From Nitrososphaeraceae archaeon (GTDB lineage: Archaea; Thermoproteota; Nitrososphaeria; Nitrososphaerales; Nitrososphaeraceae), in assembly GCA_035297365.1 (NCBI GenBank), contig DATGZA010000075.1:46249-110248 (forward strand): 64,000 nt of DNA, read 5' to 3'. Positions within the stretch are counted from its first letter, which is position 1, and each line of letters begins with the position of its first letter. Shown here piece after piece: positions 1 to 64,000 of this stretch. The notes under the pieces are model-generated. The model ran no database searches and was not told where the DNA came from. It worked only from the letters and a program-made list of their open reading frames with translations. The position numbers were made by a program, and so were the translations under genes.

Positions 1-249
1 TAAGAAAGGTTATTTCCTTTACAATTTCTTCTATGAGATCAAATAATCCCCTACAAATAAAACAGTTTGAGCAAGAGTTATCTGTACTTGTTGTTTTATG
101 ATCTTTAAGCATCGCGTACTTACCAAATAATATTTTTGCTGTATTGTTTCTTTTTAAACAATAATCACATAGAGTATAAAAATTATTGATAATATTTTCA
201 GATTGTTTCAAATTATAATTGCACTTAACTACTGTTATTATTAGTTACA

Positions 250-1617
250 TTAACCAAAACCGAAACGTCTCAACATTCCATGCATCTGTCTGCCTTTTGC
301 CTGTTTCATCATACTTTTTGAATTATTGTATTGTTTTATCATTTCTTTAACGTCATGTTCCATTATACCTGATCCTCTTGAAATTCGTTTTCTTCTTGAA
401 TCATTGATCACATTTGGATCCTTTTTTTCTTCTTTTGTCATTGATTGTATAACAAATCTCCATTTTTCAATCTTTGTTTGTAAAATATCTAGTTGTTCAT
501 CTTTTACCATACCAGAAAGTCCTGGAAGATTTTCCATTACATTTCTAAACCCCATTTTACTTACATTTTCCATTTGAGAATAGAAATCTTCTATAGTCAT
601 TCTACCACCTAATAATCTTTTAGTTTGGTTTGCATCCGCTTCCAATTCAAGGCTTTTTGCCATTTCTAACAATGCCTTAATATCTCCCATCCCCAATATG
701 CGACCTACAAACCTAGTTGGAGAAAATAATTCTAAATCATCAATCCTTTCACCCGTTCCGATAAACATAATTTTAGCTCCTGTGGCTGCAGAAGCTGCTA
801 AAGCACCTCCACCCTTGGCAGTTCCATCCAGTTTAGTTATCAAAATTCCTCCTACTGGAGCAGCATCGTGAAATGCTTTTGCCTGATTGTATGCCTGCTG
901 TCCAATAGTACCATCTATTACCAGGATGACTATATCAGGATTAACAACATTATACATATCATTCATTTCCTGTAATAATCCTAACTCTTCTTTGTGTCTT
1001 CCCGCTGTATCTATGATGATTACATCATAATCGAGATTATTATAATACTCTAATCCATTTCTCAATATAGAAACAGGATCCTTATTATCTTCTTCTCCAT
1101 AAACTTCCACTTTAATTTTAATGCTATTCATCTTTAATTGTGTAAGAGCGCCAGGTCTCCACGTATCTGCACCTATAATAGCGGTTTTATATCCATGCCT
1201 GGTTAACCATCTCGCAAGTTTAACAGTACATGTAGTTTTTCCGCTTCCCTGGATACCAAGCATCAAAATGATATTCTTTTTCCCAGGTTTAAAATTTAGA
1301 GATTCTTTTTCTTCCGAATAAGATTTCTCTATATTGGTTATGCTTGTTCCGCTGTATCCAAGTAAAGAAGCAATTTCATTATAAAGTATTGTAATAATAT
1401 GATCTTTTCTTGATAATCCTTTTGGAGGCTGTTCATTTAAGGCACGATCTTTTAAATTCTTTGTAATAGAAAGCACCAATTTGACATTGATATCAGATTG
1501 CAATAATGATCTTTGGATATCCTTACAAAGAGAATCAATCAATGCTTCATTTATATCCGATGCTCCTACTATTTTCTTGAGGGCGCTTCTTAATCCTGTC
1601 CGTAGATTATCAAACAT
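250..1617 (-). CDS. srp54: Signal recognition particle protein SRP54
   Basis: NG-domain GTPase motifs [26 protein letters not shown]; Met-rich M domain with [11 protein letters not shown]. Confidence 0.97.
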
Positions 1618-1618
1618 T

Positions 1619-2305
1619 TTACTTATCCATTAATACAATATCTATTATTTCTATTATACCTCTTTGTCCATCCCATTTAGTCTTTGAATTAAGTATTTGT
1701 AATCTCTTTTCATAGATTGGACAGTCAATTACAAGTGTTTCTGCTTCTCCTCCTTCAAATGCCACATTAAACCCATATTTCTTACTTAGCAAAAATAATT
1801 TTTCAAGTTTATCTTGATCTATAATTGTGCCCAACCAACTCTCGTCCAGTCCCATCGCAGAAACGCTAACTATGAGTATGGAGAATTTATGAATGAGTAG
1901 TTCCTTCATATATGAAAATTGCTCAGCTTCCCATAGCGGAGAATAAAGTATCAAATCATTATCCTTACAAATATTATTAAAAATATTTTTTTGAAAATTT
2001 GAGAACAATCCTCCATTGACTAATCCTTCGATGTTGTATTCTGCCTTGGCAATTTTTACCAAATGATCTAGAGATTTTATTTCTTTATCTAAATTGTTAA
2101 TTGCAATGTTACCTTCAATAATGGGTATATTCATAGCTTGGGATTGCAATTTAGGAATCCCCATATTTGGGAAGTGAAATAGTAGACTTTCTTCATTAGA
2201 TGGATATAATGTAATCAAACATTTTATTGAAAATCCTCTTTTCTTAGCGAGATAGATAGCATATGTACTATCCTTACCACCAGAGAAAAGACTAGCTAGT
2301 TTCAT
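1619..2305 (-). CDS. dph6: Diphthine-ammonia ligase (Dph6, PP-loop ATPase)
   Basis: N-terminal SGGKDS PP-loop and EGGEAETLVIDCP motif. Confidence 0.88.
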   Translation of the reverse strand: MKLASLFSGGKDSTYAIYLAKKRGFSIKCLITLYPSNEESLLFHFPNMGIPKLQSQAMNIPIIEGNIAINNLDKEIKSLDHLVKIAKAEYNIEGLVNGGLFSNFQKNIFNNICKDNDLILYSPLWEAEQFSYMKELLIHKFSILIVSVSAMGLDESWLGTIIDQDKLEKLFLLSKKYGFNVAFEGGEAETLVIDCPIYEKRLQILNSKTKWDGQRGIIEIIDIVLMDK

Positions 2306-2375
2306 TATTTATATCAATTCAATGGATAGTATATATAAAAATAAAAAATGGTGATGCAGATAATACTTTTGATTA

Positions 2376-2681
2376 TTACATATTGGAAATTGAATTATGC
2401 TGCTGAATGGTTGCGTAATTCGACTGCTCCGAGACCTCTGGGAACAATCCTGCTAATTTATCATGTTTGTCTAGAAAATCTACTCCCATAGACGTCGTCT
2501 TATACAAGCCAGTAACTTTGGAATATTCCATTAAACCTTGTTTAACTGCTAATCGCAAATATCTAGTTATTTGAGAATGAGACACAGATGCCTTATTCAT
2601 TATAGTTGTTTGATATTCCCATTTATTGGCAGCACAACGAATTATAGATGCAATTATTCCTATATCAGTTCTATTTTTCAA
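2376..2681 (-). CDS. Winged-helix transcriptional regulator (ArnR1-like/HTH_45 type)
   Basis: R-T-D-I-x-I-I-A-S-I, TTIMNKASVS, YL, YKTTSMG pattern typical of the small archaeal wHTH family; TTG start. Confidence 0.75.
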   Translation of the reverse strand: MKNRTDIGIIASIIRCAANKWEYQTTIMNKASVSHSQITRYLRLAVKQGLMEYSKVTGLYKTTSMGVDFLDKHDKLAGLFPEVSEQSNYATIQQHNSISNM

Positions 2682-3000
2682 AGAATCTTTACCTCTTTCT
2701 TCATCCTATGAATGCTGAATGATGGAATTCATTTTAAATAATAAAAAAACCTTTGACAATTATTAACGACAAAGTTGTTTGTTAAATTAAAACTGATAAA
2801 AAGAAATATTAAAAATTAATCAGAACACCTCAGCAACTCATAATCTTCGTCACATACAAATTACAATGTATCGGACGGCTCTTCCTATACTTCATCGGCA
2901 TTAGATTTGTTTATTACCTTTAATTTAAATTGATCATTATTAAAGACCCCTTTTTTGGAAAACTAGTTTAAATACTCATTTTTTTTATTCCAATCCGACG

Positions 3001-3935
3001 TGTAGTAATCTGGCGTTATAGTTTGAAATCAATTATACAACGATGCTTTCAACATTCTCTCATTTGTCATGTTCTCTAACCTTATAGCAGTAAGGTATTC
3101 TCCAAAGATTCTCTTTATGCAGGATTAAACAATTTGTACAATCCCTCTTTTATGATATCTAACGCCATCATTTAAAATGCCAAGCTTAGCATTCCATTCC
3201 ATTACTGCGACAATTCCTTTATAAATGGTCGTCCATTTCAGTCTAAAGTTCATTCCTTTATTGCATATTACATTCCTCTAAATGATAAAAATTGAATTGC
3301 TATTAGTATCACACGAACCGTCAATACTGGCAGTATCTAGTTCTCTTAATCTGTTTTATTGCTATATTACCTACCAAGTCGTGTAATACTAAGGAATCAT
3401 GTAATTGTTCACTGCTGGATACCAGTAACCATAAAATTTTCTTACTTCTTATGTCAACTGCTATACGTACCTTTAGATAGCGTTTTTTAAATCTCCCTTT
3501 TTTTTAATACGCTCGTCTCTGAATGATACTTTGATCCCAGTAGAATCAATTGCGATTACAAAATTATCTTGTAAATTACAGTTCATGACCTCATCGGAAA
3601 TCTTGGTATCATCCCTCTATTCTTCTGGTAATGTTACTATAATGAGGGATTTGATGATAATGCATTACAAGCAGGTGCTGGTACTATATCTTCAGTGTGT
3701 CTCTATGGTAAATGAAAGTAAAGTTATATATAATCCAACAATTTGGTATACGAAATTTCCAGCTTCTTTATACCTGTTAATATCTTCCATTTTAGTATCC
3801 GGTTGTAAATAACATCAAAATCAAGAGAATCTCTGCTCTCTGTATAAGATATTATTATCTTTATTCCCTTCAGTGAAAAAGGTCCTAGCATTAGGATTGT
3901 TTGCTAAATTTTTTAGGAATGTGACTTATGCAACA
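3001..3935 (-). mobile_element. Decayed IS5-family element (DDE transposase pseudogene)
   Basis: Minus-strand fragments read EILLDFDVI, YFHLP*RHTE, VIAIDSTGIKV, YLKVRIAVDIRSKKIL, LHDS, IDGSCD and SCIKRIFGEY...MLKASLYN, with stops and frameshifts; IR-like TTATGCAACA at 3926-3935, other end degenerate. Confidence 0.85.
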
Positions 3936-4092
3936 ATACATTAAAATCAAATAAAGAGATTTGAATCAGGATAGCCCATATACAAATGTGATCCATATGT
4001 AAATTATGCTAAAGAATGCTTTTTGTACTTATTGTGCATAAAATATAATCAAATAAAATTAATTTTTATTATCCTTATTTTATATTCAGAGT

Positions 4093-5145
4093 ATGATCTC
4101 TGCGAGAATAGTTAAAACCAATGAATCTCTGATAATTGAGACTATGCAGCAACCAAAACCTGTACATACACAAGTTTTGGTACGAGTTAAAGCTGCTGGA
4201 ATATGCCATAGTGACCTACATTTGTGGGAAGGAGGATACATTGGTTCTGGTGGAAAAATGATGAAAGTAGAAGATAGAGGAGTTCGTTTCCCATTAACAC
4301 CAGGCCATGAAGTAGCAGGTGTGGTGGAGGAAATAGGAGAATCAGTGTCATATTTTCAAAAAGGAGACAGAGTTTTGGTCTATCCTTGGATTGGGGACGA
4401 GATATGTTCTTCATGCAAGTCAGGGGATGAAAATTTATGTGATAAACCTAGAACATTAGGAATTTACCAAGATGGAGGCTACTCAGACTTAATTCTTGTT
4501 CCTAATTATAAATACCTAATAAAATTAGAACAGAATGATTTTGATTCTGCAGCTTCTCTCGCATGTTCTGGGTTAACTGCTTATACAGCAATAAAGAAAG
4601 CAGCTGCAACTCCCAATGATAATTTGGTAATTATTGGAGCTGGCGGATTGGGATTGATGGCAGTGCAGATAGCGAAATCAATCACTAATTCCAAAATTTT
4701 GGTTGTAGATGTAGACAATGAGAAATTAGAGGAAGCGAAAAGATTAGGTGCAGATCACATTATCAATTCCGTGGAGACTGATCCTATCAAGAATGTAAAA
4801 GATTTATCAGGGGGAGAAGGTTGTGAAATAGCAATAGATTTTGTAAATAACAGTAAAACTGCACCGGTTGCTATAGATAGTTTGAGAAAAAGAGGAAAAT
4901 ATATAATGGTAGGATTATTTGGAGGATCTTTGGAATTGAATCTCCCATTGGTTCCCCTGAGAGCATTTAATATAATGGGCGCTTATACTGGAAGAATCAC
5001 AGACTTGGTTGAACTAGTATCACTCTATAAAAAAGGAAAGATAAGTTCTGTTGTATCAAAGAAATACAAATTGGATGCCGTGAATGACGCTCTACAAGAT
5101 CTAAAGAACAGAAAAATTATTGGAAGAGCAGTATTTAATCCCTAA
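4093..5145 (+). CDS. Zn-dependent (MDR) alcohol dehydrogenase
   Basis: GICHSDLH, GHE, structural Zn site D..C..C.......C, GAGGLG NAD-binding motif. Confidence 0.93.
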   Translation: MISARIVKTNESLIIETMQQPKPVHTQVLVRVKAAGICHSDLHLWEGGYIGSGGKMMKVEDRGVRFPLTPGHEVAGVVEEIGESVSYFQKGDRVLVYPWIGDEICSSCKSGDENLCDKPRTLGIYQDGGYSDLILVPNYKYLIKLEQNDFDSAASLACSGLTAYTAIKKAAATPNDNLVIIGAGGLGLMAVQIAKSITNSKILVVDVDNEKLEEAKRLGADHIINSVETDPIKNVKDLSGGEGCEIAIDFVNNSKTAPVAIDSLRKRGKYIMVGLFGGSLELNLPLVPLRAFNIMGAYTGRITDLVELVSLYKKGKISSVVSKKYKLDAVNDALQDLKNRKIIGRAVFNP

Positions 5146-5187
5146 AGAAAATTTCTAATCTTTTATTTTTAATCTTGTTTAAGTGTA

Positions 5188-5346
5188 TCCCGCGAGCAGG
5201 ATTTGCTCCAAATAACAATTGTTACTTTGTTTGAGCCTGCGACAATTCGGTTTCTGTTAAATGTAAGCCTGATAGGCTGATCACAACGGTTAGCTAAACA
5301 GCCAACTTCTACAGCCGAAAGCTCTACCAGGCTGAGCTATCGCGGG
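5188..5346 (-). tRNA. tRNA-Tyr(GTA) with two introns (37/38: 5252-5308, 57 nt; T-loop 58/59: 5203-5230, 28 nt)
   Basis: CCCGCGA/TCGCGGG-A acceptor with C1-G72, anticodon loop CT-GTA-G; removing both introns gives a 74-nt cloverleaf; BHB-type motifs at both sites. Confidence 0.93.
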
Positions 5347-5409
5347 ATACCTGCTGTGAAACATTTATTATATATAATTGATTCTAAGCAGATATTCAAA
5401 GATTCAATT

Positions 5410-6405
5410 TTAATTCGACATGAATTCAGATAAATACAATGAGGAATAAGTAATTATTTTATCTGCACCAGATCTTTTAAGTGAACCTAAGAGATTTAAA
5501 AGAAAGTGAATCTCATCTATTACTCCTATCTTTGATGCTGCTTTTATCATCGAATATTCGCCCGACACAATCTGGACTACTGTTGGAGCAGTGTATTTCC
5601 TACTAACTTGATAAACTAAATCTAAAGAAGTAATAGAAGGTTTTAACAATATCATATCTGCACCTTCTCGAATATCAAATTCAATCTCCCTAAGCACCTC
5701 CATGGTGTTGCAATATGATACCTGATAGGAAGATTTGTCCAAGGATTTCGGAAAGTTGAGGAATACTCCGGATTGAAATGGTTTATAAAGCGACGAGGAT
5801 TGTTTTGCTGAAAATGAAAGTATTTGTGTTTTCTTATGTCCCTCGGTATCTAGTTTTTCCCTAATACAACGAACTTGACCATCCATCATTGATGAAGGAG
5901 CTACAATATCGGCTCCAGCGATGGAATGACTTAACGCTATCTTAGCTAGATAATCGACGGTTTGATCATTTTTAATTTCATTATTTTTGCTCGTTATACC
6001 GCAATGTCCAGATTCGTTATAGTGACATAGACATATATCAGTAATCAATTTTAGTTTATCTCCAAAATTAGATTTCAATGTTCTTACTGTCTTTTGAACA
6101 ACTCCGTTAGCTGAAAACGCTAAAGAACCATCTCTTGTTTTATTTCTTGGTATTCCAAACAATATGATTGATTTAATCCCTTTATCTACTACATCCCCTA
6201 CCGAATCGATTATTTTATGATAGGGAATCTGAAAAATTCCAGGCATTGATCCAAGTTGATGATACTTTGCCATCTCAGTAATAAAAATTGGATAAATCAG
6301 ATCATCTTTATATAGTCTAAAATTTTTTGTCAATTCCAAGTAAAATTTTTGATCTGATTCTGACATCCTTAGTACACCGTTGATCAGATTATTTATAACT
6401 ACCAT
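5410..6405 (-). CDS. hemB: Divergent second porphobilinogen synthase (HemB-like)
   Basis: DICLCHYNESGHCG Zn site, APSSMMDGQV, both Schiff-base Lys (SAK, LKP); lid region and N-terminal arm degenerate. Confidence 0.8.
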   Translation of the reverse strand: MVVINNLINGVLRMSESDQKFYLELTKNFRLYKDDLIYPIFITEMAKYHQLGSMPGIFQIPYHKIIDSVGDVVDKGIKSIILFGIPRNKTRDGSLAFSANGVVQKTVRTLKSNFGDKLKLITDICLCHYNESGHCGITSKNNEIKNDQTVDYLAKIALSHSIAGADIVAPSSMMDGQVRCIREKLDTEGHKKTQILSFSAKQSSSLYKPFQSGVFLNFPKSLDKSSYQVSYCNTMEVLREIEFDIREGADMILLKPSITSLDLVYQVSRKYTAPTVVQIVSGEYSMIKAASKIGVIDEIHFLLNLLGSLKRSGADKIITYSSLYLSEFMSN

Positions 6406-6450
6406 GCAAGAAGATCATACCATTTGATTTAATGATAAATTGCTTCTTTG

Positions 6451-7116
6451 TCATTTTTTTTCATCCTCAGAGAGAGTCCAAGGAAACCATTTCCCAATAA
6501 TCTTTCCCCAATCTATTTTCAAGTATAAATAAATTATTACTACCAATACTACGATACTCACGCCTATTCCAAGATAAAGAAAAATAGGATCGGTTTTTCC
6601 GGAAGTAAGAGAATCAACAACCGGACGACCTAGGAAAACGCTACCAAAAACAATTATTTCATTTAAAATAAATTTTCCAGAGAATGTAGATATGGCAAAT
6701 TTCCATGGACTATACTTTGCTAAACCAAGTGGAATATATACCAAGTCGTCAGGTATTGGAGTCACTGCTGCTATAAACGCCCCAGGCCATCCATATTTTG
6801 ATACCAATCTTTGTAGGGGCAACATTCTCTTCTTAGTTTTGGTACTTAAAATACGTCGTCCATAATAACTTGCATAAAAAATAATCAATTTAGCTATAAC
6901 AGCACCTACAGCACTCACAATAGATATAAGATGAGGATCTAACTGTTTATCGATTCCTGCCGTAAACAAAACAGGAAAATAAGGAACTGGTATAAATACA
7001 ACTATACTTGCCAGAAAACTTATTATCAGGATTCCTAGATATCTACCTATGTTACCATATTCTTCTACGTATCCAAAATCTTGAAAGAATGAAAGCAGAT
7101 CATTAGTATTTTCCAA
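6451..7116 (-). CDS. DedA/VTT-domain membrane protein
   Basis: Hydrophobic helices, FIPVP and TPIPDDLVYIPLG motifs. Confidence 0.8.
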   Translation of the reverse strand: MENTNDLLSFFQDFGYVEEYGNIGRYLGILIISFLASIVVFIPVPYFPVLFTAGIDKQLDPHLISIVSAVGAVIAKLIIFYASYYGRRILSTKTKKRMLPLQRLVSKYGWPGAFIAAVTPIPDDLVYIPLGLAKYSPWKFAISTFSGKFILNEIIVFGSVFLGRPVVDSLTSGKTDPIFLYLGIGVSIVVLVVIIYLYLKIDWGKIIGKWFPWTLSEDEKK

Positions 7117-7244
7117 GTATCGTTACTCCTTTTCCTTGTATCTATTCTATATTTAAGTGAATAATGAGATCAATAATTCCTCATACACTTGATTTTAATA
7201 TTATTATCGTATATTATTTTAATAAAAGTAAATATGTGTCTCAT

Positions 7245-8732
7245 TTAGTAGGCTTTTGCAAAAATAACAACATGTTTTGAGGGCTTTCTACAGAATATAC
7301 AACGAGCATTTTCGTCTTTTTCCTCTAAATCAAAAGGAATTATCCTAATATCTGCACCGGTATCGTCTTTTATTTTATTTTCGCAATCTTCATTTCCACA
7401 CCAAGTGGATAATATAAAACCGCTATTTTTATCTAATTTATCTCGCATGTCATCATAACTTGAAACTTTACGGAAATTATTCAGATGAAACTGCAACGCC
7501 TTATCATACATTGCCTTTTGAATATCAGATAAGATAGTCGTAAGAGATCTTACTAAGTTGTTTGTTCTTTCAATAATTAATTTCTCTTTTGTATCTCTTC
7601 TTACAAGTTCTAACTTTTCATTATTTATATCCCTTGAACCTATATTGATTCTAAGTGGAATCCCCTTTATTTCCCAATCATTGAACTTCCATCCTGATGT
7701 ATATCCATCTCTTGCATCCAGGTGACTTCTCATCCCTCCTGATACCAATTCATTTTGCAATTTTTTTGATTCTTCAATTACCAAATCTTTATTGCTATTT
7801 TTATAAATTGGTACGATAACTATCTGAATAGGTGCAATATTTGGAGGTAAAATTAAGCCTTTGTCATCTCCATGAACCATTATTAATGCACCTATTAATC
7901 TCCAGGACATTCCCCAAGAAGTTTGCCATGCAAAATATTGCTTGGAATCCTTTCCAAGAAATCTTATCTCAAATGGTTTCGAGAAATTTTGTCCGAGATT
8001 GTGAGACGTCGCCATTTGTAAGGCCTTACCATCAGGCATTATTGATTCGAGGCTGGTAGTATACGAAGCCCCAACGAATTTCTCTTTTTCAGTCTTTAAA
8101 CCTTTGACTGTAGGGATAGCAAGATAATTTTCTATTAATTCTTGATAATATCCTAAAATTAGTAAAACTTCATTTTCGGCATCGCTGCTAGTTTCATGGA
8201 CTGTATGTCCCTCTTGCCAAAGAAATTCAGAATTTCTTATGAAGGGTTTTGTAGATTTTATCTCCGCCCTCAGAGCAGAATTCCAAAAATTTATTTTTAA
8301 GGGCAGGTCACGATGACTCATTATCCATTTTGAAAAAATGTTATAAGCTAAAGTTTCTGAGGTTGGACGAACCGCTAATTTATCTGAAAGATTATTGTTT
8401 CCGGCCTTTGTAACCCAAAATACTTCTGGAGTAAAGCCAGTAAAGTGGTCTTTCTCTTTCGAAAGAAGACTTTCTGGAATCAATATAGGTAAAAAACCAT
8501 TTTCATGTCCGGATTCTTTTAGTTTCTTATCAAGAATCTCTTTGATATTTTCCCAAATTCGATATCCATAAGGTCTAAGAATAATAAATCCCTTAACTGG
8601 AGAATAATCAACTAACCCTGATTTGGTAACCGCTTGAGTGTACCATTCAGAAAAATTATCATTTTTCTTTACAGTTATTCCGATTTCCTTAGAATCTGAC
8701 AAAAATTTATTCCTCTTTTTAAGAGTTTCCAA
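7245..8732 (-). CDS. proS: Proline--tRNA ligase (archaeal/eukaryotic type)
   Basis: FSEWY, RPTSET, EFLWQEGHT, QTSWGMSWR and C-terminal Zn domain ending AKAY. Confidence 0.97.
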   Translation of the reverse strand: METLKKRNKFLSDSKEIGITVKKNDNFSEWYTQAVTKSGLVDYSPVKGFIILRPYGYRIWENIKEILDKKLKESGHENGFLPILIPESLLSKEKDHFTGFTPEVFWVTKAGNNNLSDKLAVRPTSETLAYNIFSKWIMSHRDLPLKINFWNSALRAEIKSTKPFIRNSEFLWQEGHTVHETSSDAENEVLLILGYYQELIENYLAIPTVKGLKTEKEKFVGASYTTSLESIMPDGKALQMATSHNLGQNFSKPFEIRFLGKDSKQYFAWQTSWGMSWRLIGALIMVHGDDKGLILPPNIAPIQIVIVPIYKNSNKDLVIEESKKLQNELVSGGMRSHLDARDGYTSGWKFNDWEIKGIPLRINIGSRDINNEKLELVRRDTKEKLIIERTNNLVRSLTTILSDIQKAMYDKALQFHLNNFRKVSSYDDMRDKLDKNSGFILSTWCGNEDCENKIKDDTGADIRIIPFDLEEKDENARCIFCRKPSKHVVIFAKAY

Positions 8733-8746
8733 TAATCATTTTAAAA

Positions 8747-9058
8747 TTAAAGTGGTTCTCCACGACAGTATACCTTCCCAGAAATCCTACTATTGAAATT
8801 TTTACAAACATAACATTGTACAAAAGGCACTTCTTTTTGCAATACTGGACAATCGACTGATTCCATTTTCATCCTTTTAAGCATTTTTGGACTAACTCCT
8901 TTTAATTTTAGTTTACCTTTGTCATCCATCATACCAATTCCCTTTAATTGATTTTTAACGTCATCAGTTAATCTAGAACTTTTTTCCGATAATTTTATAG
9001 GTACTATGAATTTTGTTTCACTATCAAGATTATTGTTAGAATTTGAATCTTCCATCAA
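8747..9058 (-). CDS. Hypothetical protein with C-terminal Cys cluster
   Basis: CP...C..C...........C pattern; co-oriented directly upstream of proS. Confidence 0.65.
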   Translation of the reverse strand: MMEDSNSNNNLDSETKFIVPIKLSEKSSRLTDDVKNQLKGIGMMDDKGKLKLKGVSPKMLKRMKMESVDCPVLQKEVPFVQCYVCKNFNSRISGKVYCRGEPL

Positions 9059-9164
9059 AATATTTTTCCTTCAATAGAATATATTTGATTTCCTCACCAA
9101 AATTATTTATGAAAAAATAGAATTACTTTTTATATTATAACTACTTTAAAACACTATTAACAAA

Positions 9165-10361
9165 TTGAATTCAGAGCTGATACCGTGTAAGAATAGTATT
9201 GTATCTGAAATTCTCCGAAAGTGTTTTGAAAAAAAAACTCTATCAAAAGATGAAATTCTTTTATTATTAGAATCAAAAGAAGATCATTCTATATTCCATG
9301 TTGCTTCCTTTCTAAAGGAAATTTATAAAAAAAAGACGATAACCTACTCTAGAAAAATTTTCATCAACATCACAAATTTATGCAAGGATTTTTGTTCCTA
9401 TTGTACCTACAGAAAAGATCCTTATCATCAACAAGCAGTCATGATGTATCCAAATGAAATATTGGAATTGGCAGAGAAAGGAAAAAAATACAAGTGTACT
9501 GAAGCTTTGATAGTTTCAGGAGAAAGACCAGAAGACAGATATAATGAAGCAAAAGATTGGTTGAGATCATTAAATTTTAAGTCTACTGTTGAATACGTTA
9601 GCAACATTTCAGAAAAAATAACTAAAAAAACCGGATTGCTTCCACATTCTAATTTGGGAAATATATCCAAGGATGAGATGAAAATGTTAAAAGATTATAA
9701 TGTTAGTTTGGGATTAATGTTGGAGTCTTCAACCTATAGATTAAGACAGAAAGGGATGGCTCATGAATACGCACCAAGCAAGGACCCAGGAATCAGGTTA
9801 GAAACAATTGAAAATGCAGGTATATTAAAAATTCCTTTAACTACAGGAATATTGATAGGTATAGGAGAGAATATTGAGGAAATAATAGACTCGATTTTGT
9901 TAATTGGAAATATTAATTCGAAATATGGTCACATTCAGGAAATTATCCTTCAAAACTTTAGGCCAAAAACTAATACGAAAATGCGTAATATGCCCCCTCC
10001 AGACGATAATCTTTTTTTGAGATTAGTTGCAATATCGCGAATATTATTGCCTACAATGAATATACAAATTCCACCTAATTTATCTCCATTAAACTATATA
10101 TCGTTTATTGATGTTGGAATTAATGATTGGGGAGGTATTTCACCTCTTACTGTTGACCACGTAAATCCAGAATTTGCTTGGCCTGATATTAAAGATATAA
10201 AAAAAAATACTCGATCAAAGAACCAAATTTTGAGAGCAAGACTACCTATTTATCCCGAATTTATAAAAAAAGAATTCATTAATCCAACTCTAGAAAATTA
10301 TATAGATAATCTAATAGATAAAGACGGATTAGTAAAAGAGGAATATTTAAATGAATTTTGA
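9165..10361 (+). CDS. cofG: FO synthase subunit CofG (radical SAM)
   Basis: CKDFCSYC, TTGILIGIGE, QIPPNL, NDWGGISPLTVDHVNPE. Confidence 0.95.
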   Translation: MNSELIPCKNSIVSEILRKCFEKKTLSKDEILLLLESKEDHSIFHVASFLKEIYKKKTITYSRKIFINITNLCKDFCSYCTYRKDPYHQQAVMMYPNEILELAEKGKKYKCTEALIVSGERPEDRYNEAKDWLRSLNFKSTVEYVSNISEKITKKTGLLPHSNLGNISKDEMKMLKDYNVSLGLMLESSTYRLRQKGMAHEYAPSKDPGIRLETIENAGILKIPLTTGILIGIGENIEEIIDSILLIGNINSKYGHIQEIILQNFRPKTNTKMRNMPPPDDNLFLRLVAISRILLPTMNIQIPPNLSPLNYISFIDVGINDWGGISPLTVDHVNPEFAWPDIKDIKKNTRSKNQILRARLPIYPEFIKKEFINPTLENYIDNLIDKDGLVKEEYLNEF

Positions 10362-11595
10362 AAGTATTCAAAAATATATTGACCCAGTAATTTCAGAAAT
10401 TTTAGACAAAGCAGTGAACAATAAAGAAATTACTATTTCTGAAGTAGTAGAATTACTCGATTGTAATGGAATGGAAATGAATATGTTAATTGTTGTTGCA
10501 AATTATCTTCGTGAAATTAAAAATGGTAATGTGGTTACATATGTTTTGAACAGAAATATTAATTTTACTAACGTTTGCATCAAAAGATGTGGATTCTGTG
10601 CTTTTAGTAGAGATTTTAGACAAGAGGAAGGATATTTTTTACCAACTGAAGAAGTTGTTAGGAGATCAAAAGAAGCATATCAATACGGAGCAACAGAAGT
10701 TTGTATACAAGCTGGACTACCTCCCAAGATGAATGGAAATCTATACGTAGAATTATGTAATTCAATTAAAAAAGAAATTCCAAATATTCATATTCATGCT
10801 TTTTCACCAGAGGAGATAATGTATGGAGCTCAACGTTCAAATATTTCAGTAAAAGAATATCTAAGTAGGCTAAAAGACGCAGGACTAGATAGCATTCCAG
10901 GAACAGCTGCTGAAATACTTGACCAAGAGATTAGAAATATTATTTCACCTGGAAGAATTTCTGTAAAAGACTGGATTGATACTATAAAGACAGCTCACTC
11001 CATTGGAATTCCATCAACTTCTACAATTATGTATGGACATATTGAATCTCATAAACACATAGCAGAGCATTTGCAAATAATAAAAAACATACAAAAGGAA
11101 ACTAGAGGGTTTACAGAATTTGTTCCCTTAAGCTTTGTTCATACTGAAGCACCGATGTTTAACAAGAATTTAATAGACAATATAAGCCCTGGTCCAGATG
11201 GCGCGTATGTATTGAAAGTGCATGCAGTATCAAGAATTTTCCTTAATAGCTATATAAACAACATACAAGTTTCTTGGGTAAAAGAAGGTCCCAGGATGAG
11301 TCAAATCTTGTTAGATGCAGGAGTGAATGATTTTGGTGGAACATTGATAAATGAAAGTATTTCCACGTCCGCTGGTGCAAATAATGGACAAATATTAAAA
11401 CCAAAGAATATCAGACAAATAATTCACAGTGCTGGAAAAATTCCAGCACAGAGAACTTCAAGATATAAAATCATTAAAAAATTCTGCGAAGAAGACTATG
11501 ATGACGAAGAGCTATTGGATAAGGCTGACGCCGAATCGTTTGGATCATACCAAGAATTAATTAAATTAGATAAGTTCAGATTCAGGAAAGAATAA
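10351..11595 (+). CDS. cofH: FO synthase subunit CofH (radical SAM)
   Basis: NRNINFTNVCIKRCGFCAF, PGTAAEIL, NDFGGTLINESI; overlaps cofG. Confidence 0.95.
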   Translation: MNFESIQKYIDPVISEILDKAVNNKEITISEVVELLDCNGMEMNMLIVVANYLREIKNGNVVTYVLNRNINFTNVCIKRCGFCAFSRDFRQEEGYFLPTEEVVRRSKEAYQYGATEVCIQAGLPPKMNGNLYVELCNSIKKEIPNIHIHAFSPEEIMYGAQRSNISVKEYLSRLKDAGLDSIPGTAAEILDQEIRNIISPGRISVKDWIDTIKTAHSIGIPSTSTIMYGHIESHKHIAEHLQIIKNIQKETRGFTEFVPLSFVHTEAPMFNKNLIDNISPGPDGAYVLKVHAVSRIFLNSYINNIQVSWVKEGPRMSQILLDAGVNDFGGTLINESISTSAGANNGQILKPKNIRQIIHSAGKIPAQRTSRYKIIKKFCEEDYDDEELLDKADAESFGSYQELIKLDKFRFRKE

Positions 11596-11730
11596 GAAAA
11601 CCTATTAAAACTAAACTAGAAAATTTATAAATATCGATCTTCTAATATCATTTTTATTTAAAGTGCAAACACCATATTTCTAAAATAAGAATTGGTAAGA
11701 TTTATCAATAGTAATAGATTTTCATAATTT

Positions 11731-13425
11731 TTGTATAAATATATGAATAATTCTCTAAAAAATTCTTTCAAATGGAAAACATTGCAACATAATGGAGTTG
11801 CTTTTCCTCCAGATTATTCCTACAAGGGAATAAAAATTGGGATAAAAAATGATCAATTTCAATTAAATAACGACCAAGAAGAATTGATATATGCTTGGGC
11901 AAAAAAGAAAGATTCTCATTATATTCGAGATGATGTATTTCAAAAAAACTTCTTAACAGATCTTAAAAAATTATTACCTAACAGATTTCAATACATAAAA
12001 AATATTAGCGATATTGATTTTTCTGAGGCTTTCGGACTGGTCGATGAAGAACAAAGAATAAAATATTTAGAAAAAGAAAAAATCAAATCATTACCTATAG
12101 AAGAGAAAAAAAAACTATCATCAGAAAAGAAAAAACAAAAAGAGTCGTTGAAAAAAACATATGGCATAGCAATAATAGACGGAGTTGAAGTGGAGGTCGC
12201 AAACTGGTTAGTTGAACCACCGGGATTGTTTATGGGAAGAGGATTACATCCTCTAAGAGGACGATGGAAACCAAGAATAAGACCTCAGGACGTTATATTG
12301 AACTTGGATGAAAATTCTCCTGTTCCCGAGGGGGCATGGAAGAAAGTTGTACATGACCATTCCTCTACATGGCTTGCAACATGGACGGAAACATTAACTA
12401 GTAAGAGAAAGTATGTTTGGTTACACGATTCTGCATTATTAAGGCAAGATAAAGATAGAGAAAAATATGATAAAGCAAAAAATCTAGAAAAACATGTAGA
12501 GAAAATTGAAAAGGATATAATAAATAAAATGATTAACGAAAAAGATCTTAATCAAAAAAAAATTGCAACAGTTTGTTATCTTATATTAAAATTAGCTATG
12601 AGAGTTGGCGACGAAAAAGACACAGATGAAACTGATACTGTAGGAGCATCAACTTTAAGAGTAGAACATATTAAATTTCCTGAAACATATGATGGAAGAA
12701 AATTTATACAATTTAATTTTCTTGGTAAGGATAGCGTACCTTGGCAAAAAACCATTGAAATAAGTTCCATAGACACAAATACATTATATGAAAACCTACG
12801 ATTTTTTATGATGAATAAACAGAAGGATAGTGAAATTTTTGACAATATAAACTCTGCAAAGGTGAATTCTTTCCTAAGGAATCTTGATCCTAAAAATGTT
12901 CCCGGATTGACCGCAAAAGTATTTAGAACATATTTAGCAACAAAAATAGTTAAAGATGCATTAAAATCGCCACCTGTACAAGTGGGTAAAAATTCATCCG
13001 AATTCAAAAAAATCTATATCGCAAAAATCGCAAATTTAAGCGCAGCTATAGAATGTAATCACAAAAAAGGAATTGATCCTAATAATCCAGCAAGTAAGAA
13101 GGCTATCGAAAGATTAGAGGAATCATTGGAAAAAAAGAAGCAAACAATTATGAATCTAAGAAATGACATCAAATTGAAAAAATGGAAAACAGAAAAGCAA
13201 AAAGAAAAATTAGAATCCAGAATTGAAAAAATAACGTATCAATTAAAACTGCAGAAGGAAACTAGTGACTACAATCTTGGAACATCATTGAGAAATTATA
13301 TTGATCCCAGAGTGATGAAGTGGTGGATGGATAGCATAGGTCTGGATTGGAAGAAAGTATACACAACAACCCTCCAAAGAAAATTTAAATGGATAGAAAC
13401 ATCCGAAATATCAAAGGGTGTCTAA
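11731..13425 (+). CDS. top1: DNA topoisomerase IB (eukaryote-like); probable start ATG 11743
   Basis: WKTLQHNGV, EPPGLFMGRG, RVGDEKD, DTVGASTLRVEH, FLGKDS, TAKVFRTY, CNH, catalytic SLRNYIDPR. Confidence 0.96.
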   Translation: MYKYMNNSLKNSFKWKTLQHNGVAFPPDYSYKGIKIGIKNDQFQLNNDQEELIYAWAKKKDSHYIRDDVFQKNFLTDLKKLLPNRFQYIKNISDIDFSEAFGLVDEEQRIKYLEKEKIKSLPIEEKKKLSSEKKKQKESLKKTYGIAIIDGVEVEVANWLVEPPGLFMGRGLHPLRGRWKPRIRPQDVILNLDENSPVPEGAWKKVVHDHSSTWLATWTETLTSKRKYVWLHDSALLRQDKDREKYDKAKNLEKHVEKIEKDIINKMINEKDLNQKKIATVCYLILKLAMRVGDEKDTDETDTVGASTLRVEHIKFPETYDGRKFIQFNFLGKDSVPWQKTIEISSIDTNTLYENLRFFMMNKQKDSEIFDNINSAKVNSFLRNLDPKNVPGLTAKVFRTYLATKIVKDALKSPPVQVGKNSSEFKKIYIAKIANLSAAIECNHKKGIDPNNPASKKAIERLEESLEKKKQTIMNLRNDIKLKKWKTEKQKEKLESRIEKITYQLKLQKETSDYNLGTSLRNYIDPRVMKWWMDSIGLDWKKVYTTTLQRKFKWIETSEISKGV

Positions 13426-13651
13426 TCTTAATCCATAATAGAATTGATTTTGCAAAGTTAAGATATATCTCTAGCGCTGTTTTTAATTTGTATAATGTTT
13501 TGTATTTGGTTATCACAACCGGCTTCTAAGAAAATACAACAAATAGAATAATATTTGGTACATAGTTCAATTTTTCATCAAAAAATAATGCCTCTAATGA
13601 TTTAATTTTAGGTAAGAATTAATGATAAAACTATAAAAATCCTCTAGATGT

Positions 13652-14577
13652 TGTCCTAACAGGAGTTGCAATTTCGTCTACCAATATAGGTAACGATTCC
13701 TAATCTCCCCAGGAGGTATATAAAAATGAGTTACAAACAGAATTCAATTTATTTCAAGAGAAATAATTGAATGGATATATAATAACTGATATCTGTAAAG
13801 ATATAATACGTTTACAGATAGATTAGAGGTGGTAGAACAGGTACCTAAACTATAGAATAGATGATCTACTGGAATAGAATTGGGAACCACATAAAATACA
13901 ACCTGTAAAATTAAAAGAGCAGAAACAGCATATACTGCATTCACTGATCAAATGATTTGGTTGAAATTGCATAAGATCGGATTAAACTAACGCTATATTG
14001 AAGATACTGAAAAGACATCTAATAACTTCCCGGAATGCAGGATCAGCAACAGAAAATCAAAAATTAAGATGAAGGAACCGATTCAGATGATACGCATGAA
14101 TATTTTAGGTCCATTTAACATGAGAATTCGGCTCAAAAAACAATTTTCTTAGTTGTGAGGATGATTCTTCAAGAAAGATATCAAGTGTGGTGTCTGAAAG
14201 GCAGAGAGTAGATGTTTCAAATGTAATCGAATACTACATTTTAGAAAATGGTGAACCTGAAAAGATAACGCATATAATGGTAAACAGTTTAAACCTGAAA
14301 TATTCAGGCTTTTTCTGGAAAACAAAATATAAATGATAAATTAATTCCAAAAGGTTATCCACAAATATATGGAAAGATAGAAGGATAAAATAAGATAGTT
14401 AAAAACGTATTTTTGGCAGTAAAAAATATTCCCAATAGGAAAGAAGGAAATAAAATCAGTTTCATGTTGTATTCAATGGTCACATACCATTTGAAATGTT
14501 TCTTATGAAAGAAAGATTAAATAATTCCAGTGATAGCAAGAAAGTTAAGCAGAAAAAACGTGTCACTCGTGTAGACA
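13652..14577 (+). mobile_element. Decayed IS481-like element (rve/integrase-core transposase pseudogene)
   Basis: Fragments ILGPF, CEDDSSRK, ENGEPEKI, NGKQFK, IPKGYPQIYGKIEG*NKIVKN; imperfect TGTC...GACA termini at 13652 and 14577; many stops. Confidence 0.72.
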
Positions 14578-15259
14578 AGTGCATCTTTTACCTGCCTATG
14601 GAAGTACAACATTTAGATAAAGGGCTATTTAATCTGGAATTTATCAAACATAGAAATTTACACACTGAAGTTTATTAATTTATATCGTAATAAACTTGGA
14701 CAAATCTCTAGATGACTTGTTCATTCTTATATTGTCTAGAAAACAATTGTGAAATTTTTGTAATTTAGGAAAATTGAACTAACAACAACGACTAGAAGTA
14801 TCATGAATCGCAGTCTAGCAGCCATAACTGCAAAAAACATAAAAAATAAATCGAGAGTTTTGAGAATTAGAAAAACATAATAAGAAAAATTCCAGATACG
14901 CTTGATTAAAATGTTCTAATAATAAAGTAATAATACTGAAAACAAACAAGGATGGATGTCATTAAATAATCCTTTAAATGACTATAGCCTTAATTCTCAA
15001 AAAATTAGCCAATAAATCTCGAAATATTAGACATAGGTATGCAACACAAATAAATACATTAAGCCAAAAAATATCATAAAAATAATAAGGAAGGAAGGAG
15101 GATTGTTTAAAAATCTTATATATTATTTTACAAGTATTTATAGCTACTAACAGATTTATAAAAAAAATCCCAAGAATTATCTTCATAAATGACGCCCATT
15201 TTAATATGAATAGAATATATATTACAAAAATTAAAATTTTCTTGAACGCTTCTGAGTTT

Positions 15260-15334
15260 GCCGGAGTGGCTCAGCTTGGTTAGAGCGTTCGACTCATAAT
15301 CGAAAGGTCGCGGGCTCGAATCCCGTCTCCGGCA
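15260..15334 (+). tRNA. tRNA-Met(CAT), elongator type, intronless
   Basis: GCCGGAG/CTCCGGC-A acceptor, anticodon loop CT-CAT-AA, T-loop CTCGAAT, followed by an oligo-T run. Confidence 0.92.
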
Positions 15335-15551
15335 TTTTTTTTAAAAAACGATAGAATTTAAAAATCTTTTAATAACGACTAAAGAATTATAAATTTTAAA
15401 TATATAAATAAAGACAAAGTAAAATATAACACTAATTTCAAAAGCGCAATAGAGCTGAACTTGCGTTTATTGAATCTCTCTTTGAAACTACCACAAATTT
15501 AAATCAATATTAACTATTTATTATTTATCAATACCACCAAATAGAGAATAC

Positions 15552-16229
15552 ATGAGTGAAACAGCCAATCTTAGAACAAGTAAATTTTTGATCGTACTTA
15601 TCTCTTTTATAGGGTTGACTTTTTTTGTTCATGGCGGAATAACTAATAACGTTGATAATTTAATAACTAAGATTTTTTACAATATTGGGGGACTCCATAA
15701 TACGATTGATGTAATTGTAATCATCATCTCATCCCTGGGAGATCTTTTTGTAATGCTAATAGTGGGATTAATTTTAACAATAATTAGAAGAACAAGGAGA
15801 ATCGGACTGCTTGTATTGATTTCAATAGTTATCCTTTCAGTTTCAACGATGTATATTAAACCGCTTGTAGGGAGATCTGCACCATTGGAACAATACGTAC
15901 CTAAATTTCATTTACCTGATAAATATACTATCGAAAAAGACAGTATGATGCCAATTTCTAGAGACCTTTCATTTCCGTCGAATCACGCAGCTCGTGCTAC
16001 TACTTTCATTATAATATTAGGTTTCTGGTTCAATGTTCAACGAAAGAGGAGTATAGTTGGAAGAATATTATGGATATTTCCTCTAGCGATAGGATTCACG
16101 AGATTATACTTGCTTCAAAACTATTTGTTTGATGTAGTCGGGGGTTTGCTTTATGGGATTATAGTTGGGTTAGTACTGTGTAGATTAATAAAATTAAACA
16201 GAATGTCAGAGATGAATAAATTTAACTAG
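15552..16229 (+). CDS. PAP2-family membrane phosphatase
   Basis: K....R..P, SFPSNHA and TRLYL..N...DV motifs; TM helices. Confidence 0.85.
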   Translation: MSETANLRTSKFLIVLISFIGLTFFVHGGITNNVDNLITKIFYNIGGLHNTIDVIVIIISSLGDLFVMLIVGLILTIIRRTRRIGLLVLISIVILSVSTMYIKPLVGRSAPLEQYVPKFHLPDKYTIEKDSMMPISRDLSFPSNHAARATTFIIILGFWFNVQRKRSIVGRILWIFPLAIGFTRLYLLQNYLFDVVGGLLYGIIVGLVLCRLIKLNRMSEMNKFN

Positions 16230-16273
16230 AATTTTTTTTACCTAGTTTTTTATTACACTCATTCTTCATGAAC

Positions 16274-16615
16274 CTATTTAGAATTCATGTGTTTCTCGTA
16301 TATTTCAGAATTCAATAATAACCATCCATAATGTTGTGGGTCGTGGATGTATTTTATATCTCTTAATATTACCTTGATCTTTCTTTTTCTCAATTCACCC
16401 AAAAAATATAATTGAATGTTCAATCCGATTTTTTTTGCATATCTATTATTTTTTTCATTACGAGGGATGAGGATTCTATAACTGAATCTATGTTCCTTTT
16501 CAAGTAAAATATAATCTTCTACCATGCTTTCAGTGATTTTATTTATATCTTCTTCATGAGACATATCTACTGTCTTATAAACAGGGAAATTTCTAAAAAA
16601 GAAAGAGTCATTCAT
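16274..16615 (-). CDS. Hypothetical protein
   Basis: ORF co-oriented downstream of sufU, plausible composition. Confidence 0.55.
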   Translation of the reverse strand: MNDSFFFRNFPVYKTVDMSHEEDINKITESMVEDYILLEKEHRFSYRILIPRNEKNNRYAKKIGLNIQLYFLGELRKRKIKVILRDIKYIHDPQHYGWLLLNSEIYEKHMNSK

Positions 16616-16663
16616 AAATCGAAAATAGATATAATTTTTATTTGATATATTTTTATTTAGAAA

Positions 16664-17092
16664 TTAATAAAGATCCGAATCTTTCTCCAATTTTTGAGCT
16701 GTGTTTGGTTCTTTGTCCTCATAGTATTTGACCATACCCATCTTTAGAACCTTTAATGACAATAACGCACATTTTATCCTAGCTGGACCCAAATTTGTTA
16801 GGCCAATATTTTCTAAAATATCATCTTTAGAGATATCCTTTGCATTAGTTAAAGGTTTGTTAATAATCATCTCAGTCAGCATAGAAGCACTTGCTTGGCT
16901 AATTGCACACCCTCTCCCATCGAATTTTATATCTTGAATATTTCCATCTTTAACCTTGAGATAAATATCAATTTGATCTCCACATAAAGGATTACTGTCG
17001 TGGATTACAACGTCAGCATCTTCTAGTTTTCCTTTATTTCGAGGATTTCTATAATGATCTAATATAATTTCACGATAAATATCGTCACTCAA
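16664..17092 (-). CDS. sufU: Fe-S cluster scaffold/sulfur acceptor SufU (IscU/NifU family)
   Basis: IILDHYRNPRN, NPLCGD, GCAISQASAS, RIKCA. Confidence 0.95.
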   Translation of the reverse strand: MSDDIYREIILDHYRNPRNKGKLEDADVVIHDSNPLCGDQIDIYLKVKDGNIQDIKFDGRGCAISQASASMLTEMIINKPLTNAKDISKDDILENIGLTNLGPARIKCALLSLKVLKMGMVKYYEDKEPNTAQKLEKDSDLY

Positions 17093-18330
17093 AGTCGAAA
17101 CAACTTAATAGCTTTGCCTAACGCATTAATAAATATATTGATTTCCTCCTGGGTATTATAAATGTAGAAACTGGCTCTTGATGTAGCAGACACATCTAAT
17201 TTTTCCATCAATATTTGGGCACAATGGTGTCCTGATCTAATTGCAATGCCATTGTCGTTCAGGATAGTTGCAAGGTCGTGTGGATGAATATCACCCAAAT
17301 TAAAAGATATAATGCCACCCCTTCTTGAAAGATTATCATCACCATATAATTTCATTCCCTTCAAACTTGACAGACACTCTAGAGCATACTTTGTCAGATC
17401 TAATTCGTGTCTACGAATATTATCCATACCGATTTTGTTCAAATAATCCAGAGCATGACTAAACCCTATTACATCTGCGATATTTGGGGTACCGCCCTCA
17501 TATTTATAGGGTAAATCATTATACGTAGTTTCGTATTTATGAACTTCCTTAATCATATCTCCACCGCCTATGAAAGGATTCATACATTCAAGAATCTCTT
17601 TTTTGGCATAAAGAACACCGACTCCCGTTGGTCCAAGCATTTTGTGTCCTGAGAAAGCAAGAAATTCACAATTTAAATCTGTAACATCAGTTCTAATATG
17701 AGGAACAGACTGTGCCCCGTCCACAAAAAATGGTATTCCAAATGAATGCGCATATTTTATCATCGATTCGATCGGTATTATGTTTCCTAACGCATTTGAC
17801 ATATGACTTAAAGAAATCAATTTTACGTTATTCTGTTGAATACATGATTCCAGTTTACCTAAATCTAAATTTCCATTGTTATCTACATTCAAGTATTCGA
17901 TTTTTGCTTTTTTTTCCGTACATAACATTTGCCATGGAACTATATTACTATGATGTTCCAACTCGGATAGAATTATCGTATCACCTTTTCCGATAACTTT
18001 TCTGCCCCAAGAATAAGCAACGAGGTTTATAGCTTCGGTTGCATTTCTGGTAAAAATTATTTCCTCACGTGAATGTGCGTTAATAAATTTACAAACTTTA
18101 TCCCTGGTCATCTCATAGGCATCGGTAGCTTCTTCTGCAATCTGATATACTGCCCTATGAATATTAGCATTGTAGCTAGCATAATAGTCAGAGATTGCAT
18201 TTATTACAGAAAAAGGTTTCTGGGTAGTTGCAGCGTTATCAAAGTACACTAATGGCTTCCCATTAATGGTACGGGACAGAATAGGAAAGTCTTTTCGAAT
18301 CTCATTTACTTCTAATTGGGCTGTTTGCAT
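17089..18330 (-). CDS. sufS: Cysteine desulfurase SufS
   Basis: YFDNAATTQKP, SGHKMLGPTG (PLP Lys), RSGHHCAQ. Confidence 0.96.
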   Translation of the reverse strand: MQTAQLEVNEIRKDFPILSRTINGKPLVYFDNAATTQKPFSVINAISDYYASYNANIHRAVYQIAEEATDAYEMTRDKVCKFINAHSREEIIFTRNATEAINLVAYSWGRKVIGKGDTIILSELEHHSNIVPWQMLCTEKKAKIEYLNVDNNGNLDLGKLESCIQQNNVKLISLSHMSNALGNIIPIESMIKYAHSFGIPFFVDGAQSVPHIRTDVTDLNCEFLAFSGHKMLGPTGVGVLYAKKEILECMNPFIGGGDMIKEVHKYETTYNDLPYKYEGGTPNIADVIGFSHALDYLNKIGMDNIRRHELDLTKYALECLSSLKGMKLYGDDNLSRRGGIISFNLGDIHPHDLATILNDNGIAIRSGHHCAQILMEKLDVSATSRASFYIYNTQEEINIFINALGKAIKLFRL

Positions 18331-18479
18331 AATATATGAATATATAACAATTAATAAATATAAATTGATTGAAAAAAATTTTGAAGGAAGTCATTTTTAT
18401 TTGTTAGAAAAAGTTTGGTAAGTATCAATTAGCAATTTCTTTCAAGAATTTCATAGCTGCTCCTTAAAATTCATTCCTA

Positions 18480-18938
18480 TCATCTTGTTTTTGTTGACCA
18501 AAATGTTCCTCCTGAATTTCTCCAATTTATGTAATCTTTGATAATTAATTTATGATCAAATGCCAAGTCAATATTATTGATATTATCTAATGGGATCCAG
18601 TGTAATTCTTTTGCATCGTCCCCAGCGCTTAGCTCTCCTCCATACGTAATGGTAATGAAAACAACAGTCATCATATGTCCTCTTGGATCTCGTGTAGGAG
18701 TAGAATAAACTCCAAGAATTTCAACAGGATGAATTTCTAGAGATGTTTCTTCGAAAACTTCTCTTACCAATGCTTCTTCTACTGTTTCACCTTCATCAAC
18801 AAACCCCCCAGGAAGGGCAAAAGTATCCTTATAAGGATCATTTTGTCTTTTAATTAACAATAAAAAAGACGATTTTTGAATTATGGCATCAACTGTAGGT
18901 ATAGGATTTCTATATTTTTTCATATGACTAAATATCAA
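18480..18938 (-). CDS. NUDIX hydrolase (ADP-ribose pyrophosphatase-like)
   Basis: GGFVDEGETVEEALVREVFEET Nudix box; RDPR, GDDA, LAFDH. Confidence 0.92.
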   Translation of the reverse strand: MIFSHMKKYRNPIPTVDAIIQKSSFLLLIKRQNDPYKDTFALPGGFVDEGETVEEALVREVFEETSLEIHPVEILGVYSTPTRDPRGHMMTVVFITITYGGELSAGDDAKELHWIPLDNINNIDLAFDHKLIIKDYINWRNSGGTFWSTKTR

Positions 18939-18983
18939 AGATTATTTTAAAAATATTATATATATTAAGTGTGAAAGACCAGT

Positions 18984-19226
18984 ATGCAACTCTTATGGAG
19001 AGAAGGATGGCTTAAGCCTTTAATAGATTATGAGATAAGTTCTGAAGATTGTAATTTCTGCAAAAAAAAGTTCCTAGATTTTTCTTTTGTAACCTCATGT
19101 GAATTCTGTGACATTGGAATAATGCATGATCATTGTGCGAATTCACATTTATTAGATATTCATTACCAGGAGTTGATAAAAAAAACAAAAAGATACAAGG
19201 AAAAACAATTACATGATTTCCAATAA
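18984..19226 (+). CDS. Small Cys/His-rich putative zinc-binding protein
   Basis: CNFC, CEFC, HDHC, H...H pattern. Confidence 0.6.
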   Translation: MQLLWREGWLKPLIDYEISSEDCNFCKKKFLDFSFVTSCEFCDIGIMHDHCANSHLLDIHYQELIKKTKRYKEKQLHDFQ

Positions 19227-19252
19227 TGTAGAATTAAATTAGACGCATATGT

Positions 19253-20161
19253 TCATTCCTCATAGAGCCAACATTTCACATAACCGTCTTTCCCAATTTT
19301 ATAATCTGGGGGATTATTCTTACATTTTTTCATTGCATGTTCACACTCGGAGTAATACTTACAACCATTGGAATTGATTTTACCATTCAATATAGGTAAT
19401 TTACGCCCACTTGGATTTACTTTTTTAACTATAAATTCAGCCTTGATATCTGGAATAGATGATATTAAAGATTTAGTGTAAGGATGTTTTGGATTAAATA
19501 TTATCTCTTTGGTAGAGTTTATTTCAACGAGTTCACCTGCATACATAATTCCTATCTTGTCTACTAATTGAGCAATTAATGGAATATCGTGGGAAATCAA
19601 TATAATACTTATCTGTTTTTCTTTTTTTAATTTTTTTAAGAGATTAATAATCTGAGCTTGGATCAACACATCCAAAGCAGTAGTTGGTTCATCAGCAATA
19701 ATTACCTCTGGGTCGAGCAACAAAGCCATGGCAATGATTATCCTCTGTTTCATTCCACCACTTAATTCATGAGGATATTTATCAAGTATTGATTTATCCA
19801 ACTCAAAATCTTCAAAAATTTTCAATACCTTCTCTAAATTTTCTTTTTCTCTATGTGCTAAAAATATACCATTTATTTGAGATTTTATTTTATAAACAGG
19901 GTCCAATGAATTCATTGCACCTTGAAATATCATAGAAATTTTTTTCCACCTTATCTTCAAACTGAAATCCTTATCAGATAATTTGGAGATATCTTCGTCA
20001 TTAAAAAATATGCTACCTGATTCTATTTTTCCTGGGTAACCGATATTTTTCAATATTGCTGATGCTAAAGTACTTTTACCGCATCCTGATTCTCCTGCGA
20101 TTCCAAAAGATTCTCCTGTATTAAGACAAAAAGATACGTTGTCTACTGCTCTAATAGTCAT
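19253..20161 (-). CDS. Oligopeptide/dipeptide ABC transporter ATPase (OppD/DppD-like); N-terminus probably extends to about 20221
   Basis: GESGCGKS, LSGGMKQR, DEPTTALD, HPYT and C-terminal Cys domain. Confidence 0.92.
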   Translation of the reverse strand: MTIRAVDNVSFCLNTGESFGIAGESGCGKSTLASAILKNIGYPGKIESGSIFFNDEDISKLSDKDFSLKIRWKKISMIFQGAMNSLDPVYKIKSQINGIFLAHREKENLEKVLKIFEDFELDKSILDKYPHELSGGMKQRIIIAMALLLDPEVIIADEPTTALDVLIQAQIINLLKKLKKEKQISIILISHDIPLIAQLVDKIGIMYAGELVEINSTKEIIFNPKHPYTKSLISSIPDIKAEFIVKKVNPSGRKLPILNGKINSNGCKYYSECEHAMKKCKNNPPDYKIGKDGYVKCWLYEE

Positions 20162-20317
20162 ATTATGTAAGTAATATGAAACACTTAAATTTTTAACAAC
20201 TAATCGCTTTCCTGAAGGCAGTTTATTATTTTTATCCGAAGAGATATTTTAATTTTTTTCAGATATTTATTCTAGATATATATACTGGATAAAAAATGAA
20301 TTAAATATAAAGAAGAA

Positions 20318-20827
20318 TTGAAAACTCCTATTTGTTCTTTTGATGCTAAAACTGGTATATTGTGTTCAAAATGTGAATCCAAATTAAAATCAGGTCATCT
20401 TACAGAAGGCGATGTAGACGCATCGATAAAATTAACGAAGTTAGCAGAAAAAAATAATACTATCGATAAATTCACGTTAACTGGAGCGTATAAGCTTGAG
20501 GAAGGATTGATAATGGTTCTTCCCAGTTCAGATATCAGTATCATCAGATCTGATGAAAATATTATGAATAAAATTAAAGAAGAATTTAAAGAAAATATTT
20601 GGATTATTGAGACAGGGGCGACTGAAAAGAGATTCATTGAGAATTTAGTATATCCTGTCAAAATCGATTCTATAAATCTGGTATGGTTGCCAGATGGTAA
20701 CAAACTTACAAAGATAGTGATATCGGAAAAAAAGAATAAAATTAAAATTGTGGAAGAAGTCAAGATAAAAAGAATCGCCAGCAAGATAAAGAATATTGAG
20801 CTGTTAATAGAATATGTGAAGAAATAA
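20318..20827 (+). CDS. Archaeal NusA-like protein with N-terminal Zn-binding motif
   Basis: PICSFDAKTGILCSKCE, VWLPDG; typical position upstream of aspS. Confidence 0.7.
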   Translation: MKTPICSFDAKTGILCSKCESKLKSGHLTEGDVDASIKLTKLAEKNNTIDKFTLTGAYKLEEGLIMVLPSSDISIIRSDENIMNKIKEEFKENIWIIETGATEKRFIENLVYPVKIDSINLVWLPDGNKLTKIVISEKKNKIKIVEEVKIKRIASKIKNIELLIEYVKK

Positions 20828-20878
20828 ATTTTACTACAAGCAAAAAATGAAATAAACCATAAAAACCATTATAAAATA

Positions 20879-22171
20879 TTGAAAAAAAGAAATAAAAGAA
20901 CTCATTATTCTAATCAGCTAAAAGAAAAGATGATTGGTAATAGGGTGAATGTCGGAGGATGGATTGAAGACTTTCGAGATATAGGAAAAATAATTTTTTT
21001 AATAATTAGAGATATTACTGGACCGATTCAAATTGTTGTAAATTCTGATGATTTCCCAGAAATAAAAGAAATTCCTAGACAAAGTTCGGTACTTATTTCA
21101 GGAATAGTACAGAAGAGCAGAGCAAGGGAAATTAAAGTCGAAATAAAGCTCGATAAGATAATAACTATATCATATGCCCAACACCCTCTTCCAATAGATC
21201 CAACAGGAAGATTAGAATCGGCTATTGATAAAAGACTGGATTCGAGAGCACTCGATTTGAGAAATATGAATGTTTCAAGGCTTTTCATTATTAGGTCGAT
21301 TGCTCTCGAGATCATAAGAAAGACCTTAAGAAAAAAAGGCTTTATTGAGGTAAACACCCCAAAAATTATAGGAAGTGCAAGTGAAGGAGGAGCTAATTTA
21401 TTCTCTTTTGATTATTTTAAGAAAAAAGCTTATCTAGCCCAGAGTCCTCAATTATATAAGGAACAATTAATTCTTGCCTTGGATCGTGTCTTCGAAATAG
21501 CTCCATATTTTCGAGCTGAAAATTCCAATACTGTTAGACATCTAACTGAATTTCAAAGTGTGGATATTGAAGCAGCATTTGTTGACTACCATGATATTAT
21601 GCAAATAATGGAAGAAACAATAAAAAATGTCATTAGCGAAATGAGTAAATATGATTTAATTAATTTAGAGGATAATGAAAAGATAAAAACTGTATTAGAG
21701 TCCAAATTTGAAATTTTGTCTTACAAAGAATGTGTGGCAGAACTAAGGAAGATTGGAGAGGAAATAGAATATGGAGATGACCTTTCAGACACATCGTTAA
21801 GAAAATTAGGTCAACTACATCCAGGATTTTACTTTATAACTGATTGGCCTTTGAAACTGAAGCCATTTTATATTCATGAAAATGAGGACGATCCATTTCT
21901 TTCATACTCCTTTGATTTGCAGATAGGATATTTGGAATTGATTTCGGGTGGAACACGACAACATAATCCTGATAAGATCAAAAAAAGATTGATTGAACAA
22001 GGCCTTAATCCAGATAATTTTTCCGAACATTTGAAAACTTTCCATTGGGGAATGCCTCCTCATTCTGGATGCGGGTTGGGTCTAGATAGACTTATGATGG
22101 CAATTACGAATTCTACTAATGTACGAGAGGTAGTACTTTATCCAAGGGATCCGGACAGACTTAATCCTTAA
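20879..22171 (+). CDS. aspS: Aspartate--tRNA(Asp/Asn) ligase
   Basis: OB fold, LAQSPQLYK, FRAE, GMPPHSGCGLGLDR, YPRD. Confidence 0.96.
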   Translation: MKKRNKRTHYSNQLKEKMIGNRVNVGGWIEDFRDIGKIIFLIIRDITGPIQIVVNSDDFPEIKEIPRQSSVLISGIVQKSRAREIKVEIKLDKIITISYAQHPLPIDPTGRLESAIDKRLDSRALDLRNMNVSRLFIIRSIALEIIRKTLRKKGFIEVNTPKIIGSASEGGANLFSFDYFKKKAYLAQSPQLYKEQLILALDRVFEIAPYFRAENSNTVRHLTEFQSVDIEAAFVDYHDIMQIMEETIKNVISEMSKYDLINLEDNEKIKTVLESKFEILSYKECVAELRKIGEEIEYGDDLSDTSLRKLGQLHPGFYFITDWPLKLKPFYIHENEDDPFLSYSFDLQIGYLELISGGTRQHNPDKIKKRLIEQGLNPDNFSEHLKTFHWGMPPHSGCGLGLDRLMMAITNSTNVREVVLYPRDPDRLNP

Positions 22172-22589
22172 TTCTATTTATGAGTACTTCAATAATTTTT
22201 TTTTCTTCACTTAGCAAGAAAGCTTTAAATGAAAATTCCATTGTTGAATAAATTAGCCAAATAACTGGATTTATTTCCATATATCTGAGGTCACTTGCAG
22301 ACGGATAAGGTATTGATGGATGAGAATGAAATATTGATATAACATCCAAATTCATTGACTTGGATTTTTCATAAAATGTTATCAAATCTTTTGGATCTAC
22401 TTCGAAAAATGTAGAAGACTTTGAGAAATTATTCGGTATTATGATATTTTTTACAGAATAATTAGTTAAAGAATTTTTTTTTCCTAAAAGCAAGGCACAG
22501 GATTCTAGTGGAATTGAATATTTAGCCAACCTTTCTAAATGATTTAAATTATAATCACTTATAGAAAGAATTATTGAGTCCATAATCAT
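22161..22589 (-). CDS. JAMM/MPN+ (Mov34) metalloprotease
   Basis: ESCALLLG...FHSHP...PSASD motif. Confidence 0.9.
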   Translation of the reverse strand: MIMDSIILSISDYNLNHLERLAKYSIPLESCALLLGKKNSLTNYSVKNIIIPNNFSKSSTFFEVDPKDLITFYEKSKSMNLDVISIFHSHPSIPYPSASDLRYMEINPVIWLIYSTMEFSFKAFLLSEEKKIIEVLINRIKD

Positions 22590-23386
22590 AATTTAAATAA
22601 AACAAAATAAATTTTTTTGTTAAATAAATAAGAATGTTCAGAAGAATTTGCTTTTCAGTTTTTTTTCGTAGACTCAAATTTTTATTTAAAAAATGTCTAG
22701 AGCGATATTCTGTAATAAACGAGGATTCTCAATATACTTAGAGGCATCCTTTTCACAATACTTGTTGTCAAATCTATATGTTTTCACTCTCTATGTAAGT
22801 ATGTAATTTCCTATGACAGGTACAAACTAGACTATATATCATAGAATTTAAAGATGTAACTGGAACTTGTACACATGAAACCAGTTTTCTGGATCCTATA
22901 GATTCTATTTTTTGTATTATATTCTGTTAGCACAATATTCTCATAATAAATTTTCTCCGAACTATGTTCAATACCTCGCTTCACCTAAAGAAATTAAGTT
23001 TAAATCTGGAAAATCCTTTGTTATTGATATTCATCCTAACTATTAATGGTTAGTAAATTTTAGCCTGTTGCAACATATTACTTTTTGTGTAGCACATAAT
23101 GTTATCGAATTCCTTTTCGACATCTTCGTTTAGTGACCTCACGTATTTTGTTGTCAAGATGTACATTTTGTTATGTTATGTATGTATAGGTGTTCATATC
23201 ACATTTAGGTGTCGTGAGTTACTGTTCAATGGATTTTATCAAAGTGTTAAAATTAGAAGACCACATGTAATTCAGCTGTAATTTTTAATTTTCTACAATA
23301 TTCTATAACTCCTTTCAAAATTTGTTTGTAATCTTAAACCGAAGCTGTAATGAAGTATCTATACAATTACAAATTATTCCTTCAGT

Positions 23387-23443
23387 TCTAAGAGAAATCC
23401 CAGGAAATTGTCTGTCTAAGAGAAATCCCAGGAAATTGTCTGT
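23387..23443. repeat. Perfect 28-bp tandem duplication TCTAAGAGAAATCCCAGGAAATTGTCTG x2
   Basis: Two adjacent identical copies (23387-23414 and 23415-23442), no spacer. Confidence 0.95.
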
Positions 23444-23642
23444 ATTCTGATTAATGTCGAGAGTATATGATTTTTTTCATCAGTCTCTTTACAGTTCAGA
23501 ATTACGGAGATCCAATTCTAGAATTGATACAAAATAATGCAATTTTATGTATGCGCGAGTAAAATTTGGTAAATACACATAGACTGACCCGGTGAAAAGG
23601 GAACTTAGTTGTAGACTTTGTTTTCATGTAAGATACCTGATA

Positions 23643-24443
23643 CTACTCTATTTTGAATTTCGCATTCATATAAGGATGAATGGTGCAAAAATATTCATAC
23701 TCTTTATCTTTCAGATCGGATAACATTAAAGTGTAGCTTTCATTTGATTTTATAATTGAGGAGTCGAATGATTTCCCATCGTCTTTGAGGCTTGTTACGG
23801 TGTGTGGAACATTATCTAAATTTGTCCATATAATTCCAGTAGAGCTTTTTATAACGAGATCTTCAGGGGAATAATCTGGATTTCCCTGTGCGGAGGAGCC
23901 TGCCAGTATTTCTACTTTTGCTAGTTTCGAGGTATCTATTTCACTGGTTTGAATCTGATTTGTTTCCTGTTTTTGAGTAACTTCCGGTGCTGCTTCAGGA
24001 TGCGGTATTGCAAGTAAAGAAAGTACTGTTATTCCTACAACAACAGATATAACAAATATAAGAAGATATAATTTCACTTTTGAGCTATTTCTATGAATTG
24101 CCATCACAACTGTTGTGGCTGGAATTGATATAAGTAAGATAAGCCCAATGTATATGAAAATACTTGGAGTTTGAACACTAGAAATAACAGCATTGGTTAA
24201 TCCTAAGATTACCAGAATTCCTAATGTAATGAAGGTTGCTATTTTTGCTTTTTTCGAAGAAGGAAATCCATCTTTGAGAACCCCAGCTGAAAGGAAAATC
24301 ATGCCTATTAAAAAGGTTAATAACGATACAGCGTGCATTCCATCAATAAATGTCTTAGCTATTCCAGAAAGGGATATCATTACACCTACGATACCCAGAG
24401 ATGTAAGACCTATTCCAGGGGTTAAGAGGTCCCAGTCAGACAT
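23643..24443 (-). CDS. Membrane protein with C-terminal plastocyanin-like blue-copper domain
   Basis: About 5 TM helices followed by WTN.D.VPHTVT and YFCTIHPYM (type-1 Cu ligands H, C, H, M). Confidence 0.88.
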   Translation of the reverse strand: MSDWDLLTPGIGLTSLGIVGVMISLSGIAKTFIDGMHAVSLLTFLIGMIFLSAGVLKDGFPSSKKAKIATFITLGILVILGLTNAVISSVQTPSIFIYIGLILLISIPATTVVMAIHRNSSKVKLYLLIFVISVVVGITVLSLLAIPHPEAAPEVTQKQETNQIQTSEIDTSKLAKVEILAGSSAQGNPDYSPEDLVIKSSTGIIWTNLDNVPHTVTSLKDDGKSFDSSIIKSNESYTLMLSDLKDKEYEYFCTIHPYMNAKFKIE

Positions 24444-24609
24444 ACTGTATGGTTAGTTTTGAATATTTCGCTATAATTTTAACCTTTTCAACTGTGATAA
24501 TTATCTCAGATCGAGTGATAATGACAAAAAAATTTTATATTAAATCATAGAGATTTATAACGAATAAATTAAATCCAACGTTATTAATTAATTTATCCGT
24601 GTCGATACA

Positions 24610-25497
24610 GTGGATATAAAACCATATATTGAAGTTTCAAAACCAAGAATTGTAGTTGTTTTAGTAATAACTGCGGTAGCATCAATGCTAGGTGCAACTC
24701 GATTCGATAGCTCGCCAGGCATTGCATGGGATATATCTCTCTGGAAATTATTTTTCTTGATTCTTTGTGGTTCTCTTGCCTCTATGGGCTCTAGTGCTTT
24801 AAACCACTACTACGACAGGGACATTGATAAGATTATGGAAAGAACATCGAAAAGACCTATCCCATCTGGAGAATTATCAGCAAGAACTGTCATTATTTAT
24901 GGTATATGCATTAGTGTTTTTTCAGTGGTCATTGCATGGTTTACATTAAATCCGATGGCTACATTGATGATCGCATTGGGAATATTTTTTTATGTAGTTA
25001 TATATACAGCATGGCTGAAAAGATCACACTCCTTGAATATAGTTATCGGAGGATTCGCTGGCAGTGCAGCATCGATGGCTGGATGGGCCACAACAACTGG
25101 ATCCATAGATCTTTTGGGATTTCTAGTGGGCTGGTTGGTTTTCATGTGGACACCGCCTCATTTTTGGTGTCTGGCGATAAAAAAGAGAGAAGAATATGCA
25201 AGTGTAAAAATTCCGATGCTTCCTGTGCTTATTGGAAATACAAAAACTGCAAAATATATTTTTATCAATACTGCCATATTACTACCATTTTCACTTTCGT
25301 TATATTTTTTCGGGTTGGGAATAATTTACACAATAATAGCATTTGTTTCTGGTACTGTTATGCTAATTTATCACTATAAATTAACAAAAAATCCAACGCC
25401 TGAATTTGCTTGGAAGGCGTATAAGGTAACAGCACCTTACTTAGTTATAGTATTTATAGCAATAGCGATAGACGCATTATTTTATTTTAGATTCTAA
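24610..25497 (+). CDS. ctaB: Protoheme IX farnesyltransferase (heme O synthase)
   Basis: KPRIV, NHYYDRDIDKIMERTSKRPIPSG, WTPPHFW. Confidence 0.95.
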   Translation: MDIKPYIEVSKPRIVVVLVITAVASMLGATRFDSSPGIAWDISLWKLFFLILCGSLASMGSSALNHYYDRDIDKIMERTSKRPIPSGELSARTVIIYGICISVFSVVIAWFTLNPMATLMIALGIFFYVVIYTAWLKRSHSLNIVIGGFAGSAASMAGWATTTGSIDLLGFLVGWLVFMWTPPHFWCLAIKKREEYASVKIPMLPVLIGNTKTAKYIFINTAILLPFSLSLYFFGLGIIYTIIAFVSGTVMLIYHYKLTKNPTPEFAWKAYKVTAPYLVIVFIAIAIDALFYFRF

Positions 25498-25512
25498 TAA
25501 ATTATAGATCGT

Positions 25513-25734
25513 TTAACGCAATAGTTCAATTCGTCGTTTATCCTTAGATATCCATGAGACTTTTAATAAACCATAAATTTCCAAATCTAACAGGATTTTG
25601 TTTAGCTCTGCAGAATCTAACTCTATCCCTTCCTTTGACAAAATGGACGTTAATTCTGAATCTGTAAGATTATTTAATTGCTGTATTTTTTCATAGATGA
25701 TATTTCTTAAAGGATATTTCAAGCTTAATGACAA
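25513..25734 (-). CDS. Small winged-helix-like conserved protein
   Basis: LNKILLDLEIYGLLKVSW pattern; in the ef1b gene string. Confidence 0.65.
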   Translation of the reverse strand: MSLSLKYPLRNIIYEKIQQLNNLTDSELTSILSKEGIELDSAELNKILLDLEIYGLLKVSWISKDKRRIELLR

Positions 25735-25814
25735 ATGATCATCTAATAGAGTATTAATATATTTTCCAATTTCAAAGTCATGCCAATTAAATAAAAAAAC
25801 TCAAAAAAAATCTT

Positions 25815-26096
25815 TTACTTTATATTTACAGATTGTCTACTTATGCTAATAACTTGTATCTCACTTACACCGTTTGTTTTCTTTATGCTTTCTTCTAAGG
25901 CATCCATTTGACCTTCTGAATCATCTAATGTGAAATCGCAAAGTAAAGAGAATATACCAAATGCAAGAGGTTCTTTACCATATCTTTTTAGTTCCATTCC
26001 ACTTGGAATTTGTAAGGGTAGATCTTTAATAATTTCGTCTAGATTAGTATCAGATTCCATTGGTAATATTTTAATTCTAGCCACGAGTCGAGCCAT
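25815..26096 (-). CDS. ef1b: Translation elongation factor 1-beta
   Basis: KILP, EPLAFG motifs; size; adjacent Zn-ribbon gene. Confidence 0.92.
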   Translation of the reverse strand: MARLVARIKILPMESDTNLDEIIKDLPLQIPSGMELKRYGKEPLAFGIFSLLCDFTLDDSEGQMDALEESIKKTNGVSEIQVISISRQSVNIK

Positions 26097-26098
26097 AT

Positions 26099-26284
26099 CT
26101 ATGGACCCTCGAAGCTACAATTTACACATTTATATGATCTTGCAAATTCTCTACAGCTTTGACATCTCCACAATAAAACGTATCCACAACTAGGGCAATA
26201 AAATTTTACACATTCATCATTAGGCATTATAGATCTATTACATGATGAACAGACTGGCAATTCTAATGTTTTAGACATTTTCAT
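26099..26284 (-). CDS. Zn-ribbon protein (DUF1610/HVO_2753-like)
   Basis: CSSC, FYCPSCG, RCQSCR, YKCVNCSFEGP; conserved upstream of ef1b. Confidence 0.88.
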   Translation of the reverse strand: MKMSKTLELPVCSSCNRSIMPNDECVKFYCPSCGYVLLWRCQSCREFARSYKCVNCSFEGP

Positions 26285-26321
26285 TCAATTTGAGAAATCC
26301 GAATTTATATCTTGTCATATA

Positions 26322-27491
26322 TTAAAAGTCTATCATATGTCTGAATTCATTTCCCACTAGAGTACTGATCAATTTCATAGTTTTTTTAGTTCCCAGAATT
26401 CTAGATATAGCTATACTATGAAAATCGAAACTTGCTGATTCAGAAATTTCATCAAGAGTCGTATCGGTTACAACTGAAAGTATTTCATCAAGGGATTTGT
26501 TGTCAAGTCTTTCCAAAATTTTCCTAAATAGGAGCATAATTTGAAATTCTTTTCCAAAAATTGAAAACCATTGTTTTTCATATTCATGAAGATGAATTTT
26601 TTGATTAGTTGTCTTGTATTTTGCGATGCTCTTCCCAGCCAATATTCCTCCCATTCCACATGAAAAAATTCCTCCTGCAGTGGTTGGTTTTGTTTGGCCT
26701 GCAGCGTCACCTACCAACAAACTTTGTTCATTTATGAAATTTTTTAGCGGTCCTCCAACCCAAACAGGAGCATATATCTTTCTAATGACAGAATATTTGA
26801 AATTGAAACTTGAGATAAAGGATTCAAGTGTTTGTAAGGCATTGATTTTGCTTCCTGCAACACCTACCTTTGCTTTTCCTTGACCATTTGGTATTATCCA
26901 TGCGAAAAAATGAGGATATATTTCGCTATCTAATTTTACTAGGATTTCGTGACTTGGAATCCCATCCGCATAGATCTCATACTGAGCAGATTGTAAAATG
27001 CCATTTCGACTAGTACGATTCATAAGAGATGAAATACCCCTTGCATCAACAAAAAGATCCGAACTGAATGAGCAATTAGTAGTTCTTATTCCGAATTTCT
27101 TTTCAAGAGAATCATAATTTATAGTCGTAACTAAATTTCTTGTTACAATTTCAGCTCCAGATTTTTGAGCTTGAAACGCTATCTGTTTGTCAAATTCTCT
27201 TCTATCGAGAACGATTAATTTGTCATGTTTTATATTAATGTTAAAACTTTTAGAAGCTGACGAGATTTTTGCTTTTTCTATACAATGTACAATTGATCTC
27301 AAAGATGGAATAATTCCCAATTTTTCCATAGCCTGAAGACTAACCAGTCCACCACAATGTTCTGGAGTTCCAATTTCACTATCTTCTTCAAGAACTAATA
27401 CTGATAAACCGGATCTCGCTATTTCTCTCGCGCACAATAAACCTGAAACGCTTCCACCTGCTACTATTACATCATAGAATTTTTTTTTCAT
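26322..27491 (-). CDS. Geranylgeranyl reductase-family flavoprotein
   Basis: VAGGSVSG, PEHCGG, DRREFDK, AWIIP, GDAAGQTKPTTAGGI. Confidence 0.88.
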   Translation of the reverse strand: MKKKFYDVIVAGGSVSGLLCAREIARSGLSVLVLEEDSEIGTPEHCGGLVSLQAMEKLGIIPSLRSIVHCIEKAKISSASKSFNINIKHDKLIVLDRREFDKQIAFQAQKSGAEIVTRNLVTTINYDSLEKKFGIRTTNCSFSSDLFVDARGISSLMNRTSRNGILQSAQYEIYADGIPSHEILVKLDSEIYPHFFAWIIPNGQGKAKVGVAGSKINALQTLESFISSFNFKYSVIRKIYAPVWVGGPLKNFINEQSLLVGDAAGQTKPTTAGGIFSCGMGGILAGKSIAKYKTTNQKIHLHEYEKQWFSIFGKEFQIMLLFRKILERLDNKSLDEILSVVTDTTLDEISESASFDFHSIAISRILGTKKTMKLISTLVGNEFRHMIDF

Positions 27492-27540
27492 TAATACAAT
27501 ATAACCATTTTATTAATAATAATTAAAATGTATTTTAGAT

Positions 27541-27894
27541 ATGGATCTTAAACAAGTCATGATAGTTCGAAAAGATCTTAAAATGGGTACTGGAAAGATA
27601 GCTGCGCAAGTAGCACATGCCTCAGTTTTAGCATATGAAACATCTAGAATCAAAAACAGTACTTGGCTTAAAACATGGTATAAGTTTGGACAACCAAAGG
27701 TGGTCCTCAAAGTAAATAGTCTAGAAGAGTTAGAGGAAATAAGGAAAAAAGCAGAGGCATATGATTTACCTGTAGTAATAGTACATGATGCTGGTTTGAC
27801 TCAACTTGAGCCAGGTACTGCAACTTGTCTTGGAATCGGGCCTGGGCCAGCTAGTTTAATTGACAGGGTTACTGGAGGTTTAAAGCTTCTTTAG
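27541..27894 (+). CDS. pth2: Peptidyl-tRNA hydrolase Pth2
   Basis: VRKDLKMGTGKIAAQVAHA, DAGLTQ, GIGPGP. Confidence 0.96.
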   Translation: MDLKQVMIVRKDLKMGTGKIAAQVAHASVLAYETSRIKNSTWLKTWYKFGQPKVVLKVNSLEELEEIRKKAEAYDLPVVIVHDAGLTQLEPGTATCLGIGPGPASLIDRVTGGLKLL

Positions 27895-28032
27895 AATAGT
27901 GGAAAACAATTATTATATTTATCAAATTTTGTTATCCAGCAATATTAAAAAGTTACTTGATTCTTATACATAGAAAAAGTTAAGAATTCAGTTAGCTAAA
28001 AAAAATTAACACAAAGCCTTATTTTAGTTGTA

Positions 28033-28428
28033 TTGTATAAAATATTGTTGCGAAGGAAGAAAAAAGACCTAGTTCATAGTTCACAGATAACCTTAGATGA
28101 ATTCTATATTAAAAAATTTAAGGAAAAAATAGAAAAGATGTTGTTAATAAGTAATAAGAATAACCATCCATTAGTACTTTATAGAAGGACGATTGAGGAA
28201 AACGATGTAAGTATAGAAGAAGAAATAGGTACTGTTTCGGAGCGATATGTGGTAGTTCAAATCTTTACTCATGGAGGATACCTTCCGGTCCTATTTAGGG
28301 AGCAACATGTTTTCACGCCTGAAGAATTCCCCTACTGGATAATTAAAAGAAGTAGGAGTATGCTCTTACAATGTATGGAAAATATGGATGATTTTATAAA
28401 CACATACAATAATGATTTAGAGATTTAA
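28033..28428 (+). CDS. Hypothetical protein
   Basis: ORF fills the gap between pth2 and pgk; no recognised motif. Confidence 0.55.
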   Translation: MYKILLRRKKKDLVHSSQITLDEFYIKKFKEKIEKMLLISNKNNHPLVLYRRTIEENDVSIEEEIGTVSERYVVVQIFTHGGYLPVLFREQHVFTPEEFPYWIIKRSRSMLLQCMENMDDFINTYNNDLEI

Positions 28429-28489
28429 TTATTTTTTAATGAGTTTTTTAAATCTATTTTAGCGACATATATCTGAAAAAGAAAAAATT

Positions 28490-29686
28490 TTAAAAATTAG
28501 AATCTAATATAACTAAACCTGGCATCTTATCACCAGCAAGATATCTAAGAGTAGCTCCCCCTCCGGTTGAAACGTGACTTACTTCTGATTCCGAAACTCC
28601 AGATTTCTTCATGGCCTCCAATGTGTCCCCTCCTCCTATTAGTGTCTTGGAGCCTCTCCAATATGCTAAAGCCATACTTTTTGCTATATGAATAGTGCCA
28701 TTAGAAAAGAGATCCTTCTCAAAGAATCCCATTGGTCCGTTCCAAAAAATTGTTCCGTTTTTATTAGATCCAATCTCGGAGGAATAATTTTGTATAGTTT
28801 CATTTCCGATATCAAATCCGATCATTCCATCAGGAATATTTTCCTTACACAGGATTGCCGACTCGCTTTCAGCATTTGTTGAAACTATGTGATCGACTGG
28901 AAGTACTATCTTTTCCTGGTATCTTTTTAATGAGTTTTTAGCCCAATGTAAATGCGCTTCGTCTATAGGAGAATTTCCAATATTCAGTCCTTTTGCCTTG
29001 AGGAAAGTATATGCGGCGGCTCCGCCTATCAAGATCTTATCTGCTTTTGGTAACAAATTTTCCATTGCCCCAATTTTATCTCTTATTTTGACACCTCCGA
29101 TAACCACAAGAAATGGTCTAATTGGTTTCTCTTTTATCATTGTAAGATATTCAAGTTCTTTCTTCAAATTGAATCCTCCCAATTTTGTATCAAACAATGT
29201 TGCTGCGCCATAAGTTGACGAATGTTTTCTATGCGATGTGCTAAATGCGTCATTCACATAAATATCAGCCAATGATGCAAGTTGTTTTGAAAATTCTGGA
29301 TTATTTAATTCCTCCTCATGATGAAAACGGAGATTTTCTAATAAAATAATTCCTGATTTTTGAAGTCTACGAACTTGGTTATAAACTTCATTTCCAACAC
29401 AATCCGGAACAAATTTGACTTGTGTTTTTGAAAGAATTTCAGAAAGTCTTGTTGCAACAGGAAATAAAGAATAATCTGAATTATGATCCTTGGGTCTTCC
29501 TAAGTGCGAAATTAGTACTACCTTACAATTTCTTTTTACCAGATAATCTATGGTAGGAATAGACATTCTAATTCTATAATCCTCACCTATGTTTCCATTT
29601 TTAATACTGACATTAAAATCAACTCGAACTAAGGCAGTCTTTCCATCGTATTCATCATCATTGAGATCTGTCAAGAATTTGATCAT
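28490..29686 (-). CDS. pgk: Phosphoglycerate kinase (bacterial-like); true start probably ATG 29686 rather than 29779
   Basis: RVDFNV, SHLGRP, LLENLRF, YVNDAF, WNGPMG, HVSTGGGA. Confidence 0.94.
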   Translation of the reverse strand: MIKFLTDLNDDEYDGKTALVRVDFNVSIKNGNIGEDYRIRMSIPTIDYLVKRNCKVVLISHLGRPKDHNSDYSLFPVATRLSEILSKTQVKFVPDCVGNEVYNQVRRLQKSGIILLENLRFHHEEELNNPEFSKQLASLADIYVNDAFSTSHRKHSSTYGAATLFDTKLGGFNLKKELEYLTMIKEKPIRPFLVVIGGVKIRDKIGAMENLLPKADKILIGGAAAYTFLKAKGLNIGNSPIDEAHLHWAKNSLKRYQEKIVLPVDHIVSTNAESESAILCKENIPDGMIGFDIGNETIQNYSSEIGSNKNGTIFWNGPMGFFEKDLFSNGTIHIAKSMALAYWRGSKTLIGGGDTLEAMKKSGVSESEVSHVSTGGGATLRYLAGDKMPGLVILDSNF

Positions 29687-29772
29687 AATAGATAGGATAA
29701 AAAATATCTGTTGGAGAATAAAGGTTTTGATAATTAAAATAATGATAAATACCCATAAAAAACAAATGAAAA

Positions 29773-30380
29773 ATGTCATCAGGTTTTTCTCCGAAAATTA
29801 TTTTAGGAAAATTTATGTATATTAATGATCCATCATGGAAAACTAATAGTGGTAAAAAGCTAATATTTTACTTAGCTGCTGGTTTCTGTCCATATTGTGC
29901 TCCAGAAAGATTGGCAATAGTTGAGAGATTAAGAATATTTGAAGAATGGAAAGAATTGATAGAGAATCACAGTGTAAACACTAGTGAAAAGTTTTTAGAT
30001 ATACGTACTTTTGATTTTTCTCATTTCAATTATGAAAGTTCGTTTGTAGAGTTTCATGAAAATGAAATCGCCGACAGGTATTCTAAAGAAAAAGAAATAT
30101 TGGAAAAAATTGATGTGGAAATCCTAGAAACATATAACCCTGATCGACTTATTCCATTTTTACTAATTGATGGTCAATTTATACAATTTGAAACTGGAAT
30201 AAATCTAGAATTATTAGGAAAATATAAAAAATGAAGAGATAAGAAAATTGATGTGATGAAAATTCCTTAGTTGGCAAATCTATCATTAATGAGAGTAACG
30301 ATATAGCATCTCTATATGCAAAAGTATTGGCAATATACCAGAAAATATCAAAGATAAACAGATTATAGAACTGTTTTCAT
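29773..30380 (+). pseudogene. DUF929-like thioredoxin-fold gene, disrupted near the 3' end
   Basis: FYLAAGFCPYCAPER and IPFLLIDG; after the stop at 30234 homologous-looking fragments continue in shifted frames (LVGKSIINESNDIASL, CKSIGNIPEN). Confidence 0.65.
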
Positions 30381-30409
30381 AAATAAAACGAAGAAAATTG
30401 AATAAAAAT

Positions 30410-30904
30410 TTATTTCAATCCAGTTATTCGTATTTCAGTTGGACATCCAAGTTTACTTGATGCTACTTTGAATCCTTCTTTTGCCAATGGTAAATTTGCA
30501 GAAGTAACATAAGCTTCTATTATTGATTGCCCTGGTTTAACCCTCGCTGCTAGCCCAGTTGCTTTCCCAAACGCTCTTCTCATACCTTCCTGCAGTCTAT
30601 CTGCTCCTGCAGTTGCTATCATTTTATTTTCCCTTAGCAGTACATGAGGATATACTTTTAATTTAGAGAAAAAACTGGTCTCTCCAGCTTGAGCCATTCT
30701 TTTATTAGCAGATAATCTTGCCGCTTCTAAAGCATTATGACGAATCTGAATATTTTCTGTGACAATTAATTCCAATTTATAATCATAGCTATTACTTGCT
30801 TGACCTGAAGAAAATTTTGCAATTTTTGATTGCGGTTTTCCTTTAATATATTCCCGTCTAACATAGGGCATACCCCTTGGTTCTCGATAATTTGCACCTT
30901 TCAA
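30410..30904 (-). CDS. rpl10e: 50S ribosomal protein L10e (uL16)
   Basis: QIRHNALEAAR, YPHVLLRENKM, GADRLQEGMRRAFGK. Confidence 0.97.
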   Translation of the reverse strand: MKGANYREPRGMPYVRREYIKGKPQSKIAKFSSGQASNSYDYKLELIVTENIQIRHNALEAARLSANKRMAQAGETSFFSKLKVYPHVLLRENKMIATAGADRLQEGMRRAFGKATGLAARVKPGQSIIEAYVTSANLPLAKEGFKVASSKLGCPTEIRITGLK

Positions 30905-30956
30905 TTTTAGTTCACTAATCTTTTTATATCAAACATAAACTTTGATTTAATCGTTT

Positions 30957-31564
30957 ATGTATAATACGACATCCGGCACCAATTACAATAACACGGATAA
31001 TGAAAATGAATTAAGTTTTACCGTAGATGCACGAATAGATAATAAAAATACAATAATAATAGACTCTATTAAACAACAGGACCAATTGAGAAATAAAGGG
31101 TTTGGCGAAAAAATAAAAGAAAAATTTATTATTGAAGCGTATGAAGCTCTTTTTCTTTTATATAACAAAAGATTAATTTTAAAAAAAAAAAGACAAAATT
31201 AGATTTTTCACAACTTTCTGAAATGTTATTGAAGGGTGACATTTCAATATTTACAAAATTTCTCATATATAGAGATCTAAGAAGTCGAGGGTATGTGGCG
31301 AAGGAAGGATTCGGATTTGGTTTAGATTTTCGTGTTTATGAAAGAGGAGAATATCTAAAAAAACCTGCTAAATATGTAGTTTTTGGAATTAATGAAGGAT
31401 TGAATATTCAGAGTAGGCATTTATATGAGAATATTAATTCGATTGAGAAAATGGGAAAAGAAGGGATAATTGCTGTAATTGAGAGAAGAGGAGAAATAAT
31501 CTATTATAAGATAAATAGAAAAAAATTTGAAACTAATAACAAATCGATTTCACTTTCTCAATAA
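30957..31564 (+). CDS. endA: tRNA-intron endonuclease subunit (probably structural/beta), split by a -1 frameshift at the A11 run 31181-31191
   Basis: N part (GFG...YEALFL) and C part (YRDLRSRGY.AKEGFGFGLDFRVY) join as LILKKKKTKLDFSQLSEM if one A is added; catalytic His absent (KKPAKY). Confidence 0.85.
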
Positions 31565-31655
31565 TAAAAAAAGTGCAACTAGCAGATGTAAAAATAAAAA
31601 AATTAAGATAGAGAATAATATATTTTTTATATACGTTATTCCGTCTAAGATGATC

Positions 31656-31745
31656 TGTGGGATAATGATGATCACGATAGTCCCCCTATTATAAGGGATT
31701 ATTCCCTGTAAAATGAAGAAAGATACCGGACTACTGAGTTCCATA
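31656..31745 (+). ncRNA. Box C/D guide sRNA with an extra internal hairpin
   Basis: 8-bp terminal stem TGTGGGAT/GTTCCATA (with G-U), box C ATGATGA 31665-31671, C' ATGAAGA 31713-31719, box D CTGA 31734-31737; TATA-like TTTTATATA about 25 nt upstream. Confidence 0.75.
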
Positions 31746-31748
31746 AAA

Positions 31749-31824
31749 TGCTCCGACCGGGATTTGAACCCGGGATCGTCGCCTTGAGAGGGCGAAATGC
31801 TTAACCGGACTACACCATCGGAGC
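31749..31824 (-). tRNA. tRNA-Glu(CTC)
   Basis: GCTCCGA/TCGGAGC-A acceptor, anticodon arm TCGCC-CTCTCAA-GGCGA, TTCAAAT T-loop. Confidence 0.96.
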
Positions 31825-31971
31825 TCAACAACAATAGAAACCTTGTCAATATAAAAATTCTGTTAGTGCTAAGTAAAAATAAATTTAACAAAGTCCATTA
31901 TGATTTGAACGATTAGTAAAAGGATTCAGGAAATTTAATACTTCAAGAAAAATAAATTTTATAACTGAAAT

Positions 31972-32214
31972 TTAAACAGTTATAACAGGGGCTTCTAGTG
32001 GTTCAACGGTTTTTTTGGTTTTAGCACGTAACTTCGCTTTATATTTTAGATTACGTGGTTTAGTTCTCAATCGATAACCACAACATGGGCACCACAATCC
32101 ATCCCATTTTATGAAGATTTCACAAATTTGGCAGCGTTTTTGTCCGCTGGCATACCTTCCAGAACCTACTGGTTTCTGAGCTTTGTGTCTAACGCAAATA
32201 CCTTTACAAGTCAT
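31972..32214 (-). CDS. Conserved thaumarchaeal small Zn-finger protein
   Basis: CKGIC, RCQIC, WCPCCGYRLR, basic tail. Confidence 0.8.
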   Translation of the reverse strand: MTCKGICVRHKAQKPVGSGRYASGQKRCQICEIFIKWDGLWCPCCGYRLRTKPRNLKYKAKLRAKTKKTVEPLEAPVITV

Positions 32215-32336
32215 TGGTATATATATATCTTAAACGAGTATTTAAATATGAATAAAGTTATATTATGATAAAATTTAATAAACTATGAGAAAAATTATTA
32301 AAAAATAAAAAAAATATCAATGTTTAGAAATTTTTT

Positions 32337-32591
32337 TTAACTAACTGATATGCTCTTTGCTTGAAACGCTTCGTTCATAGAAACGTATTCTTCTATTTTC
32401 ATCTTGATATCATCTGGATCAGTATCATCCATTCCCGAAAATCCTGCCTTAAATGAGATTGTATTTCCAGAAACGTTTACATTGTCCACTTCCATGTCTG
32501 CATAAACATTTGATAATTCAGTAACCCAGTCCTTAGCTTCTTGTGAGTCTATTCCATTGGTGTCAATATTTACATTTAGCATTTTTGTCAT
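32337..32591 (-). CDS. Small acidic conserved hypothetical protein
   Basis: Compact ORF with good coding composition and upstream AT-rich promoter. Confidence 0.75.
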   Translation of the reverse strand: MTKMLNVNIDTNGIDSQEAKDWVTELSNVYADMEVDNVNVSGNTISFKAGFSGMDDTDPDDIKMKIEEYVSMNEAFQAKSISVS

Positions 32592-32675
32592 TCAAATACA
32601 CCTAACTGAATTATGAAAAAGACATTAATAAATTTGACTAATATAGCTTATAAATATCGAGTAAAAATTTAAAAG

Positions 32676-32840
32676 CTATTCTTTTTCATCAAATCTCCAA
32701 TATTTTATGAGTTCTTTTTCAAATTTTGAAAACTGATTATCATTTAATGATTCTCCGCAATTTTTATGAGTCGGTACTACTCTCATTCCTGCTAGTTTGA
32801 AATCAACCTCATAAAAATGAACAGAAGGACAGTCACACAT
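32676..32840 (-). CDS. 54-aa small protein missed by the ORF track (MCDCPSVHFYEVDFKLAGMRVVPTHKNCGESLNDNQFSKFEKELIKYWRFDEKE)
   Basis: ATG 32840 to TAG 32676 in frame; CxC...HxxC metal motif; fills the gap in a co-oriented gene string. Confidence 0.75.
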   Translation of the reverse strand: MCDCPSVHFYEVDFKLAGMRVVPTHKNCGESLNDNQFSKFEKELIKYWRFDEKE

Positions 32841-32953
32841 TACATGACAATATAAATGCTATCCATTTATATTCTTATTAGCCTTGAAATCTCGTCTAAA
32901 AAATCATGAAATATAATAAACATTTATGAATCCTTTTTTAGTTATTATCTTAT

Positions 32954-34027
32954 ATGAAAAAGCATTCATTGATTCAATTTGGATCAAAAATGTCAGTCAA
33001 AATAATTTGTCTCACTTTGGTATTGTCATTAGGAACAATATTTATGACTTTACCTGATTCACAAGCTGAAGACAATAATTGGTATGTTGGAGAAGGAGTG
33101 AAAAAGGATATGTACGTAAAGTATTTAGTCGGATTTTATGATACTAATAATGGAAGACCATTTGAGATAACTATATATTTCAAAGATCTAGATGAAAAGG
33201 GAAATTGGATTGCTCCAGTATTTGTTGAAGATCAGGGAAAAGTTATACAAGGAACATTTAGGCTTAGTCCACTTGACTTGACTGCATTAGGAACATCAGA
33301 AATACCTCCAGAGATGGGAAAGTATAGAAGTGCTTATGCTAATTCGTTACAATGGCTTGCAGCATATGTACCTAAACCAGGATTATCACTCAACGCAGGT
33401 TCATGGGGCAAAATAGGATCAATTGGCGGTTCAGAAATCAAACCAGTAGGTTCTCAACAATTAACAATACCAGCATTTTCTGAACCGATAGACACAACCA
33501 GAGTGGAATATTATAAATCCGTTTCAAGTAATATTTACATAAAAAATGAATTTCCATATCCAGTTATGGCCAAAACATTTGTAGATGTAACTACTGGAAG
33601 TCCTCCTGTTCAGTTTGAATTTATATTGGAAAAGACAGGAACTGGTGAACCACCTATTCCAGAAATGGCTAATTTTGAAGCTACCCCGCCACTACTTGAA
33701 AGAACAGAGAGAGGGGCTTATTATGTACAATTGGATTGGAATCCGGTACCCATTCTTGCTGGAAACGAAACAACATTTACAATAGACTTTCTTGATAAAG
33801 ACCATTTCCCATTATCAACGGTAAGTTATAACCTAAAATTGACTGGATCTAACAATACATCAATAGCGGACTTGAAAAATCAATTTGCTCCAGATGGAAC
33901 AAAAGCTCATAAATTTACGTTCGAGAAACCAACATTAGTTAATGTAGAAGTAACGATCAATAGTGTAAGAGGTGTCGATACAGGAGCATTCGTCGAGAAA
34001 ACTGATTTTACAGTAAATGTAAATTAG
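32954..34027 (+). CDS. Exported protein with signal peptide and C-terminal Ig-like domain
   Basis: Signal peptide ending SQA; beta-rich; C-terminal domain of the type common in thaumarchaeal surface proteins. Confidence 0.75.
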   Translation: MKKHSLIQFGSKMSVKIICLTLVLSLGTIFMTLPDSQAEDNNWYVGEGVKKDMYVKYLVGFYDTNNGRPFEITIYFKDLDEKGNWIAPVFVEDQGKVIQGTFRLSPLDLTALGTSEIPPEMGKYRSAYANSLQWLAAYVPKPGLSLNAGSWGKIGSIGGSEIKPVGSQQLTIPAFSEPIDTTRVEYYKSVSSNIYIKNEFPYPVMAKTFVDVTTGSPPVQFEFILEKTGTGEPPIPEMANFEATPPLLERTERGAYYVQLDWNPVPILAGNETTFTIDFLDKDHFPLSTVSYNLKLTGSNNTSIADLKNQFAPDGTKAHKFTFEKPTLVNVEVTINSVRGVDTGAFVEKTDFTVNVN

Positions 34028-34079
34028 AAAGAAAATAATTTTTTTAATTATTTTTTATTGAATCTATTCTTTTCAAAGT

Positions 34080-34784
34080 ATGTCTCCAAAAAAAAGAGTC
34101 ATTCTAATAATTTGTGTTTTTATTGTAACCTCTATAATAGTCAATTTAACAATCATAGCATATAACGGAGGTTTTAGCAACGGTAATTTGGTTACCTCTA
34201 CTGGATCTAAAAATCTATGGAAGGCGGGTAAGAATATAAAACCCGGAGATTTCATGGTTTATGAACTACAAACAAAAGATAATCAAAACAATACTCAAAA
34301 TAGAATCGTAAATATCTCTTTTTACGACAAAGCAAATGAATATTGGAATACCCGGTTCATTATTTCAAACCAAACTGGAAATATTATAAATTTTGTAGAA
34401 AACTTATCTAAGTCAAATCTGTTAGTAAAAGACCCCGATGAGAGGAATAAAGAATATTTCAAAGAAATTGAAACAACAATTTTATCAATAAGGGATGTAA
34501 CGAGAGAACAAAAATACCTAGTAATAGGAGCCCAATGGGATACAATTTCCTCCGGCGTTTCCACCATTCCATTGAAAATAACTTCAAATCAAGACATAGA
34601 AACCCCTATAGGAAAAGTAAACGTATATGTTTTAAACTACAGGATAAACAATACCAACAATAACATATTGATTTCAGAAAAATTTCCATTACCGATAAAA
34701 GCAGATATTCATGATGAAGAAGGCAAAATAATATTCAAATATTTAATAAAAAAGACAAATATTAAATCTTCTTTAAATACATAA
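34080..34784 (+). CDS. Membrane-anchored exported protein, paralogous to the N-domain of the upstream gene
   Basis: N-terminal TM; shared W..G..(I/V)K....V.Y and FP.P(I/V).A motifs. Confidence 0.7.
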   Translation: MSPKKRVILIICVFIVTSIIVNLTIIAYNGGFSNGNLVTSTGSKNLWKAGKNIKPGDFMVYELQTKDNQNNTQNRIVNISFYDKANEYWNTRFIISNQTGNIINFVENLSKSNLLVKDPDERNKEYFKEIETTILSIRDVTREQKYLVIGAQWDTISSGVSTIPLKITSNQDIETPIGKVNVYVLNYRINNTNNNILISEKFPLPIKADIHDEEGKIIFKYLIKKTNIKSSLNT

Positions 34785-35273
34785 ATTAAAAAGTTGTTTA
34801 TTTTTCTTTGACACAAAAACCTCAGCTAAAAGCCAATTTATATAATTTTCTATATAAGAGTCAATTAAACACCAAATGTGTACAGAACCTGGAAGTATTT
34901 CAATTCTGCCATTTTTTAGAATAACCCTTACTCCTTCTTTACTCTCATACATATATGCATCTAAGACTTGAGCTCCAGGAATACTAGCTGCCGCTTTAGA
35001 TTTGACTATTTCTCGGGATATTATAAAATTTTTTCTAAATTTATCTACAATGATACCAATATTTTCACGACCATATAAGTCAAAATCACTTATTTTTCTG
35101 GAGTCTGGAAAATGTAATTGCAAATCCAAATTATACCTTTTCCCCACAAAATGTGCGATTTCGTTTATCCTTGCAAATGCAAGATTTGAATTTTTTCTAG
35201 CCAATTCTTCTAAAACGGCTTTGTTAGCCATGAAATTAAATCGCAAATCACTAATAAGATCTGAGAAGATCAT
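34773..35273 (-). CDS. Conserved hypothetical protein
   Basis: Long ORF; likely start at MANKAVLEE. Confidence 0.65.
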   Translation of the reverse strand: MIFSDLISDLRFNFMANKAVLEELARKNSNLAFARINEIAHFVGKRYNLDLQLHFPDSRKISDFDLYGRENIGIIVDKFRKNFIISREIVKSKAAASIPGAQVLDAYMYESKEGVRVILKNGRIEILPGSVHIWCLIDSYIENYINWLLAEVFVSKKNKQLFNLCI

Positions 35274-35335
35274 ATTTAGAAGAGTTTCATAACATATTTA
35301 TATATTATACATATCTAACAATAATTTTTAATGCT

Positions 35336-35965
35336 ATGTTAAAAAGTGGAAGTGGACAAGACAGGATAGAAAATATCAATAATTACAAGCTGATATGTAC
35401 TGATTTTATCAAGGACCTATCTATAGATTACATTGGATGGATAGAAAGATATGATCTCGAAGAAAAAGAAAATAAAAAGAGAAAAGAAGCAATCAAGGAG
35501 ATAGTAGAAAAATCGAATAATTGGATTTATTCGTTCGGAAATTCAATAAAGAAAATAGATATAATAATGAATGATGGCATAAATAAGATGGCTGAAACTA
35601 CAGCAGGATACCCATTTAAATTTGACATATATATTAAAAATATGTTTAGGTATACTTATCACGAGATCGGAAAAATAAATATAAATTTAAAAGCAATCCC
35701 CAGGCCAGAAAATCAAATAAGATTGGGAAAATATGATGACATAAATTCACTACTAATTAATTCATCATCAACCGTTAATTACACAATAAGTAAAAATAGT
35801 TTTGAATTAGTCGATGTGTTAGATGATTTTATTGTTATTGATGCAACCAAATGTTCTGATAAGGATGTCATATCATTCACCACAATAGTAGAGGAATGTA
35901 AAAATGATTTTGTATCCGAAAAGAGAGGATATTCAACCATCATTTCTGTAAACCAAAATTCATGA
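35336..35965 (+). CDS. Hypothetical protein
   Basis: 209-aa ORF divergent from the previous gene. Confidence 0.6.
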   Translation: MLKSGSGQDRIENINNYKLICTDFIKDLSIDYIGWIERYDLEEKENKKRKEAIKEIVEKSNNWIYSFGNSIKKIDIIMNDGINKMAETTAGYPFKFDIYIKNMFRYTYHEIGKININLKAIPRPENQIRLGKYDDINSLLINSSSTVNYTISKNSFELVDVLDDFIVIDATKCSDKDVISFTTIVEECKNDFVSEKRGYSTIISVNQNS

Positions 35966-36005
35966 AAAGATACTTTAAATAACGAAGAGTTCAGATTTCG
36001 TATGT

Positions 36006-36080
36006 GCGACGGTCGTCCAGTTTGGTCTAGGACATCAGATTGCCAATCTGGTAACCCGGGTTCAAATCCCGGTCGTCGCA
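36006..36080 (+). tRNA. tRNA-Gly(GCC)
   Basis: GCGACGG/TCGTCGC-A acceptor, anticodon loop TT-GCC-AA, TTCAAAT; TTTAAATA promoter box upstream. Confidence 0.96.
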
Positions 36081-36111
36081 TATTTTTAGATCAAATTTAA
36101 TAAGGTACTAT

Positions 36112-36333
36112 TTAATCAAATCCAGTTCCACATGCACATAGACCATTCTCGTCAACACCTCCATCACATATTGGACACACCGCAATGTATTTGGATTCCC
36201 AAACTGATTTTCCAAATAAATGAAAATGCGTGTCGATATCCTTTGGAATTTCAAAATCCTCTAATTTATAAGATATTTCATTATCAGAAGATTTAGACTT
36301 TACATTTTTTTTATGTCTCTTATTTGGATACAA
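36112..36333 (-). CDS. Small protein with C-terminal CPIC...CACG Zn motif
   Basis: Cys pattern; last gene of a four-gene minus-strand string. Confidence 0.65.
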   Translation of the reverse strand: MYPNKRHKKNVKSKSSDNEISYKLEDFEIPKDIDTHFHLFGKSVWESKYIAVCPICDGGVDENGLCACGTGFD

Positions 36334-36338
36334 CTGAT

Positions 36339-36794
36339 TTATTCACTTTTTTTATAGTACGATCTTTTAATATTATTCCTAATAATATTAATGGCATTTT
36401 CTATCTTATCTCTATTTGGAAGCTGAATCATAAACAAATTAGAAGAGTATTTAGTAGAATATTCCTTCGGGATAATGGCTAATAGACCGTTTCGGTACAG
36501 ACTATCGAAAAATTCTAATGATGTATTGGCATGCATCAAAAAATTTTCCTCAATGCCCAAATTAATCATTTCTAATTGTATATCTACAAAAACATAATAA
36601 CCATCATAAAAAATATTTAGCAGAACTTCAACAATATATTTTTTTCCGAAAGATTTTTGGATAATATTTTCATAAGCGTTTTCATTTAAGTAAATGCAAG
36701 GTACTTTATTACCTTCATAATCAATCACCCCAAAACCTTCTTTATGCAAATTTGTCAAGAAATCATTTACATCGTTAAATTTCCGAAATCTCAC
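36339..36794 (-). CDS. Hypothetical protein
   Basis: 151-aa ORF tightly packed between the ATPase and the Zn protein. Confidence 0.65.
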   Translation of the reverse strand: MRFRKFNDVNDFLTNLHKEGFGVIDYEGNKVPCIYLNENAYENIIQKSFGKKYIVEVLLNIFYDGYYVFVDIQLEMINLGIEENFLMHANTSLEFFDSLYRNGLLAIIPKEYSTKYSSNLFMIQLPNRDKIENAINIIRNNIKRSYYKKSE

Positions 36795-36855
36795 AATAAA
36801 AAATTCAAGAGAATCACTTTTATTTCTTTTTCTTTTTGGATAACGTAGGATTAGA

Positions 36856-38475
36856 TTAGTTTAGATTGATTGATTTAGCTAATAAAATAGCTCTCTTAGT
36901 ATCTTCATTTGTACTAATATTAGCTTTTAATTTATAAGCATAATACAACAAGTCGATTATTTTGTTACGATCCAAAGTTATTTTATGTGTTTCAGAAACG
37001 GCTATATTAGAACCAGAGAACACACTGCTTCCATCAGAAGCGAATTCTGCAATATTGTTAAGAGATAAATTTTGTTTAAATAAAAGGGCACCAGAATTAC
37101 CTGAAATAGAAATTGCTGATGTTTCATTCAGCTCATTGCCGAAAATTTCAATATCGTCATGCGAAAAATAATAATTTTCATAGTGAGGATCGATTTGTTT
37201 AATTGATTCTAAAAGAGTTTTAATAGAAGTTATAATTTCCTGCTTTAAATCAACTACAGAGATCATATGATTTTTAATTTTAATGAATTCTGAAATAGAA
37301 ATATTCATTATACTGCCTTTTATCTTCAGACCAGGATAAGTACTCTTTAGAGCTTCATCTATTGAATCTTCAGTAACTGATTGCAGATTTTTATGACGAG
37401 CTATTTCAAAAGAATTGTACATTATATTCAAAATTGAACGAATATTTCTAAAATCAAAATCATCGTATAATATCTTCAATTTAGACAATAAATCTTTTAT
37501 GTCGGCTTGCGATAAACCGGAGTATTGATTATAATACCTTATATATTCAAGAACAATGTCTGAAATTTCTTCAAAGGAATTTGATCCCGCTAAATCAATT
37601 TTATAATTAGCCTTTTCTAGTCTATCAAAAACAGAACTATCCTTCATCCCAATTCCGTTATATGCGAAGGGAGTGGAAATTAACATGAGAATTGTATATG
37701 GGAGGTGTGTGTTTATCAAAGCTTTTACGAAAGATAATGTATCACTAGTTGCGTCGAATTCATCAAACTGGAATATAGAAATCTTGTTTAGTAGTTTTAG
37801 ATTAAGGCGAGACAGTAACGATAACCTATTTATCATATCAAGTAATGTAATAGAGTCATAAGAATCGAATTTATTTTGTATTATTTTCTTGATTATCACT
37901 AAATCCGATGACGAGAATTCGCCTTCGAATAAAGAATCGATTTTATCAATATTGAGATCTGTCTTATTTGCTATAATTTGAAGAACTTTATTTTCCAAAC
38001 CTTTACCAGATAAAGACTCCAAAAAGCCAAGTTTAAAAATTTTTTTTGCAAGTTTATTATTACTTTTGCTTTTATCTAGTATATAAAATAGTATTTCTTT
38101 CCTTAGCATTCCCAGATAATCATTGTCAAAACCATGGATCATTGATTGATAAATACTCGGAATATTTTTAGGATAAATTTGAGATAAATCAAGATAAGAA
38201 AAAATAGCTTTCTCTTTCAGATCCGATATTTTTACGTGGAGAGTTAAATGTGTCTTCCCAGATCCTACATCTTGAACTATCGTAACTATTCGAAACTTAT
38301 TATTATCATTATTGATTCTATCTATATTATAAATATCTTCAAGGCAGGAAATAATAGAATTTTTTGCATCATTATGTCTTTTACCTCCCAAAATCCTAGA
38401 GTCATCTATACTAGGAGTAGGACTGCTAGGAAAAGGATTATGACGTAGACGATATGGATACAATTTTATAAACAC
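36856..38475 (-). CDS. Uncharacterised AAA+/P-loop ATPase
   Basis: N-terminal LRHNPFP, Walker A QDVGSGKTH, Walker B IFQFDEFD, Arg finger VFDRL, sensor-2-like RNIRS. Confidence 0.85.
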   Translation of the reverse strand: MFIKLYPYRLRHNPFPSSPTPSIDDSRILGGKRHNDAKNSIISCLEDIYNIDRINNDNNKFRIVTIVQDVGSGKTHLTLHVKISDLKEKAIFSYLDLSQIYPKNIPSIYQSMIHGFDNDYLGMLRKEILFYILDKSKSNNKLAKKIFKLGFLESLSGKGLENKVLQIIANKTDLNIDKIDSLFEGEFSSSDLVIIKKIIQNKFDSYDSITLLDMINRLSLLSRLNLKLLNKISIFQFDEFDATSDTLSFVKALINTHLPYTILMLISTPFAYNGIGMKDSSVFDRLEKANYKIDLAGSNSFEEISDIVLEYIRYYNQYSGLSQADIKDLLSKLKILYDDFDFRNIRSILNIMYNSFEIARHKNLQSVTEDSIDEALKSTYPGLKIKGSIMNISISEFIKIKNHMISVVDLKQEIITSIKTLLESIKQIDPHYENYYFSHDDIEIFGNELNETSAISISGNSGALLFKQNLSLNNIAEFASDGSSVFSGSNIAVSETHKITLDRNKIIDLLYYAYKLKANISTNEDTKRAILLAKSINLN

Positions 38476-39218
38476 CTTACAAAGCCATGCAATAATCCAC
38501 GAATAATTATTCCCTCTTCCCCGCCAGAAGACAACTCGTAATTATTTTTGAATTGATCTATCAATTCTTTTGTATAATAGTAAAATTGTTTCTCCGTTAG
38601 TTCGTGTTTTAGACAAAGATCATTTCGAACTATAGATAATGCCACCCATCCAATTGAACCAGCATTTTTTGAAATCGATAAATCGAAATCAAGTTTAAAA
38701 GTATTTAAATCAATTGTTTTTTCTGGTTTTGAATCCGACTCCTCATATCGTTGGTTACTGTTCGTTAATAAAGAATCCATTAGTAAAATGAGTCGACCGT
38801 CCAGTTTTTCAACATGTTTATTGACTGAGGAAGACAGTCCATGAAATGAATCTTGTAAATCTTTCAAAAGCTCGTAAATATATTTAAATTTAGCGTCGGA
38901 ATTAATAAGATATTGAAAATAGTTATCTTTATGCCAATAGTAATATGTATTGGCTTTTTTGCCAATAATTACTTCTCCAGTTTTAAGCCATTCTTCAATT
39001 TTTTTATCAAAGTCTGTACCCGGAAATTCTTTTTTTAAGGCAATCCTCTTTACCCCTTCTTCACCTGAAGAAAAAATTTTGTCAAATATTTTTTCCTCTA
39101 AAGACATGGAATACATTTTTAATTTTCTTATAAAAGATACTGGGTGATAATAGATAAAATAATTAGTGAATTTAATTTTACTATCAACTACCTTGGATTT
39201 ATTCTCAAATTGCAACAA
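38466..39218 (-). CDS. wHTH / coiled-coil / wHTH protein overlapping the ATPase; probable start ATG 39116 or 39107
   Basis: N-terminal wHTH-like (LKKEF...GEVIIGKKANTYYY), heptad region, C-terminal GWVALSIVR...YELSSGGEEGIIIRGLLHG. Confidence 0.72.
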   Translation of the reverse strand: MLQFENKSKVVDSKIKFTNYFIYYHPVSFIRKLKMYSMSLEEKIFDKIFSSGEEGVKRIALKKEFPGTDFDKKIEEWLKTGEVIIGKKANTYYYWHKDNYFQYLINSDAKFKYIYELLKDLQDSFHGLSSSVNKHVEKLDGRLILLMDSLLTNSNQRYEESDSKPEKTIDLNTFKLDFDLSISKNAGSIGWVALSIVRNDLCLKHELTEKQFYYYTKELIDQFKNNYELSSGGEEGIIIRGLLHGFVRCL

Positions 39219-39316
39219 AATAGTCTTTGTAAAATTTTACTCTATTTTCCCAATAAAATAATTAACAATTATTAATAATACAGATCAAATTTGAAATAAA
39301 ATCCATTATTTATTAA

Positions 39317-39370
39317 CGGGATGATGAAAACTTTGCTGATCGATGATGAAAGCACTAGGGTATCTGACCG
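39317..39370 (+). ncRNA. Box C/D guide sRNA
   Basis: All four consensus boxes: C ATGATGA 39321-39327, D' CTGA 39336-39339, C' ATGATGA 39343-39349, D CTGA 39364-39367; terminal CGG/CCG stem. Confidence 0.85.
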
Positions 39371-39723
39371 GTTAAGCTTTTATAGATTTAATAAAAACTT
39401 TTAGACATTTTACAGCTCATTAAGAATTAGTATAGTCGAAAACCAGAGATTATTCAATATTCTTATCGTGGTTTTGCTTCAACATAAATATGATTTTTTA
39501 TACTCGTGTGTTGATTTAAAATAGATCTCATGTTGAGAATATCCACTTTCTATGCAACTAAATTTATGGAATTCTATACCTTGTTGCCTAAATCGTTGTT
39601 CCTAACCCATTTAGCTAACCTATCTTAGTCATAATATGTGAACAGGAGAAATTATGAGTAGTCTCTAGTAAAAAGAGATAAGACATTACTTGATATTAAC
39701 GTTATTCATATAAAATAAATAGA

Positions 39724-40086
39724 ATGAAGAATGATTTAACAAACAATGAAGACGGATGTATTTCTTTTGAAGAATTTTTAAAAATCGATTTAAGAGTAGG
39801 AAAAATAAAAAAAGTAGAAACTATCCCTAGTATGAACAAAATATACAAAGCCGAAATTGACATTGGAACAGAGAATAGAGAAGTAGTAATTGGAGTAGCA
39901 CAGTATTATAAGCCAGAACAATTAGAAGGGAAATTTGTTGTTGTGTGTACTAACCTTAGTCCAAAAAAGATTGGACAGATATTTTCTAGAGGAATGGTAT
40001 TAGCTGCAGAATGTGATAAAGAAAAGCCAGTTCTTATTACAATTGATAGTATAGAGAATTGTAGTCTAGGATCAAAAATTCATTAA
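39724..40086 (+). CDS. tRNA-binding OB-fold protein (Trbp111/CsaA/MetRS C-domain)
   Basis: ISFEEFLKIDLRVGKI, NLSPKKI, SRGMVLAA. Confidence 0.9.
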   Translation: MKNDLTNNEDGCISFEEFLKIDLRVGKIKKVETIPSMNKIYKAEIDIGTENREVVIGVAQYYKPEQLEGKFVVVCTNLSPKKIGQIFSRGMVLAAECDKEKPVLITIDSIENCSLGSKIH

Positions 40087-40091
40087 TCATA

Positions 40092-40808
40092 TTAAACATT
40101 ATTATTATGATTATTTGTTTCCTTTTTATTATACACATCTTCCATTAGTTCTTCATATTCCTTATCGAGATCCTTAGTATCTATTCTTATTTTCTCTAGT
40201 TTGGAAAAAGCATTAATAATACTCTTAGCTGCCAAAGGTTGTTTAATATCTGTTTTTGAAATTTCTCCAAACAATCCTATCGCATCTATTCCTCTTTGCC
40301 AAGCTAATCCCAAAATCAAACCATTAAACCACGTAATATTACCAATTTCGTTTCCAACCAATTCTATTCCCGAATTAAACAACCGAGGCTTTAGTTCAGG
40401 ATTATTTGTCACTCCACAAACTTTGGGAGCACCTGTCACTTGTTGTTTTAAGTAACCGCCTGCAGAATATAGACATTTAATTTTCCCAATAGATAATATG
40501 TAATCTAAAAAAATATTACATAAGCTGTAAAGTTCATTTGAATCTTGTGGCTGGGAATTACCAGTAAAAATTATTATATTATATTTTTCTGAAAAATATA
40601 TTTTATAAAAATCAAGTATGGGCTTGACAATACCATTAGAATGAGATACCCATGGTTTTTCAATAGATTCAATGTTTGCAATATTTTTTGTATCTAATTT
40701 TTTGGATAAAAAAGAAGATACAATTCCTCCAACTTTACCCATATCAGGTAAAGATGATATAACCATAAAATCATTAATATGAATATGTTCCAAAATTTCA
40801 AGTTTCAT
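40092..40808 (-). CDS. PAC2-family proteasome assembly chaperone
   Basis: SLPDMGKVG, GNSQP, SAGGY, NGLILG, PLAAKSII. Confidence 0.85.
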   Translation of the reverse strand: MKLEILEHIHINDFMVISSLPDMGKVGGIVSSFLSKKLDTKNIANIESIEKPWVSHSNGIVKPILDFYKIYFSEKYNIIIFTGNSQPQDSNELYSLCNIFLDYILSIGKIKCLYSAGGYLKQQVTGAPKVCGVTNNPELKPRLFNSGIELVGNEIGNITWFNGLILGLAWQRGIDAIGLFGEISKTDIKQPLAAKSIINAFSKLEKIRIDTKDLDKEYEELMEDVYNKKETNNHNNNV

Positions 40809-40811
40809 ATC

Positions 40812-41690
40812 TTATTTCATTCCATTTAATTTCTTGACCAATGTATAGATAGCGGTATAATCAAGATTTTCTAATCCCATTTTTGAGGCATAATTAAATA
40901 AATGTAAAACTGAATTTGTTATCGGCAAGGCGATATCGTTATCCCCTGCCATGTCCATAACTAAACTTAGATCCTTTTTCATATGCTTGAGGTAAAAAGA
41001 TGGATTATAATCACCCTTTATCATTCTAGGCCCCTTATTCTCACTCATACCCGTTTTAAAATAAGTAGAATTCAAAATTCTGAGATACAAACTCGGGTCT
41101 AGGCCAAAACTCTCTGATAAAATCAAACCTTCTGAAAGCGCTACAGCAATTATTCCTATATTAAGATTTAACGCTAGTTTTATGGCATTAGCAGACCCTG
41201 GTTTATCGCCGACATAATAAATAGGATTACCTAGCTTAGAGATTACTGAACTAATTTTTTCATATACAAACTTTTCTCCTGAAACAATTGGAATAAGTTT
41301 TCCTTCTAGAGCTGCAGCAGGCCCTCCCATTACTGGAGTGTTTAGGTAAGCAATTCCATTTTCCTTGAATTTATTATTAGAAATTTCCGATTCTTTTGGT
41401 GTAATGGTACTGAAATCTAGAACTATCAAGTTTTTATTATTAGAATTAATTAAACTGTTCTCCTTAAAGCAAAGATCATTAATTGCTGCATAATTAGTCA
41501 CGCAAATTGCAACAATTGTAGACTGATCGCCTATTTTTTTTGGAGAATCTAATACCGTTGCTCCACTTCCAGCTAGCGCTGATGATTTGGAGGATGTTCT
41601 ATTATATACATTAACTTTAAAATTACAATTTAACAATCTCAAACCAATATTATAACCCAATAATCCAAGTCCCATAATACCGATTTGCAT
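40812..41690 (-). CDS. 3-hydroxyisobutyrate dehydrogenase-family NAD(P) oxidoreductase
   Basis: GIMGLGLLG, YNRT, PVMGG, catalytic KLALN, MKKDL. Confidence 0.9.
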   Translation of the reverse strand: MQIGIMGLGLLGYNIGLRLLNCNFKVNVYNRTSSKSSALAGSGATVLDSPKKIGDQSTIVAICVTNYAAINDLCFKENSLINSNNKNLIVLDFSTITPKESEISNNKFKENGIAYLNTPVMGGPAAALEGKLIPIVSGEKFVYEKISSVISKLGNPIYYVGDKPGSANAIKLALNLNIGIIAVALSEGLILSESFGLDPSLYLRILNSTYFKTGMSENKGPRMIKGDYNPSFYLKHMKKDLSLVMDMAGDNDIALPITNSVLHLFNYASKMGLENLDYTAIYTLVKKLNGMK

Positions 41691-41750
41691 AAAAAAACAA
41701 TAAAAGATTCCATAAAAATATTTTTTTATTTTTAAAATAATAATGACCTA

Positions 41751-42062
41751 TTATACCAACAAGAAAACGGATCCATTAGAAATCTTTGTTTGGTAAATCC
41801 CTAAAGGTATCTCCGCAGGTAGATTTTCGGGTTTTCCAGTTTCTAATTTGAACGCTGACATATGGAGTGGACATGTAACCGTTTTTTCTTGTTCATTTAG
41901 AATGCCTAAAGAAAGATCTGCATCAGCATGGGTACAAATTCTATCACTTGCATAAATTTGATTTCCTATTTTTACCAACAAGATTTTTTTTTCTTCGTAA
42001 TTAAACTCTATAATCTCTCCAGATGAAAGAGATTTTAAATCACATGCTTTAATCCAAGGCAT
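41751..42062 (-). CDS. Rieske-type [2Fe-2S] ferredoxin
   Basis: CTH...CPLH ligands; downstream of sufD. Confidence 0.92.
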   Translation of the reverse strand: MPWIKACDLKSLSSGEIIEFNYEEKKILLVKIGNQIYASDRICTHADADLSLGILNEQEKTVTCPLHMSAFKLETGKPENLPAEIPLGIYQTKISNGSVFLLV

Positions 42063-42098
42063 AAAACAAACACCGAATAATGGTTAAATAAGGAAAAG

Positions 42099-43505
42099 CT
42101 ATCGATACTTGTAATGTTTTTCAAATATATCCTCTGTTTCTCTATACCTAGTTTTCTCAACTTCAAGAATTTGTTCCATAGCTTCGTCTGTTCTTAAAAT
42201 CAATGGTTTTCCTAACCATTTATTTTCGATAAGATAATTGATCCAAGCTCGAATAGTAGGACCCATTCTTCTTGAAATAGGTTCTAAAAATCCCCCAACT
42301 ATTTCCCTCTTTGCCGATTCTTCAGATAAACCACGACTCATTAGATAGAAAATTTGTTTTTCATCAATTTGAGATACTGATGCTGAATGAGTCGCCTTAA
42401 CTTCATTTGATTCTATCTCCAATCCGGGAATAGCATCGGATTTTGCGCCTTTATCTAATAAAATAGCATGCCCTGCAAGATAAGATTCTGTCGATTTTGC
42501 ATTCTTGTTGATCTTTATCATTCCCTTAAATAAGGATTGAGAAGTATCTTTCATTACAGATTTAACTAGGACTCTGCCCTTAGTATTTGGCGCAGAATGT
42601 ATCAAGTTGGAAGAAATATCAAATGATTGGTTGTCTATTCCGAATATGATCTCCACATCCCCCACTGATGCACCTTGACCTTGCATTATGCTATCTATTT
42701 TATATCTTGAAAGTTGTGATCCAAATAGACCTATCGACCAAGACATATTAGCATCTTGTTCAACAAACGATTTTCTATTTGAAAAATTAACTGCCTGGTA
42801 ATCTAACGATTGTAGAGTTACCATTTCTAGTTGCGAATTGTTCATGAGATGAGCGTCCATTAATTCAAAATATACTTGCTGAATCTCCTTATTTTTTATG
42901 TTTGCAGAATACAGCTCTTGAACTACAGTAGCTTTTGAATTTGATTCGCTAATGATAATATTTCTGGAAATAGAAGAAGATCCCCTTTCGGAAAGATAGT
43001 TAATTATTCTTATAGGCTCATCTATTACCATATTTTTTGGTACATATATAAAAAAGCCATGTTTAAAAGCGGCGGAACAGAGAGCCAAAAATCTATCTTC
43101 TTTAAAGTCAAGTTTATTTTTTGTTAGGTGTTTTTGTATTATATCAGAATATTCATTTAGTGCCTCAGATATTTTAGAAATAACAAGACCTCTTTTCTTT
43201 AAATCATCATTCAAAAAAGTGTTTACAATGCCGCCATTCTTGCATACAATACCATTCCCTTTACTTAATTCTGCGATTCTATCCGAGAATATACTTACAT
43301 CTTGATTCTCTTTCGTTTCATCAAAAAAAATCTTATCCGGTAGTAGCCGATTTGCATTTGAATATTTTGTATATAATTGCGAGACCTCAAATGGAAGCTT
43401 TTCATAGTTTAGAGATGCATCTTTCCTGAATTCACGCATCCATTGTGGTTCAGAATCATCAAAAATATTGTCAAAATTATCTCCTATAGACGATAATGTG
43501 TACAT
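42099..43505 (-). CDS. sufD: Fe-S cluster assembly protein SufD
   Basis: FKGMIKI, IPGLEI, KATHSASV, FYLMSRG. Confidence 0.92.
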   Translation of the reverse strand: MYTLSSIGDNFDNIFDDSEPQWMREFRKDASLNYEKLPFEVSQLYTKYSNANRLLPDKIFFDETKENQDVSIFSDRIAELSKGNGIVCKNGGIVNTFLNDDLKKRGLVISKISEALNEYSDIIQKHLTKNKLDFKEDRFLALCSAAFKHGFFIYVPKNMVIDEPIRIINYLSERGSSSISRNIIISESNSKATVVQELYSANIKNKEIQQVYFELMDAHLMNNSQLEMVTLQSLDYQAVNFSNRKSFVEQDANMSWSIGLFGSQLSRYKIDSIMQGQGASVGDVEIIFGIDNQSFDISSNLIHSAPNTKGRVLVKSVMKDTSQSLFKGMIKINKNAKSTESYLAGHAILLDKGAKSDAIPGLEIESNEVKATHSASVSQIDEKQIFYLMSRGLSEESAKREIVGGFLEPISRRMGPTIRAWINYLIENKWLGKPLILRTDEAMEQILEVEKTRYRETEDIFEKHYKYR

Positions 43506-43541
43506 TTTAATTACCTGTTATTTGAAATAATAGGTGTTTGG

Positions 43542-44942
43542 TTAACCCACAGATCCTTCCATTTCTAATTTGACTAATCTATTGAGCTCGACAGCATATT
43601 CCATTGGTAATTCTTTGGTAAATGGTTCTATAAACCCTCCAACAATAAGAGATAATGCATCTGATTCTGAAAATCCCCTACTCATTAAATAAAAGATTTG
43701 GTCTTCACCTATCTTTCCAACAGTAGCTTCATGTGAAATAGTCGCATCATCTTCATTCACTTCAACATAGGGATATGTATCCGTTCTTGAATTTTCGTCC
43801 AGTAAAAGTGCATCGCATCTTACATTTGATTTTACTCCCGTTGCACCTTTAGCAACGTGCAATAAGCCTCTATAAGTTGTTCTTCCTGATTGTTTACTGA
43901 CAGACTTACTGGTAATTCTAGATGTTGTATCTGATGCAAGATGTACAGCTTTGGCTCCTGCATCTTGATGCTGATCCGATCCTGCAAAAGCAATTGATAC
44001 AACTTCAGCGTGAGCATTTTTTCCCAACAAGTACACACCAGGATACTTCATAGTCAATTTACTTCCAATATTTCCATCAATCCATTCGACTTTTGCATTT
44101 TCATAAGCATATGCTCTTTTGGTTACTAGATTATAGACGTCTTTACTCCAATTTTGGATAGTAGTATATCTTATTTTAGCACCCTTCTTCGCAATTAACT
44201 CAACTACAGCTGAATGTAATGATTCAGTAGTATATACAGGAGCAGTACATCCTTCTATATAATGAACTTCAGAGCCCTCATCAGCAATTATCAAGGTTCG
44301 TTCAAACTGTCCGATATTTTCTGCATTTATTCTAAAATATGCTTGTAATGGTAAATCAACTTTTACATTTGGTGGAACATAAATAAATGAACCCCCAGAC
44401 CAAACTGCACTATTTAATGCAGCGAATTTATTATCTTCTGGAGGAATTATTTTACCGAAATATTTGCGAAATATATCAGGATGTTCCTTCACTGCTGTAT
44501 CAGTATCTAGAAATATTACTCCTTGTTTAGCTAAATCTTCATGTAAGTGGTGATATACTACCTCGGATTCATATTGAGCACCAACACCAGCAAGAAATTT
44601 TTTCTCGGCTTCAGGGATTCCGAGCTTATCAAAAGTGTTTCTAACAGATTCCGGAACATCGTCCCAGCTTTTACTTTGCTTTTCAGAAGCTTTAGCATAA
44701 TAATAAATATTTTGAAAATTGATTTTTGAGAGGTCGCCGCCCCAAGTAGGCATCGGTTTTTTCATAAAAATGTCATAAGATCTTAATCGAAAATCAAGCA
44801 TCCAGGCAGGTTCATTTTTAATTTTACTTATTTCCTCTATCGTACCACGGGAGAGTCCTTTTTTACTTAAATAAACGTATAAATCAGTAGAGTCCTTAAA
44901 ATCGTATTTACTATAATCCATATTGATTTCCTCGACAGTCAT
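43542..44942 (-). CDS. sufB: Fe-S cluster assembly protein SufB
   Basis: [38 protein letters not shown]. Confidence 0.97.
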
Positions 44943-45047
44943 TATAAATTAATAACGGCGTTATACTATATATAAATTTTGCAACACAATAAACAAGATA
45001 AAATATAGCATTAAAGTGAAAATTTTTACAATAGCACCTAAAAAAAA

Positions 45048-45830
45048 TTAAATTCGAGATTTTAACAAGTCTGCAACATCGTTTAAAGAATGCATATGTG
45101 ATTCGGTGAAGCGAATGTCATATTTTAGTAATTCTTTACTTGTTTTAGGGCCTAATGAAATAACCAGATCTATTTTTTTTATATTTTGTAGTAAATCTTC
45201 TGAAATCATTTTAATAATCTCAAAAAAAAATCTAACATTAGATGGACTGGTGAAAATCAAAGAGTCTATCTTATTATATCCTAGCAATTTGGAAAATTCT
45301 ATCCAGTTATCGTCGATACCAGATGGTCTCACATCATACAAATAAAATTCGTGAACTTGATATCCTAGTCTCGTAAGATTTTCTCGTAAATAGTCATCGG
45401 CTAATCTACTTCTAGGAATAACAATTTTTCTTGCCTTCTGAGTTATTGGAAATATTTTTAATATCTCTTCTGAGGATGATTTTGATGGAACGTATCCAAC
45501 GTTTATACCATTTTTTATCAGACTATCACTAGTTGAATTACCTATCGCTACAACTGTAACTTTTTCTTTAAGAATCCTGACAATATCATCATATCTGTTT
45601 ATTTTCTTGGCAAATTCAAAAAATAATTGTACAGCATTGACACTCAAAAAAACAAAATAATCATTTTCATTAAAAGAGAATCGAAATATCTCATTTATAA
45701 TATTAGCATCGTTAGGTATTATTTCACTAGTTTTCAGTCTAACTAAGCGAAGAGAGTCATTATTTAGTAAATATGAAAACTCATTTGATAAATTTCTGGA
45801 ATGAGTTATTGCAATAATTTTATATTTCAT
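45048..45830 (-). CDS. hemD: Uroporphyrinogen-III synthase
   Basis: FLSVNAV, AIG..T, FTSPSNV, LGPKT; last gene of the hem operon. Confidence 0.88.
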   Translation of the reverse strand: MKYKIIAITHSRNLSNEFSYLLNNDSLRLVRLKTSEIIPNDANIINEIFRFSFNENDYFVFLSVNAVQLFFEFAKKINRYDDIVRILKEKVTVVAIGNSTSDSLIKNGINVGYVPSKSSSEEILKIFPITQKARKIVIPRSRLADDYLRENLTRLGYQVHEFYLYDVRPSGIDDNWIEFSKLLGYNKIDSLIFTSPSNVRFFFEIIKMISEDLLQNIKKIDLVISLGPKTSKELLKYDIRFTESHMHSLNDVADLLKSRI

Positions 45831-45845
45831 ATTATCTGAAATTTT

Positions 45846-46610
45846 TTACCTCCAACCGATCCTTTCTGACAATGAAACTACCTCTCCTATTACTATTACC
45901 GCAGGTGGTTTAATAGATGATTCTTTCATCTTTTCTATAATATTTGATGCATTTCCTATTATGATTTTTTGATCTTGAAGAGTACCACGTTCGATAATAG
46001 CTACTTTGGTATCTTTATCCAGCCCGTGATGTATTAATTTACCCATTATTTTTGGTAGATTCTCTATTCCCATAAGAATAACTATTGTATCCACAGATTT
46101 AGCCAATTTATCCCAATGAACACTTTTTTCTTCTTTGGTCGGATCTTCATGCCCTGTAACTATCGCAACTGAGGATGAAAGTTTTCTATGGGTGAGCGGA
46201 ATTCCAGAATAAATTGCTGACCCTATTGCGGAGGAGATCCCGGGAACAATTTCAAATCGTACACCATTTTCATAAAGAAACTCTGCTTCTTCTCCTCCTC
46301 TACCAAAAATAAAAGGATCTCCGCCTTTGAGTCGTAAAACTTTTTTGCCATCTTGAGCGTACTTTAACATCATTTTATTAGTTTTTATTTGATTACTAGT
46401 AGGATCTCCAGAAGATCTTCCAACATAAAGCCGAATTGTTTTTTCTGGGATTAGTTTTAAGATTTCATTACTTACTAGACGATCATATAATATAATATCG
46501 CATTTTTTGATTAACTCATGACAACGTATTGTTATCAATTTCGGATTTCCAGGTCCAGAGCCACAAATGTAAACCTTGCCTTTAGCGATTTTTTTTGTTC
46601 CATTCGTCAA
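45846..46610 (-). CDS. cobA: Uroporphyrinogen-III C-methyltransferase; probable TTG start 46610
   Basis: [33 protein letters not shown]. Confidence 0.95.
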
Positions 46611-47538
46611 CAGCTTTATCCCACCCTTGTGCAAACCTAGCTGCACCATTCCTTAACAAATATTTAGCAGCTATATTTCCCAATCTCTTAGGGGAATCAT
46701 AGGAACCTATTTTTTTAACAATCAATTGTTCTGACCCATCAGAGGAAAATATTTTTGAAAAAAATCTTATACTGTTATTTCTTTTTGAAGCAATCGCACA
46801 AGCTCCTATTGGAAATCTACAACCGCCTTCTATTTTCGATATAAAAGTTCTTTCTACTTCGATAGATTTTCTTGAAGGTTCATCTTCAATTTTTTTCAAG
46901 AATTTAATTAGTGTTTTATTGTTTTTTTTAGATACTATTCCTAAGGCACCTTGTCCAGGCGCTGGTAGAAATTTTGTTATTTCAAGTCTTTGGCTAATTA
47001 CATCTAACTTCCCCATTCTTTTTAGACCTGCTTCTGCAAGGATAATTCCATCGTAATCTCCTTTTAATGTTTTAGCTATTCTTGTATCTATGTTACCACG
47101 AATTGGTTTGACAATCAAATCCTTACGAAGATTAATCAACTGAATTGCTCTACGTAAACTACTAGTACCAATAACAGAGTTCGAAGGAAGATCTATCAAT
47201 TTTCTTTTTCTTTTACTAATTAAAACATCGTTTATAGATTCTCTTCGGGGTATAGAAGAAATAGTCAAATTTTCATTTAGTGTAGAAGGAACGTCTTTGA
47301 TACTATGAATTGCTACGTCTACTTCGTCATTTAGCACAGCTTCATTGATTTCTTTTTCAAATATCCCTTTCCTATCCATTGAAAATAATGCTTGTTGTTT
47401 ATCTAAATCACCAGATGTTACAATTCTAACAATTTCATATTCGAAAACAGGATTTACCCGTGAAAGAGATTCTAACACAATATTTGTCTGAGCAATGGCT
47501 AATTTGCTACCCCTAGTTCCTACTCTTAATGCCTTCAT
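46582..47538 (-). CDS. hemC: Hydroxymethylbilane synthase
   Basis: GTRGSKLA, HSIKDVP, GTSSLRR, RGNIDTR, GGCRFP. Confidence 0.97.
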   Translation of the reverse strand: MKALRVGTRGSKLAIAQTNIVLESLSRVNPVFEYEIVRIVTSGDLDKQQALFSMDRKGIFEKEINEAVLNDEVDVAIHSIKDVPSTLNENLTISSIPRRESINDVLISKRKRKLIDLPSNSVIGTSSLRRAIQLINLRKDLIVKPIRGNIDTRIAKTLKGDYDGIILAEAGLKRMGKLDVISQRLEITKFLPAPGQGALGIVSKKNNKTLIKFLKKIEDEPSRKSIEVERTFISKIEGGCRFPIGACAIASKRNNSIRFFSKIFSSDGSEQLIVKKIGSYDSPKRLGNIAAKYLLRNGAARFAQGWDKAVDEWNKKNR

Positions 47539-48821
47539 TTTGTATTCATAATATTAAGTAATGAATTAGAATAACTTTCTATAGTTCTTTCTATATCTTC
47601 TTCATTATGAGAAAATGATGTAAAACATGTTTCAAATTGCGATGGAGGTATGAAGATATCCTTTTGAAGTAGCATCAAGAAAAATTTTTCAAATAATTTT
47701 TGATCTGATTTTATAACATCAAGTGTTGAGTTTACTTTTCCACTCGTAAAATATATTTGAAAAAGTGATCCTATGGAATTAATAGTAAAAAATTCATCGA
47801 ATTTATTTATACTGTCCCTTATTCCCTTAACCAAAGTATCACATGATCGAGCCACTTGCGGATAAATTGTATTCTTATTAGCCTTCAATATTTGCATTGT
47901 AGCAATGCAAGCAGATACAGAAATAGGATTTCCAGCGTATGTACTAGCCTGATAAACATTTCCGATTGGGGATAACTGGTCCATTATCTCTACCTTCCCA
48001 CAAATTGCTGCAATTGGGAATCCGTTACCAAGCGATTTGGAAAATGTAGCAAGATCCGGTTTAATACCAAAAAATTCACTTGCCCCACCCAAGGATAGTC
48101 TGAATCCAGTTATCACCTCATCAAAGATTAAAATAATATCGTTCTCCCGAGTTATTTTTCTCAAATTGTTTAAATAATTTTTTTCAGGCAACACTAGACC
48201 ATAGTTTCCCAAAATAGGCTCAACAATGAGACAGCTGATATTTCCTGATTCTTTTTTAATAATATTCTCTAGATCCTCTAGATCATTATATTTGACTATC
48301 AATGTCTCTTTAGAAATTTCTTCAAGCGAACCTTCTGAAGATGGGATATTTGCTGCTCCTGAACCCGCTTTTACTAGAACATAGTCATACGCTCCGTGAT
48401 AACCTCCATCAAATTTTATTATTTTCTTTCTTTTATTAAATGCCCTGGAGAGTCTAATGGCAGTCATTGTGGATTCGGAGCCGGTGTTTAGAATTCTTAC
48501 CTTTTCAGCACATGGAATAATGTTAGTCAAAAGTTCTGCAAGATATACCTCCTTTTCGGTAGGGATACAAAATAGCGTTCCCTTATCCAGCTGATTTTTT
48601 ATTGTTTCCAGAACTTCAGGATATGAGTGACCTAGGAGTAAAGATCCATAACCCATACAATAATCCAATAAAGTCCTATGATCAACAGTTACTATTTTAC
48701 TTCCAAATCCAGAAGAAACAAAGAACGGGTATGGTTTAAAAAACCTTACAGGGCTGTTTACGCCGCCTGGAATTACCTTTACAGATCTATCAAATAATTC
48801 CTTTGACTTTATAAATTTCAA
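47535..48821 (-). CDS. hemL: Glutamate-1-semialdehyde 2,1-aminomutase
   Basis: PGGVNSPVR, FDEVITGFR, PPSQFE. Confidence 0.97.
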   Translation of the reverse strand: MKFIKSKELFDRSVKVIPGGVNSPVRFFKPYPFFVSSGFGSKIVTVDHRTLLDYCMGYGSLLLGHSYPEVLETIKNQLDKGTLFCIPTEKEVYLAELLTNIIPCAEKVRILNTGSESTMTAIRLSRAFNKRKKIIKFDGGYHGAYDYVLVKAGSGAANIPSSEGSLEEISKETLIVKYNDLEDLENIIKKESGNISCLIVEPILGNYGLVLPEKNYLNNLRKITRENDIILIFDEVITGFRLSLGGASEFFGIKPDLATFSKSLGNGFPIAAICGKVEIMDQLSPIGNVYQASTYAGNPISVSACIATMQILKANKNTIYPQVARSCDTLVKGIRDSINKFDEFFTINSIGSLFQIYFTSGKVNSTLDVIKSDQKLFEKFFLMLLQKDIFIPPSQFETCFTSFSHNEEDIERTIESYSNSLLNIMNTK

Positions 48822-48859
48822 TAATAATTATTTTGATATTATTCTATTTATAAAATAAC

Positions 48860-49882
48860 TTATTTATTGTTAAGCATACTGGCCATTTTTTTTGCGTGAT
48901 AAGTAATAATCATATCTGCACCTGCTCTTTTTATTGAGGTAAGAAACTCGGTCATCACATCTATTTCATTTATCCATCCTTGTTCAGAGGCTGCTTTAAT
49001 TAAAGCATATTCACCAGAAACACTGAATGCACAAAGTGGAAGTTTAAAGGATTCTCTTGCTTGGTATATAAGGTCTAGATAAGGAATTGCAGGCTTAACC
49101 ATGATCATATCTGCACCTTCATTTACGTCCATTTCAATCTCTCTTAATGCTTCCTTTGGATTTGTGAATGGCATCTGATAGGTCTTTCTATCTCCAAATT
49201 CGGGATATGAACCTGCCAAGTCACGGAATGGGGTATATAAAGGAGATGCAAGTTTTGCAGAATAAGAAAGAATTGAAGTTTCAAAATATCCTTTTTCATC
49301 TAGTTCATGTCTGATGGCAGATACTTGTCCATCCATCATTGAAGAAGGTGCCACAATATCTGTGCCTGCTGCTGCGTAACTCTCAGCAATTTTTGAGAGA
49401 ATGACGTTAGTTGGATCGTTATCAATTTTTTTGTTTTTTGTTATACCACAATGTCCTTTTGAAGTGTATTGGCACATGCATACGTCAGATATGATGACTA
49501 CTTTTTCACCAAAGTTACTGCGTATATTTTTGATTGTCTTTTGAATAATTCCTTTTTCACTATATGCTGCATTTGCTTTATCATCTTTATCAGATTCAAT
49601 TCCAAACAAGATTACGGAATTTATCCCCAGCTTCAAAATTGAATCAACTTCATCAGTGATTTTAGACAAAGGCAATCGCTTAACGTCTTGCATAGAAGAT
49701 ATATTTTTTGGTTCCTTTAATCCTGATTCTACAAAAACTGGACAAATAAAATCCTTAACAGAAAGTCTTGTTTCCTGCAACAGTTCTCGTATGGCTTTGT
49801 TTTTTCTCAACCTCCTCAGACGCACAAAAGGATATCCAGATCCTCCTAAAAGCCCATAATTTGAATTAATTTGTGTTCTCAT
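48860..49882 (-). CDS. hemB: Porphobilinogen synthase (canonical copy); probable start ATG 49882
   Basis: RLRRLR arm, CMCQYTSKGHCG, YSAK, PFRD, GDRKTYQ, MVKPA. Confidence 0.96.
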   Translation of the reverse strand: MRTQINSNYGLLGGSGYPFVRLRRLRKNKAIRELLQETRLSVKDFICPVFVESGLKEPKNISSMQDVKRLPLSKITDEVDSILKLGINSVILFGIESDKDDKANAAYSEKGIIQKTIKNIRSNFGEKVVIISDVCMCQYTSKGHCGITKNKKIDNDPTNVILSKIAESYAAAGTDIVAPSSMMDGQVSAIRHELDEKGYFETSILSYSAKLASPLYTPFRDLAGSYPEFGDRKTYQMPFTNPKEALREIEMDVNEGADMIMVKPAIPYLDLIYQARESFKLPLCAFSVSGEYALIKAASEQGWINEIDVMTEFLTSIKRAGADMIITYHAKKMASMLNNK

Positions 49883-51158
49883 TATCGTAATTAAATAATT
49901 TAGCAGCAATTTTAATAATTTCCTGTTCATCGCCTGTATCACTTTGGATATATCTACGTAAATTATTCATAGGGGTAGAAATAATTCCTTCCAATAGCGC
50001 ATGAGAAAATTGTTCAATTATCTTCATTTCTTCGGGGCTCATATTCTTTCCTAGAATGGATAATGCTTTTTTCAACTCTCTTTCCCGGATCTTATCTACA
50101 TTGCGAAAAACAGATATTACAACTGGATCAGCTTTCTTTCTCTTCAACAATATATCAATATTCTTCATTTCATCCTCAATAATATCCTCAGCTGATTGAA
50201 TTTCTTTCCGTCTAAACTGAATATTTCTCTTCACTATATCTCCAATTTCATCCATATTAAATAAATTAATATTTTCGATAGATGAACAAGTTTCCTCAAC
50301 TGTTCTGGGATTTGATAGATCAAAAATCAAGAGTGATTTTGATCTAGAACTTGCTGCTCTCTTGATTCTATCATAAGTTAACAAATAATAAGGAGCTACG
50401 GTGCTGACAAAGATAATATCCATTTCTCCTAATGATCCAAGAGCTTTTTCAAAAAATATCGGATTTCCCCCCATTGATTGGGCAAAAGACTTCGCTCTTT
50501 CAAAAGTTCTACTGGTATTCATAAAAAAGATATTTCGTTTTTTAAGGGTCTTTGCAACCAGCCCTGCCCCTTCACCTGAGCCGATTAACAAAATGTTTTT
50601 ATTGTCTAACGTTCCAAGTTTTTCTTCTGCAAGATTAACTGCCATAGATCCAACAGAGACACTACCTTTATTGATCCCAGTAAGATATCTTACCTTACTT
50701 CCAACTCGTATTGATTTTTCAAAAACAAGAGATAGAACATTTTTTGTAAAGTTATTCGATCTAGAAAATTCATACGATCTTTTGACCTGACCTAGAATCT
50801 GATCTTCTCCTAAAACTAATGAATCTAATCCCGATACTAACTTTAAGAGATGTCTCACTACATCGTCTCCATTTTCAATAACTATCATTTCAGAAAATGT
50901 TTTGACTGATAATCCACAATGCTGTGCCCAGAATTTTATAATATTTTCTGTGTCTATCTTACTATCACATATTCCAAAGATTTCCACCCTATTACAAGTC
51001 TGTAATATTAGACATTCTCTAAGATTAAAATTTTCTAGTAAAAAGGTATGGGCACCTTCGATGTCTTTAAAAGAAAATTTTTCGAGTAAATGAATAGGCG
51101 CTTTTTTATAGGTAACGCGAAAATTTATTATTTCAATGAATTCACTTACTAATGTCAT
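49866..51158 (-). CDS. hemA: Glutamyl-tRNA reductase
   Basis: TCNRVE, SGLDSLVLGEDQILGQV, DLSNPR. Confidence 0.97.
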   Translation of the reverse strand: MTLVSEFIEIINFRVTYKKAPIHLLEKFSFKDIEGAHTFLLENFNLRECLILQTCNRVEIFGICDSKIDTENIIKFWAQHCGLSVKTFSEMIVIENGDDVVRHLLKLVSGLDSLVLGEDQILGQVKRSYEFSRSNNFTKNVLSLVFEKSIRVGSKVRYLTGINKGSVSVGSMAVNLAEEKLGTLDNKNILLIGSGEGAGLVAKTLKKRNIFFMNTSRTFERAKSFAQSMGGNPIFFEKALGSLGEMDIIFVSTVAPYYLLTYDRIKRAASSRSKSLLIFDLSNPRTVEETCSSIENINLFNMDEIGDIVKRNIQFRRKEIQSAEDIIEDEMKNIDILLKRKKADPVVISVFRNVDKIRERELKKALSILGKNMSPEEMKIIEQFSHALLEGIISTPMNNLRRYIQSDTGDEQEIIKIAAKLFNYDNENTN

Positions 51159-51826
51159 TATTTTTCAGACTCGCTCCACTTGTTCAACAATTTGAGAGTA
51201 AGAGTTTTGGCTTCTTCCATCCTATTGTCTTTAATTAATGTTTGAATATGCTCATCTCTGATTAAAGAATACAAGAATTTCTTTCTTTCCGATACAGTGT
51301 TGATAATAGGCCTTGCTTGTATTCTTGCGAATTCCTGTAATTTTGTATTGTCAATATCCGCCTTCTTAATTATTCTCCTTAAAATACGTTCTGCTTTTAT
51401 TCTTAATCTCCTGGCCATAATAGGACTTTTACCGTAGGTTGAAATTGCCACTTGCATAGTACCTTCAATATTTATTACTGAGGCATAGGAAAAGTCGCTA
51501 ACAACAGGATCATCAGCAGCGTATACAAAAGATCTAGACAATCTACCTTTCTCAACGATTTTTCTATTCAGGTCCTTATCATCGGTTGCAGCCAAAACAA
51601 GAAAAAGATCTTTGAAGTTGTCTAAAATATTGGTGTCGGTAATCTTTTGTTTTATTAAATTAATCTTTCCATCGTCATATAAAGTACGAAGATTAGAGTT
51701 AATCTTATCGCCTATGACTGTGATTTTGCAATTTTGACCTAATAGGCCACGTACTTTTCTGTAGCCTTCTACCCCTCCTCCAATAACTAGGACATTTTTT
51801 CCATTGAGGTTCAGGTCAACTATCAA
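51158..51826 (-). CDS. sirC: Precorrin-2 dehydrogenase/sirohydrochlorin ferrochelatase (SirC/Met8p-like)
   Basis: VLVIGGG, AATDD, ADDP...DF, ISTYGKSP. Confidence 0.9.
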   Translation of the reverse strand: MIVDLNLNGKNVLVIGGGVEGYRKVRGLLGQNCKITVIGDKINSNLRTLYDDGKINLIKQKITDTNILDNFKDLFLVLAATDDKDLNRKIVEKGRLSRSFVYAADDPVVSDFSYASVINIEGTMQVAISTYGKSPIMARRLRIKAERILRRIIKKADIDNTKLQEFARIQARPIINTVSERKKFLYSLIRDEHIQTLIKDNRMEEAKTLTLKLLNKWSESEK

Positions 51827-51968
51827 TTACCACACCGTGTTGAAGAAACAATATCTATTACATTATTTAAATTATTTCAACAAAAAAGAAAAGAAAAAAC
51901 TATTAATAATTTTGAAGCCTAAACAATATTATTTGATTATAAAATAATATAGTAATAAATGAGCCTAA

Positions 51969-52949
51969 TTGATAAATAAAAACTCCGCAAATAAAAAATT
52001 AGAACTTGAGGATATTGAAGAAATAGGTCCTGCAACAAAAATGCATTTGATTAACGCAGGAATCGAATCCCTAAGAGACTTGGTTGTCAGAGGACCGCAG
52101 AATATTTCAGAGGTAACTGGAATAAATATCGAAAAGGCAGTGGATTTGTGTAATAAAGCTAGAATGAAGTTAGAGGAGTTTGAGATTATAGATAAATCAT
52201 TTATAACTGCTACCGAGTTATATAAAAAGAGGCTAAATATTGAACGAATATCCACAGGATCGAAAAATCTCGATGAGTTACTAGGGGGCGGAATTGAAAC
52301 TGGAGCTATCACAGAAATATATGGTGAATTTGGTTCTGGAAAAACACAAATTTGTCATACCACAGCAGTTTTGGTACAACAAAAAAAAGAAAACGGGGGT
52401 TTAGAAGGTGGAATCATATACGTAGACACAGAAAATACATTCAGACCTGAAAGGATAGTTTCCATATCAAAATCAAGGAATATCGATCATTCACCTGTCT
52501 TAGAGAATATTATTGTTGCAAAAGCTTTTAACAGTTCTCATCAGGAGCTTATTATTCAAGAAATTGGAAAAATAATAGAAAACAATAACATTAAGTTAGT
52601 AATAATCGATTCTGCTATTTCCCATTTTAGAGCAGAATTTTTAGGAAGAGGTACGCTTTCGGAGAGACAACAAAAATTAAATAAATTAATGCATATCCTT
52701 ATTAGGATTGCAGAGACGTATAACATTGCAATAATAATCACTAATCAAATTCAATCTGCTCCAGATATGATATTCGGGGATCCATATAGACCGACCGGGG
52801 GGAATGTCATGGCACATTCTAGTACTTATAGAATATATTTAAAAAAAGCAGGAAAGAATAGGATAGCAAGGATTGTAGACAGTCCATATCATCCAGAAAT
52901 TGAAGCTCTCTTTTCCCTAAGTGAAGAGGGTATCTCTGACCCAGTTTAA
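51969..52949 (+). CDS. radA: DNA repair and recombination protein RadA
   Basis: N-terminal HhH, GEFGSGKTQ, DTENTFRPER, RGTLSERQQ, GGNVMAH, DSPYHP. Confidence 0.95.
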   Translation: MINKNSANKKLELEDIEEIGPATKMHLINAGIESLRDLVVRGPQNISEVTGINIEKAVDLCNKARMKLEEFEIIDKSFITATELYKKRLNIERISTGSKNLDELLGGGIETGAITEIYGEFGSGKTQICHTTAVLVQQKKENGGLEGGIIYVDTENTFRPERIVSISKSRNIDHSPVLENIIVAKAFNSSHQELIIQEIGKIIENNNIKLVIIDSAISHFRAEFLGRGTLSERQQKLNKLMHILIRIAETYNIAIIITNQIQSAPDMIFGDPYRPTGGNVMAHSSTYRIYLKKAGKNRIARIVDSPYHPEIEALFSLSEEGISDPV

Positions 52950-52994
52950 AATTTATCAGTTAATGTTAAATTAAGGAATTAATCTAGGAGTAAT

Positions 52995-53279
52995 ATGCCA
53001 CGTTCACATGGAAGTAGAAGAAAATCGAGATCAGTATTAACAAAAAGTAATGTACTTAGGGGTATTACTTATTTATTAATAAATTATAAAATTGGTGACA
53101 AGGTCATGATAAATATTGATCCGAGTGAACACAACACTATGCCACATAGAAGATATCAGGGAAAAATAGGAACTATCTTAGAGGTTGGAAAAAGAATAGT
53201 AAGAATTGCTATACAAATCGGAAACAAAGAAAAGATTCTTCAAACTAAAAGAAATCATATAAAATTAATAACAAATTAG
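52995..53279 (+). CDS. rpl21e: 50S ribosomal protein L21e
   Basis: SHGSRRKSR, MPHRRYQGKIG. Confidence 0.95.
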   Translation: MPRSHGSRRKSRSVLTKSNVLRGITYLLINYKIGDKVMINIDPSEHNTMPHRRYQGKIGTILEVGKRIVRIAIQIGNKEKILQTKRNHIKLITN

Positions 53280-53292
53280 GTTTGATGTTTTT

Positions 53293-53628
53293 TTGGAAAT
53301 ACTAAAAAGAGAAGTGGTTTCTCTAGGGCAAGTTAAGGAAATTCTTGACAAGACAGAATCAGAGAACATGGATCAGATTCAGAGATGGACTCTTGATTAT
53401 GTAACCAAATTCTCAAAAACCTCACCAGAAGAGTCAAGAAAAATTGTTGAGGAATTAGTTGATCAGTGCGATCTAAAAGAAGAGGAAGCTGTTGAAATAA
53501 CCAATTCTATGCCAAGTTCAATTGAAGAGCTAAGGGCATTTACATTTGGGTGGAAAAAACTTATCTTAACAGATACTCTTACTCGAATATTAGAAGTTAT
53601 AAACAAGGCAAAAAATAAAGATAGTTAG
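53293..53628 (+). CDS. rpo4: RNA polymerase subunit Rpo4 (F)
   Basis: LDYVTKFSK, MPSSIEELR; conserved rpl21e-rpo4-DUF655-ksgA order. Confidence 0.9.
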   Translation: MEILKREVVSLGQVKEILDKTESENMDQIQRWTLDYVTKFSKTSPEESRKIVEELVDQCDLKEEEAVEITNSMPSSIEELRAFTFGWKKLILTDTLTRILEVINKAKNKDS

Positions 53629-53646
53629 AATCAAGGATGATCAATA

Positions 53647-54261
53647 ATGTCACAGCCAAACTACAATCCGAGAACTAGATCTAGCGAGTTTGGTGGCAGT
53701 GGCGGAAATTATCCACATCGCAAATATGAAGAATTTGCACACATATTGGATTTTTCAATAACAGGTAAGGCATCTACAGTAAAAAAAAGAGAAGGAATAA
53801 TAATACAAGCAATAGGGGAGGAGAGATTAACATTATTAGAATTATTAGGAGATCCTAAAAAGAACTTTGACATAGGAGAACGTGTTTATATAGGCAGAGA
53901 GGGTAGAGAAAAAATTATTAGTGTACTCGGTCGTCTTAATTTTAATGATCTATCCCAATCATCTAAAAATGAAATACCAAATGTGATCGAGACAATAATA
54001 AATATTAACCAGAAAAGATTTGTTGATTATATTAACAATGCACAACCTCTGACGCCCAGAATTCATGCCTTGGAATTGATTCCAGGAATTGGAAAAACGT
54101 ATATGAAAAGTATAATTACTGAAAGAGAAAGACGAAAATTTGAGGACTTTAACGACCTTCAGGCAAGAACCGGAATAAAGGAACTTCAAAAACTTATTGC
54201 AAAAAGAATAGTAGAAGAAATTTCTGGAGATACTAGGATGAACATCTTTGTAAGAAAATGA
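53647..54261 (+). CDS. DUF655 family RNA-binding protein
   Basis: YEEFAHILDF, QAIGE, RIHALELIPGIGK. Confidence 0.9.
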   Translation: MSQPNYNPRTRSSEFGGSGGNYPHRKYEEFAHILDFSITGKASTVKKREGIIIQAIGEERLTLLELLGDPKKNFDIGERVYIGREGREKIISVLGRLNFNDLSQSSKNEIPNVIETIININQKRFVDYINNAQPLTPRIHALELIPGIGKTYMKSIITERERRKFEDFNDLQARTGIKELQKLIAKRIVEEISGDTRMNIFVRK

Positions 54262-54983
54262 ATTTGAACAAGCAACTTGGTCAAAATTATTTAATTAGTA
54301 AAAAAATAGTAACAAAGATAATAGAAAACTCAGAGATTAGACCTGATGAAACCGTATGTGAAATGGGTTCGGGTAAAGGTGCAATGACATTTGACCTATG
54401 TAAAACAGCAAAATCTGTAAAGTCATTTGAAATAGATAAGAAATTGTATGAACAATTATTCAAGAAAAGTTTAAAATATAAAAATCTAGAATTAATTAAT
54501 GAAGACATTTTAAAATATGAAAAACCGTTAGCTTTTGATGTCTTTGTTTCTAATATTCCGTACTCAAGAAGTAGAGATACAATATCGTGGTTAGCAACTA
54601 AAAAATTTAATAGAGCTTTAATAATGGTTCAAAAAGAATTTGCTGATAAGTTGAGAGCATCAAAAACAGAACCCAATTATAGGGCAATATCAGCCATATC
54701 ACAATATTGTTTTGACCTTCATAAATTATTCGATGTTGAAAAAGATGCCTTCTTTCCTAGACCAAAAGTAGAATCTGAAGCAATCAGGTTAACTCCAAAA
54801 AATTTAACGATTACTATGAATTTAATTTCCCTTATACATTATATTTTTTCTTTTAAGAATAAAAAAGTAGCAAAAATTTCAAAAAAAAATCAAATACATT
54901 TGGAGCAAAAAAACACAAGGATAAGGGAACTTAATCCAGTAGAGATTTTTGAATTGGCTAAAAAATTGCTCGCCTTTAAGTGA
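54258..54983 (+). CDS. ksgA: 16S rRNA adenine dimethyltransferase KsgA/Dim1
   Basis: LGQNYL, EMGSGKG, SNIPY, MVQKEFA, FFPRPKVES. Confidence 0.93.
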   Translation: MNLNKQLGQNYLISKKIVTKIIENSEIRPDETVCEMGSGKGAMTFDLCKTAKSVKSFEIDKKLYEQLFKKSLKYKNLELINEDILKYEKPLAFDVFVSNIPYSRSRDTISWLATKKFNRALIMVQKEFADKLRASKTEPNYRAISAISQYCFDLHKLFDVEKDAFFPRPKVESEAIRLTPKNLTITMNLISLIHYIFSFKNKKVAKISKKNQIHLEQKNTRIRELNPVEIFELAKKLLAFK

Positions 54984-54992
54984 AATATTAAA

Positions 54993-55526
54993 TTGTATTT
55001 ACCTAGTGACGATACTTTATTATTGATTGATTCAATAAATGGATATTCAGGTTTTTCAGCTTTAGAGATAGGCGTGGGCTCTGGCACCGTTTGTACAAAA
55101 CTTAAGAACAATTTTGATTTTGTGGTAGGTGTTGACATAGATATTGAAGCTATAAGATATTGTAGAAATAATATCAAGTCACAAATAACATGGATATGTT
55201 GCGATGTCGTTTCCTGCATTACTGGAAAATTTGATCTTATTGTTAGCAATCCACCCTACTTACCTAATGAGAAAGGTTTTGACATAAAAGATAATACAAT
55301 TTACGGTGGAAAAAATGGAGTAGAGATGACTATCAAGTTTATACAAGATTCATTATCATTACTTAAACGTGATGGAAAGTTAATGATTATTGTTTCTTCA
55401 ATTGGAATGATGAACGAACTAGATAAATTCATCATGGATAATAAGTTAGAAAAAAAGATAATAAATGAAAAGAAATTATTCTTCGAAATTTTATACGTCT
55501 ACGAAATTCTAAAAAAATATGTCTAA
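54993..55526 (+). CDS. HemK2/Mtq2-type protein methyltransferase
   Basis: YLPSDDT, LEIGVGSG, SNPPY. Confidence 0.88.
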   Translation: MYLPSDDTLLLIDSINGYSGFSALEIGVGSGTVCTKLKNNFDFVVGVDIDIEAIRYCRNNIKSQITWICCDVVSCITGKFDLIVSNPPYLPNEKGFDIKDNTIYGGKNGVEMTIKFIQDSLSLLKRDGKLMIIVSSIGMMNELDKFIMDNKLEKKIINEKKLFFEILYVYEILKKYV

Positions 55527-55542
55527 AAATTTTGCAAAATAA

Positions 55543-56568
55543 TCATTTTTTAAGTAATTTCGATGCACGAGATGAGATCTCGTCCGTCATTTTTGAAAGT
55601 GTAGCACTTCCACCCAAATCATAGGTTACATATTTGTTTTCATTAATTACTTCTTCAGTAGCGCGAAATATCGCTCTTGATATATCTTTTTCTCCAAGAA
55701 ATTCTACCATCCAAGCACCAGAGCATATAGTCGCTACTGGGTTTACCTTATTTTGACCAGCATATTTTGGTGCACTACCATGAGCAGGTTCAAACATTGC
55801 AAATTTATCGCCATAATTACCAGAGTAAACGTTGCCTATCGACCCAACATGGCCAGAAGCACATTCAGAAATAATATCCATAAATAAATTCGTACTTAAT
55901 AAGATGCTTTCATTGAAGCGTTCTGGATTCTTTACCAATTGCTGCGTAACATTATCTATATAATACTCTTCTATATCGATATCTGCAAAATCCCTATTAA
56001 TTTTTTCGACAGATGACATGAAGATTCCATCAGTTTCTTTTAGAATATTACGTTTAGTAATAACAAAAATCTTTTTAAATCGACAATCTTTAGTTACCTC
56101 AAACGCTTTTTTTGCTACTCGTTCACATCCTTTTTTTGTAATTTTGCGTATAGCTATGGCTGAATCATCACTTGTTTTGAATTCTATTCCAGAATAAAGA
56201 CCTTCAGTAGATTCTCTAACACAAACAAAATTGAGGTTTAATTTTGAAGTTTTGTATGTTTTAATTGGTCTAATATTTGCATATAATTCAAATTTTTGTC
56301 GGATACTCACAGCAACGCTTCTAGGGGCCGACGGGTCAGGAATTGTGGTGGTGGGACCTTTGAAGCACGCATCGCTTTCTGAGAGCATTTTCCAAACTTC
56401 ATCCGATATATAGGAATTTGTTCTATTTTTTTTCCAATACTCTGAACCTGCTTCCACTGGAAGTAATTCAACTCCTGTATTACATTCCTTTAAGACCTTC
56501 ATCATAGCGGAGACTAATTCTGGTCCCGTACCATCTCCCCTAATCACTATAGCTTTTTTTTGTGTCAA
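55543..56568 (-). CDS. Isocitrate/isopropylmalate/homoisocitrate dehydrogenase family
   Basis: GDGTGPE, ANIRP, RESTEGLY, FEPAHGSAPK, TYDLGG. Confidence 0.9.
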   Translation of the reverse strand: MTQKKAIVIRGDGTGPELVSAMMKVLKECNTGVELLPVEAGSEYWKKNRTNSYISDEVWKMLSESDACFKGPTTTIPDPSAPRSVAVSIRQKFELYANIRPIKTYKTSKLNLNFVCVRESTEGLYSGIEFKTSDDSAIAIRKITKKGCERVAKKAFEVTKDCRFKKIFVITKRNILKETDGIFMSSVEKINRDFADIDIEEYYIDNVTQQLVKNPERFNESILLSTNLFMDIISECASGHVGSIGNVYSGNYGDKFAMFEPAHGSAPKYAGQNKVNPVATICSGAWMVEFLGEKDISRAIFRATEEVINENKYVTYDLGGSATLSKMTDEISSRASKLLKK

Positions 56569-56605
56569 ATTATCAAAAATTCACTAAAGCTAATCTATTT
56601 ATATT

Positions 56606-57169
56606 TTATTTGGATCTCAGTTCCATTTTTACGACCATGTCTTTTGTAAATGGTGGCATTAATGTAGAATTTGTAACCGTAGTAAATTCATTATTTTCAG
56701 AGTAATAAGAATATTGGATATCATATCTATCAAGATCAATAATTTCGTCAATAAATGCGCCGGTACTGTTATCAACAACATGAATAGTGTTATTATCAGA
56801 TGTATAAATTTTAAGGAAATTGTCCATTGTCATCCTAATCGGTCTAATGTATTGTAGATGAATATTTTGACCAACCTCATCTGTGTGAATCAGGTGAATA
56901 CATTCATTTCCATCTTTGATTTCTTTCCCAACAGAATCTGGTAATAATTTCTGCTTATCATCAACAAAAATTTGAATTATTGGATAAACATTAAATGTAT
57001 CTACATTATGAGCTTTTAAGCATATATCTAACACAGGGGGTGGAGGAGACAGTTGCATTATAATTATTCCCGCCAAAGTAGCGACACCTATCATTATTGG
57101 TGGAAGTAAAAGTTGTTTTTTTCCAATCTTTTTTGATGGTTTTATAGGCTTAAACCGTCTTTTTGGCAT
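56606..57169 (-). CDS. Membrane-anchored hypothetical protein
   Basis: Basic N-terminus plus TM helix; C...IHTD motif. Confidence 0.7.
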   Translation of the reverse strand: MPKRRFKPIKPSKKIGKKQLLLPPIMIGVATLAGIIIMQLSPPPPVLDICLKAHNVDTFNVYPIIQIFVDDKQKLLPDSVGKEIKDGNECIHLIHTDEVGQNIHLQYIRPIRMTMDNFLKIYTSDNNTIHVVDNSTGAFIDEIIDLDRYDIQYSYYSENNEFTTVTNSTLMPPFTKDMVVKMELRSK

Positions 57170-57317
57170 TATGTACTTTATTGTCTTGGAATTTGAATAT
57201 TAGAGTCTTTCTATATTATTTTTTCTACTATCAATTGCAATTTTATGCACAAAATTGATAATTTATTATACAGATATTTTTGGTATTATTTAATAATCTT
57301 GAAAAGGAAAAAATGAT

Positions 57318-58067
57318 ATGAGAATAGTTCAAATTTCAGATATTCATGTGGGGAGTTATTTCAGACAAGATGTATTTGACACATTAGTAGATGAAATAAA
57401 TTCTATAATAAAACCTGATTGCATAATAATAACTGGAGATCTCACTGATGAGGGATTATTATTTCAATTCGAAAATGCTAAAAATCAAATCAGGAGATTA
57501 GATTGTCCCAATAAAATAATACTTGCAGGAAATCATGACTATAGACATACTGGATATTTAATATTTAAAAAATTTTTTCCATCCAAGAATCAAATTTACG
57601 AGTTCGATGACGCTGCTATTATAACACTCGGGACTGCAAGACCTGATCGAGATGAAGGAGAAGTTGGATACAGACAAAATTCCTGGATGGAGAAGACGCT
57701 CGCAAAAATCAACAAGGTGAAGATCATTGCAATGCATCATCATTTAATTAGTATTCCAGATACTGGAACCGATAAAGTGATTGTGTATGATGCGGGGGAT
57801 TCTCTTAGATCTTGTCTTCAATCGTCTGTTAATTTGGTTCTCTGTGGTCATAAGCATAGACCTTGGCTATGGAATTTGGGAAATTTAAAAATTGCCTATG
57901 CAGGAACAGCAAGTTCTTCCAGATTTAGGGGTTTCTTTGAAAATTCCTATAACATCGTAGAAATATACGATAATAAAAAATTTAACTTAGATATCAAGAT
58001 AGTTGGAGGAAAACGTTTTCCACTAATTGATTTGGTCGAGAAATACAAGCCATATCTAGATAGTTGA
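57318..58067 (+). CDS. Calcineurin-like metallophosphoesterase
   Basis: SDIH, TGDLT, GNHD, HHH, GHKH. Confidence 0.92.
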   Translation: MRIVQISDIHVGSYFRQDVFDTLVDEINSIIKPDCIIITGDLTDEGLLFQFENAKNQIRRLDCPNKIILAGNHDYRHTGYLIFKKFFPSKNQIYEFDDAAIITLGTARPDRDEGEVGYRQNSWMEKTLAKINKVKIIAMHHHLISIPDTGTDKVIVYDAGDSLRSCLQSSVNLVLCGHKHRPWLWNLGNLKIAYAGTASSSRFRGFFENSYNIVEIYDNKKFNLDIKIVGGKRFPLIDLVEKYKPYLDS

Positions 58068-58147
58068 TTTTTTTACTTTATTAGAAAATTCCTAGTACTT
58101 TGTATATTAATTCAGTTAAAAATATAAAATCTAATCACATATTTTTA

Positions 58148-58585
58148 ATGAAAATTTTGCTATCGATAAATATCGATGGGGCATGCAGAGGAAATCCTGG
58201 TCCCTCTGGGATTGGAATCTCGATCATTAAAAGAGATAAACTAATCTTAAGATATGGTGAGTTTATAGGTATTCAGACAAATATTCAGTCAGAATATTTT
58301 GCCTTAAAGAGGGCCCTCGAAATAGCGATTGGAATCGATAATGATATAATGATCTTTTCTGACTGTTTGTCAGTAGTTAAACAACGAAAAATAAAAAAGA
58401 GAGTAAGAAAAAAGGGGTTAAGAATGCTTACAAGGCAAATAAGTAATCTTGAAAAAAATTTTAACCATATATCTTATATGTTTATATCCAGAAGAAAAAA
58501 TATCAATGTTGATAGGATTGCAAATCAAGCAATAGACGATTATTTTAATACGAACGATATCCCCTTATATAGCAGGCAGCAGTGA
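58148..58585 (+). CDS. rnhA: Ribonuclease HI family protein; probable start ATG 58148
   Basis: IDGACRGNPG, TN..SEY, SD, N...D.IAN (D-E-D-D set). Confidence 0.88.
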   Translation: MKILLSINIDGACRGNPGPSGIGISIIKRDKLILRYGEFIGIQTNIQSEYFALKRALEIAIGIDNDIMIFSDCLSVVKQRKIKKRVRKKGLRMLTRQISNLEKNFNHISYMFISRRKNINVDRIANQAIDDYFNTNDIPLYSRQQ

Positions 58586-58641
58586 AGAATCAGAGTTAAT
58601 CTTGAAAAAATAATGTAATAAAGGCATTTGACTGAGCTGCC
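58575..58641 (+). ncRNA. Double-guide box C/D sRNA, predicted targets 23S rRNA H69 and H70/71
   Basis: Perfect GGCAGC/GCTGCC terminal stem, box C GTGAAGA 58582-58588 (contains the rnhA stop), D' TTGA 58602-58605, D CTGA 58632-58635; guides TCAGAGTTA and AAGGCATTTG antisense to conserved UAACUCUGA and CAAAUGCCUU. Confidence 0.85.
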
Positions 58642-58698
58642 AATATATAAGATTTAATCTAAAAGTTTATGTAACGAGTTATTCGATTTTATTTAAAC

Positions 58699-59289
58699 TT
58701 GTTAGGAAAGAAAGATAAGAAGTATAGTTATATTAAGGATATTGTTATTATAATTATAGGAGTAGCAATATTCTGGTTTGCAGTAAAGATTTTTTTAAAT
58801 GTAGATAATCCCTTTTATGTAGTTTCTAGTGGAAGTATGATACCTGTCTTGAACGTAGGCGATATTTTAGTAGTTAGAGATGGAAATTCTTTTCAAAATT
58901 TGAAAATAGGTGATATTATCGTATTTAACAGACCTGATGGTGCAGACAGGGTAATAGTTCATAGAATAATTGATATCACCGATAAATTCGGGGAAAAAAT
59001 AATAGTTACAAAAGGAGATGCGAATGATGGAATTATTCCCGGAACAGACTTTCCTATTAGAGAAAAAGATTACATAGGAAAAGTAGAGAAGGCAGAATTG
59101 CCTTATGTGATTCCCAAGATTGGGATCGTATTAAAATACATTAATCCACCAGTGAATTACATAATAATAGCAGGAATAATTGGTGCATTAATTTATACAA
59201 ATCTAAGAAAGAAAAAACATGAAAATGAAAAAATAGATAACAACGAGAATAGCATGAGCAGCAATGATGGGAATACTGGAAATAGATGA
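58699..59289 (+). CDS. sec11: Signal peptidase I (Sec11-type)
   Basis: VSSGSMIP, GDIIVF, IVHRI, TKGDAN. Confidence 0.93.
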   Translation: MLGKKDKKYSYIKDIVIIIIGVAIFWFAVKIFLNVDNPFYVVSSGSMIPVLNVGDILVVRDGNSFQNLKIGDIIVFNRPDGADRVIVHRIIDITDKFGEKIIVTKGDANDGIIPGTDFPIREKDYIGKVEKAELPYVIPKIGIVLKYINPPVNYIIIAGIIGALIYTNLRKKKHENEKIDNNENSMSSNDGNTGNR

Positions 59290-59324
59290 GCTTCTCGAGT
59301 AATGATAAAGATATGAATTACTTG

Positions 59325-60446
59325 TTATACTGCGTTAATTTTTTTGATAATTGTTAAAATATCCTGATCAGTCAAGATATGATCCAAACCCACTTTTTGT
59401 CCTTCGAATTTAACACTATTGCCCCATACTAATGCGAATTTAAAATCTCTAAGCATATTTCTATGTAATTTAAGACAAATGTCTTTGACTCTTGTTCCTT
59501 TTCGCACTATTAGTGGTTCTTCAAAATCAGTTTGTTTTCCCTTTGGCCTCATGTATATCCTTATAAAGTCCAATTTTTGAAAAATAGACTCTTTTAATTT
59601 TTCTATATTTTTATTTGAATCTGCTGAAACTGGAATAAAGGTATCTGGAAAGTTTTTTACAATTTCATTTAGATTATTGGTATCAATCAAATCTATTTTA
59701 TTTAGAACTGTTATACATTGCGGATAAACCCTATTTTCAGATAATACGTCAATCAAATCATCGGTGGTGAAATTTTTCTCTCTGATAGTTATTCTGCCAT
59801 TGTGTATGCCATAAATTTTACACATTTCCCTGACTAATGGTTCTGGGACCTGTATTCGGGAATCAGAGGTTACGGATACACCGCCTCTTTCAGTTTTTGC
59901 AACCAGAACGTGAGGTGGTTTTTTATTAACCTTAATACCAATCTCGGATAATTCTTTAATTAAAATAGAATAATGATGTGGTTGAAAAACATCTACAATT
60001 ACTAAAACCAGATCGGCATTCCTTGCTACTGATAAGACCTTCTTACCCATTCCTTTCCCTGAAGCAGCACCCTTAATTATACCAGGCAAATCGATTATCT
60101 GTATCTTTGCTCCGTGATAATTCATCATACCAGGAATAGCAGTTAGTGTGGTAAATTGGTATGAAGCAATTCTTGAGTTTGCATTTGTTAGGGCATTAAG
60201 AAGCGTTGATTTTCCAACACTAGGAAATCCTATGAGAACTACTGTTGCATCACCTTCTTTTTTTACATCATATCCAGTACTTCCTTTGCCAGATGATACT
60301 GTTTTACCGTGTTTATTTTCCTCGAGATCTCTTCTTAATTTTGCAATTTTTGCCTTTAAAAGACCTATATGGAATTCCGTAGCTTTATTTATTTGGGTTT
60401 TGTGTATTTCATCTTCTATCGCTTTAATTTTTTCAGGAATTCCCAT
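59325..60446 (-). CDS. DRG/Rbg1-family GTPase with TGS domain
   Basis: TQINKATEFH, GFPSVGKS, FTTL, DLPG, NKID, QKVGLDH. Confidence 0.94.
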   Translation of the reverse strand: MGIPEKIKAIEDEIHKTQINKATEFHIGLLKAKIAKLRRDLEENKHGKTVSSGKGSTGYDVKKEGDATVVLIGFPSVGKSTLLNALTNANSRIASYQFTTLTAIPGMMNYHGAKIQIIDLPGIIKGAASGKGMGKKVLSVARNADLVLVIVDVFQPHHYSILIKELSEIGIKVNKKPPHVLVAKTERGGVSVTSDSRIQVPEPLVREMCKIYGIHNGRITIREKNFTTDDLIDVLSENRVYPQCITVLNKIDLIDTNNLNEIVKNFPDTFIPVSADSNKNIEKLKESIFQKLDFIRIYMRPKGKQTDFEEPLIVRKGTRVKDICLKLHRNMLRDFKFALVWGNSVKFEGQKVGLDHILTDQDILTIIKKINAV

Positions 60447-60489
60447 TTCTATAATAATATAATGATCATAGACAATTAAAAAATCTTGT

Positions 60490-61041
60490 CTAGAAAATTC
60501 TAAAAAATTTCAAACCATGCATTATGGCTATTAGCGAACCTGATGCCATCATTAGGATCCATGGCATTGCAGGTAATTTTGGTGAGTCAAGAATAATCTG
60601 ATGATTGTCAATAATGTGGGTTATATAGTCTCTGACTTTAGCATTCCAGATCTTGTATTCTATCTTGTGTTTTTTCAATATAGATTCTATTTCATAAATC
60701 ACAGGACATCTTGCTGACCTAATATGTTGAATATATTTCCTTGAAATTTCTACCTCTCCTTGAAGTGCTATTAAACCATGATTTATTTCTAAAAGTCTGA
60801 CATGTATTTCCCAAGGTTTTTTCAATCTCTTGGCAAAGCCATGACCTATTTGTCCCGGTTTCTTATTTTCAAACTTGACCTTTTTAAATCCTTCAGCTAT
60901 AAGAGTTTGAATTATTTCATCCTTTTTGATTTTTACCATCAAACTCAGATGATCAAATTGTATATCCTCTAATTTTATTGATTCTTGTATTCCTTTTAAT
61001 ATATTTATTTTGCGAGGATATCTCGTAAGGAACTCTGACAT
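60490..61041 (-). CDS. Conserved hypothetical protein with C-terminal TM anchor
   Basis: PWEIHVR, EVEISR motifs; hydrophobic C-terminus. Confidence 0.7.
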   Translation of the reverse strand: MSEFLTRYPRKINILKGIQESIKLEDIQFDHLSLMVKIKKDEIIQTLIAEGFKKVKFENKKPGQIGHGFAKRLKKPWEIHVRLLEINHGLIALQGEVEISRKYIQHIRSARCPVIYEIESILKKHKIEYKIWNAKVRDYITHIIDNHQIILDSPKLPAMPWILMMASGSLIAIMHGLKFFRIF

Positions 61042-61104
61042 TCGGTTATTAAAATTTTGAGCTCATGGTTATATTAAAATGCTATGTTGATAATACAACA
61101 ATTC

Positions 61105-61860
61105 TCATGCAAGAGGTTTATATTCTCTAAGATAAATGTCGTTTTTGTAATCTATTGCAAGATTCTTCCAAGTCAATCTTCTATCAGTTAGAGGTACATT
61201 TGAACCACGAATAACAACTATAGGTATAGATTCGTCACTTTCTCCCATCATAAATGTTCCCATAGTTGCGAAGCAATCGGCAGAAGCCTTTAGAGTATAT
61301 TTGATTTTTTTACCCCAGAGATCTTTTTTTCCTCTTAAATCTTCAACGGGTTCTATTCCGGAACATCCAATAGCTACACCGATAGTGCCCACTCGTGTTG
61401 GCATCAACCTACTGTCTGAAATAATAACACCAATCTTCAATCCATGGTTTACAAGGAAGTGTGTTCTAATATTTTCAGCAGTAGTAAAAGGATCCTTTGG
61501 TAAGCATATTACATAATTTTCTGGAATATTAGATTTGTCTATACCTGCGTTCGGAGCTAAAATTCCATCTTTTATGGAAAGCAAAAATCCTGGTAATCCA
61601 CCAAATATAATATCCGATTCTCTGATTACCATTTCAACAAATCTAGGATCCATATAGTACTGCTTTGCAAGTTTCTTTGCCTCTTGACTAACTTTTACTG
61701 TTGAAAGATCAACTAGTGATCCTTCACTCATAGAAACAAATTTACTTGAAATAACTATAACATCTCCCTCTTTAAAAATAAAGTCGGTCGATTCAATAAC
61801 ATTTGGGAGGTCAAAAAGCGTTTTTTTAGTTTTAATCTTTAAAGCAAATATTTCGATCAA
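61105..61860 (-). CDS. cofE: Coenzyme F420-0:L-glutamate ligase
   Basis: ISSKFVSMSEG, NAGIDKSN, ISDS, GVAIG, DLRG..DL.G. Confidence 0.93.
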   Translation of the reverse strand: MIEIFALKIKTKKTLFDLPNVIESTDFIFKEGDVIVISSKFVSMSEGSLVDLSTVKVSQEAKKLAKQYYMDPRFVEMVIRESDIIFGGLPGFLLSIKDGILAPNAGIDKSNIPENYVICLPKDPFTTAENIRTHFLVNHGLKIGVIISDSRLMPTRVGTIGVAIGCSGIEPVEDLRGKKDLWGKKIKYTLKASADCFATMGTFMMGESDESIPIVVIRGSNVPLTDRRLTWKNLAIDYKNDIYLREYKPLA

Positions 61861-61953
61861 TTCAATATTTATGAAATAATTAATTTAGTTACATTTTTAT
61901 TTTTTTAGAAAGTATTGATTCTTAGAAACTGAAATTTTGGTTGAAAAAAGAAA

Positions 61954-63231
61954 ATGGGAATGAATATTACTGAAAAAATATTGGCCAGGGCATCAGGTAA
62001 ATCTATCGTTTCGCCTGATGATGTAGTAATAGCGAATATAGATAAGGTTATGATGCATGACGTTTCTGGCCCTGGTGTCATTAAAGTTTTCTCCGAATGG
62101 GAAAAGAGGGGTATTAAATTAGAACATGTGTGGGATCCGGATAAAGTATGGATCAGCGAAGATCACTTCGTTCCTGCATCAGATATAATATCTGCTAATA
62201 ATATTTCACTTTTATCTAACTGGTCGAAGAAATTCAATATTAAAAAACACTATAAATATGGTTTAGGTCAGTATGGGATCTGCCATACATTATCTCATGA
62301 AGAAGGTTTGATTTTGCCTGGTGAGGCATATGTTGGTGGCGATTCTCACACAAATACTTCGGGAGCTATCGGAGCGCTTGCTGTTGGATTAGGACATACA
62401 GATATTGCGTATGTTCTGATGAATGGAAAAATTTGGTTTAAAGTTCCTGAGACAATATTATTCAAACTCAGCGGAAAAAAACCAGAACATATTATGGCAA
62501 AGGACATTATTTTAAAAATTATTGGAGATATCGGAACTGATGGTGCCAATTACAAGACAATGCAATTTACAGGAGAGGTCGTTGAAAATTTGGTGATGGA
62601 GGAAAGACTAACACTTACAAATATGACAACAGAAGCAGGAGCTAAAAATGGGATAATTGAACCAGATAATACAACCTATGAATATTTAAGTTCTAGAACC
62701 ACCGAGGATTATTATCCTATATTGGGTGACCGTGATGCAGAATATTCTGAAATTTATGCATACGAAATTGAAAAATTAGAGCCTACCATTGCAAAGCCAT
62801 TCTCTCCTCAGAACATCACCGTCGCAAGAGAATTGCAAGGGATTGAATTGGATAAAGCATACATAGGATCTTGTACAGGAGCTAAATTGGAAGACCTTAG
62901 AATGGCTGCCAAAATCATGAAGGGAAAAAAGGTAAGAATTAGGACAGAGGTGCTTCCTGCAGCACAATCAATATACCTAAAAGCAGTAAATGAGGGATTG
63001 ATGAATATTTTCATAGAAGCTGGTGCGGTTGTTGGTCCGCCAACATGTGGAGCCTGTTGTGGTGCTCATATGGGAGTACTCGCAAAAGACGAGATATGTA
63101 TAAGTACAACTAACAGGAACTTTCCCGGAAGAATGGGTCATATCGAATCCAAGACATATTTAGCTTCACCTTTGGTGGTTGCAGCCTCAGCAATTAGTGG
63201 AAAAATAGTAGATCCAAGAGATGTGAAATAA
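61954..63231 (+). CDS. leuC: 3-isopropylmalate dehydratase/homoaconitase large subunit
   Basis: DH, GICH, DSHT, IGSCT, CGACCG, STTNRNFPGRMG. Confidence 0.9.
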   Translation: MGMNITEKILARASGKSIVSPDDVVIANIDKVMMHDVSGPGVIKVFSEWEKRGIKLEHVWDPDKVWISEDHFVPASDIISANNISLLSNWSKKFNIKKHYKYGLGQYGICHTLSHEEGLILPGEAYVGGDSHTNTSGAIGALAVGLGHTDIAYVLMNGKIWFKVPETILFKLSGKKPEHIMAKDIILKIIGDIGTDGANYKTMQFTGEVVENLVMEERLTLTNMTTEAGAKNGIIEPDNTTYEYLSSRTTEDYYPILGDRDAEYSEIYAYEIEKLEPTIAKPFSPQNITVARELQGIELDKAYIGSCTGAKLEDLRMAAKIMKGKKVRIRTEVLPAAQSIYLKAVNEGLMNIFIEAGAVVGPPTCGACCGAHMGVLAKDEICISTTNRNFPGRMGHIESKTYLASPLVVAASAISGKIVDPRDVK

Positions 63232-63236
63232 ACAAA

Positions 63237-63728
63237 ATGAAAATTTTGAAAGGAAAGGTACACAAATATGACAAGGACAACATAGACACGGACGTCATTA
63301 TTCCTGGTCCTTACCTTAAGATCCATGATCATAAAGAATTAGCAAAACATGCAATGGAAGGACTCGATCCTAATTTTTCAGACAAGATATCTGAAGGAGA
63401 TTTTCTTTTGACAGGCAAGAATTTTGGTTGCGGATCTAGCCGAGAACATGCTCCAATAGCATTACATGAAGTCGGGATAAGGGCAATTTTATCACCTTCC
63501 TTCGCAAGAATCTTTTATAGAAATGCAGTAGACGGTGGATATTTGTTGCCTATTGAAATAGATAAAGACATAGTTATAAAAATTTCTGATCAAGACATAT
63601 TGGAAATTGATCTAAAAGAAAATAAAATAACGAATTTGACTAAAAATGAGACATATTCTATAAAACCGTTCCCGGAATTAATTTCAAAAATAATAAATGC
63701 AGGCGGTTTACTCAACTTTAGAATTTAA
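63237..63728 (+). CDS. leuD: 3-isopropylmalate dehydratase/homoaconitase small subunit
   Basis: NIDTDVIIP, NFGCGSSREHA, SFARIFYRN. Confidence 0.9.
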   Translation: MKILKGKVHKYDKDNIDTDVIIPGPYLKIHDHKELAKHAMEGLDPNFSDKISEGDFLLTGKNFGCGSSREHAPIALHEVGIRAILSPSFARIFYRNAVDGGYLLPIEIDKDIVIKISDQDILEIDLKENKITNLTKNETYSIKPFPELISKIINAGGLLNFRI

Positions 63729-63921
63729 CAAATAATATATTTTTAAGATATTTAAAATCGATTGCTAATATTCTGGTAATAATAAAAAAAGTAACATAAA
63801 AAATACCATGTTATATTTTTTTTAGATATGCTGACTACTCGAATTGTTTAGATAAATAAAAAAATAGATATTGCTAGCTGTATTCGCTAGCCAAGTAGTC
63901 ATCATTATTTTATTAGGTATC

Positions 63922-64000
63922 TCAGTTTTTATCTTTACTATCTTTACCGTCTTTACCGTCTTTACCGTCTTTACCGTCTTTACCGTCTTTACCGTCTTTA
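63922..64000 (-). CDS. 3' end of a probable collagen-like (Gly-Lys-Asp)n protein, partial
   Basis: Minus strand reads KDGKDGKD...GKDSKDKN* with TGA at 63922-63924. Confidence 0.55.
   Translation of the reverse strand, partial: KDGKDGKDGKDGKDGKDGKDSKDKN
63932..64000. repeat. 9-bp tandem repeat (TCTTTACCG)n, at least 6 perfect copies, truncated by the window edge
   Basis: Units at 63941, 63950, 63959, 63968, 63977, 63986, a partial at 63995 and a degenerate unit at 63932. Confidence 0.97.

Follow-up and report, generated by a model that had tools for sequence, protein, structure and literature searches.

Which cellular process is served by a winged-helix protein and an AAA+ ATPase whose genes lie end to end in the genome of a soil ammonia-oxidising archaeon of the Nitrososphaeraceae, and does the pair belong to any known system? 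The first-pass annotation of the window, the whole stretch of 64,000 nucleotides analysed here, had described four co-oriented, tightly packed genes and treated them as one functional unit. The ORF listing bears out the layout, with four minus-strand ORFs (genes A, B, C and D; Table 1), a 10-nt overlap between the listed A and B, and spacings of 61 nt between B and C and 5 nt between C and D. The functional unit is smaller than was claimed, as just A and B form a module. The anatomy and family assignment of this pair are given with high confidence, and its role more tentatively.

Table 1. Features of the winged-helix/AAA+ locus (positions are those of the window)
Feature	Position	Strand	Remarks
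Gene A, ORF as listed	39218..38466	minus	250 aa from TTG
Gene A, putative tandem winged-helix adaptor	38466..39116	minus	216 aa with start ATG 39116, 213 aa with start ATG 39107
Gene A, N-terminal winged helix	38931-39101	minus	residues 6-62, numbered from M35 (AlphaFold model)
Gene A, long helix	38760-38894	minus	residues 75-119, numbered from M35 (AlphaFold model)
Gene A, C-terminal winged helix	38472-38708	minus	residues 137-215, numbered from M35 (AlphaFold model)
TATA-like TTTTATAA	39128..39135	minus	~24-27 nt upstream of ATG 39107, from sequence reading
Gene B, AAA+ ATPase	36856..38475	minus	539 aa with start GTG 38475, 535 aa with the more likely start TTG 38463
Gene B, N-terminal peptide YPYxLxxNPFPSSPTPT...ILGGKRH	38374..38460	minus	residues 6-34; NPF = 13-15
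Gene B, Walker A QDVGSGKT	38251..38274	minus	residues 68-75; K74 and T75 invariant
Gene B, all-helical insert	37786..38187	minus	~130 residues (97-230), model secondary structure
Gene B, Walker B FQFDEFD	37753..37773	minus	residues 235-241; D238 and E239 invariant
Gene B, DRLEKANYK block, candidate arginine finger R285	37600..37626	minus	DRL = 284-286, invariant
Gene B, FRNIRS block, candidate sensor-2 arginine R346	37435..37452	minus	residues 342-347; R346 invariant
Gene B, C-terminal domain, predicted Mrr-type restriction-endonuclease fold, catalytic residues lost	36859..37323	minus	residues 385-539
Gene C, conserved protein without family match	36339..36794	minus	151 aa, GTG start
Gene D, four-Cys zinc-ribbon microprotein	36112..36333	minus	73 aa as listed; conserved core ~ residues 25-70

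Given that the gene A ORFs of congeners span 213-215 aa and start with ATG, the TTG ORF reaching 39218 appears too long, and the true start is most likely ATG 39107 or 39116. Orthologues of gene B begin with MYPY and the protein atlas entry for B runs from residue 5, so that this gene probably starts at TTG 38463, 2 nt past the stop of gene A.

The plan proposed earlier for gene A, a winged helix, a coiled coil and a second winged helix, is borne out by its AlphaFold model (AF2, pLDDT 86.8), with one long helix at the place of the coiled coil. By structure comparison the N-terminal domain matches the winged helix of Rpc34 (Z 8.4) and Stf76 (Z 8.3), and the C-terminal domain matches Cdt1 (2zxx_F) and the MCM winged helix (Z 7.5) and that of Rpa2 (Z 7.4), Z-scores of 7-9 being generic for winged helices. 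Domain by domain, the whole protein also aligns with the Cdt1 of 8s0f_8, a licensing intermediate from human, at Z 8.0 but an rmsd of 16.3. A proteins of ammonia-oxidising archaea (AOA), Sulfolobaceae and Caldivirga could be joined in an alignment of 20 sequences. The central helix is very variable in length, from almost none to ~200 residues, which suggests a spacer or architectural role. A KAP score (PF07693) of 16.4 bits on this helix, under the 20-bit cut-off, was judged spurious.

Gene B is, by its sequence and model, an Orc1/Cdc6-TnsC-BrxC-like AAA+ ATPase that keeps the nucleotide-site residues. All motifs quoted in the first-pass annotation (NPF, QDVGSGKT, FDEFD, DRL and RNIR) are present, at positions that vary little or not at all across 14 aligned sequences. 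The N-terminal peptide is invariant at Y6, P7, Y8, N13, P14, P19, T20, P21, G30 and G31, and distant Thermoproteota relatives keep its NPFP and GG.R parts. In the Walker A motif, Gln replaces the first Gly in the ammonia-oxidiser clade, where relatives have GPxGxGKT. Both the long helical insert before Walker B and the extra C-terminal sequence noticed at first pass, the latter past residue 385, are seen in the AlphaFold model (AF2, pLDDT 76.9); the insert separates strand 90-96 from the Walker B strand at 232-238, and the 450-aa forms of Sulfolobaceae have a shorter one. Initiator-clade AAA+ proteins carry a DNA-contacting insert at the equivalent position. The DRLEKANYK block is found at the end of helix 280-287, ahead of strand 291-294, and the FRNIRS block stands at the start of lid helix 345-361; R285 and R346 would act there as arginine finger and sensor 2.

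Fold searches with residues 4-384 (VIA-align) gave Orc1/Cdc6 as the top neighbour (2qby_B, Z 16.5, rmsd 4.5, 258 residues aligned; 1w5s_A, Z 16.3), and Foldseek found 1w5t_A at E 8.2e-5. TnsC (Z 15.0), MuB (Z 14.2), BrxC (Z 12.3) and ZAR1 (Z 12.0) were further neighbours, in agreement with the placement of B near a Cdc6/TnsC/BrxD-like group made at first pass, and BrxC provided the longest structural alignments (286-294 residues, Z 12.2-12.3; Foldseek E 2.4e-4). The hallmarks of the AAA+ initiator clade, namely Walker A and B, candidates for arginine finger and sensor 2, and superposition of core and lid, are thus all found in gene B. It is nevertheless not an Orc1/Cdc6 protein proper, as it lacks the C-terminal winged helix (Cdc6_C, PF09079, which picks out other genes in the same genome) and matches no Orc1/Cdc6 profile of Pfam or NCBIfam at E<=0.1. 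Assignment to BrxC/BrxD (PF10923) was likewise rejected, with no match at the cut-off of 22.2 bits, under which the relatives P0134, P0177 and P0211 also remain (17.0-19.1 bits). The same holds for KAP NTPases (PF07693), where gene B has no match at 20 bits; the distant relative L053 reaches 20.2 bits.

The C-terminal domain of gene B is predicted to have the Mrr-type restriction-endonuclease fold and, judging from its residues, to be catalytically dead in the ammonia-oxidiser clade. Relative P0211 scores 26.4 bits with Pfam Mrr_cat (PF04471, cut-off 21) and relative L053 also links the domain to the Mrr type; among the aligned C-terminal domains, 3 of 12 match Mrr_cat (best E 1.2e-6), one Mrr_cat_2 and one NA-iREase1. 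Gene B's own domain has no PF04471 match, and model residues 441-497 fall below pLDDT 50. At the D...(D/E)xK columns, where relatives read D...E/D-V-K, the residues are D-I-E-I-F ... I-S-I-S-G in gene B and V-A-V-V-I in other AOA. The motif is intact in P0177, P0179, P0210, P0211 and P0134 and in the Sulfolobaceae loci L049, L050 and L063.

The pair was surveyed in 151 genomes drawn from the order, 57 of which gave a match to B and 46 a match to A, and in every A-positive genome (46/46) A lies within ~100 nt upstream of B on the same contig and strand, so the adaptor-plus-ATPase pairing suggested at first pass is matched by co-conservation. B occurs in nearly all members of whole families instead of being scattered (f1 22/23, f4 8/9, f9 11/11, f12 10/10, with f13 at 5/23), and it was not found in the 15 remaining families (among them f10 0/24, f15 0/15 and f7 0/13). 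The pair is thus not essential to the lineage, being not found in many ammonia oxidisers; family f12 has B with no detectable A (0/10). The distribution is clade-consistent and mostly single-copy, with one B in the window's own genome. Congeners share the order A-B-C-D-tRNA-Gly, and in another genus the tRNA keeps its place as well. Across a wider search, 1316 of 8000 scored candidates were homologues of gene B at E<=0.001, and searches of viral contigs and plasmids yielded no relatives. As the first-pass annotation had supposed, the pair corresponds to no named pathway or defence system: searches of Pfam, NCBIfam, PADLOC and PHROG gave neither protein a match, no characterised equivalent turned up, and a PADLOC scan of six locus proteins returned chance-level matches alone (E 0.013-0.039). 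The immediate neighbours are hypothetical or housekeeping ORFs, and those scanned include no PglX, PglZ or methyltransferase partner.

Genes C and D stand apart from this pattern. Gene C matches no family of Pfam, NCBIfam, PADLOC or PHROG. Some genomes carry it but lack B, in two of the B-bearing families it was not found, and in a third it sits on contigs other than those of B; it often follows the pair downstream, as an optional neighbour and not as a fixed part of the module. The zinc-ribbon reading of gene D agrees with its four cysteines (C53, C56, C66 and C68; CPIC...CAC at 36133-36177), and tblastn matches follow C at loci of four Nitrososphaeraceae genera, with none outside Nitrososphaeraceae loci. 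Because the phyletic patterns of C and D differ from that of A-B, the four-gene unit finds no support, and both genes are lineage-restricted neighbours, probably not part of the A-B machine.

Similar pairs in Sulfolobales had been suggested at first pass, and homologues were indeed found there. In Sulfolobaceae (L049-L052, L062, L063 and L066) and in Caldivirga (L059), an A-like ORF overlaps by 4 nt the B-like ORF that follows it, and Brockarchaeota have a B-like gene with a weakly A-like gene upstream. A profile built from AOA A proteins alone reaches those of Sulfolobaceae at E 3e-11 to 8e-10, and hhalign joins the B proteins of both groups end to end (98.3% probability, E 1.2e-14, 393 columns). 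Of 47 Sulfolobaceae genomes, 43 have B-like genes, and Sulfolobaceae often carry a second, nuclease-intact paralogue. In a quick maximum likelihood tree the AOA clade (SH-aLRT 100) and the Sulfolobaceae clade (99) are separate, and both Sulfolobaceae types are co-orthologues of the AOA pair, so that function may have diverged. Nuclease-intact copies adjoin cas6, genes for a PIN toxin and an IS607-type resolvase, and a CRISPR array with 66 repeats or more, a neighbourhood that fits conflict-system ancestry. We take A and B for an ancient module of two genes that Thermoproteota have passed on vertically.

No functional study of the A-B family was found in the literature, and the expression record comes from Sulfolobus acidocaldarius only, a member of the paralogue-rich Sulfolobaceae clade, in which B is only ~18% identical to that of the window. 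There the pair of locus L062 (B AAY80574.1, A AAY80575.1) adjoins a 1293-bp photolyase gene. Since Saci_1227 is a photolyase gene of that length (PMC3139894), we infer that the counterparts of B and A are Saci_1228 and Saci_1229. These are described as a P-loop ATPase and an adjacent regulator, 4- and 2-fold down after UV, with high induction at mitosis/cytokinesis in two earlier papers as cited there (PMC6101591). Homology and gene order both place A-B with this pair, as the winged-helix gene overlaps the ATPase gene in the same order, both proteins share the two-domain plan, Saci_1228 is homologous to gene B end to end and has lost the nuclease motif as well, and the C-terminal domain of Saci_1229 is clearly homologous to that of gene A. 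Saci_1228 differs from gene B in its low identity, its length of 450 aa, a shorter helical insert and the lack of the NPFP peptide. It has been described as distantly HrpA-helicase-like (PMC6101591), whereas Pfam gives only weak AAA_22 and nSTAND3 matches. The first-pass annotation lacked this published expression (PMC6101591), as it did the Mrr-type nature of B's C-terminal domain.

Our preferred reading, to which we assign a probability somewhat short of even, is that A-B is a vertically inherited, ATP-driven, DNA-bound assembly of the chromosome cycle. A would dimerise through its helix and bind DNA by its MarR/ArsR-like N-terminal winged helix, and its C-terminal winged helix, strongly conserved and of the protein-docking kind seen in Cdt1, MCM and RPA32, would recruit B. 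ATP-bound B would then assemble on DNA, as Orc1, TnsC or MuB do, with its helical insert and dead nuclease domain as possible surfaces for contacting DNA or reading its structure, and ATP hydrolysis would release the assembly. DNA binding, oligomerisation and contact between A and B are all predictions. TnsC and MuB, which are structurally close to B, come to DNA, or form assemblies on it, together with a DNA-binding partner; the A-B locus differs from theirs in having no transposase or transposon ends and in its syntenic, chromosomal genes. The role is likely a housekeeping step such as post-replicative handling, segregation or preparation of the next round, in line with the division-stage induction and UV repression reported for Saci_1228/Saci_1229 (PMC6101591). 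Virus defence is less likely, given the lost nuclease motif, the lack of a PADLOC match and the failure to find relatives in the viral contigs and plasmids searched. By analogy only, the OLD-family ATPase-nuclease Cran1 (SiRe_0086) of Sulfolobales, lineage-conserved, cell-cycle regulated and apparently not antiviral (PMC12796447), shows a defence-type family working in the cell cycle of that order; it is unlike B in its unrelated OLD fold (ABC-type ATPase plus Toprim), its membrane-protein partner and its experimental testing.

Because nuclease-intact paralogues adjoin CRISPR/cas in Sulfolobaceae, the main rival is a domesticated or still-active restriction-like conflict module, which we consider unlikely. 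The winged-helix protein would here sense or mark foreign DNA, an ORC/Cdc6-BrxC-like NTPase would assemble on the marked DNA, and the Mrr-type domain, or a recruited nuclease where that domain is dead, would attack it. The combination of NTPase, restriction-endonuclease fold and HTH partner is typical of NTP-dependent conflict systems; BrxC/BrxD of BREX and BREX-related systems share with B an ORC/Cdc6-like AAA+ core with a large helical insert, and A beside B resembles BrxA, a small HTH protein, beside BrxC (PMC12839542). The structural match to BrxC, sub-threshold BrxC_BrxD scores in relatives (17-19 bits), BrxC_BrxD-bearing clusters among look-alikes in the protein atlas (a lead only) and the intact motifs near CRISPR, cas6, PIN and resolvase genes point the same way. 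The window's copy has, however, lost its catalytic residues, and its pair is single-copy, syntenic across genera and inherited clade-wide among housekeeping neighbours, with no PF10923 or PADLOC match and, in the neighbours scanned, none of the BREX partners or an adjacent methyltransferase; moreover, the core Sulfolobus paralogue is reported to be cell-cycle regulated (PMC6101591).

An accessory replication-licensing or origin-binding pair, with B derived from Orc1/Cdc6 and A a Cdt1/WhiP-like double winged-helix factor, would serve a secondary origin or take part in loading MCM or in re-licensing. The best structural matches to B over ATPase core and lid are Orc1/Cdc6 and the ORC/Cdc6 subunits of eukaryotes, with Walker A/B, candidate arginine finger, sensor 2 and an insert between strand 2 and Walker B at equivalent places; the Cdt1 matches of A agree, and Sulfolobus replication initiators are reported as up-regulated in M-G1 as well (PMC12216602). 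We nonetheless regard this role as improbable: B has a predicted Mrr-type fold in place of the C-terminal winged helix, an insert of ~130 residues instead of a single helix and no Orc1/Cdc6 profile match, the winged-helix matches of A are generic, no origin-like repeats were seen on inspection of the 600-nt spacer upstream of the pair, and a canonical orc1/cdc6 gene lies elsewhere (at G000:C47), 330 kb to ~1.1 Mb from the pair in four complete genomes. Equally improbable is a transcription-regulator pair, in which A would be an autoregulatory winged-helix repressor and B, as an ATP-driven co-regulator or a signalling NTPase of the STAND/KAP type, would control A. Sources label Sulfolobaceae A proteins as BlaI/MecI/CopY- or GntR-type regulators (see also PMC6101591), one of which reaches Penicillinase_R (24.8 bits, cut-off 22.6), UniProt calls the Nitrososphaera viennensis B KAP NTPase domain-containing, and relatives of B have weak nSTAND/NACHT matches. 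DNA-loading AAA+ proteins, however, come ahead of STAND in the fold search (Orc1 Z 16.5 vs ZAR1 Z 12.0), a nuclease-fold domain would be odd in a co-regulator, and the variable coiled coil of A fits an architectural part better.

A bolder form of the chromosome-cycle reading, doubtful at present, takes A-B for a missing Thermoproteota-wide component, an ATPase derived from Orc1/Cdc6 that would read DNA structure with its dead nuclease domain, be loaded by a Cdt1-like double winged-helix adaptor and act at the G2/M transition. If true, such a machine, conserved from Sulfolobus to soil ammonia oxidisers, might for example release sister-chromosome junctions or reset origins, and restriction-like conflict systems would be either the source from which it was recruited or repeated recipients of it.

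Two minor sequence features concern transcription. The TATA-like TTTTATAA lies at a distance that, by the spacing rule of archaeal promoters, suggests a leaderless A-B transcript, and a AAATAAAA stretch ~30 nt ahead of the GTG start of gene C may give that gene a promoter of its own.

Genes A (tandem winged-helix protein), B (AAA+ ATPase), C (a 151-aa protein) and D (zinc-ribbon microprotein) belong to an ammonia-oxidizing Nitrososphaeraceae member of low GC content (about 31%). The ORF listing returns all four of the co-oriented minus-strand reading frames reported by the first-pass annotation, and the motifs it had quoted are all present and occupy invariant or near-invariant alignment columns. 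Given that congeners encode protein A as ATG ORFs of 213-215 aa, the start of gene A should be ATG 39107 or 39116, with TTTTATAA located 24-27 nt upstream of the former. The probable start of gene B is TTG 38463, located two bases past the stop of gene A, because its orthologues begin with MYPY in the alignment and its protein atlas entry begins at residue 5. Genes B and C are separated by 61 nt, a gap in which C and D possibly have a promoter of their own. The A-B pair is single-copy in this genome. An integrated element, as the adjacent tRNA-Gly might suggest, was rejected, since synteny of this tRNA extends to congeners and to another genus. Searches of genes A-D and two neighbors against Pfam, NCBIfam, PADLOC and PHROG gave no match above chance, in line with the earlier statement that the operon matches no named pathway.

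Coordinates of the features discussed (window positions unless a locus fetched from another genome or plasmid, L0xx, is named)
Feature	Position	Strand	Remark
Gene A	39218..38466	minus	ORF listing
Gene B	38475..36856	minus	ORF listing
Gene C	36794..36339	minus	ORF listing
Gene D	36333..36112	minus	ORF listing
tRNA-Gly(GCC)	36005-36081		convergent with genes A-D, just downstream
Imperfect inverted repeat	39194-39305		18-nt arms, 83% complementary, 76 nt apart
Probable C/D-box sRNA	39318-39368	plus	in the 600-nt spacer upstream of gene A
Minimum of cumulative GC skew	near 50-52 kb (50000-52000)		sign flip
Nuclease-intact A-B paralogue	L049:1-4400 and 6521-8436		CRISPR array of at least 66 repeats and PIN gene alongside
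Nuclease-intact A-B paralogue	L050:2096-2806 and 5990-7917		Cas6_N-match gene (cas6) alongside
Nuclease-intact A-B paralogue	L063:1106-1747 and 2262-4178		IS607-type resolvase alongside
Gene B without detectable A (genome G035, family f12)	L014:3681-5351		556 aa, motif N-V-K
96-aa ORF of plasmid pDL10 (NC_005562.1)	L061:2350-2640		stand-alone C-terminal winged helix of A

One draw of 151 genomes of the order was searched with a B profile, an A profile and protein C. According to the coordinate tables, all 46 A matches share contig and strand with a B match and end upstream of it, at a distance of no more than about 100 nt. Gene C directly follows B in 20 of the 23 Nitrososphaeraceae genomes with both; it lies upstream on the other strand in two of the exceptions and on another contig in the third. 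In family f4, C and B are on different contigs in all 8 genomes with both. Four Nitrososphaeraceae genera have loci with gene D after C, and D was found in no other locus examined. Based on this adjacency and these phyletic patterns, A and B constitute the module, and C and D are a lineage-restricted neighbor pair. The adaptor-plus-ATPase pair of the first-pass annotation is therefore retained, given the coupling of A and B in 46 of 46 cases, and its four-gene unit is not, as the distribution of C differs from that of A-B. Three families of the order share protein C, which is present in 16 Nitrosopumilaceae-type genomes that lack A-B; as neither the family libraries nor the atlas clusters gave it a match above chance, it is an unexplained ammonia-oxidizer protein in its own right.

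Occurrence of genes A, B and C among families of the order (151 genomes)
Family	B	A	C
f1	22/23	22/23	22/23
f4	8/9	7/9	9/9
f9	11/11	11/11	0/11
f12	10/10	0/10	0/10
f13	5/23	5/23 (same five genomes)	21/23 (16 without B)
Other 15 families	none	none	1/6 in f77, none elsewhere
Total (including the window's own genome)	57/151	46/151	54/151

Protein B was modeled with AlphaFold from a 14-sequence alignment (pLDDT 76.9), and an AAA+ core with its lid is visible in the model. When residues 4-384 were compared with solved structures, the neighbors were Orc1/Cdc6 (2qby_B, Z 16.5, rmsd 4.5, 258 aligned residues; 1w5s_A, Z 16.3, 262), TnsC (Z 15.0, 274), MuB (Z 14.2, 240) and the N-terminal ATPase of BrxC, which gave the longest alignments (Z 12.2-12.3, 286-294). 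The nucleotide-site residues are conserved, and K74, T75, D238, E239, R285 (part of the DRLEKANYK block) and R346 (where the lid helix begins) are among the invariant columns. In the model, strand 2 and the Walker B strand are separated by an all-helical insert of about 130 residues. A PDB sequence search with the full-length B profile matched only a P-loop stretch in RecA concatemers, and among 1.84 billion representative proteins the profile found only 106 matches at E<=0.001, many of them fragments. All full-length distant members with a source name are from Thermoproteota (Thermofilum, Korarchaeota, Thermoprotei and "Thermoproteota archaeon").

Through distant members that match Mrr models, the C-terminal domain of B is assigned to the Mrr type. 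One of these, P0211, carries the source name "restriction endonuclease" and scores 26.4 bits against Pfam Mrr_cat (cut-off 21); among the 12 aligned C-terminal domains, three match Mrr_cat, one Mrr_cat_2 and one NA-iREase1. P0211 and the further distant relatives P0177, P0179, P0210 and P0134 retain the D...(D/E)xK columns, which are replaced in the ammonia-oxidizer clade, the window's B included. The restriction-endonuclease fold of the window's B is assigned by homology, since its own model falls below pLDDT 50 at residues 441-497. A PDB sequence search with the C-terminal profile gave no match.

The model of protein A (20-sequence alignment, pLDDT 86.8) consists of two winged helices separated by a 45-residue helix and then a disordered linker. 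The first has Rpc34 WH (Z 8.4), Stf76 (Z 8.3) and MarR/ArsR proteins as neighbors, and the second the Cdt1, MCM C-terminal and Rpa2/RPA32 WH domains (Z 7.4-7.5), scores that are generic for the fold. Both are conserved across lineages, the C-terminal one most strongly, and the central helical segment varies from near absence (proteins of 174-181 aa) to about 200 extra residues, the longest forms being open frames of 405-632 aa. Prediction of the A-B complex returned a score of 0.00 and no verdict, which weighs neither for nor against binding.

Outside the ammonia oxidizers (AOA), a phylum-wide draw revealed B-like genes in 67 of 401 genomes (E<=1e-5), among them 15/17 genomes in one family of Brockarchaeota type, 11/15 in Sulfolobaceae and 11/12 in one family of Caldivirga type. 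Profile searches of locus ORFs showed a 4-nt overlap of an A-like ORF with the beginning of the B-like one in Sulfolobus acidocaldarius, Sulfolobus sp. A20, Acidianus, Sulfurisphaera tokodaii, Metallosphaera and Stygiolobus, as well as in Caldivirga, in which B is a 273-aa AAA+ core only. An A profile built only from AOA sequences finds the Sulfolobaceae A proteins at E 3e-11 to 8e-10, and when AOA B was compared, profile against profile, with the B proteins of seven Sulfolobaceae sequences, 393 columns aligned at 98.3% probability (E 1.2e-14), the N-terminal peptide and the C-terminal domain being the two ends. The mention of similar pairs in Sulfolobales by the first-pass annotation holds. 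At least one copy is present in 43/47 Sulfolobaceae genomes (40/41 among high-quality ones), many of which have two. The core type has lost the nuclease motif and sits among housekeeping genes; the accessory type keeps D...GD(I/V)K, and this second paralogue is a candidate accessory defense form of the family.

In a quick maximum-likelihood tree of B, with several long branches and SH-aLRT values in place of bootstraps, all Sulfolobaceae forms make up one clade (99) and all those from AOA a second (100), so that the AOA pair is co-orthologous to both Sulfolobaceae types. Inheritance of the pair looks mainly vertical. The B of family f12, which occurs without a detectable A, groups with Thermofilum (94) and not with the ammonia-oxidizer clade; it may represent a separate acquisition or an older lineage. 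A viral-contig scan found no relatives, and a plasmid search found none for protein B. The single plasmid match to protein A is the pDL10 ORF, which equals its C-terminal winged helix (hhalign 99%, E 5e-18), has no homologues on other plasmids of the collection, and accounts for the labels 'plasmid protein' and 'PepK' that some A proteins of Sulfolobus carry. Its identification as PlrA/ORF80 was dropped, as another annotated small DNA-binding gene is nearer the rep operon and no pRN-family plasmid matched.

The core pair of S. acidocaldarius (AAY80574.1 and AAY80575.1) is convergent with a 1293-bp photolyase gene (Pfam). Given that the consulted section of PMC3139894 identifies a 1293-bp photolyase gene as Saci_1227, we take the pair to be Saci_1228/Saci_1229. 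A full-text search with six locus tags of the family returned PMC6101591 alone, excerpts of which describe Saci_1228 as a predicted P-loop ATPase and Saci_1229 as the adjacent GntR-type regulator, down 4- and 2-fold after UV, and, with reference to Lundgren and Bernander (2007) and to Bernander et al., report induction of the pair in M/D phase. The distant HrpA-helicase homology that these excerpts suggest for Saci_1228 found no support in Pfam or profile-profile comparison. No functional study of the pair was found in the literature searched, and the portions consulted of two cell-cycle papers (PMC12216602 and PMC9976878) and a review (PMC7617429) do not mention it.

The pair is thus an ORC/Cdc6-BrxC-like AAA+ ATPase with a restriction-endonuclease-fold tail and a tandem winged-helix partner, widespread in Thermoproteota and uncharacterized. 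Protein A would dimerize via its helix and bind DNA with its N-terminal winged helix, the C-terminal one docking protein B; ATP-bound B may then assemble on DNA like its structural neighbors, its helical insert and dead nuclease fold acting as putative DNA-contacting or DNA-structure-reading surfaces, and ATP hydrolysis would reset the assembly.

For such a machine we tentatively favor, at somewhat less than an even chance, a housekeeping role in the chromosome cycle, given the clade-wide vertical conservation, the single-copy synteny and the dead nuclease, the lack of any defense-model match or of viral or plasmid copies of B in our searches, and the M/D-phase induction and UV repression reported in the PMC6101591 excerpts for the Sulfolobus counterpart. 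Cran1, an OLD-family ATPase-nuclease of Sulfolobales that the consulted part of PMC12796447 describes as apparently essential, cell-cycle regulated and not antiviral, is a precedent for a defense-type family in cell-cycle work. Many ammonia-oxidizer families of the 151-genome draw yielded no such pair, which speaks against any essential role. The architecture of the pair, the BrxC resemblance of B and the nuclease-intact paralogues adjoining CRISPR would also suit a restriction-like conflict module, the main rival reading, which we consider unlikely. An accessory licensing or origin factor, as the likeness of B to Orc1/Cdc6 and of A to Cdt1 could indicate, appears improbable: B differs from Orc1/Cdc6 in having no winged helix, and the canonical orc1/cdc6 gene is hundreds of kilobases away, for which reason proximity of the pair to an origin was rejected. 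We give equally little credence to a transcription-regulator pair.

According to the consulted part of the review PMC7617429, it is not known how Thermoproteota segregate their chromosomes or tie segregation to division. We contend that the A-B pair is a concrete candidate component in the coupling of replication, segregation and ESCRT-based division, given its DNA-loading parts and its presence in most sampled Sulfolobaceae genomes and four ammonia-oxidizer families. In S. acidocaldarius, a genetically tractable species, the PMC6101591 excerpts report it to be under cell-cycle regulation, and it is directly testable in Sulfolobus. The two states of one protein family, a nuclease-dead core form and nuclease-intact accessory forms beside CRISPR loci, also make it a useful case for the exchange of parts between conflict systems and housekeeping machines. 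For genome annotation, more than a thousand proteins labeled hypothetical receive a domain-level description.

Some minor observations concern the surroundings of the pair. Repeats in the spacer upstream of gene A amount to weak AT-rich inverted repeats and nothing more; an imperfect inverted repeat just upstream of the likely promoter of gene A may be either a binding site or a coincidence of AT-rich sequence. The probable C/D-box sRNA has two GATGATGAAA boxes 22 nt apart, each followed by CTGA, and matches Rfam sR5 at 29.5 bits (E 5.7e-4), under the gathering score of 40. A promoter/terminator scan gave 27 sites against 20.9 +/- 3.9 expected, a bacterial scan that is uninformative for an archaeon. 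Between 26 and 43% of the sampled words of the stretch occur in six soil metatranscriptome runs. The GC skew of the window changes sign near 50-52 kb, where the cumulative skew is at its minimum.
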